43,361 nt of DNA from a virus (Duplodnaviria; Caudoviricetes). Below the pieces are notes generated by a model, which did not search any database, was not told the origin of the DNA, and saw nothing but the letters and a program-made list of their open reading frames with translations. The first letter of the stretch is position 1. The number at the start of each line of letters is the position of its first letter. Positions 1 to 43,361 of the stretch are shown here, one piece after another. Where the stretch lies: positions 1-43,361 of IMG/VR virus record IMGVR_UViG_3300017761_002393, one strand, 5' to 3'. Made by a program: the position numbers and the translations under genes.

Positions 1-176
1 CCAACCTGCTTAATAACGTTGCCCGTTACTATCTCCTCTAACCAGTCGACAACTGTTTCTGGAAAGTCTGACAGCATGTCAGCAGGTTCTAATCCAAGAA
101 AGCGTCGGGGGATATTTGAGTTACGTAATATCCAGTGGCGTTTAAAAGGAGATAACGTTTCAATCTGATAAGTCAA
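1..176 (-). CDS. DnaC/IstB-like helicase loader ATPase, N-terminal part (runs off window; not in ORF track)
   Basis: Hand translation from TTG at 176 (GGGGAG SD upstream): MTYQIETLSPFKRHWILRNSNIPRRFLGLEPADMLSDFPETVVDWLEEIVTGNVIKQVG... The SNIPRRF motif is typical of DnaC-like N-termini, and the gene lies downstream of an HTH initiator. The ATPase motifs are outside the window. Confidence 0.55.
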   Translation of the reverse strand, partial: MTYQIETLSPFKRHWILRNSNIPRRFLGLEPADMLSDFPETVVDWLEEIVTGNVIKQV

Positions 177-363
177 CTGAGACTCCCCTGTCGTCGGTGT
201 ATTTGCCTTTACCGTTTGTAGTCATTCCTGTCTCTTGAATTGTTAAAACAAAGTACAACTCTCCTGGAAACAAGATGCCGACAATAACATCTAAAATTTT
301 AGACTTCCACTTGGGCATAGTGACGATAGCAAAGACGGGTAAATCTTTTTTCTTTTTAGCCAT
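160..363 (-). CDS. Hypothetical protein (67 aa)
   Basis: ORF overlapping both neighbours in a tightly packed operon, with a GGAG SD upstream. Confidence 0.6.
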   Translation of the reverse strand: MAKKKKDLPVFAIVTMPKWKSKILDVIVGILFPGELYFVLTIQETGMTTNGKGKYTDDRGVSVDLSD

Positions 364-574
364 CTCTTCTCCAATGCAAGAAAGACTTTACGTAAACCAC
401 TCCGTAAGCAACTGCTGCAACAATAAATCCGTATTGCTTGGTTGTCAAAGCATAAATAATCCAAAGGCACTCATTCATAAAAAGAACAGGCCAACCCCAA
501 ATTGCTTTTCGTCCTACAAGAAAAATACCTGCTACTCCAATAGTTGCAAGAATCCAGGACCAATACTGCATCAT
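356..574 (-). CDS. Small membrane protein, PnuC/nicotinamide-mononucleotide-transporter-like fragment
   Basis: MMQYWSWILATIGVAGIFLVGRKAIWGWPVLFMNECLWIIYALTTKQYGFIV has about 3 TM segments. The start at 574 overlaps the upstream stop (ATGA). Confidence 0.55.
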   Translation of the reverse strand: MMQYWSWILATIGVAGIFLVGRKAIWGWPVLFMNECLWIIYALTTKQYGFIVAAVAYGVVYVKSFLHWRRDG

Positions 575-651
575 TCTTTTTCCACCCATGTATACACAAG
601 CATTCCAATAGGAATACCAATTAAGATTCCGATGATGAGTGCAAGATTCAT
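571..651 (-). CDS. Tiny single-TM peptide (26 aa; not in ORF track)
   Basis: MNLALIIGILIGIPIGMLVYTWVEKE*, with ATGA overlaps at both ends and an AAGGA SD upstream. Confidence 0.55.
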   Translation of the reverse strand: MNLALIIGILIGIPIGMLVYTWVEKE

Positions 652-812
652 GTTAATTCCTTTTCCTGAATTCTTTTAACTGCTTCTGCAAATTTAGGGT
701 GCTGCACTTGATACTTTCCATTTGGGTCATGGACATGACACAGCCCGCCTCGAGATTCTTCCCCAACTACTTTGCAAAGTTTACCTGTAGCGGTTTTAGC
801 AACACACTGCAT
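648..812 (-). CDS. Small C3H zinc-finger-like protein (54 aa; not in ORF track)
   Basis: MQCVAKTATGKLCKVVGEESRGGLCHVHDPNGKYQVQHPKFAEAVKRIQEKELT* has a QCxAxTxxGxxC...CxxH pattern and is TAATG-coupled to the upstream gene. Confidence 0.65.
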   Translation of the reverse strand: MQCVAKTATGKLCKVVGEESRGGLCHVHDPNGKYQVQHPKFAEAVKRIQEKELT

Positions 813-982
813 TACTGACCTCCCCATCCTCCGCCTTTGAATTGAACTGCAGGTGGTGTAAATACTTTGCTCATTGCATTACCACAACGGTCACAGTTAG
901 GTCGCTCAGTAGAGTTAAAGGTTAAGTGCATCTCCACAAGACTGCCTTCGCAGGAATCGCATTTAAAATCATACTTAGGCAT
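812..982 (-). CDS. FmdB-family zinc-ribbon protein (56 aa; not in ORF track)
   Basis: MPKYDFKCDSCEGSLVEMHLTFNSTERPNCDRCGNAMSKVFTPPAVQFKGGGWGGQ* shows the canonical MPxYxxxCxxC...CxxCG...FKGxGW pattern. Confidence 0.85.
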   Translation of the reverse strand: MPKYDFKCDSCEGSLVEMHLTFNSTERPNCDRCGNAMSKVFTPPAVQFKGGGWGGQ

Positions 983-1940
983 TTAACTTTTTCTCATACC
1001 TTTCTAGCGCAGACCGACCTGCAATCGTGTTGTCGAATGTTCTTCCATCCGAAGCATAGATGACATCGGTAGTAATATCTTCTGACACGCCCTGAACGTT
1101 TGGCAGGACTATCCCAAGATTGTTATGCGCCTTGACCAGGTGGGTTTTAAACATCATTAGAAACTTCTTATACAAATACGGAGCCTCGTTGCCGATGCCT
1201 ATAAAGTTCTTTTGGTCAGCCATAAACATCTTTAACAACTCTAGTTCGACCAGGGCTGTCGTCTGATACTGATTACGTTGCTTGGCGAGTGCTCCCGCGA
1301 GGTGACTGACGTTGACAGTTCCTGGAAGCCAGGGAAACTTCTTGCCAACAAGGTAGGAGAACTCGGCTGCTACATCGCGACTTGTCCACTCTGCTGCTGG
1401 TCGTAGTCCTCGTGTCTTCGTGTCTTTCTTGCTCGGCGGTGTCCTCGGTGTCTCTGACTCCATCTTTCCGACACCACCAATGGAATCATCCTTGGCTTGC
1501 TCTTCACGCCAACTTTTATTCATTGATTCCTCACTTACTTTTTGTATTTTTATATTTTCATAACTAGTTTGACTAATATGACTATTAGGTACTAATAGTC
1601 TATTAACTAGATAGTCATAGTTACTATCTGCTCTATCTGTAGATGCCCTCTCTACAGGGCATACTGATGCCTCCCACAGAGGGCATAACAACTGGTATGT
1701 GTTTCCAGAATAGAACCCTCGCCCACGCTTTTTGCGATGTGTTTCAAGTAGTCCTTTGTCCTCTAAAGCCCGTAGAGCCTCTCTGACAGTGTTCCTAGAT
1801 TTAGCCTGCGTCGAGCAGCCGAGAGTATCCATTGGTTGCTCTATTACCCCGTCAGAGGTTGCTAAGGACCACAGTGTAACGAAGAGACGGAACTGGAAAT
1901 GGCTTAAATTCGCGTCGAGCAACCGAGATGAAAGGCTCAC
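975..1940 (-). CDS. Putative replication initiator with N-terminal winged HTH
   Basis: The N-terminal SRNTVREALRALEDKGLLE...NTYQL is a wHTH like phage replisome organisers. Internal repeats, an AT-rich tract and a downstream DnaC-like gene support the call. Confidence 0.6.
   Translation of the reverse strand: MSLSSRLLDANLSHFQFRLFVTLWSLATSDGVIEQPMDTLGCSTQAKSRNTVREALRALEDKGLLETHRKKRGRGFYSGNTYQLLCPLWEASVCPVERASTDRADSNYDYLVNRLLVPNSHISQTSYENIKIQKVSEESMNKSWREEQAKDDSIGGVGKMESETPRTPPSKKDTKTRGLRPAAEWTSRDVAAEFSYLVGKKFPWLPGTVNVSHLAGALAKQRNQYQTTALVELELLKMFMADQKNFIGIGNEAPYLYKKFLMMFKTHLVKAHNNLGIVLPNVQGVSEDITTDVIYASDGRTFDNTIAGRSALERYEKKLNA
1511..1687. other. Candidate replication origin inside the initiator gene
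   Basis: Two 22-nt imperfect direct repeats at 24-nt period (1642..1663, 1666..1687), palindromes at 1580..1600 and 1609..1629, and an AT-rich tract at ~1511..1565. Confidence 0.45.
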
Positions 1941-2404
1941 TCAGAGCGACGGTATTTGTGCTTACCATCGCCGTTGATTTGGTCCATCACCATCTTGTAA
2001 ATTAGTGCTGATAGGGATTCAGTGAAGTCTGCAAGCACTTCGTCTAGGTGCTCTTCTAACGCTTCTGTCTGTGTATCCACAATATTTAAGCCATTTGAAA
2101 TGTCCCATATATCTAAGCCTTTGTCATGTGCCCATTCAATAGCCTCGAAGCATTCATCCGATTCATCCCATGCGACAGCCAAAATGTCTTCCGCAACAAA
2201 AACTTCCATCAATTCATCAAGGTCTCCTCCTGTTCTAACAGAGATACCTTTTTCAGAAGCAGTGAGGATGATTTGGTCTTGTGTTTCATTTGGTTCGTGA
2301 GAGGGTAGAACAATCTCTGTAATGTTTTTCTTTTCCAGTAACATTCGCAAACCAACTGTTACGTCTAAATCATCAGCACCGCCAACAATTAATAATCGTG
2401 TCAT
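1937..2404 (-). CDS. Hypothetical acidic protein (Rossmann-like start)
   Basis: 155-aa ORF with an AGGAG SD, overlapping the initiator start by 4 nt. Confidence 0.7.
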   Translation of the reverse strand: MTRLLIVGGADDLDVTVGLRMLLEKKNITEIVLPSHEPNETQDQIILTASEKGISVRTGGDLDELMEVFVAEDILAVAWDESDECFEAIEWAHDKGLDIWDISNGLNIVDTQTEALEEHLDEVLADFTESLSALIYKMVMDQINGDGKHKYRRSE

Positions 2405-2413
2405 TTTATGCTC

Positions 2414-2668
2414 CTAGTATCGTCGAATTGGTTGAACACTTACTTCTTCTTTAGTTAAAAACATTGTGATTCCTAATGCTAAAAATGAACTAGCGGGAGC
2501 AAAGAGTGCTGTTTCTATCCATGGGTAACCAAATAGCCAACAAAACAAAACAGCGAATGGCAAAGCAACAAATCCACGTAGTTTTTTTAAATCGTAGAAG
2601 GCTTGAATTGCCTCAGTAAAATATGCAACAGCAAAAGAGATTACGAGTAGTTCTATGAGTAGGTCCAT
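2414..2668 (-). CDS. Holin-like membrane protein
   Basis: 84 aa with 2-3 hydrophobic helices and a charged C-terminus, directly after the tail genes. Confidence 0.5.
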   Translation of the reverse strand: MDLLIELLVISFAVAYFTEAIQAFYDLKKLRGFVALPFAVLFCWLFGYPWIETALFAPASSFLALGITMFLTKEEVSVQPIRRY

Positions 2669-2680
2669 GGGTGTATCTTA
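2669..2680 (-). promoter_or_regulatory. Putative leaderless promoter (-10 TAAGAT)
   Basis: The minus strand reads TAAGAT-ACACCC-ATG, a TANNNT hexamer 6 nt before the ATG with no SD. Confidence 0.4.
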
Positions 2681-2691
2681 GACCTAAATTT

Positions 2692-4884
2692 CTACGGGGC
2701 GAAACTTCCCTCGACACCTGAGTGACTTCTAATACGATAAGGAATATGCCTTGGAACCCAGTTATCTAGGGTTTGGAGCAACCGTGGGATTTTGATGTTT
2801 TTGTCTGTGTAGTAAAATGATTTTGAAGCATGGGCAGTCCCTGACCAAACAACACCGTAATCGGCGGGCATAGAGCCGTCAAAGTACTCTGATGGTGCAT
2901 AGCCACGTTCTACCTGTGCGTTATCAAGAGTTACGGTTTGCCCAGTCAAAGTTCCAGAAACACTTGCGGTCATTGTAATAGTATCGTTGGGGGAAAAGTC
3001 AATAGGGATGTAGACAGTGGTGTAGAACCGTTGCCAATCAGTTGTTAAAGCACATGATTGAACCGCACTTTCTGCGTCACTGCCCGTTTCGTCAGTAACT
3101 CCCAAAGTGATGTTCACAGTGCAAGCAGCACTTGCTTTTAGATAAATAGAAAACACGTAGTTGCTGTCGTCATAAATTTTATACGTAGATGACGTTGCAC
3201 AGGTAGTTGTTGCTGATAGAGCATTTTGTCCACTGAGTCTAAGTGCTTGTGCTCCTGGAACACCTGTTGGGACATCGGCAACCAAAGTTTTTGAAGAGTT
3301 AGTAGTCCATAAGTTTCCGTTTGTTTCAAAGGATGGATTGCTAATTAGGTTTATTTTTTTAGGCTCTAAAAATATATCTAATCCCCGTGGTTCATCATAA
3401 TTTGTAACGTCAATTGTTTTTCCAAGTTGAACCATATCGACGTAGTAGGTTCCAGTCGTTGTTAGGTAAATTCTAATACCAGCGTAGGCAGCACCTGCTG
3501 GTGATGTTGCAACCAAAGTAGTTCGCTGAACTTGACCAATTGTTCCAAGTTCAGTTCCTAAAACTCTAGAACCAATTATTTTACCTAGTTCGTTGTACCA
3601 ATACAAGGCTGGTGTTAAAGTTCCATTAGCAAGTGTTTTTGCGTAAAACGATAGCGTGTAACTTGTAGCAGGGATAACGGGGATACCCTTTGTAATAGGA
3701 GCATCGCGACCTAAAGACATTGCGGTTCCCCCAGCAGCAGTTCCTGTTGCAGCAGTAGGAATCATAGGGGCGTTAACACTTGCGTAGGTAAACGTCGTAG
3801 TCGTTGGCACTGTTGTAACCGTAAAGGTTCCGTTGTAGTTTGCATCTACTCCCGCAACAGTAACGGTATCGCCAATTTCTAATCCGTGTGCAACGTTAGT
3901 TGTTAACGTAGCCACGTCATTAAATCTTTGTTTAAAAGTAACTGTTGGCAAAATGGTTATTACTTTACCTGACCAAATTGTGTCAATAGCGTTTGTTCCC
4001 GTTGCTAAAGTTTGAGTGCTATCTGCTGATAATGTTCCAGCAGTTGCTGTCCAACGACCAAAACCTTCTTTAAAGGTAGCGTCCTGCATATCCAAAAGTA
4101 AATTGGGGGACCGTGTTAAAACAGGGGCATAACCACTTAAAGATTCAATGTAATTATTGATGCCTAGTTCGGTTCCTTTTAAAGCAAAAAGTCTTGCAGA
4201 TTCACGCACTAACTTTTTTTGATTTTTAAATGCTAAGCCTCGTTCTAGGTAAAGGCCATAACTTAAAAACTTATACCCCAAAAATTGTGGAGGAAGTTTA
4301 GACTCTCCAAAAGAAGGTTTAATTAAGTCGGCATAGGTAATAATTTGGTCGTAAGTAAACCCAAAAGCGTCTAAAAAATTGTAAAGAAAGGTGTCTTTTT
4401 CAATAGGTCCAGTAGGACTTCCATCTTTAGCCGTAAAAATTCTAGGAAGCATATTGTACAAAGAGTCTGTACCGTTTAATTTTTGAGGAATTAAGACGTA
4501 AGTAGAACCAGCAGAAACCCAAACTTTTGTAGATGTATAAAGAAAGACTGTGTAATAGATAAATTGCCCAGAAATTAGACCTTTATAGTATGTTTCTAAA
4601 ACGTTTTCTTCACCATCAATAATAGAGTTTCGAGAAATTTGCCCACTAATATTTGTAGTAGAAATTTGTTGCCAAACGATTGTTCCATCTTCGGCACTTT
4701 CAGGGAAGTTAGTATTATTTCTAACAAGCCTGAATTGGGAAAAATCTCCTTGGGGTAACTGCCAAAATAGTTGTACTTTGTCGTAAGTTAACGCAGAAGC
4801 AATGAACGGTGTGACGTTGTAGACAAGACGCGGAGAGTTACCGTAATACGCTCCACGATAAATGGAACCAGCATATTTTGCCAC
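2692..4884 (-). CDS. Baseplate wedge/tail protein (P2 gpI-like) with carbohydrate-binding-like domains
   Basis: The gpI-like core is LYNMLPRIF...LYNFLDAFGFTYDQI...KGTELGI. Two CBM4/9-like modules (NLISNPSFET..W; YTLSFYAK; YVDMVQL) and YFDG motifs are present. Confidence 0.7.
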   Translation of the reverse strand: MAKYAGSIYRGAYYGNSPRLVYNVTPFIASALTYDKVQLFWQLPQGDFSQFRLVRNNTNFPESAEDGTIVWQQISTTNISGQISRNSIIDGEENVLETYYKGLISGQFIYYTVFLYTSTKVWVSAGSTYVLIPQKLNGTDSLYNMLPRIFTAKDGSPTGPIEKDTFLYNFLDAFGFTYDQIITYADLIKPSFGESKLPPQFLGYKFLSYGLYLERGLAFKNQKKLVRESARLFALKGTELGINNYIESLSGYAPVLTRSPNLLLDMQDATFKEGFGRWTATAGTLSADSTQTLATGTNAIDTIWSGKVITILPTVTFKQRFNDVATLTTNVAHGLEIGDTVTVAGVDANYNGTFTVTTVPTTTTFTYASVNAPMIPTAATGTAAGGTAMSLGRDAPITKGIPVIPATSYTLSFYAKTLANGTLTPALYWYNELGKIIGSRVLGTELGTIGQVQRTTLVATSPAGAAYAGIRIYLTTTGTYYVDMVQLGKTIDVTNYDEPRGLDIFLEPKKINLISNPSFETNGNLWTTNSSKTLVADVPTGVPGAQALRLSGQNALSATTTCATSSTYKIYDDSNYVFSIYLKASAACTVNITLGVTDETGSDAESAVQSCALTTDWQRFYTTVYIPIDFSPNDTITMTASVSGTLTGQTVTLDNAQVERGYAPSEYFDGSMPADYGVVWSGTAHASKSFYYTDKNIKIPRLLQTLDNWVPRHIPYRIRSHSGVEGSFAP

Positions 4885-4895
4885 TGGTTCACCTC

Positions 4896-5333
4896 CTAAA
4901 CCATCTGAATAGCGAGGTAATCAACAAATAGTGTTATAGGACTTTGTGAATCTGTAATTGCAACGCTCATTACTGCTTCATAACCAAATTGAGTGGTACT
5001 CACTGCTTTTGCTGTTGCATAACCGTTTTTAACAGTTGTTCCGTATCGAACTTGTAGAAATACGAGAGGTGTAGAGGTAAAACGTCCCACACCAAAAGTT
5101 TTAGTTCCAATAATTAATTGGTCACCAGTAATTGTTGTAGTGAGGTTGACTGTCCCTGTTTCAATAGCGTAAGGAACTTGTCCTGCTCGAGTAATTCTTC
5201 CAGAAAAAGTTTGAGCACCTGAAAAGGTATTGTCAGCAACTTTTGAGGCATAGGAAGTTAAATCAGGTAGGGCAATAGCAAGGGAGTCCCAAGCATTCCC
5301 ATTCCAAACGTATACTTCTCTATATGTAGGCAT
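4896..5333 (-). CDS. Small tail fibre/lectin-like protein
   Basis: VYVWNGNAW motif, NTFSGAQTFS fibre repeat and an H-type-lectin-like C-terminus (FTSTPLVFLQ...VDYLAIQ). Confidence 0.55.
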   Translation of the reverse strand: MPTYREVYVWNGNAWDSLAIALPDLTSYASKVADNTFSGAQTFSGRITRAGQVPYAIETGTVNLTTTITGDQLIIGTKTFGVGRFTSTPLVFLQVRYGTTVKNGYATAKAVSTTQFGYEAVMSVAITDSQSPITLFVDYLAIQMV

Positions 5334-5335
5334 TT

Positions 5336-5521
5336 TTACTCAGGGATACTAAACTTCGTGCCGTCGTATTTCATACCAGCAACAACATTGTCTTTTTCTC
5401 TATTAAACTCAACTGCTTGTGGTTGACTTAGAAAAATAGCAGCAAGTTTGTCATCGGTTTGAAGTATTTCTGCAACTTCTCCATCAATTATAAAAGCCAG
5501 CATTCTGTTAGTATCCGCCAT
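5336..5521 (-). CDS. Small fibre-associated protein (putative chaperone)
   Basis: 61 aa with an AFIIDGEV...GMKYDGTKF pattern, resembling small proteins encoded after phage adhesins. Confidence 0.55.
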   Translation of the reverse strand: MADTNRMLAFIIDGEVAEILQTDDKLAAIFLSQPQAVEFNREKDNVVAGMKYDGTKFSIPE

Positions 5522-5522
5522 T

Positions 5523-5804
5523 TTATTCTCCTTCTGGGTTTGTAGGTTCTATGGTAACAGTCCCCCATAGTCCAATGGGGCATGAAGCATGGGCTAATTT
5601 TGTTTTTTCTGTCATAAAACAGCCACATTTAGTACATGTTTTAGTCAATTTAATCAAATGCTTACAACCCAGACAATGGTTAAGTCGATACTGTGCCGTT
5701 TCATCGTCTACTCGTTTTACGTTAGGGTTAATTAAATCCCAAGGACGAACAGCATCACCTGGGTTTTTTTCTTTCCATAACTGCCACGGACTTTTTTCAC
5801 TCAT
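5523..5804 (-). CDS. Cys-rich DUF6171-like protein
   Basis: RLNHCLGCKHL...TCTKCGCFMTEKTKLAHASCPIGLW contains 6 Cys in an R-x3-CxxC...CxxCGC...K...CP..W pattern. Confidence 0.7.
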   Translation of the reverse strand: MSEKSPWQLWKEKNPGDAVRPWDLINPNVKRVDDETAQYRLNHCLGCKHLIKLTKTCTKCGCFMTEKTKLAHASCPIGLWGTVTIEPTNPEGE

Positions 5805-5805
5805 A

Positions 5806-7119
5806 TTATGCTCCTGGTTGCTTTACCTGTATTGAACCAATTGTAGTACCTTCTTGGTAATTTGAAGGATACCCAAATATACCAAAGTTACTTCCTACGG
5901 GGGAAATAAAAGAAGAATAGGAAAGAACCTTAATTTGGTCTGCGTAGGCGTTATCCCTGTAGACGTTTATTGCCATGTTAGTGCCAACACCAAGGACTCT
6001 AAGAGCCTTAAAGTTTTCGCCAATATCAAAGTCTTGTTCTACAGTAAGAACCCCATTAACTGACTTAACTAAGTAAAGCCTATAGAAATAATTATAACCC
6101 GTAGCGGTTGATAAAGCCTGCGGACATACTTGACGAGAGCCTGTTTGTGCACAGTTTGGATAACCACAAGCAACATTTATCGTAGAAGTTCCCCCTGGGC
6201 AAGTTACTACAGTTGTGTAGGTTTGAGGGTTGTACTCTAGACATTCCCCTGTAACAGGCGTATACCCAGCACAATACTCCGACCAAAAACCAGGCTGACG
6301 TGTACACGAACGTTGCGTTACGTAGGACGTTCTACATACAGTATCTCTATCGCAACAAATAGTTGAGTATGTGGTTGTTCCTGGAGTAGTTGTACAACGA
6401 GTGATTCTATCTTCGCGAGTACAGGTTGTAACGCTTGGAGTAGTAGTTGCTCTTTGGCAGTATTTAATACATTCGTTTGTACAAGTTTGTGTAGGAACGA
6501 GTGTATCCGTACATAATATCTCACCGTCAATGTAAGTAGATGTACAGCCATAACCAACAAGTCGGTCAGCAGCACGGGTTTTACAAGTCAATGCATCGGC
6601 TTGTTGGTAAGAAGAATACCCTCCAGGACAAATTGTTTGCTGACAGATATTATCTACGATGCAATAGCCTTCATTAACTAGTGCTACTGCACAGTAAGAG
6701 TAGGTATAAGAAACTTGGTTATTCCAACCAACTAAGCCCCACCAAGTAGTAGAAGACTCTGCTCTAACTATTACGCCAACTCCTGGAACCATCTCATTTG
6801 CTTGAAGTTCAAAATCTGTTAGACCAGCATCAACTATAGCAAGGGGGTAGGTAGATTTTGAGGTAGTGAGACTTGCTTTACCATCAAGGATATTCCATGT
6901 ACCTCTAGGAGCAGTCCATGCTTGTCCTGTAGGAGAAGTTCCTAATGTTGTAGCGTTGGTTCTTTCAAAAAAATCTTTAAACTCCGACACAAAAAACTTA
7001 CGCCAAGTACCATCAACGTTTACGTAACCTTCTTTAGCCTTTATCCAAGCACCACCGCTTTTAAAAAAGACTGAACCTGAAGAGACGTAATTGTTGGCGA
7101 CTTTAATCTGAATAGGCAT
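5806..7119 (-). CDS. Tail-associated protein: beta-sandwich with an inserted 22-Cys mirror-symmetric segment
   Basis: N-terminal fibre-attachment motif (GGAWIKAKEGYVNVDGTWRKFF) and a lectin-like frame (DFFERTN...GTWNI...GVIVRA...FGIFG). All 22 Cys fall in residues 143-332. Confidence 0.75.
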   Translation of the reverse strand: MPIQIKVANNYVSSGSVFFKSGGAWIKAKEGYVNVDGTWRKFFVSEFKDFFERTNATTLGTSPTGQAWTAPRGTWNILDGKASLTTSKSTYPLAIVDAGLTDFELQANEMVPGVGVIVRAESSTTWWGLVGWNNQVSYTYSYCAVALVNEGYCIVDNICQQTICPGGYSSYQQADALTCKTRAADRLVGYGCTSTYIDGEILCTDTLVPTQTCTNECIKYCQRATTTPSVTTCTREDRITRCTTTPGTTTYSTICCDRDTVCRTSYVTQRSCTRQPGFWSEYCAGYTPVTGECLEYNPQTYTTVVTCPGGTSTINVACGYPNCAQTGSRQVCPQALSTATGYNYFYRLYLVKSVNGVLTVEQDFDIGENFKALRVLGVGTNMAINVYRDNAYADQIKVLSYSSFISPVGSNFGIFGYPSNYQEGTTIGSIQVKQPGA

Positions 7120-7130
7120 AGTACCTAGAC

Positions 7131-7799
7131 CTACACAGTGTACTTAAGCCAAATATCTCCGTTATTTCCGCCAGTTGGGTCAGAAGTAGACACGGTGATA
7201 TTACGAAGGCGGGAAGTTAATGCTTGGTCACCAGTGAGTGTTCCTCCAGTAATTTGGATAGTTGTGTCCACAGATAAAACTGAAGGGTTTGAATCAGAGT
7301 CTACCCAAATAGTTCCTTGAGGTAACCCCAACGCTACGCCATCTGGTTGAGTCTGCTGATGAAGAACAGGTTTGATTTCCTGGCTGTTGATGAAAAGTTT
7401 TCCATCTTTATCAATCTTAGTTAAAGTTGTTCCTGCTGAGTTTTCAAATCTTAGTAAGTCTGCTGTTTGGCTAGAAAATCCCTTTAGTTTAAGAGGAATA
7501 ATTGCTGCACCGTTTGCCTGAATAGTGTCGCCACCAGTATTGTGTGTGTATTGAGTGTGAGAGTCATTGACTACGCCGTATTCAAGATTTGCAATACGGG
7601 CTTTTAAAGTTGCCCAAGATGTTGTGGTTTTATCAAGAGTGCCTACCCAACCAGCACTTATTTGTGGGTCGGTTCCAATAGTTGCTTGTAGAGCACGAAC
7701 TTCATCTTGTAGAGCATTAACGTGGTCTGCTAATACGAGGTCGGTAAAGTCAACCTTGGTAGTAAAGCCTTTGACACCTGCGGGATACGAAGCGGGCAT
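7131..7799 (-). CDS. Tail fibre/collar-type structural protein
   Basis: LADHVNALQDEVRALQATIG anchor motif and a C-terminal ITVSTSDPTGGNNGDIWLKY motif typical of fibre proximal parts. Confidence 0.6.
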   Translation of the reverse strand: MPASYPAGVKGFTTKVDFTDLVLADHVNALQDEVRALQATIGTDPQISAGWVGTLDKTTTSWATLKARIANLEYGVVNDSHTQYTHNTGGDTIQANGAAIIPLKLKGFSSQTADLLRFENSAGTTLTKIDKDGKLFINSQEIKPVLHQQTQPDGVALGLPQGTIWVDSDSNPSVLSVDTTIQITGGTLTGDQALTSRLRNITVSTSDPTGGNNGDIWLKYTV

Positions 7800-7865
7800 A
7801 ATTATTCTCCTAAACGACTAAGGTCAATTTTGACGCTAAACAAGGGGTTTGACTCCCTAAACAAC

Positions 7866-8354
7866 CTATGAATGACTGTGACTGGTACTTGCTTTTCCAG
7901 TCATTTGAGTCTCAAGGGTTGCAACTTTGCCTTCTAATACAACAATGCGTGATTGATGGTCTTTTAAAGCAGTAGCCATGGCTAGTAAAGTGGCAACTAA
8001 GTCAATTTCTGTAGTCCCGTTTGCTGTGCGTTCTGTTTTAAAATAAGGTGTTAATCCCGTTAAAGAAACTGAGTCGGATAAGACTTTTACGTTTACCCTT
8101 TTGCCGTTTTTTGGTTTTCCAAAATTACCACTCCAAATTGGGTAGCCTGGGTCTCCGCCTTCAAAAGCAACCCACACACCTTCACCTACATCAGGAACTT
8201 GTGTTTTAAGGCTTGAGGTTTCTAAGGGCCATGCCCAATTTAATTCTGCATCGCCAAATAATTGAGGAACCTTACACTTTATTCTTCTGTGACCGTCAGT
8301 GTCCTTAATGTTTGTAACAACACCTCGGTAAGTTCCTGTGTACTCATTATTCAC
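7866..8354 (-). CDS. Baseplate central spike (gpV/gp5 OB-fold)
   Basis: YRGVVTNIKDTDGHRRIKCKVPQL...PDVGEGVWVAFEGGDPGYPIWSG is the OB-fold signature, followed by a coiled coil and a C-terminal HxH (SHSHS). Confidence 0.85.
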   Translation of the reverse strand: MNNEYTGTYRGVVTNIKDTDGHRRIKCKVPQLFGDAELNWAWPLETSSLKTQVPDVGEGVWVAFEGGDPGYPIWSGNFGKPKNGKRVNVKVLSDSVSLTGLTPYFKTERTANGTTEIDLVATLLAMATALKDHQSRIVVLEGKVATLETQMTGKASTSHSHS

Positions 8355-9907
8355 TATAAGACCTCAAGCACCACATCTGGTTCTGCAAAAGTAAATATCT
8401 CATTTGCTAGAGCAGTAATAGATGCTAAACTTGGGGTTCCACCTGTCTTAAAAAGAAAACGGCATTTAGCAATTTTTACGCCTTCCACAGTTTGAAGAAC
8501 AGACTCAACATTTTGAACCGTTAGTTCCTGACCAAAATCAACAAAGTTGTAGGAGTAGTTCTCGACAATCGCTGCTTTTATTGCTTTTTCAACAACAGTT
8601 TGACTAAATTCTGGCTCTCGTGTGTATTGAAGGTTCATCGTTACTGGGACATAAACAGGTTTAAAAACACTTAGTGTTGTTCCAACAAGCATTTTATTTG
8701 ATAAAAAGTTTTCTACATCTGTTTTTAATAAGTTCCATTCAAGAGTTGCAGTTGCTACGCTATTGATTACCTCAACACCAGGAGTAGCATCAAAATCTGA
8801 GAATGAACGGTAGGGAGCAACATAAAGAGTTACTGCAGTAGCGGATGTTCCTACTGCTTTTGCTTTTCCACAGTTTTCTACTGCTAATGCTAAGTTTTCA
8901 AAGTCGTCCAAAGTTACCGCTCTATTTTGAGTACGAAGAAACAAAGGAGCAGCAACACGGATGGATTCGTTAGATTCTGGTTCATTTCCCCCAACAGCAC
9001 CTTTAACATTATTTACATCTAGCACACCATTTAAAGCAGATACCTGTGTTTGTGAAAGACCAGGAACACGAGCAATATTAGTTAGTGTTCCGCTTGGAAC
9101 ATTCCCTGACATCCCTCCACCAATAACATACTTTGCTCTAATTGCGGATTGATAAGTAGGAATTGCTCCTGATACACCGTCTCCAAACAAAACAAAAACC
9201 TCATTGTCCTCAGTTAAACGAGTTGTATAAACAGCGTCGTTGGCACTAAAGTCAATTAAGTGGCTTACTCTTTCCCATTTTTTCCAAGCAGTTCCTCCTT
9301 GCACGTATATTTCTATGCTGTCGGAAACAACTGGAAAATCTTGAACAAGAAATGTTTGAGAAGGTTCCGCATCAGAAGTCCCTAGTAAAGCACCATAAAC
9401 ATTTGCTGTTTCAATTGTGTTTAACTCCCCTTGATACGCAAGAACTACCGCTTCACCTCGTGCTTGATTAGCAAACGGAGGAACAATAACGCTAGTTGTT
9501 GTTGTAAAAGTTACTGTTTCTACAGTGTCATTAGCAATTACTTCACCAGATACTCTAGTTTCTGTTGGAACCGTAACAGCAGAACCAGAGTTATTGTAAA
9601 AAGTTACGTCTACTGATGCGTTTTTATAACCAGAAGGAATATACCCGTAAGTTTCAGCAATTGCTAAAATGCTCTCACGTTGAGTTGCGGTTGATAAAAA
9701 AGACTCATTTGCAATACGGTCAATGTAGTAGTTAGCAACGTCCCCAAGATACGCAAAGGCTTCTGCTAAAACTACGCCAAAGTCACTGTTGTCTGCCCCA
9801 TTCCATTCAGGAATTCTTTCTTTAATTCTCGCAATTAATTCTTCACGAAGGGCTTCATAGTCTCTACTTGTGTAGTCAATTGTTACTGGGACTTCGTTAA
9901 TTGCCAT
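8354..9907 (-). CDS. Baseplate J-like wedge protein
   Basis: IDYTSRDYEALREELI..IPEW...DFGVVLAEAFAY; FGDGVSGAIP; RAVTLDDFENLA. Confidence 0.9.
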   Translation of the reverse strand: MAINEVPVTIDYTSRDYEALREELIARIKERIPEWNGADNSDFGVVLAEAFAYLGDVANYYIDRIANESFLSTATQRESILAIAETYGYIPSGYKNASVDVTFYNNSGSAVTVPTETRVSGEVIANDTVETVTFTTTTSVIVPPFANQARGEAVVLAYQGELNTIETANVYGALLGTSDAEPSQTFLVQDFPVVSDSIEIYVQGGTAWKKWERVSHLIDFSANDAVYTTRLTEDNEVFVLFGDGVSGAIPTYQSAIRAKYVIGGGMSGNVPSGTLTNIARVPGLSQTQVSALNGVLDVNNVKGAVGGNEPESNESIRVAAPLFLRTQNRAVTLDDFENLALAVENCGKAKAVGTSATAVTLYVAPYRSFSDFDATPGVEVINSVATATLEWNLLKTDVENFLSNKMLVGTTLSVFKPVYVPVTMNLQYTREPEFSQTVVEKAIKAAIVENYSYNFVDFGQELTVQNVESVLQTVEGVKIAKCRFLFKTGGTPSLASITALANEIFTFAEPDVVLEVL

Positions 9908-10311
9908 TAGATGTTCTCCTGATACTGAGGTTGTTTGTTGCCAATACTGACAAGAGCAATTACAGTAGTTTCTTCTTTATCGTTTGGTAATGAGTAAGTA
10001 AGTATAACTTTAAGAGACCCGTTTGCATCGTCGTTCTCAAAAGAAGTTTCTAAAAGCGTTACCAAAGGAAGAAACTCTATAAAAGCCTGTCGAATTTCTG
10101 CTTCCATATCCCCCTGGATACCACTCAAGCCATTTAGCCATTGATTGGCAATCTTTGTTCCAAAAGAAGGACGCGCCACTCTTTCACCAACCATAGTTCC
10201 AATTACAGAAGTGATTCTGTCAGCCCAAATTTTACTAGGGTCTTTTGTTTTGGCAACATCACCATAACTATCTAAGCGAAAAGGAAAACTAATTGCGTAT
10301 TCATAAGCCAT
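9907..10311 (-). CDS. Baseplate wedge gp25/gpW-like sheath initiator
   Basis: AISFPFRLDSYG...GTMVGERVARPSFGT motif. The likely start is MAYEY at 10311. Confidence 0.85.
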   Translation of the reverse strand: MAYEYAISFPFRLDSYGDVAKTKDPSKIWADRITSVIGTMVGERVARPSFGTKIANQWLNGLSGIQGDMEAEIRQAFIEFLPLVTLLETSFENDDANGSLKVILTYSLPNDKEETTVIALVSIGNKQPQYQENI

Positions 10312-10313
10312 GA

Positions 10314-11561
10314 TTAAGCCCACTTTCCAGTTGATGTTTTGGCTTTACCATTAAAGAACTCAGTTGTTGGTCCTCTATAGGTTGGAGAATTTTTTGTTGC
10401 GGATTGGTTTTTTAGCGTAGCAGGTATATTGACACTTGGGTAGTTTGACTGTTTATTAGTAGAAGGCTTTTGTCGTAAATTTTGGCTTTTTCCGTCACTA
10501 AGCAAAACACCATTACATTGATACACACCGTTTACATTTAGGTAATGGGTAACTTTATGTACTAACCAATAACCATCTGCGTCCTCTAAAACTCCTTCTA
10601 CTTCTACTAAAGAATTAGGCATGATTCTTGGGTCCCCTTGGCTTTGAAACTTTGCTGGGATATTAAAACGTGCTTTAGCAGCCTTTGCTTTTGCAACAGA
10701 TTGAGAAACTTCTTTTGTATTAGCAACGACATTTGTTAACTCTTGGTTGAAAAGAGGTTCTGACCTAGTTTTTCTAACCTGCTGTTTATTCTTTGGGGAT
10801 TCGGTGCTTGTAAAAGAGACGGCTTTAATTGGGTCAACACCCCTAGTAATTTTAAAAGAGTTGTTATGAAAATCAGGGTTTTCTAAGTAATCACCGTACA
10901 ATGGAGTTATTCGGTCAAGCGTCTGTTCTTCTAAACTAGAGAAGGGTGGCATAAAATTCTGCTCTTGAAACAAAATAGGCATCCCACCAATTGACTCTGA
11001 GACTACTTCATCAATAGTCCTAAAAAGGATTGTTTTTCCTCTTACAGCAATTGTGTACCCACTCATATCTGCCAGTCTCTGTAAGAACTCCCAGTCACTC
11101 TCTCCTTGTTGTGTAATTTGAGAGTAGCGAGCAGGGTGACCGCTAACAACAGCCTTCAATCCGTTTCTTTTTACAATCACTTGTACTACGTCAGCCACCG
11201 TTTTATTTATCCACACACCAGATTTAGAGTCTTTCATTTTAAAGGTTAACCCTAAGAAAGTAATTTCACTCTCTTTACTTGCTTGAATAGCGTGAGTTCT
11301 TTGTATACCGTAAACACCGCCAAAAAATGTTCCTTTTATTCCGTTTGAAGTTCGCCAATTTACTATTACTGGAGACTCTGTTTTTAAGCCTTTTAGCATC
11401 AATAACCCAAAGTCAGAGAACTTTAAAGTCAAAATGTCATGGGTGTTGACTTCTTGTGTTAAGGTCATTTCATTTGCAGGCATGGAAAAAGTAGGGTAGT
11501 CAGGGAACTGTACGGAAAAAGAGTTATGTTCACGTGATGAGTATTTTTGATTATAGGACAT
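10314..11561 (-). CDS. Baseplate hub (gpD/VgrG/gp27-like)
   Basis: QITQQGESDWEFLQRLADMSGY; GDPRIMPNSLVEVEG...GYWLVHKVTH. Confidence 0.85.
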   Translation of the reverse strand: MSYNQKYSSREHNSFSVQFPDYPTFSMPANEMTLTQEVNTHDILTLKFSDFGLLMLKGLKTESPVIVNWRTSNGIKGTFFGGVYGIQRTHAIQASKESEITFLGLTFKMKDSKSGVWINKTVADVVQVIVKRNGLKAVVSGHPARYSQITQQGESDWEFLQRLADMSGYTIAVRGKTILFRTIDEVVSESIGGMPILFQEQNFMPPFSSLEEQTLDRITPLYGDYLENPDFHNNSFKITRGVDPIKAVSFTSTESPKNKQQVRKTRSEPLFNQELTNVVANTKEVSQSVAKAKAAKARFNIPAKFQSQGDPRIMPNSLVEVEGVLEDADGYWLVHKVTHYLNVNGVYQCNGVLLSDGKSQNLRQKPSTNKQSNYPSVNIPATLKNQSATKNSPTYRGPTTEFFNGKAKTSTGKWA

Positions 11562-11832
11562 GGACTGGAATCCTTAGTTGCTGTCCTGGAACTAACTCAA
11601 ATGGGTTGTGAATGTCGTCATTGTAGTCCATTATCACCCACCAAAGATTTGGGTCACCTAAAAACTTACTAGCAATAACATCAATTCTATCCCCCTCAAC
11701 CCAAGAGTAATAAAAAACTCCAGACACATTGTTAGGAAATACTCGGTAAACCCCTACTTCAAAACTACTTTTAACAGGGTGGTATCCCTTTAATAAAAGA
11801 CCGTCAGCGTATCGACTTGAAAGTGGAATCAT
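11551..11832 (-). CDS. LysM/gpX-like baseplate protein
   Basis: EGDRIDVIASKFLGDPNLWWVIMDYN...LVPGQQLRIP. Confidence 0.85.
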   Translation of the reverse strand: MIPLSSRYADGLLLKGYHPVKSSFEVGVYRVFPNNVSGVFYYSWVEGDRIDVIASKFLGDPNLWWVIMDYNDDIHNPFELVPGQQLRIPVHVL

Positions 11833-11841
11833 GATAGCCCC

Positions 11842-13152
11842 TTACTTTGCATCAATCGTAGTTGTATCATGGAATCTATGTGCTGAAATACTTACAATAG
11901 ACAAAGTTGGAACCATGTTTTCAGTAAAAAGAATGTGTTTAATACTTATGTTTATAATGCGTGCCAAGTAACGTAGTTTTCTACCTAAGTGCATTTCAAT
12001 TGCCATACCATTTAACCAACCAACATCTGCTGTTTTTGCAAGGCGCAGGGGGCTTGTATACCCACCCATCTCACCATTTACTGCTTTAAATAAAAACTCT
12101 AAATCATACATGGTGCCAAAGTCTTTAATAAGTTCACGGTCTGCCTTTTTTACCACTTCAGGGTAATAGTTTTTTGAATCAGCATCTTCAATAAGAGGCG
12201 CAGTTCGTGTAGTGTTTGCTAGAACGTTCATGTCTTCAATTCTATTTAAGTATAGTGTAAAACTAATTGTGCTGCTTTGAGTTGGGGCAGTTATCATGTT
12301 TGCTTGGTCTTTTCCAGACATCATTAACTCTGGGGAAATGCCTTGTAATGTTCCAATAGTTTGGTTTAGTTCTTGCGGGTTGTAGTGAAATCTAAAGCCA
12401 TGAGGAACTTTAAAACCACCTGTTATGGCTTTTTCTTTTGGTGACTGACGTGACAGTGCAGCCTCCATTGCTTTTTTATTAGGGACAATAAAGCCCCTGT
12501 TAGTGTCTCCGTCACCAAAAGTACTTAGAGTCTCAACCATTTTTGCAGCCAACATTGGTTCTACCGCTTGTGATAATAAGGCTCTGTCAACAACAGAATT
12601 GTTTCTAAAATATGCGCTCTTTACCATTGGAGCATTAAAACGAATACTTTTCGCAGCAGGTGGTGGTGGTGCTGGTTGAGTAGGTTTAACAGGAGTAGAA
12701 TTTCCTTTGTTACTTTTAGCGTCTTTAAGTGCTTTTTGAACACGTAGTTCTGTACGGAATCTCTCTGATTCAGTCTTTAAACCTTTTGCTTCTTTAGCGT
12801 ACTCACCTTGAAGTCTTTTAATACTAGCGTCAATTTTTGTAACAGTGTTACTCGCTTCGGTAAAGTCTTTATTCGCAGCCACTATCTGATTTGCAGGAGC
12901 ATTTGCAAGAATAAGAGAGGTAAGAACGTCTTGGAGACGGCTACGATTTGCAGATACCGACACTTTTAGTCGTGCTTGTGTTTCTATTTGTTGTTGAATC
13001 CCTTTAAGAGTTTTTTGGGTTGCTTTTGCTTCCTCAGCCTTTTTTTGAGCGGCTTTTTCTTTCGCAAGTGTTTCATTTGCTTTAGAAACTCCAATAGCAA
13101 TGAGGTTATCTCTTTGGTACTTTGCACCTAGTCCTTTTATGTCTTTACCCAT
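11842..13152 (-). CDS. Tail tube initiator-like protein with N-terminal coiled coil
   Basis: The C-terminal FRFHYNPQEL...ISFTLYLNRI...INISIKHILFTENMVP resembles CIS tube-initiator domains, and the gene follows the tape measure. Confidence 0.55.
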   Translation of the reverse strand: MGKDIKGLGAKYQRDNLIAIGVSKANETLAKEKAAQKKAEEAKATQKTLKGIQQQIETQARLKVSVSANRSRLQDVLTSLILANAPANQIVAANKDFTEASNTVTKIDASIKRLQGEYAKEAKGLKTESERFRTELRVQKALKDAKSNKGNSTPVKPTQPAPPPPAAKSIRFNAPMVKSAYFRNNSVVDRALLSQAVEPMLAAKMVETLSTFGDGDTNRGFIVPNKKAMEAALSRQSPKEKAITGGFKVPHGFRFHYNPQELNQTIGTLQGISPELMMSGKDQANMITAPTQSSTISFTLYLNRIEDMNVLANTTRTAPLIEDADSKNYYPEVVKKADRELIKDFGTMYDLEFLFKAVNGEMGGYTSPLRLAKTADVGWLNGMAIEMHLGRKLRYLARIINISIKHILFTENMVPTLSIVSISAHRFHDTTTIDAK

Positions 13153-15848
13153 TATTTCTTACCCACTAACTTAAATAAGTTTTCTTTTTCAAGTTGACTC
13201 TTAACAATTTCAACTAAGTTCATTGCTTCAGCGTAAGAGGCTTGTTGCACGTTAACATTGATTGTTATAGAAGGAGATAGAGTAACTCCAGTAGAGGAAG
13301 AACTAAGTGTGGCTACAGAAGGACTACCGCCACCCGAAGGTCCAAGTCTTTCTAGGTAACGTCCGTTTGTGTAAGCAGACCAAGGCTTCCAGTTTGTTCC
13401 GCCTTTAGATATTGCGTAAGCAACTCTGGCATTCGTTGCTGGGTCATACAAGTCTTCATTTGAATTCAACCCGTGTGTTTTACGACGTGCTGGTCCTAAA
13501 TCACCCAACATATTAATTTGAAATAATCCGTATGAGTCATCTTTTAAAAGACTAGGGTGGCTTTTAGCATTAGCCCTTCCACCAGATTCAGCCTTTGCTA
13601 CACCATACGCAATTGATAACGCTTCACCAGTAAAACCAGCAGCCTTTAATGTTGCAATAAGACTTTCATCTGGCATTGGGTCGTAACTTCCTTGACCTCG
13701 GTTACTGGTTGTGCTTCCGTTTGTAGAGCCAGAAGCCCCACCGCTCAAAGCATTAATTCCCGCACTTGATGCTAACTCAAGTAATGACTTAGAACCATAC
13801 TGCTTTAAGTCATACTCTTGTGTTTGAATACCTGAAATACCACCACTAGTACCAGCACCTAAAATGCTACCTAAACCGCCAGCACCCGCCTTTGATAGTT
13901 CATCTGGGTTAACTGGGTTATTTTTTCCTTTACGTACTTCATAGTGCAAGTGTGGTCCTGTGACTTTTCCAGTGTCACCACTTTTTGCAATTAACTGCCC
14001 TTTAGTAACAGCAGCACCAACAGAAACAACTACTTCAGATAAGTGTCCGTACAAAGTTTGGTAACCGTTACCGTGGTCAATTTCTACGGTCTTACCGTAA
14101 TCAGAACCAGGATTTGTATTAATAATTATTCCGTCTAAAGAAGCATAGACAGGAGTACCTATAGGACATGGATAATCTTGACCTGTGTGAGTTCCGCCAG
14201 ACCAAAGACTTCCTGATGCACCGTAAGGAGTTCCTACACCGCCATTAGTAATTGGAGATGCAGGATTTGCATTTCCAGTTCCACTTCCTCCAAAAGATGC
14301 TCCGTAACCTGGAGAACCTCCACCAGAACCAAAGTAACCAGCAATTGCACCGATACCAGTACCAATTACTGTTCCAACACCTGGGAAAATGGCTGTTCCA
14401 ATTGCTGCTCCAATACCTGCAGCAGCAGCCGTAGAACCAGCACGAGTAACATTTTGGTTTACGCCTAAAGCGTTGCCTAATGCTTTTCCGCCCTTACCTG
14501 TTAAGTAACCACCTGCAGCAGAAAGCCCAACAGTTGCAGCAGCACCTGCAGCAGTAATACCTCCAGCAACAGCAGCAGCACCTCCTGCAGCAGCAGTACC
14601 ACCTGCAGCACTCAGCATACCCTTTACCATCATGCCACCACCCAAAACACCAATAAGTGTGCCAATAGCGGATATAAGTCCACCTATAGCAATACCAAGT
14701 CCACCACCTGCACGTGATTCACCCATACCGCCTAAAAATCCAGAGGCTCTTCCTGCAACACTAGCCATATCTTCTAAAGCGGGGTTAACAGTGTTAACAA
14801 TTAAATCTGCTGCTGACTTAAACCCTGCTAATACAGGTTCGGTATAAGTGTTTAAAACAGATGTGTCGGATGTGGTGATACGCATTTTATCTACGTTTGG
14901 GTTTTGTCCATAACCGAGTTTTGATAGGTCAGTTTGTTTTCCCTGCACTCTATCAACGGAGTACTGCATAAATAGTTGTCTTTGGTCTTCTGTCATTCCA
15001 AGGTCAGTTGCAGTTTTTCCAAAGATACCTGCTTGAAAACTATTCATAGTATCTTCTAAACTCATCTTGCCTTGACCTTGAGTTAAACGACTGTAAATCT
15101 GACCAAAAATTTCATCTTGGCCTCTAGCCTTACCTGTTTTTTGGTCAAAAGTACTGATACCAATGTTGTATAAACGAGAAGAAAAGTCTCCTTGAGTAAA
15201 TCCAGACATTGCAACCATAGCATTTTCGTTTGCCATGTTCATGTAACGTGCAGCACCACCAACGTCACCAACTAAAGCATTGTATTGAGCACTTCCTGGC
15301 ATAATGCCTCGTGATGCAGCGATACCAGCAATGTTAGAAGGTGCAAGTGTGCTTGTAACACCACCTGCTAAACCACCAAAAGTTGCGTTCATTACCGCAG
15401 TACGACTCATACCAGAACGGATAGATGCTCCGTAATAGTTAGCAGCACTTGCTCCAACTTCGGCAACACCAGGAACAGCAGCCATTACTCCAGCAGCCAT
15501 ACCAAAGGTTGCTTGAGCAACTCCTTGTGCAACTCCTAGTGCTCTTGCTCCACGAGTAGGTGTTAAGCCAAAGCGAGTAGCCTCCATGCCCTCTCGCATA
15601 GCAATTTCTGCTGTGCTATCTGCTTTTTCTTGCCCACTAAAAGTTGCCTTTTCCATGTGGGGCATTTGGCTACCTGCACCAGAACCAATATGACGGTCAC
15701 CACCACCTTTGGCAGACTTTGCTTTTCCAGCAACTCCGCCCATGGAACCTTCAAGGCGTTTGGTAATTTGCTCAGCAGAAGTCAGGCTTTTGACAATGCT
15801 GGATAACAATTCGTCGGTTTGTTTTAACGAATCATTTAATTCTGCCAC
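13152..15848 (-). CDS. Tape measure protein with M23 peptidase and lytic transglycosylase domains
   Basis: Ala/Gly-rich helical body; M23 motifs HTGQD...YGHLS...GPHLHYEVR; SLT motifs AESGG...YGLFQIN...LYDPATNARVA...WKPWSAY. Confidence 0.9.
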   Translation of the reverse strand: MAELNDSLKQTDELLSSIVKSLTSAEQITKRLEGSMGGVAGKAKSAKGGGDRHIGSGAGSQMPHMEKATFSGQEKADSTAEIAMREGMEATRFGLTPTRGARALGVAQGVAQATFGMAAGVMAAVPGVAEVGASAANYYGASIRSGMSRTAVMNATFGGLAGGVTSTLAPSNIAGIAASRGIMPGSAQYNALVGDVGGAARYMNMANENAMVAMSGFTQGDFSSRLYNIGISTFDQKTGKARGQDEIFGQIYSRLTQGQGKMSLEDTMNSFQAGIFGKTATDLGMTEDQRQLFMQYSVDRVQGKQTDLSKLGYGQNPNVDKMRITTSDTSVLNTYTEPVLAGFKSAADLIVNTVNPALEDMASVAGRASGFLGGMGESRAGGGLGIAIGGLISAIGTLIGVLGGGMMVKGMLSAAGGTAAAGGAAAVAGGITAAGAAATVGLSAAGGYLTGKGGKALGNALGVNQNVTRAGSTAAAAGIGAAIGTAIFPGVGTVIGTGIGAIAGYFGSGGGSPGYGASFGGSGTGNANPASPITNGGVGTPYGASGSLWSGGTHTGQDYPCPIGTPVYASLDGIIINTNPGSDYGKTVEIDHGNGYQTLYGHLSEVVVSVGAAVTKGQLIAKSGDTGKVTGPHLHYEVRKGKNNPVNPDELSKAGAGGLGSILGAGTSGGISGIQTQEYDLKQYGSKSLLELASSAGINALSGGASGSTNGSTTSNRGQGSYDPMPDESLIATLKAAGFTGEALSIAYGVAKAESGGRANAKSHPSLLKDDSYGLFQINMLGDLGPARRKTHGLNSNEDLYDPATNARVAYAISKGGTNWKPWSAYTNGRYLERLGPSGGGSPSVATLSSSSTGVTLSPSITINVNVQQASYAEAMNLVEIVKSQLEKENLFKLVGKK

Positions 15849-15857
15849 GTCAACTCC

Positions 15858-15998
15858 TTAGTAACCTTCTTTAGCAAGTGCTAACCAATTTTTTCTCTCT
15901 CTTACTGAAAGTTCTTTTATCTCAGTAAGAGTCCAACCCCGATGCCTTTCCGACAATGCTAACCATTCAGCCATCAAAGTCGGGTAATGTGATACTTT
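15858..15998 (-). CDS. Small tail assembly chaperone C-terminal domain (T4 gp51/DUF6760-like); possibly a frameshift extension (not in ORF track)
   Basis: Open +1 frame KVSHYPTLMAEWLALSERHRGWTLTEIKELSVRERKNWLALAKEGY* fills the gap before the tape measure gene. An alternative ATG is at 15974. Confidence 0.65.
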   Translation of the reverse strand, partial: KVSHYPTLMAEWLALSERHRGWTLTEIKELSVRERKNWLALAKEGY

Positions 15999-16803
15999 AA
16001 AAGCGAAACAAAATCCCTAAATTAATAGGAGTTTTTACCTCACTTTCGCAGTCAGGACAAGTAACTGAGATTTCTTCAAAAACTGGTCCAATTGCGTTTT
16101 TGTTAATTGCTTCACCGATTAACCGTCTATCACTAATTCCTAAGTTTTGAATCTGAGTTTTACTTAGAATGGGTTTGTTATTAATTTTAAGGACGCAATT
16201 TTCAAGAAGAATCGTGGTTAATTCAGACATACTTTTATCTGAGTTATTCACTAGTTCTTTTTGACAATATCCCGTAGGAAGTGTTGCAATTACTTCTCCA
16301 CACTTTGCATTAACAATAAAAGTAGGCTCATCTACTAGAGTCTTTACTTTGATGTCTTCATTGATGTTAACTGTAACGGGCTTAAAAGTATTACATCCGC
16401 CACAAAAACCTTGCAGTTCTGGGGTGTTACCAAAAGTTGCCTTATAAATACCTAACATGATGGCATCTCTGTCACCAGCCAACATAGCATCTAGTGCTTC
16501 TTCAGTAGCAACTTCTTTTCCAATTTTAACGGTTCCACGACTTAGTACTTGTAATAGAGCCTTTCCAAGATTCTGTGCTCTTGCAATTGCTTCTTCATCT
16601 TTCCCAGTTAATTCACGAACTTCAACTGTTGTCACGCTCTCCCCAGCAGCATTTGTAAATCCGCCAGGGAGAGTAACGTGAACATCAGAAGGAGGTGTAA
16701 CTACAACGGGTTGTTTTTCTTTTTCAGGTTCAGCCATTGCTTGTGAAACCAGTTGGTTAACAAGGTCTGGATTTTCGGATGCTTTTACGGTTTGAGTAGT
16801 CAT
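15997..16803 (-). CDS. Tail assembly chaperone / T4 gp26-like hub assembly protein
   Basis: VEVRELTGKDEEAI...MLAGDRDAIMLGI and two CxxC motifs (CGGC, CPDC). The gene lies between tube and tape measure. Confidence 0.7.
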   Translation of the reverse strand: MTTQTVKASENPDLVNQLVSQAMAEPEKEKQPVVVTPPSDVHVTLPGGFTNAAGESVTTVEVRELTGKDEEAIARAQNLGKALLQVLSRGTVKIGKEVATEEALDAMLAGDRDAIMLGIYKATFGNTPELQGFCGGCNTFKPVTVNINEDIKVKTLVDEPTFIVNAKCGEVIATLPTGYCQKELVNNSDKSMSELTTILLENCVLKINNKPILSKTQIQNLGISDRRLIGEAINKNAIGPVFEEISVTCPDCESEVKTPINLGILFRF

Positions 16804-16826
16804 ATTATTTTCCTTTAGTTAGTTAG

Positions 16827-17447
16827 TTACGCTGTTGGTGGTGTATCGACTGGACCTGCAGAAACAAACTTATTAGCAGAATCAAATGAAGAAAACGATG
16901 TATCGAATCCTTCGTGCACCATTGTCATTTGCTCAACTAGGAGAGAATTATCGCCAGCGTTAAGGTCTGAGTAAGCAAGTGCTGTAGGCCAGCAGTTGTA
17001 GAACTTAAAGCGCATCGCAACATCTTCAACAATATCATCAGAAGCAGTGCTTCCAGGTATTGGATGTGGGAGAACAGAAACTTCAATATCACAACGGAAG
17101 TTCTGATTGATAGTTCTGCTTCCACCATTTTGAACTGTGTAGAACATGTTCTTCATCCAGTTCCAGCCTGACTTATTTCCAATTAGTACGCCTCTTTGCA
17201 GAGTAAGCGGTTGGAAAGAGGTTTGACCAGGAATCTGGTGAACAGTCGTATTGTAGCCACCTTCACGATAAGGAATAGAGTCTGTGGTTACAGCCATTCC
17301 TGAAACTGAAGTAAAGCCCATAGTTGCTTTTGTTAAATCCGACAGGTTAGTGTCGTTTCCGTTCAATGGGGAAAAATTCACCAAAAACCTAAAGTTTCTG
17401 ATTGGGTCAGTCGCAAGACTAGACCTGTTTTTATCTACAAATGCCAT
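16827..17447 (-). CDS. Tail tube protein (T4 gp19-like)
   Basis: DPIRNFRFLV...GFTSVSG...YREGG...IPGQTSFQPLTLQRG...NCWPT...DLNAGDN...EQMTMVHEG. Confidence 0.92.
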   Translation of the reverse strand: MAFVDKNRSSLATDPIRNFRFLVNFSPLNGNDTNLSDLTKATMGFTSVSGMAVTTDSIPYREGGYNTTVHQIPGQTSFQPLTLQRGVLIGNKSGWNWMKNMFYTVQNGGSRTINQNFRCDIEVSVLPHPIPGSTASDDIVEDVAMRFKFYNCWPTALAYSDLNAGDNSLLVEQMTMVHEGFDTSFSSFDSANKFVSAGPVDTPPTA

Positions 17448-17467
17448 TTTTAGTTAGGCTCCTTTTC

Positions 17468-18988
17468 TTAGTTTAAGGTCTTCTGGCTAAGGTTAATAAC
17501 CACGAATTCCGCAGGGTACTGCAAGGCCACACCAACTTCGATGCGAACTTCGCCACTAGCGATAGAGGCTGCAGTATTGTTTTCAGCATCGCACTTAATA
17601 AAGTACGCGTCTGCAGGAGTATTTCCACGTAATCCTCCTTGATTGCGGTATTCATTTAAGAAGGTGTTAAGGGTTGTATTAATACGACCCCACAACTGCT
17701 CATTGTTATTTTCGAATAACGCAAACTCTGTTAGGTTTTGCAAACTCTTGCGGATGTAAATAAGAGAACGACGCATATTTACATACTTGTTTGCTGTTCC
17801 GTCTTGCTTCAAAGTACGAGCACCCATTACGGATATACCTGCACCTGGAACTTGACGAATTGGATTTACAGGAAAAGAAGCAGCGTTTAACGAGTCAAGT
17901 TCTGAAGCAGTAAATGACTTATCTGTAGCAACCACTCCAGCAACATTTGCTGCTAAACCAGCAGGTGCTTTAAATGGACCAACAGTTGCATCAGTTCTTA
18001 AGTACAAACCAGCAACTGCTCCTGCAGGACCTACCTTACGTGTAGCACCTGATGCTACGCCAAGAGGGTCTGCTATTAGAAGTGAAGGATAATAAACTGC
18101 GCCATAAGTACCTGCTCCGCCAAGTGAATCAGCAGTAGTAAGTGCTTGTGCAACAGTTATACCTGATTTTACTTCTCCAATAAAGAAGTCTTTCTTAGAA
18201 AGAACAATGTAGGCTGAAATGTTAGCAGCCAATGTTGTAGCAGCACTTTCTGAAAACAGTTCATATATCCCTGGTAACCAGACTACTAGAGGTCTGTCAA
18301 TTAAGTCTAGTGCTCCAGGAACACCAGTTGTAGAGCCTTCATAGTCAGTAGTAACAACAGCGTTTCCATTGCTTCCACCTGTAAATGGAACAACAGCAGT
18401 TGAAGGTGCGTTAACGTTATCATTTACTACAGCAGTAAATAGTTGTGAAACAGAGTTAATTACTGTTGATGCATAACTGTTGGATGTTGCAGTTGCAAAA
18501 TCAAGGTTTTCATACTGTTCTACTAAAACATCATCAGTAACTGATGTAGATGTTCCAATAATACCTTCTTTATAGATTGCAACTGTGAACGTAGAGGGTA
18601 CTGAACCACCAGAAATTTGAACACGGTAGTTATTTCCGTCAGTTCCTTTATTTTTAGCGGTTAGGGTAAGTACAGTTCCAGCACCAGAGGAACGTGGAAC
18701 TACACCAGTTGCAGCAACTGCTGATTGACCGATGATTCTTTTAACGTAAAGTTCTCTTCCACCATTTTGGAAAAAGAGGGAAACAGAAAATGTTGCTGGG
18801 AATAGTGAGTTGTACCCACCAAATTGTCTTGTAAAATCGTACCAAGAATTAACTAGAGTTACCTCTGTTGGTCCTTGGGCAAATGGTGCAGCGACCATAC
18901 CAGCAGCCTGTGCTGTTATGGAGTTAGTGATTGGAGCAGGGAGCAGGACTTCACTGATGTAAATTCCTGGTCTTTTATAAACTGCCAT
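17468..18988 (-). CDS. Tail sheath protein
   Basis: YKRPGIYISE; FFQNGGRELYVKRI; GPFKAPAG; GARTL...YVNMRR; FENNNEQLW; PAEFVVINL. Confidence 0.95.
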   Translation of the reverse strand: MAVYKRPGIYISEVLLPAPITNSITAQAAGMVAAPFAQGPTEVTLVNSWYDFTRQFGGYNSLFPATFSVSLFFQNGGRELYVKRIIGQSAVAATGVVPRSSGAGTVLTLTAKNKGTDGNNYRVQISGGSVPSTFTVAIYKEGIIGTSTSVTDDVLVEQYENLDFATATSNSYASTVINSVSQLFTAVVNDNVNAPSTAVVPFTGGSNGNAVVTTDYEGSTTGVPGALDLIDRPLVVWLPGIYELFSESAATTLAANISAYIVLSKKDFFIGEVKSGITVAQALTTADSLGGAGTYGAVYYPSLLIADPLGVASGATRKVGPAGAVAGLYLRTDATVGPFKAPAGLAANVAGVVATDKSFTASELDSLNAASFPVNPIRQVPGAGISVMGARTLKQDGTANKYVNMRRSLIYIRKSLQNLTEFALFENNNEQLWGRINTTLNTFLNEYRNQGGLRGNTPADAYFIKCDAENNTAASIASGEVRIEVGVALQYPAEFVVINLSQKTLN

Positions 18989-19027
18989 GATTTCTCCTAT
19001 CTAGGTTGTTGGTAGAGGGTCCGAGTA

Positions 19028-19672
19028 TTAGCGAGATGTTTGTTCGTAGTTGACTCCGATAGTTACCCGCCTTGGAGCAGGTTCAGAACCAATGACTTTA
19101 ACTTTTTGTACCTTATAGAACTCTTCATACATATCCTGCGGAATTTCACTTGAAACACGCACAGTAATTGCATTTACAAACAGGCGTTTAGCCTGTTCTA
19201 CAACATCTCGCTTTGAGACATCGAGAACATCAAGACGACGGACGGTATCGTCATTACCGATTAAAGTCGCATTACGAAACTTTAATCTTGAGTAGAGCAG
19301 TTCAGCAAGAATCTGTCTATCATGTCGAGGTTGACGTGAATACGTCGTTACCTGGTAATCAAGGTTTACTGGAATTGGGTAATCAATTTCCCAAGCCTTG
19401 TTACTAGGAAAATTTGCAGGCTCTAAATACGGAGCAGTAGTTTTATTAACCTTGCCTCTGTGTGAGCGAGCACGGTCTTCTAAGATGTCAATTAAATCAA
19501 TAGTAATAAATGGATAAGTCTGGTCTCTAAGTTCAACGTCAGGTTGACCAAACCACACCTGCACGGGACGACCAATTTGTTCGTTGTTTGCTCGTTGGTC
19601 AGTTACAAGAATGCCCTTGAGTTTCTCTTTGAGCATGTTATCTTCTTCTAAAAATAAAGGACCTAATGTCAT
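19028..19672 (-). CDS. Tail terminator/completion protein (Pvc16/gp15-like)
   Basis: YPFITIDLIDI...PIPVNLDYQVTTYSRQPRHDRQI, immediately upstream of the sheath. Confidence 0.6.
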   Translation of the reverse strand: MTLGPLFLEEDNMLKEKLKGILVTDQRANNEQIGRPVQVWFGQPDVELRDQTYPFITIDLIDILEDRARSHRGKVNKTTAPYLEPANFPSNKAWEIDYPIPVNLDYQVTTYSRQPRHDRQILAELLYSRLKFRNATLIGNDDTVRRLDVLDVSKRDVVEQAKRLFVNAITVRVSSEIPQDMYEEFYKVQKVKVIGSEPAPRRVTIGVNYEQTSR

Positions 19673-19989
19673 AGCACACCCCTTAAAGAAGTCTTAACGC
19701 TTTTTAAAAGAAACTTCTCTGCTTCTTCTGGTCGATTAGAGAAACGACGAATAGCACCAGTTGGTTGACGGTTAGGAGTTCCAAACTCCCAGTTATCTGC
19801 CAAGGGCTTATATTTTGCAGGGATGTTAATACTTAGGTGGTTGTTGGAATATGAGACTTTAATAGCCTCAGTAACATCAGGGTTCCAACCACTGGCTCGT
19901 GTTTCATTACGCAATTCAAGCGTCATGTACTGAGCGGTTTGACGGGCTGCTTTTAAAAATGCTGGCTTGAGTTTATTTATTTGTCTCAC
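19669..19989 (-). CDS. Neck/tail-completion protein (HK97 gp10-like)
   Basis: WEFGTPNRQPTGAIRRF motif. The GTG start at 19989 overlaps the upstream gene. Confidence 0.55.
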   Translation of the reverse strand: MRQINKLKPAFLKAARQTAQYMTLELRNETRASGWNPDVTEAIKVSYSNNHLSINIPAKYKPLADNWEFGTPNRQPTGAIRRFSNRPEEAEKFLLKSVKTSLRGVL

Positions 19990-20161
19990 GGCGTGACTTC
20001 TTTGAGTTGAAAAGGAGTTTAGTTCCGACATACCCAGCCAAAAGACCAATTACAAAATTATGCTGATTATGCGGTTTAAAACCATACATACCTTTTACGA
20101 ACTCATCACGCTCACTGGCAGACTGCATCTCAGCAACCTGTTCGTACCATGGTGTAGACAT
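19973..20161 (-). CDS. Hypothetical protein (62 aa)
   Basis: AAGGGG SD; first gene after the 20245 terminator. Confidence 0.6.
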   Translation of the reverse strand: MSTPWYEQVAEMQSASERDEFVKGMYGFKPHNQHNFVIGLLAGYVGTKLLFNSKKSRRETNK

Positions 20162-20237
20162 AGAAATCCCCTTAAAGCAGCAGTTAAATCAGCAAGTAAA
20201 ACAGCAAGACCCGCATGGTTCTTACTAACACAAGGAT

Positions 20238-20264
20238 AAAGAAAAAGCCCCCAGTCGGGGGCTT
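20238..20264 (-). terminator. Rho-independent terminator
   Basis: The minus strand reads AAGCCCCC-GACT-GGGGGCTT followed by TTTCTTT, just after the 20286 stop. Confidence 0.8.
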
Positions 20265-20285
20265 AAACTTTAATTCTTTTAAGGA

Positions 20286-20447
20286 TTACATACCCTTTTT
20301 ACGAGGTAATTGCTTCTGAGTCTTACCCTTTACGCCAGAGCCTTTTTTCATAGACTTTAACGCTTGGAAGTCTTTGCCTTCAATTTTGTTGGGGTTACCA
20401 GCAACTTTAGCAATTTGCTTTTGCTTAGGTGAGAGTTCTTTAGCCAT
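20286..20447 (-). CDS. Small Lys-rich protein (53 aa)
   Basis: MAKELSPKQKQIAKVAGNPNKIEGKDFQALKSMKKG... The real start is probably 20447 because the longer ORF overlaps the upstream peptide. Confidence 0.65.
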   Translation of the reverse strand: MAKELSPKQKQIAKVAGNPNKIEGKDFQALKSMKKGSGVKGKTQKQLPRKKGM

Positions 20448-20451
20448 GGGG

Positions 20452-20580
20452 TTACTTCTTCTTTTTTGCTTTACATGACTTGCATGTACCGCAAGTACAG
20501 GCTTTAGCAGTAGCCTTAGCCTTACCCTTACCAAATCCAGCCTGACCTTTTTTCTTCATGCATCCGCATACAGCACACAT
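20452..20580 (-). CDS. Metallothionein-like Cys/Lys-rich peptide (42 aa; not in ORF track)
   Basis: MCAVCGCMKKKGQAGFGKGKAKATAKACTCGTCKSCKAKKKK* has 7 Cys and fits exactly between its neighbours (4-nt gaps). Confidence 0.7.
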   Translation of the reverse strand: MCAVCGCMKKKGQAGFGKGKAKATAKACTCGTCKSCKAKKKK

Positions 20581-20584
20581 ACTA

Positions 20585-20863
20585 TTACTCGCTTTCTAAT
20601 GTAGTAGCAAACCGAAGGAGGTCTTCAGCAGCAATTTTAACGAAAGGTAGGATAGATTCATGAGCATCTAACTCAGCCTTTAGGCTCCCTAAAGAAGCAA
20701 TGATTTGTTCTTTAGAAAGAGCATTATCTTTTACCTGGTCTTTTAAAATTGTTATCTTTGCAGCAAGAGGGCGTAACTCTGCTAGTGCTGCAGCGTTGTG
20801 CTCATTCTCAGGAAAATTAACTAATCCCTGCACAACTAGTTCTAACTCTAGTTCTAAATTCAT
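20585..20863 (-). CDS. Hypothetical helical protein (92 aa)
   Basis: ATGA-coupled to the upstream peptide gene. Confidence 0.65.
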   Translation of the reverse strand: MNLELELELVVQGLVNFPENEHNAAALAELRPLAAKITILKDQVKDNALSKEQIIASLGSLKAELDAHESILPFVKIAAEDLLRFATTLESE

Positions 20864-21006
20864 TTTTTGCCTTTCTTGGGGGCTGCTACTTTTTTCTTTC
20901 CTGAACCTTCAGGAACACAGTTTGGCACTTTTTTTCCGCCTTTGGTCTTCATACCTACTTGAACATAGCCCTTCCAACAAGGGTCTGCAGCAACTTTAGT
21001 CGCCAT
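20860..21006 (-). CDS. Small basic CWxGY...VPNCVP-motif peptide (48 aa; not in ORF track)
   Basis: MATKVAADPCWKGYVQVGMKTKGGKKVPNCVPEGSGKKKVAAPKKGKK*, with TAATG and ATGA junctions and an AGGAG SD. Confidence 0.75.
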   Translation of the reverse strand: MATKVAADPCWKGYVQVGMKTKGGKKVPNCVPEGSGKKKVAAPKKGKK

Positions 21007-21272
21007 TACTTACTCCTACTCGTGTGTGGATTTTTCTTGTGCCACTCTTTTACGCCTTTGACTCCTTGAGCCACAGACTTTATTGAGCCTTGGCTTTTCT
21101 GAGTAAGGTTAATCTTATCGTATTTACCCTGCTTTGAGTTTGTGTGCTCTACTACAACTTCACCCTTTTTATTTTTGGTGACCTTATGTGAGATATGAGC
21201 CTTACGACCAGGAACTCCAATAGCAATAGTTACTGGCTTTTCTGGTTTAACAGGCTTCTTTTTCTCTGCCAT
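21006..21272 (-). CDS. Small Lys-rich protein (88 aa)
   Basis: MAEKKKPVKPEKPV... starts at 21272 via a TAATG overlap. Confidence 0.65.
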   Translation of the reverse strand: MAEKKKPVKPEKPVTIAIGVPGRKAHISHKVTKNKKGEVVVEHTNSKQGKYDKINLTQKSQGSIKSVAQGVKGVKEWHKKNPHTSRSK

Positions 21273-21511
21273 TACCAAGCGGTTCTTGCTACACGCACCC
21301 AAGTGTTAGTGCCTACACATACATAAAGGTATGTTGAGTTAACAGCGATTTGTCCTATTGAACCCGCAGAAGTTGGTAATGCTGGAACAGCAACTACGCT
21401 AACACCAGCAACAAGGTTTAGAAGTTGGACGCGAGCATCTAAAGTATTAAGGGCAGCATTGAGTGGAGTATCCCAGTTGTTATCTCCACGCTGAGGAAGA
21501 TTGAGAGCCAA
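21272..21511 (-). CDS. Mini fibre-like structural protein (79 aa)
   Basis: N-terminal WDTPLNAALNTLD anchor and a C-terminal GSIGQIAVNSTYLYVCVGTNTWVRV motif common in phage fibres. Confidence 0.6.
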   Translation of the reverse strand: MALNLPQRGDNNWDTPLNAALNTLDARVQLLNLVAGVSVVAVPALPTSAGSIGQIAVNSTYLYVCVGTNTWVRVARTAW

Positions 21512-21514
21512 GTG

Positions 21515-21667
21515 TTACTCGCTATCTAATTTCGTTGTTAGTTTTGCAAGAGCATCGCCCATTGCTGCTAACTCACGAGCACCTCGCCAAGACTGAGAAT
21601 CAGCAATGTCGGTTTCGAGAACAATCTTTTGTGCTTCTAAAACTTCACGCTCTTCGTTAGTTACCAT
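21515..21667 (-). CDS. Hypothetical protein (50 aa; not in ORF track)
   Basis: MVTNEEREVLEAQKIVLETDIADSQSWRGARELAAMGDALAKLTTKLDSE* has a GGAGAAGGA SD and fills the intergenic gap. Confidence 0.65.
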   Translation of the reverse strand: MVTNEEREVLEAQKIVLETDIADSQSWRGARELAAMGDALAKLTTKLDSE

Positions 21668-22283
21668 ATTTTCCTTCTCCATATCCATTAAATCCGTAAT
21701 ACAACTCTTCGTAAGGTATCATTTCTCGCTGACCTTTTAGTGCCAAATGCTGGAATTGAGGGTCATTTACTAACTCTTCTGAGTTAACTTCTGTTAAGTC
21801 AACAGTAACTACAGCCCAATTATAGCCAAAATGTCCTCTAGGGTTAATTCGGGATGGGCTAAAGACATTCTTACGATAAACAACTCTGTCTTTTAAATGT
21901 GCTGATGGGTCTTCTAATAGGTTAGGTAAAAGTTTTTCAACATCGCCTACGTTAAGAACTAGTCTTAAAGTGTCGACTACGTAAAAGCCTCGCTCATTAA
22001 GGTCATTGCTACCGCGAATAATTTGAGCAGTAATAGCAGGAAGACTAAACGGAGGAATCCAACGTCGACCTCCAACGTTACCTGTTCCTACATAACCTGA
22101 GTTTGAAACGTCGTAAAGAGGGTCTCTTACAGTGGCAACGTTTTCTTCATACCAATCGTTGTTCCAACGGAACCAATCAACTTCAACACCAACAGGGTGT
22201 TGTAAATCTTCTTTGATGCTTTCATACATCCGCTTTTGTTCATACTCAAGGTCAAAGCGACCCTGTAATCTACTTCCCCGCAT
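21657..22283 (-). CDS. Putative head-closure/neck protein
   Basis: DPLYDV...GGRRW...ERGFYVVDTLRL...HLKDRVVYRKNVF beta-rich pattern, AGGAG SD and morphogenesis context. Confidence 0.5.
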   Translation of the reverse strand: MRGSRLQGRFDLEYEQKRMYESIKEDLQHPVGVEVDWFRWNNDWYEENVATVRDPLYDVSNSGYVGTGNVGGRRWIPPFSLPAITAQIIRGSNDLNERGFYVVDTLRLVLNVGDVEKLLPNLLEDPSAHLKDRVVYRKNVFSPSRINPRGHFGYNWAVVTVDLTEVNSEELVNDPQFQHLALKGQREMIPYEELYYGFNGYGEGKYGN

Positions 22284-22291
22284 GAACTCTC

Positions 22292-23353
22292 CTAAGCAGA
22301 ATAGAACTCTAAATTACGTTTTAGACGTTCATCATTAGGTTCTATGTTAAGTGCTTCTTGTCCAAATGTCAGGGCATCCTCTTTAAAACCTAAGTGATAA
22401 GAAGAAATTGCTGCCATATCGTATGGTGTGTAACCCCATGCTTTAGGGTCTGTTAAGTATTCAAGTGGTCGTTGTTTGATGTCTAGTGCTCTCTTTGCCA
22501 TTCGAAGGCAAGCATGCCAATCACTGATGCTGTAGTAATACTCAGATAGTTCAACTAAGGCTTCTCTAGATTCAGGGTATTCCTCTTGTGCTTTCATTAG
22601 CCATTCTTCTTTTTCAGCACCTTCAGAACAACGAGCAATGTAACGCATTGATGCAGCACGTTCTGGTTTCCAAACAGCATTTGGCAACGAAAGATGTCGT
22701 TGCAACTCTGCCTTTGCTTTGTCGCACATTCCATTGAAGTAATACTCTCTACCTAAGTAGTGAGCATTTCTATCATCGTTTGGACTTTCTGCTACAGCCA
22801 TTTCTAACAAGGGGAAGTACTGACTTCTAGATTTAGTATTGTCTGGGTAGTGATGTATCTGTAAATCTGTCCATGATTGAGTCTCTTCTATCCCGTAATT
22901 TCGCATAACCTCATGCACAGGGTGTGTCCACCTGTATCCCTTACGTGAATGAATCTTATCTCCACTGTAAGTTAAACCTTCAGAACCATCTGCATTCCAA
23001 GACCATGTGTATTTATAACGGGGACGAGTAATTCCTTCAGGAACTTTCTCTAACTCTTCACGCCATCCCGCAACAAAAATTTCGTCCATATCTAATGCGA
23101 TGCAATAGTCCATGTCTTTAGGGATTGCAGCAACTGCTGCATTTCGTGCATCATCAAATCTCCAAGGAACAATAGCAATTTGAACAACGTTAATTCCCAA
23201 TGCTTTGGCTTTTTTAATTGTCTTATCTGTTGAACCAGTATCTGCAATGAGAAGGAAGTCTGCTTCTTTAGCAGCCTCATACCAACGCTCTACAAACTGT
23301 TCCTCATTTAACGCAATTGCATAAACAGCGATTTTTAGTTTTTTTGTAGCCAT
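22292..23353 (-). CDS. Glycosyltransferase family 2 with C-terminal TPR repeats
   Basis: KIAVYAIALNEEQFVERW...DTGSTD...FDDARNAA...LDMDE (DxD)...VHE, plus TPR helices (RNAHYLGREY, REALVELSEYYY). Confidence 0.92.
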   Translation of the reverse strand: MATKKLKIAVYAIALNEEQFVERWYEAAKEADFLLIADTGSTDKTIKKAKALGINVVQIAIVPWRFDDARNAAVAAIPKDMDYCIALDMDEIFVAGWREELEKVPEGITRPRYKYTWSWNADGSEGLTYSGDKIHSRKGYRWTHPVHEVMRNYGIEETQSWTDLQIHHYPDNTKSRSQYFPLLEMAVAESPNDDRNAHYLGREYYFNGMCDKAKAELQRHLSLPNAVWKPERAASMRYIARCSEGAEKEEWLMKAQEEYPESREALVELSEYYYSISDWHACLRMAKRALDIKQRPLEYLTDPKAWGYTPYDMAAISSYHLGFKEDALTFGQEALNIEPNDERLKRNLEFYSA

Positions 23354-23913
23354 ACCTGTAACCCTTTTTCTAGCACTGTGAATTCATGAGCAGGTACGCA
23401 AGAAAGAATTGCGTCAATTGCAGGTTTAGGGTCATAGAAAGGTTCTTTACCAAGAGACCACATGTAGTCATCAAAAGCCAAAATACCGTTAGGTTTTAAA
23501 CAGAGCAGAGCGTTCATACTATCTTTGAGCACTGACATGGCCCTGTGGTCGCCGTCAATGTAAATGAAGTCAAAAGAAGATACGTTCCTGCTAAAGAACT
23601 CATCACTAGTCATTTTGCGTTTATAAAGACGTTCTTCATTTTGAAACCAAAGAGTTCTTAAGTCATAGGTCTCTTCTACGCTATGCCAGTTCATCTCTGC
23701 GTGGGCTGGCTCTTCTGAACCTTCCCAGGTGTCAACATCAGTTAAAGTTGAGTTAACATTTTTAAAGGCGTTAGCGAATAACCATTGAGTAGCATCACCT
23801 GTGTATGCACCTATTTGTAAACAGTTAAGGTTTTTTTCAGCAAGGGGCAAAAGAAACTTTTCAAAGTTTGCTTCTGCTCCACCTGCTTTAAACCAGTTTG
23901 GGTAGTCCGTCAT
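23335..23913 (-). CDS. Class I SAM-dependent methyltransferase (Methyltransf_24-like)
   Basis: LQIGAYTGDAT...VDTWEGS...FDFIYIDGDH...LKPNGILAFDDY. Confidence 0.9.
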   Translation of the reverse strand: MTDYPNWFKAGGAEANFEKFLLPLAEKNLNCLQIGAYTGDATQWLFANAFKNVNSTLTDVDTWEGSEEPAHAEMNWHSVEETYDLRTLWFQNEERLYKRKMTSDEFFSRNVSSFDFIYIDGDHRAMSVLKDSMNALLCLKPNGILAFDDYMWSLGKEPFYDPKPAIDAILSCVPAHEFTVLEKGLQVWLQKN

Positions 23914-23933
23914 TTATGCTCCGTTTTACTAGA

Positions 23934-25981
<2,048 letters not shown>

Positions 25982-25993
25982 TTGTGCTCCTTT

Positions 25994-28900
25994 TTAGGCT
26001 TGTGCTTCTCGCCAAGATAATTTAGCAGAAGTTAGAGTGGTGCTACCTGTTAGACGAGCCACAGCAATCGTTAGAATGTCTGGACCATCTGGGTACACGG
26101 AGTCTCCTCCTAGAATAGAGTTTGAAAGTTCGAACAACTCACTAATATTAACTGTAGTTGAGTTCTCACCACCAGCAGAACCACCTGATGCACGGAAGTT
26201 ATAAACCTGAACTCCGCCAGAGATAGTGTCATTTGATGTGTGCTGAATTGTCTGAGTTAGAGAAGGCTGTGGCACTCCTTGGAAGTTCAAGTTGTTCAAA
26301 CGTCCATTGAGAAGCAACTTAACGTCCACCAACTGAGTTGTTTGAATACCAATTTCACTCATAGTCAACTGCATGCGGTTGATAACGTCACGGTCACCCA
26401 ACTTACCTGTCAAACCTTCAGATACTGAAGGAGAGAGGCGAATTGATAGAAGTGGCTGGTAGTTAATACCAGAGGTGTTATTTGCAGCACCTAGTGGGTA
26501 GATAAAGAATGTGTACTGAGTGTTACCTGCAGTAGTAAGGTCAAGAGTATTTGCACCAAGAACAATATTTGGTGCAGTACCTGTAGATGCAGTCGCATCT
26601 GCCTGAGTATTATGGAAGGTAATGTTGTCAGCATCTTGACGGCAAACATAGTAGGTCCGTTGATTCTGCATATTAGTAAATGGATGTCCTGCAGTACTTG
26701 TAGTTCCTGGGTTCTGACTTACTACACCAGCAAGACCTGCTGAGGTAAAGCCCTGGAATGTCACAGCATCTCCGCTAGTGAAACCGTGTGTTGGGATGTT
26801 AACGCGGTTATTCGCTACGTTGATAGCCTTTGAACCAAATGACTTGGCTGTAGTACCAAGAATCTGCAGTGTCTGGCTAGTTCCTGTAAAGAGGTATGCC
26901 TTGTCATCATCAAAGCGACCATCCATGATAACCGAAGTACCCCAGTGGAATAGGTAAGGGATATACGTTGGGTTAGATAGTGTGGTTACTTCATAACGTG
27001 CAGGCAAGTTACCTGAACGTAGGTATGACTCATACAGCACGTTGTTGTGCTTAAATTCGTGAACATACTTGACTATTCCAGATGCATCCTTGAATCCAAA
27101 ACGAATCTTTCCTGCACCGTACCAAGAGTAGTCAATGTAAGCCATTTGAATCTTGGATAGGTCAAGAACATATCCTGTTGGACCAGTTCCATCGCAGACA
27201 TCGATATTCCAAGACTCTTGTGCGACTCTTGTATCGATAGTCTTAGTAATAATAATACCTGCTTTTGAAGGCTGGAATGAGTGCAGAGTTCCTGCACCAG
27301 TATCAGAAAGTGCTACCGTTGAAACAGAGTTTGGTGTACCCATTAACTTAAAGGTGTTGTTATCTACAACCTTAACGTAGTAAGTACGTCCGTTAATCAT
27401 TCCACCAATTGGCGTTCCATCAATAGAGTCGTAGTTAACGGCAAGGTTTTCAACAAAGCCGTGACCTAGGATAGTGAAGGTGTCAGCAGTAGCGTTAACA
27501 ACTGTTTGAGGGTTAAACTCTTTGATAGGTCCTGATGAACCCTTGTACTCAGGCTTAATCGTGATTTGAGTATCACTTGCAACGTTAGCAACCTTATAGG
27601 TTTGACCACGCATAACAATGAAGTCACCTGCTGCTAGTTGAGAAGTAAAGGCTGTTCCAGTTCCGAATACTAGTTCAGAACCTTGTTGTGCTGCAGCAAC
27701 TCCAGCAATCTGTTGGGTAGAAGAACGACGAACTGCGTAAATCTTCTGACCGTCAAACTCAAAGAACATACCGTTCTGGAAGTCGAACATACCTGAGCGA
27801 ACAGCACCGTTTTGCCATGCGTTTACGTATAGGTGTGCAAAGCCGTAAGACTTTTCTTGACCCGCAGGAATTGCTGCAGGAGATATGTAAGTAAAGTTGT
27901 AAGGGTCTAATACGGAGATTTGGAACAGACCGTTGTAAACGGTGCTTGTTGTGCCATCTGGCTTTAAAGCATCCTTAATTGCAACTGTAAGACCATTTAA
28001 CAAGCCGTGTGGACGACGAGTCTTACCTTGGATAGTTGTCGCACTAATCTTAGTAAGTGTTTCAAGGTCAATCGATGGCTTAAAGTTAATAGCAAACGAT
28101 ACCTGAATACCCTTACCTGACTGGTAACGGAAGTACTTACGAGTCTGACGAACAATCTGAGAGAAGGATGTTCCCACACCTGTGGACATTTCCACACCAC
28201 CATCGAATGGTCTGTGTAGAGAATAACCTTCAGGACGAACATAGATAAATGTTGGGTAAGCGTAAGAAACGCCTGTGTAAGCCTCGCTATAAGGTCTGTC
28301 AATTGTAATCTGAGTGTCAGAACCAATAGCAGTAATTGTTCTAATAATCGGAGTTCTTGGAACTACGTTAATTAGGTTGTGATTAGAACCAGTTCCTTGG
28401 TTTGTAAAGTCGACCTGGTTTGTGTTGTTGTTTGCATCAGTTAGTGTGTTATGTAGAGTAATGCTTGAGGCATCAATACGACGAACATAGTAGTTATATG
28501 TTGTAACAAGACCAGTTGGTGCAACACCACCTGCGCCTGCAGTGTAGGTAACAACGTCACCAGTTAAGTAACCATGGGAAGTAATTGTAATAACGTTAGT
28601 TGCTGCGTTAAATGCAGCACTTGCAAAGGTGTTGGACTTGTTTGTATTGGATGGGAATACGCGGAACTTATCGCCTACCTTTAGAATTTTAGCAAAGGCT
28701 GTTCCAGAACCTGCTACCAATACGGAGCCTGATTCAGTAGTAACTGTACCTGCACCGACAATCTGTCCGTTAATCTGGGCAGATGTAAAGTGGTGACCGT
28801 TACCAGAACCAAAGTCAGTAATAGAAATTGGAGTACCTGAAATGGCGTTATCTGCAGAAGAAGCGACCTTGATGTAATCCTTGTTTACGTTAATTACATA

Positions 28901-31591
28901 ATAGTCAGTTCCTGAAGTAAGGCCACCAATTGATGAACCTCCACCTGAACTATAGGCAACTTTGGTTCCAGTAATGAAACCGTGACCTAAAACTTTAAAT
29001 ACGTTCTGTTGTGTATCTACAGTAGAACGAGGAACAAACTCTTTAACGATAAGTGGTACAAGACCATTTGCTTTAACAGTAAAGGTTGTTGTAGATGGAA
29101 GTGCATCTACTGTGTAGATACCATCTGGTGTACGGATGAGTGAGTAAAGTCTGTGCTTTCCAACTCCAACACCTGTTAGGTTAATGGCTGAACCATTAAC
29201 AGCATTGTCATAAGTTGTTGCCAACTTAATTTCATCACCGTTAGGAGCAATAATGTAGTAAGGAGAACCAGAGACAAGTCCTGTTAGAGGTGCTTGTCCT
29301 GCTGTATCGTAAGATACAAGTTCACCTGTAGTAAATCCGTGGTTTGGAATTGTGATTGTCTCAGTAGTCAAATCAACTGAGTTAACAGTCAGGGTGTGAG
29401 TTCCTGTACCTAGACCTGTTAGGTTAACAATCGCTGCTCCTGTTTTAACAGTAGACAACTTTATAATGTTGGCATCTACTCTAAATACGAAGTATGAAGA
29501 ACCATTTGTAAGTCCGCCAATTACCGTTCCTGCACCACTTGAGTAAACAACTCTTTGACCAGTTGACAGGTCGTGCTGTGGAATGTAAAGGCTGTCTTCT
29601 TCAACGTTAACTGTAACGAAGATAAATGAATGTCCAGTTCCAGTACCAGCAGATGTTAAATCTAAATCTGGGCCATTTAAAGACTGGCTTAGGATAATGC
29701 GGTTTGCATCTACTACTGTCTTTACGTAGTAAGTAGCACCATCAACAAGAGGAGCAATTACAGTTCCACCGTTGACTGCATACTTAACAGGCTGATTAGC
29801 CAAGAAACCGTGGTTGTTAATAGTAATCGTATTGGTTGCAATATTGACGATAATTTTGTCAAAACGCTCAATACTTGCAGCACCAGGGCTTGTCACATCA
29901 ACATCAGTAAATGATGGAGACGGAGTTGTACTTAGTTTATAAGAATAGTTGTCAACCTTATTGACATAGTAGGTTGCTGTATTTGCAGTGATGCCACCAG
30001 GAGAAGTTCCATTGGTAACAAACTTAACTGCTTCACCGTTACTCAACCCATGCAAAGATGGAGAGTAAAAAGTATTACTTGTTAAATCTACCTGTAGTGG
30101 AACTAAAGCGTGATACTTGCTTCCCCCAGCAGTTAAAGTAATTGCGTTTGTTCCGTCATTTGCATCAACTGCAGTTGGGTGCAAAGTAACTGTTGCAGCA
30201 GCAGCAGCAACGAGAGTTACTGTTACTTGACCATCAGCATCAGTAGTCCACGCATTGAGGTTTGTAATTGTTTCTGTTCCCCAAGATGTTGAGCCGTTGA
30301 AAGAACCAGTTGAGGTTGCAACGTTTGTTGCTGAAGTTACGATGAATGAACCACCGCCACCACCTGCAACTCGTGCAGCATTAGAGCGAGCACCAGCACC
30401 ACCAGAGTAGCCACCAGCACCACCAGATTGACCAGTTGTATCTCCGTCAGAAGATGCACCGCCACCAAATCCGCCAAATCCACCAACTGTTCCGCCAAGA
30501 GAAGCAACTGTTAAACCTGTAGCAAAAGAGCCACCGCCTCTAATTCCTGTAGTTGCGTTAGAACCATCTGTAGAGAAACCGCCACCGCCACCAGAGTTAC
30601 CTCCAGTTGCAACTGAGCCGTTACCATTTGAGCCACCGTCACCACCAGCAGAAGAAGAACCGCCAGCAGTTGTAAGGGAACCATCTCGACCGTTAGTAGT
30701 ATCCGCATCTGCAGAACCACCTCCCGCCACAAAAAGAGGAACGTTTCCTGATTTACGAACAACCCAAGTACCGCCACCTGAACCGCCATAAATTGAACCA
30801 GAACGAGCAGCAGTTCCGCGTTGTCCAACTACAATAGTAATAACTTCACCCTTTTGCAGGAATACTCTTCCTTGCACAATCGCACCACGACCAGCAGCAC
30901 CAGAACCAGAACCGTTAAGTCCTGAAGCACCGCGAACGTTAAATGTGTATGTACCAGAGGTTGGAACTGTCCAGTCTTGATAGCCTTGGAAGTCACCTGC
31001 TTGTAGGTAATCTGTTCTCCAAGTAGCACCACTGTAACTAGAGTGTGCCTTAATAGTAGAGATTGCTGGTCCTACGTTTCCAGTAGTTCCAGCAGTTGTA
31101 AATGTAAAGGATGAGAATGAGTAGAGAGCATTTGCTGTACCAAAACCTGTGTTTGAGGTTTTAATAAAGTAAACGCTATTTTTTGTAAGACCGCCAATTG
31201 CAGTGCCATCTGTTACATAGCGGACTGCTTGGTTATCTGAAAGAGTTGCTTCAATAGAAAGTTTATTTTGGTATACGTAAGGAGCGTTAAAAAACGCAGT
31301 TCCCGCAGTAGGAGTTGTTAGGGTTACATCAGTACCACCAGCAGTTGTGCTAAAGAATACTTGAGCAGTTCCAACACGCTTAATGTAGTAAAGAGAACTA
31401 TCACTAAGACCATTGATTGTTCCTAGACCAGTGTTGTAAATAAAGGCAGAACCATCACGTAGTGCTGCAGGGACAGTAGGTTGACCAGTGCCATCTGTTG
31501 GGTAGTAGAGGTAGTAGTCAGCAGTATTGATATTTGTGGGTGTAAAGGTATGAGTTCCCGTTAAACCTGCTGCGGTAATATTAATTGGCAT
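25994..31591 (-). CDS. Giant modular virion appendage/adhesin (1865 aa)
   Basis: About 10 copies of a ~75-aa HG(F/L)xxGxxVxY...GL..G..YYV...IKL repeat, an ALK/LTK-like Gly-rich domain, and a lectin-like core (RQTRKYFRYQSGKG...IDYSWYGAGKIRFGF). Confidence 0.75.
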   Translation of the reverse strand: MPINITAAGLTGTHTFTPTNINTADYYLYYPTDGTGQPTVPAALRDGSAFIYNTGLGTINGLSDSSLYYIKRVGTAQVFFSTTAGGTDVTLTTPTAGTAFFNAPYVYQNKLSIEATLSDNQAVRYVTDGTAIGGLTKNSVYFIKTSNTGFGTANALYSFSSFTFTTAGTTGNVGPAISTIKAHSSYSGATWRTDYLQAGDFQGYQDWTVPTSGTYTFNVRGASGLNGSGSGAAGRGAIVQGRVFLQKGEVITIVVGQRGTAARSGSIYGGSGGGTWVVRKSGNVPLFVAGGGSADADTTNGRDGSLTTAGGSSSAGGDGGSNGNGSVATGGNSGGGGGFSTDGSNATTGIRGGGSFATGLTVASLGGTVGGFGGFGGGASSDGDTTGQSGGAGGYSGGAGARSNAARVAGGGGGSFIVTSATNVATSTGSFNGSTSWGTETITNLNAWTTDADGQVTVTLVAAAAATVTLHPTAVDANDGTNAITLTAGGSKYHALVPLQVDLTSNTFYSPSLHGLSNGEAVKFVTNGTSPGGITANTATYYVNKVDNYSYKLSTTPSPSFTDVDVTSPGAASIERFDKIIVNIATNTITINNHGFLANQPVKYAVNGGTVIAPLVDGATYYVKTVVDANRIILSQSLNGPDLDLTSAGTGTGHSFIFVTVNVEEDSLYIPQHDLSTGQRVVYSSGAGTVIGGLTNGSSYFVFRVDANIIKLSTVKTGAAIVNLTGLGTGTHTLTVNSVDLTTETITIPNHGFTTGELVSYDTAGQAPLTGLVSGSPYYIIAPNGDEIKLATTYDNAVNGSAINLTGVGVGKHRLYSLIRTPDGIYTVDALPSTTTFTVKANGLVPLIVKEFVPRSTVDTQQNVFKVLGHGFITGTKVAYSSGGGSSIGGLTSGTDYYVINVNKDYIKVASSADNAISGTPISITDFGSGNGHHFTSAQINGQIVGAGTVTTESGSVLVAGSGTAFAKILKVGDKFRVFPSNTNKSNTFASAAFNAATNVITITSHGYLTGDVVTYTAGAGGVAPTGLVTTYNYYVRRIDASSITLHNTLTDANNNTNQVDFTNQGTGSNHNLINVVPRTPIIRTITAIGSDTQITIDRPYSEAYTGVSYAYPTFIYVRPEGYSLHRPFDGGVEMSTGVGTSFSQIVRQTRKYFRYQSGKGIQVSFAINFKPSIDLETLTKISATTIQGKTRRPHGLLNGLTVAIKDALKPDGTTSTVYNGLFQISVLDPYNFTYISPAAIPAGQEKSYGFAHLYVNAWQNGAVRSGMFDFQNGMFFEFDGQKIYAVRRSSTQQIAGVAAAQQGSELVFGTGTAFTSQLAAGDFIVMRGQTYKVANVASDTQITIKPEYKGSSGPIKEFNPQTVVNATADTFTILGHGFVENLAVNYDSIDGTPIGGMINGRTYYVKVVDNNTFKLMGTPNSVSTVALSDTGAGTLHSFQPSKAGIIITKTIDTRVAQESWNIDVCDGTGPTGYVLDLSKIQMAYIDYSWYGAGKIRFGFKDASGIVKYVHEFKHNNVLYESYLRSGNLPARYEVTTLSNPTYIPYLFHWGTSVIMDGRFDDDKAYLFTGTSQTLQILGTTAKSFGSKAINVANNRVNIPTHGFTSGDAVTFQGFTSAGLAGVVSQNPGTTSTAGHPFTNMQNQRTYYVCRQDADNITFHNTQADATASTGTAPNIVLGANTLDLTTAGNTQYTFFIYPLGAANNTSGINYQPLLSIRLSPSVSEGLTGKLGDRDVINRMQLTMSEIGIQTTQLVDVKLLLNGRLNNLNFQGVPQPSLTQTIQHTSNDTISGGVQVYNFRASGGSAGGENSTTVNISELFELSNSILGGDSVYPDGPDILTIAVARLTGSTTLTSAKLSWREAQA

Positions 31592-31604
31592 ATTTACTCA
31601 CTCC

Positions 31605-34307
31605 TTAACTTGTTGTTGTCATGTCGGTAGTATTGGTTTGTGGATAAGCACGGTTTGGTCCCCAAATAATGCGAACTGCACCGCCTCCACCATTTCCGCC
31701 ACCATAGTAAGCAGAACCAGAACCACCCGCTCCACCACCATAAATACCGCCGTTAATATCGCCACGACCGTAGTAGTGGTAAGGCTCACCGAATCCACCT
31801 TGTGTTCCACCTGAACCACCGCGACCACCGTGACCGTAAGAGACAGACTCACCGTCGTTAAACTGTCCGTTAATACCTACACCGCCACCAGCAGGTGTTC
31901 CCCAGTATGAGGAGTGCATAGCACCCGCTCCACCGCCACCACCGTAACCTTTACCACCGTTGTAATCTCCACCATGACCTTGGTAACCACCAGCACCGCC
32001 ACCAGCATAAGGCCAGTTCCAGTTAGTGTATCCACCACGACCGCCACCACCAGATGAACCACCTGAGAATGTGTATCCACCAGAGGCACCACCAGCAGAG
32101 TTAGGTCCACCTTGTCCTGAACCATAACCAATAATGTGGTTAGTTGCGCTTGAGTTGCGTCGTAATACTGAGTTATTACCTGGGCGAGAACCTTCGTAAG
32201 ACCAAGTGCTTCCGCCACCGCCAACTTCAACGGTAAATGTTTCTCCTGGAGTTACAGGAAGGCCTGCAATCCAAGCAGTTCCTCCACCGCCACCAGCACC
32301 GTATGACCAAATGTAAGAACCACCGCCACCGCCACCAACAGCCATTGCTGAAATTGTTGATACGCGAGCAGGAACTGTAAATGTAAATGAGCCAGGAGAT
32401 GTAAATGCTGACTGTCCTTGTGGAGGTGGAGCAGTAAAGTTAATCTGAACGACCTGGAATGCTTGACCACCAGAAGTATCTGTTGCTGTAATTGTGTGTT
32501 GTGCAGCATAAGCACCAGTAGGAGTTCCGCTAATTAAACCTGTAGAGGTGCTCATTGATAAACCTGAAGGCAATGCTGGAGAGATGGAGTAAGAAACTGT
32601 TCCAACAAATCCTTGAGCAGTTATAGACTGTTGAGAACCAGCAACAATATTGTTAGTTACCGCTTCTCCCGTAATTGAGGCTGTAAGAGGAAGAACAGAT
32701 GCCAACAAGTGGTTCATCTTAAAGTTATGGTCATCATACTTATTTGTAACGAAGTAAAAGTCTTTTGCTTCAGAGCCAGGGGTAGTAAAACGACCGTTTG
32801 ATGGGTAGGCGTACTTAATCATCTGCTTATCAACAAAGCCATTGCTCTTTACGTGAACAATGTCAAGGTCTGCAGAAACACCAATTTGTCTAAACTTTTG
32901 AGTTCCAGTTCCACCTGACATAGAGGTGATAGGAGTTCCTGCTGAACCTGGTAAGTTCTTTAGAGTAAAGAAGTACTGTCCTGGGGTATTGTTAAAGAAG
33001 AATGTGTCAATAAAGTAAGTGTTATTTGCAGTCAATCCTGTAGCAGCATTTCCTGTAGTGGTGTACTGAACCATAGTTCCGTTATACCAGTCAAGGTCTG
33101 AGATACCTGAGTCAGAGAGCATGCTGACTAGAGAACCGCTAAAGGCAGAAATGGTTCCGCCACCACCAGCAGTATTTGCACCGTCAAAAGTCTTTGGAGT
33201 TCCAAGTTGAACTGTGATAGGTGCTTCTAATCCCTGGTTATTTCCAGCAAAGGTCTTTGCAAGATTTGCTAGTTGGAAAGTTCCTGTCATTGAACTAACA
33301 ATGTCAATAGTGGTTCCGTTTGGAATCTCACTTACAGAGAATGTTGCTGTAGAAGCACTGAGAGTTCCAGTTGATTTTACAAAAACAATTCCACGCGGAT
33401 TAGTAAAGAAGTAGCCTGAACCCGCAACTACGTTGTAGTAAAGAGGAGTTCCAATAATAGCGTTTACAAATGTTTCGCCAGTCTGGTGTGAGACGGTAAT
33501 TGTGTCTGCTGATGTATCAACAGAGAGAATACTGCTTGTAATATTTCCAGTACTTGCCTTGTTATCGACATTAATAGGAAGGTAATTTAAAGTGTTTGAA
33601 CCATCAAATGTTTGTGCAGTAGATGAGTTAGAAGCATCGAAAGACTTACCAGTTGTATTTGAAGAGTCGAACTCTTGAGAAATAGATGAGTTTAGGTTAA
33701 GGAAATAGAACGGAGTATTTAAACCAAAACCGTGTGGGCTATCTGTTTTAACTGTAAGAGTTGAGATAGTTCCTGCATCTGTTTTAATACCTTCAGAGTC
33801 TGAAATTCTAATTTGAGAACCCTGGAAAAATTCACCTGTAATAACAGATGTGTACAAATCTTCGATAGAAGCAGTTTGTGCTTGGTTTTGCTTACATAGA
33901 TAAGTAAAAGATGATGGTGTTGGAACTGAGTTAATAATGAAAGAACCATTGGCTGTAAGAGATTTTGTTCCAGCAACGTTGATAGGAATACCAACTGCAA
34001 GTCCATGAGCAAGAGAGGTAATAACTTTAATTTCTCGAGATTGCTCTGTAGATAAAATTGATGCGATATTAGGGATAGTTGTATCACCGCTCTTTGAGAA
34101 GAACGATGGAGTGTTGTTAATAAGTTCAACGGTTTCCCACTTAGTAGGCTGTAGACCATATTCAAAGTCAGTATCAATCAGTGTTTCAGGTTGTGAAACA
34201 CGGAGTTTAGTTACTGGGTCAATAAACTGTGATGGGAAAGTTATCTCTCCACCTGTGCCAGAAGAACTTGTACTTCCTCCACTACTACCACCAAGAAAAC
34301 CAGGCAT
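31605..34307 (-). CDS. Modular virion appendage protein with putative Ig domain and C-terminal Gly-rich adhesin domain
   Basis: LRVSQPETLIDTDFEYG N-terminus; He_PIG-like YSISPALPSGLSMSTSTGLISGTPT; FTVPARVSTISAMAVGGGGGG...GGNGGGGAVRIIWG. Confidence 0.75.
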   Translation of the reverse strand: MPGFLGGSSGGSTSSSGTGGEITFPSQFIDPVTKLRVSQPETLIDTDFEYGLQPTKWETVELINNTPSFFSKSGDTTIPNIASILSTEQSREIKVITSLAHGLAVGIPINVAGTKSLTANGSFIINSVPTPSSFTYLCKQNQAQTASIEDLYTSVITGEFFQGSQIRISDSEGIKTDAGTISTLTVKTDSPHGFGLNTPFYFLNLNSSISQEFDSSNTTGKSFDASNSSTAQTFDGSNTLNYLPINVDNKASTGNITSSILSVDTSADTITVSHQTGETFVNAIIGTPLYYNVVAGSGYFFTNPRGIVFVKSTGTLSASTATFSVSEIPNGTTIDIVSSMTGTFQLANLAKTFAGNNQGLEAPITVQLGTPKTFDGANTAGGGGTISAFSGSLVSMLSDSGISDLDWYNGTMVQYTTTGNAATGLTANNTYFIDTFFFNNTPGQYFFTLKNLPGSAGTPITSMSGGTGTQKFRQIGVSADLDIVHVKSNGFVDKQMIKYAYPSNGRFTTPGSEAKDFYFVTNKYDDHNFKMNHLLASVLPLTASITGEAVTNNIVAGSQQSITAQGFVGTVSYSISPALPSGLSMSTSTGLISGTPTGAYAAQHTITATDTSGGQAFQVVQINFTAPPPQGQSAFTSPGSFTFTVPARVSTISAMAVGGGGGGSYIWSYGAGGGGGTAWIAGLPVTPGETFTVEVGGGGSTWSYEGSRPGNNSVLRRNSSATNHIIGYGSGQGGPNSAGGASGGYTFSGGSSGGGGRGGYTNWNWPYAGGGAGGYQGHGGDYNGGKGYGGGGGAGAMHSSYWGTPAGGGVGINGQFNDGESVSYGHGGRGGSGGTQGGFGEPYHYYGRGDINGGIYGGGAGGSGSAYYGGGNGGGGAVRIIWGPNRAYPQTNTTDMTTTS

Positions 34308-34380
34308 TAGTTACGACCATCCTTCTCTATAATCATCTTGCATACTTTACTAATTAATTTTGCATTTAACTGTGTAAACA

Positions 34381-36525
34381 TCATGCTCCTAGCCACCACA
34401 TAGTAGATAGTGCTAATGAACCAGCCTGTCCTTGTGGACCTGTTGGACCAGAGTTTCCTGAAGCAACTTCTGTCCACGTACCGTTAAAGAATACGTAAGT
34501 TTTTGCGTTTTGAGTGTTAAACCAAGCATCACCTGGCTCTGCTTCTGCAATAGGAGGAGCACTCGCTGAAGCGGTGAACTGACCAACAGGACCAGTTGGA
34601 CCAGTTGGACCTGTAGGACCTGTAGGACCAACAACTGTTGATGCTGCACCAGTAGGACCAGTTACACCCTGTGGACCAGTTGGACCAGTAGGGCCACGCT
34701 TATCGTAGATAGCAATTACACCAACTTGAGTTGCATCTTGAACACTTCGGTAAATTAAGTTTGCGGGAGCATCAAGAGGAACTGTGTAGGTAATAATATT
34801 AGGAGTACTACCTGCATAGGCTCCCGTAGAAATGACGTTTCCAACCATTCCAGGAATTGGGTTTGCAGTATCTGTTAAGTTAAAACGAATTACAAAAGAA
34901 TCTGTGATTGGAACAGAACTTAAATCAAAGTAGTAGGTTTCTCCACGAACAACATCAAGTGTTGGTGTATCTCCTGTAATACCTTCAACTAAGAATTGTG
35001 TTCCCGCACCATTATTTGTAATCTTAAAGGTTGTTCCGTTACGTGCACCTGTTGGGCCTTGTGAACCTGTTGGTCCAGTAGCACCAGTCGGTCCAGTAGC
35101 ACCTGTAGGTCCTGTAACTGTGCTTGCAGCACCAGTAGAACCTGTTGCACCAGTAGGTCCTGTAGCACCAGTTGGACCACGGAATGGTCCACCATCTGTC
35201 CACACTGAACCTGACCAAATATAAATGTTTCCAGAAGCGGTTACTAAGTAAGCATCACCAGTAGTGTTTCCACTTGCAGGAAGGTCATTAACAGTGGCAA
35301 CAGTTCCCTTAAGGTTAATAGATGTACCAGCAGCACCTGTAGCACCTGTTGGTCCAGTTGCACCAGTTGCACCAGTAGGGCCTGTAACAGTTGAGTTAGC
35401 ACCTGTTGCTCCAGTTGGACCTGTTGCACCAGTAGGGCCTGTAACGGTAGAGGCAGCACCAGATGCACCAGTAGCACCAGTAGGGCCTGTTGAACCTGTA
35501 GCACCAGTTGGTCCAGTTACAGTTGAGGCTGCACCAGTTGGTCCTGTAGGGCCAGTAGGTCCTTGTGAACCTGTTGGACCAGTTACATTTGAAGCAGCAC
35601 CAGTATCACCAGTTGGACCAGTTAAACCTCTAGGTCCTGTAGGTCCTTGAATGTTTCCAACGTTATTCCATGTACCAAAGTTTGGTGGAGTTGAGTTTGG
35701 GGTCCAAACATATAAATCACCACTTGCGATTAAATAAGCATCGCCAAAATTTCCTGTAGGACGAGCAGCAAGTAATGTTGCTTGGTCTGCATACTCACCC
35801 TTAATTGTTACAGCAGTTCCTTGTGCACCAGTTGGACCAGTAGGTCCTGTAGGTCCTGTGTTACCTGTAGGACCAGTAACAGTTGAAGCAGCACCCGTTG
35901 GTCCTGTGTTACCAGTTGCACCAGTTGGTCCAGTAAAACCAAGTGCACCTTGTGCACCAGTCGGACCTGTTGGACCAGTTACTTGTGAATCTGCACCAGT
36001 CGGACCTGTTGGACCAGTTACACCAATTACACCTTGTGGTCCTGTAGGACCTGTTGCACCAGTATTACCCGCAACACCAGATGCACCAGTTGGTCCAGTT
36101 ACACCTTGAACGCCTTGAATACCTTGAATACCTTGTTGACCAGTTGGTCCTGTTGCACCCATTGCACCAGTCGCACCAGTAGAACCCATTGCACCAGTTG
36201 GTCCTGTTGCTCCTGCTGAACCTGTTGGTCCAGTTACACGAGAGTCAGCACCAGTTGGTCCAGTAGGACCTGATGCACCAGTAAATCCAGTTAAACCTTG
36301 TGGTCCAACTGAACCAGTAGGACCTTGTGGTCCTGTTGCACCAGTCGCACCAGTTGCACCAGTAGAACCTGTTGCACCAGTTGCAGAAGCAGAACCTGCA
36401 GGACCTTGTGGACCTGTTGGACCTGTTGGTCCTTGATAACCACGTGCTCCTCGAGTTGTAGGAACGCCAGGTAAAAGTGCAGGGTCAATCTCTGGGTAGA
36501 GAGGGCTATTTGGGTCAATAGGCAT
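34381..36525 (-). CDS. Collagen-like fibre (714 aa) with knob domains
   Basis: Extensive GPT/GAT triplets, two GDAYL...Y(V/I)W knob repeats and one ligand-less cupredoxin-like domain. Confidence 0.85.
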
Positions 36526-37580
36526 TACGTTGTCACCTCACGCACTGTAAATAGTTTGCCTGCCTTATACGTTGTTCTTTGTCCATCGTTATAAACAAAT
36601 TCGATGTCCCAGTACATACGCTGTGCAAGTCTCCTGGTCTGTTCTTTGGTTAAACTAATATTGATTGTATGGCTTGTATTATCCGTGCCAGATGTAGTAA
36701 CTGTCACCGTAAAAGGCATGTGACTTTGTGGAGCACCCGCTTTCCAGCGAATATTGGCTACGGCTCCCTTTTCAGTGAGGTTTCCGACGTACGGAATAGA
36801 GTACGTAAACGCCACATCTTGATAGGCAGTAAGTTCCACAGAGTCATAAGGTCGCTCTGAGGGCTGGTCGCCATAGGTAGGTCGGGCAAGTTCGATTCTT
36901 TCTGGGTAAGAGTAATCATCCACCTCCTGTGGTCGATAAACTGGAACGTAGTGGTTTGTGGTTTTAGAAATTCTGCGGAATGTGAATACTTCAATTCTAT
37001 AAAGACCAATTCCTAGCAATATACACAGTTCACGATATTGGTCTTTGCGTGCTTGAATCATATCCATTAATTGACGGTAACGCTCAGAACGTGGAATTGT
37101 CACACCGTCTGGAGCGAATACGTTAATATCAAAAGAAGCATCTGTTGCTAAAGTATAAAGAGCAAGTGTGCTTGCAAGAAGAGATACTGGATACACCTCT
37201 ACTGGAGGAAGATTTTCAAGTGTCTGTATTCTTCCTAGCGAGTCTGTTCTATTATTTGAATGCTGCAGTACAGCATTTTCTACAAAGCGATTAATTTCTG
37301 CTGGTGTGAAATATCTAAAGTAATTGCCAGCAACTGTGATTTCAGTTCCATCTGGTGGAATTACATCTGTTACCAATACTCCGCTTGCCTCTTCTACAGA
37401 GACATCGTTGGAAACGTTGAAGTCATCAAATCTTACGTACAGGCTTGCTGCATCTACTGGAGAGTAGTGAAGACCAAATCTATTTGTTGTACCATCTGCA
37501 ATAAACTGCATAACAAAAGACTTAGAGGAGTCTCCTATTTCGGACCTAACCATTTCGGCTAAGTTAGACGCTGTTGCCAC
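36525..37580 (-). CDS. Head-tail adaptor/neck protein with C-terminal BppU-like domain
   Basis: [11 protein letters not shown]...[14 protein letters not shown] adaptor-like region and a C-terminal [10 protein letters not shown]...YWDIEF...[14 protein letters not shown] Ig-like anchor. TAATG-coupled to the collagen gene. Confidence 0.6.
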
Positions 37581-37643
37581 GTATCCTCCGTGCTTAAACT
37601 CTAGATGCTAATGATTCCTTATTAAGCAAATTTAATCAGCATT

Positions 37644-37690
37644 AAAAAGGTTACTCCTCTAGGAGGAGGGCAGAAACTAGAGGAGTAACC
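37644..37690 (-). terminator. Rho-independent terminator (14-bp stem)
   Basis: The minus strand reads GGTTACTCCTCTAG-14-nt loop-CTAGAGGAGTAACC followed by TTTTT. Confidence 0.75.
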
Positions 37691-37719
37691 AGAGGATTGA
37701 CGATAACTAAACGGTTGGT

Positions 37720-38091
37720 TTAGTTTGGTCGCCAAATATAACCTAGACCTTCGAGATAGTTAGCCAGTTCTGAAGGAACTGAATATTTAACTCCTGCTTT
37801 AAAGTTGTATGTATTTCCTACACCCCAGGTCATTTCTTCAATGTCTGTGATGGTTCGGATAACAACTTTGTCATTTGCAAGTGTTACGCCAACTTCTACG
37901 ATTTCGTCTAGAACAATTGGTTTCTCTGGGTTCTTTGGGTCAAAGACCGCAGTTTCCAGAAGTTCAGCCTCAACCTTGTTCGCTGTAGAAATTTCTTCCT
38001 TACGCTTACGAAGTGCTTCTGCATTTTCTTTTGTTGCTTGTTCCTGTGCACGCCCTGTTGCGTCCAGAGGACTAGTTGCTTTGTTTGCCAC
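37720..38091 (-). CDS. Hypothetical capsid-associated protein (123 aa)
   Basis: AAGGAG SD, directly after the major capsid gene; C-terminal YNFKAGVKYSVPSELANYLEGLGY. Confidence 0.7.
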   Translation of the reverse strand: MANKATSPLDATGRAQEQATKENAEALRKRKEEISTANKVEAELLETAVFDPKNPEKPIVLDEIVEVGVTLANDKVVIRTITDIEEMTWGVGNTYNFKAGVKYSVPSELANYLEGLGYIWRPN

Positions 38092-38132
38092 GATGTATTT
38101 CTCCTTGTGTTAGTTTTGTAATTTTTTGTGGA

Positions 38133-38167
38133 GGAAGAGTCCCAAAGAAGGAGTATGGGACTCTTCC
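38133..38167 (-). promoter_or_regulatory. Stable 12-bp stem-loop after the major capsid gene
   Basis: GGAAGAGTCCCA-11-nt loop-TGGGACTCTTCC. There is no U-tract on the minus strand, so it is more likely a stabiliser or attenuator. Confidence 0.6.
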
Positions 38168-38185
38168 AACCAAACGCTTATTTAA

Positions 38186-39316
38186 TTAAGCAGTGAAGAC
38201 CTTGCAAATTGCCTGGTCTGTGATTACGCCAAGACCCCAAATTGCATACCAAGCAAGAGCGTGCTCACGACCGAAGTCAAGAACGCCACCATCGCGAAGT
38301 TCAACTGGAAGGGAAATTGCGTGACCGAATGCGTTGTCACCAATCATGATTGACTCGTAGACAGTTACTCCTGCAGCCACAGTTCCGCCAGATGAACCAG
38401 CAGGGTTTGGTGAAGTTGAACCTGTTGGGTTTCCACCTGAACCTGGGTTTGTATTGGCCTTTACTGGAACTTCAGTCTGGTCAGCAGGTGCACCAACATT
38501 TGCAGTCTCATTAACAACTGCTGCTGCTGCGTATGACTTAACCTGAGTTGTTTCGATGAATACTACGTCGTATAGACGACCGATTTCACCTAGCATGAAG
38601 TTTCCTGGAGCAGCGTACTTTGTAACTTCGATGAACTCTGGGTTCGAACGAATGTCACGTGACTGCTTTGGATTGATGAACATTACGTATGTCTCACCTA
38701 AGCGAGGAATGTTCTTTGAAGCAAGGGTAAGTGCAGCATCCTTGACAGAACCAGTAGTCAACTTGTGGTTGGCTGTGATGGTTGAGATTGATGTTGCCTT
38801 TGAGCCTTCGTCGTAGAATGACTGTGACCCTGCTGATACGCCTGTACGGTCGTAACCAAATACTGCAGATGTTGCAGCACCTAATGTGTTACGTGCCTGT
38901 ACATCTAGGTACTGTGCCATGTGGCGACCTAGAAGACGTGAAGATGATGCCATAACGTCATCGAATGATGCGTTAAGAAGTAGTTCAGAAACTGCTACTG
39001 CGTAGCCGTGTTCTGCAACTGTGATTGCAATTTGTTCTGCTGTAAGAGCGTTTGTTGTTAGACGTACACCTTCTGTAAGTGGTGATGGGTCTACAGCAAA
39101 GTTCTTGTAACGTAGGAAGTTCACACGAAGACCAGGTGCTACACCTAGTTCAGTCTTCTTAACTGCAAACTGCTCGAAACGCAGAATTGGCATTGCTTGA
39201 AATAGAATTTCTTTAGACCAGATGGTCTGAATTGCTGTGGATAGGCTGGAGTTTGAACCACTATAAGCGGTAGGTGCTCCTGCTAATTCACTGGTGCCTG
39301 TAATCGCTGATGCCAT
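38186..39316 (-). CDS. Major capsid protein (N4-gp56 family, HK97 fold)
   Basis: IQTIWSKEILFQAMPILRFEQFA...LTEGV...EHGYAVAVSE...GEIGRLYDVVFIET...DFGREHALAWYAIWG. Confidence 0.92.
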   Translation of the reverse strand: MASAITGTSELAGAPTAYSGSNSSLSTAIQTIWSKEILFQAMPILRFEQFAVKKTELGVAPGLRVNFLRYKNFAVDPSPLTEGVRLTTNALTAEQIAITVAEHGYAVAVSELLLNASFDDVMASSSRLLGRHMAQYLDVQARNTLGAATSAVFGYDRTGVSAGSQSFYDEGSKATSISTITANHKLTTGSVKDAALTLASKNIPRLGETYVMFINPKQSRDIRSNPEFIEVTKYAAPGNFMLGEIGRLYDVVFIETTQVKSYAAAAVVNETANVGAPADQTEVPVKANTNPGSGGNPTGSTSPNPAGSSGGTVAAGVTVYESIMIGDNAFGHAISLPVELRDGGVLDFGREHALAWYAIWGLGVITDQAICKVFTA

Positions 39317-39365
39317 GTTGGTATCAGTCCTTTCTAGTTAGTTGGATAATTTAGTTTGTTTGGTT

Positions 39366-40124
39366 TTACCCGAACAGTCCCTTACCACGATTACCTGCTG
39401 CTTCGCCAAGTAGTTTGGCTCGTTGCTTCGCGTAATCCGCCAATGACATTTCCCGAATACTTTCGGGAGAGTACGAACGTTGTTCCGAATCATTATCGAG
39501 AGGTCCTGATGCAGGAGACGTAATACGTGTTCCTGCCATTTCTCTGCGAGTAGACTGTAAAGCCTGCTGTGCAGAGTCGAGAATACGAGCAGATTTATCT
39601 TTCAATGACGCGATGCTCTGCTCGATTTCATCACGGTTGTTACCCTCAATCAAATCAATGAGTTCAGGAATTACGTTTTCACGCTCCTGCTCAATTCTTT
39701 GTTGACGATACTGCATTACTTCTTGAAAATGTTTTTCTTGCTCAAGTAGAGCAAAGGCACGTTCTCTTTCGAGACGCTCTGCTTCTAACTGAGTCTGAAA
39801 TTCTTTTTCCTTTTTTTCTAGAAGTTGACGGATGTCCATGTCTGCTTCTAGTTTCTTTTCCTCAAGTTCAGCCTGCTGTTGACGAGCAATTTCTTCTTGC
39901 TCTGCCTTCTCATCGCGCTCCTTCTTCAAGGTAGCAAGTTCTTCTTTTAGTTTTTCCATTTGCGGATACAACTTTTCTTTCTCTTGTGCACGAGCACGAG
40001 ATAAGTCTTCGGCTGAAAAGCCAAAGTCAGTTGCTTCCTTAGAAGCCTTACTTTCCACGATAGGAGTAGCAGTCTCTTGCACTACTGACTCAATCTGTAC
40101 TTCTTGTACTTCAGTGTTTTCCAT
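39366..40124 (-). CDS. Capsid scaffolding protein
   Basis: Glu/Lys/Arg coiled coil with a C-terminal IREMSLADYAKQRAKLLG, located between portal and capsid. The likely start is MENTEVQ at 40124. Confidence 0.8.
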   Translation of the reverse strand: MENTEVQEVQIESVVQETATPIVESKASKEATDFGFSAEDLSRARAQEKEKLYPQMEKLKEELATLKKERDEKAEQEEIARQQQAELEEKKLEADMDIRQLLEKKEKEFQTQLEAERLERERAFALLEQEKHFQEVMQYRQQRIEQERENVIPELIDLIEGNNRDEIEQSIASLKDKSARILDSAQQALQSTRREMAGTRITSPASGPLDNDSEQRSYSPESIREMSLADYAKQRAKLLGEAAGNRGKGLFG

Positions 40125-40255
40125 AGTAATTGCGTATCCGTTTCCTTGGTTATTGTCCGAATGCGGTTTTATCCGCGTGTCCCACATTTCTTACCTGATA
40201 ATTGCACAACATTTAGAGGTGTTTGTCAGGCTAAATCAGATTTTTCATCTGAAAT

Positions 40256-41995
40256 TTATTGGCTTCTATCTACTGCTCTTCTCTGCGGAATTTTCGTTCC
40301 ATAGGACTCGGTTAGCAGTTTGTTCCGAATATCCATCTCCATACCAGCCTCTGTCATAGCCATTTCTTGGGCAGCAGGGTCGGCAGCGTTTTCTGGGGTT
40401 GGAGCACCTGAGAGGTTATCTCCCATAATGTCGCCATCACCTAGTTGAGTAGGTTGCAGTGGAACTGCTCCATCTCCTCCAGGACCTGGCATCATTCCAG
40501 TCATATCTTGAATTTCTTTTTGAATCTGCACCTTTAACAAGGTTAGAGCACCATCTGAGAGTGCTTCCGCTTTAAGTTCTTCACGAATCTCTTGTAGTTT
40601 CTCTTCTGGGAACTCTTCTCCCAAAGTGCGTAGAGCACCTTCTTTAGACTCAAGACCCATGCCAAGTTTAGTTTGTACTTCGTTAAGGATAATTAACTTA
40701 TCTAGTGGAAGAGGAGGTGGGAACTGAACGCTGTTTTGATAGGTAAGAGAGTCGTTAGGGTCAAGTTTAACCATTTGACCTTCTTTGATTGGACCGTCTT
40801 CATCTGGGTTGTACATCATTGTTTCTGGCTCTTTAACTGCCAAGTTCAAAATAATAAGTTCGTTAATCTTCTCAAGGCCGATTCCATACTGGGCAGTCTT
40901 TTGAGTCCAACGATTCATAAGAGGCTGATACTGAATTGAAAGTGCAACACCCGAAGTATTTGAAATTGGTTGAACTTGACCAAGTGCTGTCTCTGGAACG
41001 TTCATTAACTCGTGCATAGAACGCTTTAATAGTTCTAGATACTTTAGAGCACCATCAATGCCTGCTCCGCCACCTTCAAGGTTAAATACCTGTGCGTCTT
41101 TAGGAAGACCGCCCCAAACTTTCTTAGGACCCTTCTCAAGGTTAGAAGCCTTTGCACCAACAATAACTGTCACAGGTGCAGCGTGGTAATTGATAATGTC
41201 TGCAACATCTGTTGAAATTTCATTGTATGCACGATTAATGGAAATAATGTCATGGCAATCAGGAAGACCCCAAGGTGAGCCAGCAACAGGGATATTTGCA
41301 ATATGTACAACTGGGATTGTTCCTAGAGGATTTGGACGAGAGTCAATAAGTTCATCGTTAATGTACTCTTCAATAAGGTCATCTGTAAGAATCTCAGTGT
41401 AAGTAAATACCTGTCTTGTTCCCTCTAAAGAAGTTCCCCAGAAACGATACTTCTGCTTAAACCTTAAAAGACGATTGCGGTCGTGGGGGTGAAACTCTGG
41501 GAATGAGAAAGATGAGTTAAGAGGAAGAACTCGAACCTTTCCTGGGTGTACTCGACCAACTGCATCAGTCCACGGTTCTTCATAGGCTACTTTTACAAAG
41601 CAATCTCCAGAGATTCCGCCTTGCTGTGCCATTTCTAAAAGAACTCTAGTTTTGTCGTTATCTACTTCCCATACTCGTTGCAAACGGTCTGGAACAATTG
41701 CTTCAGTTGCTTTAGGGCTGCGGAAACCAATTCCCTTGCCAAATGTAAATCTAGAAAGATAATCTGTAAATGCTCTGTAGTAGTTGACTGCAATTTGCAT
41801 TTCGCCTTGTTCACGGCGGTAACCCCAGTGATGACCTAAATACATCGCCCAGTTTAAAGAGTAGCGATTTAAACGCGGACCATGAACTTCAAATTCTTCG
41901 TCTGCTAGTTCTACTAAACCTAGGGGAGAAATTGAGATAGTTAAATCAGAGGAGGCTGCTCTGTATGAGGGAGGGGAAAAGTCAACAAAACTCAT
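40256..41995 (-). CDS. Portal protein (SPP1 gp6-like)
   Basis: NYYRAFTDYLSRFTFGKG...NPLGTIPVVHIAN...SNTSGVALSIQYQPL; size and position fit a portal. Confidence 0.9.
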   Translation of the reverse strand: MSFVDFSPPSYRAASSDLTISISPLGLVELADEEFEVHGPRLNRYSLNWAMYLGHHWGYRREQGEMQIAVNYYRAFTDYLSRFTFGKGIGFRSPKATEAIVPDRLQRVWEVDNDKTRVLLEMAQQGGISGDCFVKVAYEEPWTDAVGRVHPGKVRVLPLNSSFSFPEFHPHDRNRLLRFKQKYRFWGTSLEGTRQVFTYTEILTDDLIEEYINDELIDSRPNPLGTIPVVHIANIPVAGSPWGLPDCHDIISINRAYNEISTDVADIINYHAAPVTVIVGAKASNLEKGPKKVWGGLPKDAQVFNLEGGGAGIDGALKYLELLKRSMHELMNVPETALGQVQPISNTSGVALSIQYQPLMNRWTQKTAQYGIGLEKINELIILNLAVKEPETMMYNPDEDGPIKEGQMVKLDPNDSLTYQNSVQFPPPLPLDKLIILNEVQTKLGMGLESKEGALRTLGEEFPEEKLQEIREELKAEALSDGALTLLKVQIQKEIQDMTGMMPGPGGDGAVPLQPTQLGDGDIMGDNLSGAPTPENAADPAAQEMAMTEAGMEMDIRNKLLTESYGTKIPQRRAVDRSQ

Positions 41996-42004
41996 CGTAT
42001 GACC

Positions 42005-42286
42005 TTACTTAGTGTCACTCTTTTTTCCGCCCTTATCCTTTTTACGTTTCACGTCTTTTGCGTCTTTTTTAGTGCCACGTTCTTTTTGCAATTTTGCGAA
42101 CTGTTTTTCATTAAGTTTTTTTGTTATTTCTATAGGACTATTTGTGTCGGTAAATCTACCACCACTTTGAGTGTATCTCTCTCGAACCCAGTGACTTGCT
42201 GCAGGATTTGGGTAGGTTGAATACTTGGCTCTTGCTTGAGCAATTATCATTTCCCAAAGTTTTGGATTAGCAGGTTTTTCAGCCAC
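42005..42286 (-). CDS. Small basic protein (DUF5872-like) with Lys-rich tail
   Basis: PANPKLWEMIIAQARAKYSTYPNPAASHWVRERYTQSGGRF resembles the PxLY...AK.KF..YPSAYA...Y...GG pattern. Confidence 0.6.
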   Translation of the reverse strand: MAEKPANPKLWEMIIAQARAKYSTYPNPAASHWVRERYTQSGGRFTDTNSPIEITKKLNEKQFAKLQKERGTKKDAKDVKRKKDKGGKKSDTK

Positions 42287-42310
42287 AATTATTTCCTTTA
42301 CAACTTTGTT

Positions 42311-42333
42311 CCCCCTAGGACAATCCTAGGGGG
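42311..42333. promoter_or_regulatory. Intergenic hairpin
   Basis: CCCCCTAGGA-CAA-TCCTAGGGGG is a perfect 10-bp stem with no downstream U-tract on the minus strand. Confidence 0.5.
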
Positions 42334-42352
42334 TCAAAGACAAAAAACTCTT

Positions 42353-42748
42353 TTAGTCGTTTACTACGGTTGGGGAAGTACGTTGTGTACGTCCACCAGA
42401 GCGTGCAACAACCTCAGTCTTTTGTTCTGCATAGTCTGTGAAAGACCCGTGTGAGAACTCAGCAAGGAATGTTGGTGCTTCTGTCCATGCAGCAGAGCCA
42501 ACATGGGCACGTGCCTGCATAGTTTCTGCAGCAGTCTTTTGCCAGACTGGAGCATTACGGTTTGGACGACCTGCAGCAGCAGCAAAACCTTGCTGCATTC
42601 CTAGTTCAAAATCATTTGGAACATCAGTATCAGTTGCGATACCTTCTTCAAAACGAAGAGGACCACGACGTGATGCGTTTCCTGCCTCTTTCATTTCGTA
42701 AACATTTGAACCCTTTTCAGGGAACTGTGGGTTTGGTGCTAGTGTCAT
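42353..42748 (-). CDS. Hypothetical protein between terminase and portal (131 aa)
   Basis: Strong AAGGAG SD; RGPLRFEEGIATDTDVP...RAHVGSAAW. Confidence 0.75.
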   Translation of the reverse strand: MTLAPNPQFPEKGSNVYEMKEAGNASRRGPLRFEEGIATDTDVPNDFELGMQQGFAAAAGRPNRNAPVWQKTAAETMQARAHVGSAAWTEAPTFLAEFSHGSFTDYAEQKTEVVARSGGRTQRTSPTVVND

Positions 42749-42839
42749 TATGACTCCTTATAAGGTTAGTAAGACGGAATGGCCTATTCCAAAGATGATT
42801 TTCTCTGATTTTTTACGATAAGTAAGGGTTAACTCGCTT

Positions 42840-43361
42840 TTAATTTTTAGTAAAAAACGGACTGCTTGTTAAAACCACCTCTGGCATGACTAAATCCTTA
42901 GTCATAGCACAGGCAATAGAAAGGCTATCTACATAGTCATCATGGGCGTAAGACTCATCAGGGGCAGCCACAAGGAAGTTAGGTCCCTTGTATTGAACCT
43001 CAGCATCGACCATCTGTTGGTAAAACCTTTTCCACGTTCTTAATCGACGTGATTTTGCATGGGCAGGATAACCCAACATTTTTCTTTGAATTAATGCTTG
43101 AAGGTGTTTCCAACGTTGTGACTGCTCGGTAGCACTAGAGGTAATAGAAGCAACCTCTGCTCGTGGGAGTAAAAGTCTAAGACGCTGTGCAACAGCATCA
43201 CCAACACCGTTAGCGTCAACGCCAACAGCAAGTACATCGTAGTTAGAAAGAAAGTTAACTATTTGGAAGTATTGCTCTTCCCAGTCATCTCCTTGTAATT
43301 CCATCCAGTTTAAAACGCGATGCTCAAAGTAACCGAATTCATCTGGTCTATCCCAGTCAAC
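42840..43361 (-). CDS. terL: Terminase large subunit, C-terminal nuclease domain (5' truncated)
   Basis: The frame is open to the window edge (VDWDRPDEFGY...). VDANGVGD and HDDYVDSL are RNase H-like terminase motifs, and the gene is upstream of the portal. Confidence 0.85.
   Translation of the reverse strand, partial: VDWDRPDEFGYFEHRVLNWMELQGDDWEEQYFQIVNFLSNYDVLAVGVDANGVGDAVAQRLRLLLPRAEVASITSSATEQSQRWKHLQALIQRKMLGYPAHAKSRRLRTWKRFYQQMVDAEVQYKGPNFLVAAPDESYAHDDYVDSLSIACAMTKDLVMPEVVLTSSPFFTKN

Follow-up and report, generated by a model that had tools for sequence, protein, structure and literature searches.

A 437-aa protein encoded near the end of a phage structural operon (positions 5806..7119, minus strand) is probably a fibre-tip adhesin in which a lectin-like base carries a single-chain needle stapled by disulfides. 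The needle corresponds to a mirror-symmetric insert of 190 residues with 22 cysteines (6124..6693, minus strand), and the symmetry of the cysteines, their covariation among relatives and an AF2 model together predict an out-and-back beta-hairpin with 11 Cys pairs. Hairpin and base are structural predictions, and we infer that the protein docks on a fibre, is oxidised and binds a receptor. The open reading frame matches no Pfam family, and a Pfam search of 81 family members returned only three weak matches, each to a single member.

The window, that is, the whole stretch of DNA analysed (43,361 nt), is a virus record representing a 45%-complete genome fragment. Pfam and PHROG matches identify it as the structural operon of a contractile-tailed phage, with terminase, portal, capsid, collagen-like fibres, sheath, tube, tape measure, baseplate hub, wedge and gp5-like spike genes. 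Behind them are genes for a 222-aa fibre-like protein, the needle protein, a 93-aa six-Cys protein and a 61-aa protein, in that order. The first-pass annotation, made from the sequence alone, had placed the needle in a tail protein, and this context agrees with it, with a fibre-like gene directly upstream and a contractile-tail operon around. Elsewhere in the window, a glycosyltransferase gene (phrog_13126, E 1e-116) and a methyltransferase gene lie among the virion genes (22292-23913), adjoining collagen-like and very large fibre genes, so virion glycosylation is possible. The tape-measure-like protein (13152-15848) contains M23 peptidase and lysozyme-like (SLT_3) domains.

The capsid protein shares 68-70% identity with its counterparts in the Streptomyces phages LuckySocke, Alone3 and BRock. 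The DNA is listed in 24 runs, all of them metagenomes or metatranscriptomes from freshwater or lakes. Because of the capsid resemblance and the freshwater origin, the host is likely an actinobacterium. Searches with the needle protein found no match among PDB chain sequences (E up to 1) or GTDB contigs, and no full needle protein in cultured phage records, where a distant member was matched only by its N-terminal 43-47 residues.

The gene directly upstream (7131..7799, minus strand) encodes a 222-aa fibre/adaptor protein with a conserved C-terminal RNITVSTSDPTGGNNGDIWLKY segment. Judging from synteny and from a match of residues 196-220 to a tail fibre family (phrog_14064, E 2e-5), it is likely the mount for the needle protein. 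The needle protein itself begins with a module of 44 residues (6988..7119, minus strand; phrog_25859, E 2e-4) made of three short beta-repeats, two of them ending in Trp, which has low pLDDT in the AF2 monomer and is predicted to dock on the upstream fibre. There are 43 distinct cases with this module in which an upstream ORF was in view; they come mostly from one phage clade and provide a gene-order correlation only. In 35 of them the upstream gene ends in GD-hydrophobic-W followed by a few further residues, against a background of 39 of 1350 ORFs of the same loci (those fibre genes included).

All 22 cysteines of the protein lie within residues 143-332 (codon of C143 at 6691-6693, codon of C332 at 6124-6126) and are arranged symmetrically about residue 237.5. 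Pairing the first with the last, and so on inwards, gives sums of 471-477 with a standard deviation of 1.72. A value this low was obtained in one of 200,000 random placements of the 20 inner cysteines with the ends fixed, and in 33 of 200,000 shuffles of the actual Cys spacings. The positions and nested sums are exactly those given in the first-pass annotation, and the symmetry that it described holds up against shuffled cysteines by both procedures. The sequence also contains the motifs it had listed: ICPGG (163-167) and TCPGG (306-310), TTTP on both sides of the tip (225-228 and 243-246), and the tip itself, C-TREDRITR-C. ICPGG/TCPGG and TTTP have the same orientation on both arms and are not reversed copies. 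The insert had further been described as rich in Thr, Tyr and Val; this is correct for Thr (37 of 190 insert residues versus 21 of 247 outside), but Val is not enriched (13/190 versus 23/247) and Tyr hardly so (13/190 versus 15/247). Residue counts show no His anywhere in the 437-aa protein.

An inverted repeat at the DNA level was considered as the cause of the Cys mirror and rejected: only 13 short inverted pairs of 12-20 nt are present, and there is no long inverted pair centred on the tip. An assembly artefact is ruled out because a contig of 2153 nt obtained in a different study (run X3) spans 5300-7136 with only two letters different, and because three IMG/VR loci (L001-L003) encode proteins 100% identical to the needle protein over residues 1-437. 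Contigs from RNA libraries also span the region of the needle gene, which cannot indicate transcription. Gaps over the insert in low-depth contigs were not read as a sign of a hypervariable island.

Two homolog searches yielded 88 full-length relatives with 30-90% identity to the query, making 89 proteins in total. The number of cysteines ranges from 14 to 34 and is even in 88 of the 89, and no member has a single Cys outside the insert (residues 140-336). Measured by rung-to-rung drift, all 89 are mirror-symmetric at p<0.01, and the symmetry holds across inserts of differing length. Cysteines are also gained and lost in mirror pairs. Among the 36 closest homologs, both members of the pair 174/301 are present in 17, only the first in one, only the second in none and neither in 18; the corresponding counts are 15, 1, 0 and 20 for 224/251 and 20, 0, 0 and 16 for 226/249. 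A mirror pair is broken in two of these 36 rows, compared with disagreement in 7 to 27 of the 36 for the 12 non-mirror Cys combinations. In a 44-sequence alignment the tip pair 233/242 is distributed as 39, 0, 0 and 5, and a clade-specific pair, 194/281, as 4, 0, 0 and 40. On a tree built without the insert, the states of the rungs 174/301, 224/251 and 226/249 switch 4 to 9 times. A phylogenetically independent sign test of paired change was not significant (p 0.25 at best), although it is underpowered because just 1 to 4 pairs fall on well-supported branches. Variable rungs thus come and go as mirror pairs across relatives. Local Cys clusters of the Zn finger or EGF-like kind were rejected, since the covarying partners, which are 23, 27 and 127 residues apart, sit at mirror positions and the AF2 strands are extended.

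The first-pass annotation proposed that all pairs are nested. This probably stands for nine rungs, but not for the four cysteines of a conserved CxxxC/CC site in the distal stalk. The outgoing half of this site (C213, C217 and C221; 6457..6483, minus strand) and the returning half (C255, C256 and C262; 6334..6357, minus strand) are defined by patterns of joint loss, and the returning CCDRDTVC segment is the best-conserved part of the distal stalk, with a non-Cys identity of 0.78 versus 0.35-0.46 around it. All four cysteines (217, 221, 255 and 256) are present at the query's spacing in 46 of the 89 proteins, the insert stops before the site in 17, and 16 have shifted or different patterns. The remaining 10 retain two cysteines, always the equivalents of 217 and 255 and never those of 221 and 256. 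Because all ten keep this combination, the simplest reading is that the pairing here is probably crossed, 217-255 and 221-256, rather than nested, although the cysteines may instead have re-paired after 221 and 256 were lost. A crossed knot is ill-suited to a simple two-stranded ladder.

The same site bears on a different explanation, in which the hairpin is real and its matched cysteines either bind metal or cross-link the subunits of a dimer or trimer of hairpins. The knot does bring four Cys together, yet a four-ligand metal site should not tolerate the loss of two of them, as seen in 10 of the 89 proteins, and the protein has no His and rungs that are mostly 5-15 residues apart. Mirror covariation is blind to whether antiparallel pairs form within or between chains, and phage proteins are synthesised in the reducing cytoplasm. 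In the accessible text of the Milano and Pam3 studies, inter-chain disulfides are common. However, each rung is gained or lost as a pair of cysteines, on its own and without regard to neighbouring rungs, and the AF2 monomer model already pairs both arms. On balance we regard metal binding or inter-chain cross-linking as improbable, and favour intrachain disulfides.

The AF2 model, built from 44 sequences (mean pLDDT 80.5, with 67-88 in blocks of the insert; pTM only 0.54), is all-beta. The strand pairs predicted in the insert, 201-226/249-274, 230-236/239-245, 193-197/278-282, 186-190/285-289, 179-182/293-296 and 169-174/301-306, each sum to 475, so the strands mirror one another about residue 237.5, which is what a single long antiparallel hairpin, as first suggested, would look like in a model. 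The strands are interrupted by short breaks at Pro/Gly motifs, and the ribbon is therefore predicted to be segmented. Counting residues gives a length of at most about 30 nm.

The insert splits a ConA-like or CBM66-like beta-sandwich formed by residues 46-142 (6694..6984, minus strand) and 333-437 (5809..6123, minus strand). In VIA-align comparisons, the modelled base matched CBM66 (4b1m; Z 16.5, rmsd 2.3, 148 residues aligned), the receptor-binding domain of TM4 gp23 (9n6a; Z 15.5) and a Douge baseplate chain (8zdo; Z 14.7). These matches, with the lack of outside cysteines in 89 of 89 proteins, support the earlier description of a Cys-free, lectin-like beta-sandwich interrupted by the insert. 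In copies of the domain that lack the insert (P0138), a turn of a few residues occupies the needle position, and the hairpin is predicted to replace one beta-turn of the ConA-like domain. Such copies occur in tandem-repeat proteins with signal-peptide-like N-termini. A BFVD search gave uncharacterised proteins of uncultured phages as its six best matches, followed by actinophage minor tail proteins.

Foldseek found no match to the model in the PDB at E up to 0.001. Its weak matches (best E 0.015-0.1, TM-score about 0.1; E 0.017 or weaker for cap and stem) are to fusion proteins and, mostly, to toxins in the pore state, built of a beta-sandwich cap and a stem that is a long hairpin, a resemblance that would fit hairpins of several subunits joining into a long, envelope-piercing beta-barrel, as in a beta-pore-forming toxin or a conduit for genome ejection. 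We consider this very unlikely. The insert lacks a hydrophobic or alternating belt: its highest 19-residue hydropathy is 0.73, at the root, and near the tip both faces are polar, unlike an amphipathic membrane-spanning segment. The stalk is also hypervariable, broken by Pro/Gly and free to change length, which is not expected of a barrel interface, and the phage already has a contractile tube.

Variation in the protein is concentrated in the stalk. Among the 36 close homologs, non-Cys identity falls from 0.86-0.90 in the flanks and 0.83-0.86 at the stalk root to 0.35-0.46 over the mid and distal stalk. Estimated over nine loci, pN/pS rises from 0.18 in the base to 0.68 in the mid stalk, with 0.50 in the distal stalk; pS is likewise higher in the stalk (0.61 versus 0.41). 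The raised pS suggests imported alleles, and positive selection is not proven; because pS is up and pN/pS stays below 1, relaxed constraint or recombination explains the variation equally well as receptor-driven selection. Within the close family the cysteines span 154-202 residues, and shorter forms end at an earlier rung; the needle telescopes, changing length at its distal end.

The tip loop, C233-TREDRITR-C242 (6394..6423, minus strand), is exchangeable across the family, with 61 different innermost loops among 88 proteins. In counts that are dominated by close relatives, Lys/Arg make up 18% of tip residues versus 5% in the stalk, and Phe/Trp 5% versus 2%. RED-type and PKW-type tips are each intact and interleaved on the tree of the base, and TREDRITR recurs in homologs whose identity to the query is only about 38-40%. 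This pattern is relevant to the idea that the needle is a passive, non-specific antenna, which would widen the capture radius by sticking to particles or surface polymers while specificity resides only in the lectin-like base and the stalk varies by drift or recombination. Such an antenna would be consistent with pN/pS below 1 everywhere and raised pS in the stalk, with the resemblance of the base to actinophage glycan-binding modules, and with tolerance both of Cys-free versions and of lengths anywhere between about 50 and 320 residues. It does not readily explain why tips remain intact yet scattered on the base tree, or why they are enriched in basic and aromatic residues, and we think it unlikely compared with a stalk whose tip contributes to recognition.

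A more distant set comprised 153 hits (P0090-P0242), of which 75 have one split domain. At least eight insert cysteines are present in 67 of these 75, with an even count in 65 of the 67, and insert lengths range from about 50 to 324 residues. Strict ladders are fewer here, numbering 22 of the 67 at p<0.01 and 35 at p<0.05, so that the expected symmetry in homologs, universal among the 89 full-length members, extends to only part of the distant Cys-rich relatives. Those with symmetric outer and irregular inner cysteines may be stalk-plus-knob forms. Several long proteins (among them P0138, P0156, P0158 and P0108) were rejected as ladders, their tiny standard deviations reflecting tandem repeats in which local Cys pairs flank insert-free domains. 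In six others (P0141, P0164, P0173, P0200, P0232 and P0127), near-perfect short repeats with periods of about 7-13 residues on the outgoing arm are matched by repeats on the returning arm, which suggests growth by paired tandem duplication.

Two distant proteins have no insert at all, and three have Cys-free inserts with 25% Tyr (P0122, P0132 and P0234). The Tyr-rich, Cys-free insert is apparently a second way to stabilise a needle, and its existence indicates that disulfides are not generally required for the design. At loci of Cys-free, Tyr-rich relatives (L143:4001-5134, L146:1075-2253, L144 and L145), other accessory genes follow. Relatives of 500-880 aa at L030-L041 carry additional domains ahead of the split sandwich, and their CxC/CxxC-containing inserts are less regular; the small gene and the DUF6171-like gene described below are still downstream, in swapped order. 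P0131 and P0221 combine the same N-terminal module with an insert-free sandwich and have 34-40 cysteines elsewhere in the chain, which in P0131 are located in a Cys/Pro-rich C-terminal tail and not in an internal needle.

Two small genes follow the needle gene. The first (5523..5804, minus strand) encodes a 93-aa DUF6171-like protein with six Cys that are invariant in an alignment (CxxC...CxxCxC...CP). It matches phrog_13558 (E 8e-16) and, below the curated cut-off of 27 bits, PF19668 (E 3e-4, 21.4 bits); its top three named clusters in the Atlas scored 0.92-0.93, with DUF6171 in 28-50% of members. The second (5336..5521, minus strand) encodes a Cys-free protein of 61 aa, recognised by synteny and a match to phrog_14370 (E 0.002). 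The 61-aa gene accompanies both Cys-rich and Cys-free needles, and its product is a candidate assembly chaperone.

Both genes occur within 3 kb of 29 of 29 distinct Cys-rich ladders (ladder queries with at least 1.5 kb downstream). At four Cys-free needle loci, the small gene is present in all four and the DUF6171-like gene is absent from the fetched flanks of three, two of which are close relatives; the fourth has a divergent, five-Cys copy. No DUF6171-like gene was found at ten loci that were matched through the N-terminal module only (0-2 Cys; L124 ends just after the match). A strict one-to-one link between DUF6171 and ladders is nevertheless rejected, because the gene is also found near other Cys-rich tail-like proteins or without a Cys-rich neighbour in view. 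Among six DUF6171-like regions of cultured phages, a Cys-rich fibre or adhesin is close upstream only in S-SRM01 and S-IOM18. In Synechococcus phage S-SRM01 (MW015081.1; L139:2883-4336), the gene directly follows that for an annotated glycine-rich adhesin of 362 aa, whose Cys-rich insert has nine Cys in residues 205-260 with roughly nested outer pairs; this may be the same architecture built on another scaffold. At L043, L057 and L063-L069, the proteins encoded next to the DUF6171-like genes contain long Pro/Thr/Val repeats, runs of low complexity (Phe/Pro or GAF-type) and small modules rich in Cys.

A role of the DUF6171-like protein as a maturation helper is plausible from this distribution, and a catalytic role is speculative. 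Its model (pLDDT 80.7) matches no fold (best Foldseek E 9.6, best VIA Z 2.0), and an oxidoreductase role therefore has no structural support. A search of the 45%-complete genome for Erv1/Alr gave no match, and the control was also unmatched. According to the accessible text of a 2026 paper, phages likely use host enzymes or spontaneous oxidation for their disulfides, and a thiol oxidoreductase has yet to be described for any phage (PMC13576161). A bolder reading, which we hold only tentatively and consider doubtful as a whole, is that of a widespread cassette: a telescoping, disulfide-runged single-chain needle, tens of nm long, whose exchangeable tip crosses the host wall and sets host range, and which brings its own oxidative-folding factor, the DUF6171-like protein. 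If so, that protein would be the first phage-encoded disulfide-forming catalyst, lost or decayed beside Tyr-stitched, Cys-free needles.

The adhesin that we favour would work as follows. One beta-turn of the ConA-like domain would be drawn out into a two-stranded hairpin of ~95 residues per arm, likely kept in register by about 11 intrachain disulfides, and the N-terminal module would dock on the 222-aa fibre encoded upstream, at its C-terminal tip. The hairpin would zip by beta-pairing in the cytoplasm, perhaps assisted by the 61-aa protein, and the Cys pairs would be oxidised at or after lysis, spontaneously or helped by the DUF6171-like protein. Nine nested rungs and the crossed knot (217-255 and 221-256) would then stiffen an otherwise floppy ribbon of up to about 30 nm. 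The lectin-like base may bind a wall glycan, while the variable stalk would extend through or along the envelope and bring its basic/aromatic tip to a strain-specific receptor, with rung number and tip sequence tuning reach and host range.

If true, this would be a new kind of host-recognition stalk, made from one chain folded back and stapled rung by rung rather than from a trimeric fibre, and its length and tip could be altered by simple insertions and swaps. It would be a likely determinant of host range in common uncultured freshwater phages that probably infect actinobacteria, and could serve as a natural scaffold for display, rigid, adjustable in length and much longer than the cystine ladders known so far. 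It would also offer a handle on how phages make disulfides, through a candidate gene (DUF6171-like) and natural Cys-free controls.

The base has the same fold as the ConA-like domains 9n6a, 8zdo and 4b1m (Z 14.7-16.5, 148-176 residues aligned), and with TM4 gp23 and Douge it shares a tail context and a probable actinobacterial host. The CBM of the Douge BppU binds mycobacterial surface glycans, as reported in the accessible part of that study (PMC13033339). The alignments cover the sandwich only, which here is split by a 190-residue, 22-Cys hairpin.

Theta-defensins and peptides of the protegrin/tachyplesin type are cystine-ladder hairpins of fewer than 20 residues with 2-3 rungs. The needle would be like them in having cross-strand Cys pairs as rungs, as the model and the covariation suggest. 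It differs in size, with 11 pairs (between 7 and 17 across the close family) spread over some 150-200 residues within a folded domain, and in one probable crossed knot. Theta-defensins are short cyclic peptides with three rungs, whereas here the insert has 190 residues in a 437-aa protein; it is ladder-like and not a member of that class. We found no paper describing 7-17 Cys pairs on a hairpin of 150-200 residues in a literature search that covered main texts and few subscription papers.

Pam3 (PMC9942802), Milano (PMC10811340) and Jabs (PMC13419713) are, from the accessible text of each study, likewise cases of cytoplasm-made virion proteins that carry disulfides; those of the Milano short fibre are C29-C67, C84-C102 and C127-C144. 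The bonds described in these texts join subunits or are short-range within a chain, and no long nested ladder is described in them. The gp38 adhesins of T-even phages and S16 are encoded by a separate gene after the fibre gene, attach through an N-terminal module and are hypervariable in their distal part. They may provide an analogy for how the needle protein works, as it too is encoded separately after a fibre gene. As far as the accessible text shows, gp38-type adhesins form a glycine-rich lattice (PMC9942802). The protein described here has instead an all-beta, ConA-like base and a hairpin, with no polyglycine lattice. Bovine antibodies with an ultralong CDR-H3 also present a variable tip on a beta-ribbon that emerges from a beta-sandwich, with a short stalk and disulfides in a terminal knob; the needle would share the ribbon and the sandwich, with cysteines along its whole stalk and no knob. 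The scaffold and its general role are already known, and the needle architecture on this known adhesin scaffold appears to be new, judging by the papers searched.
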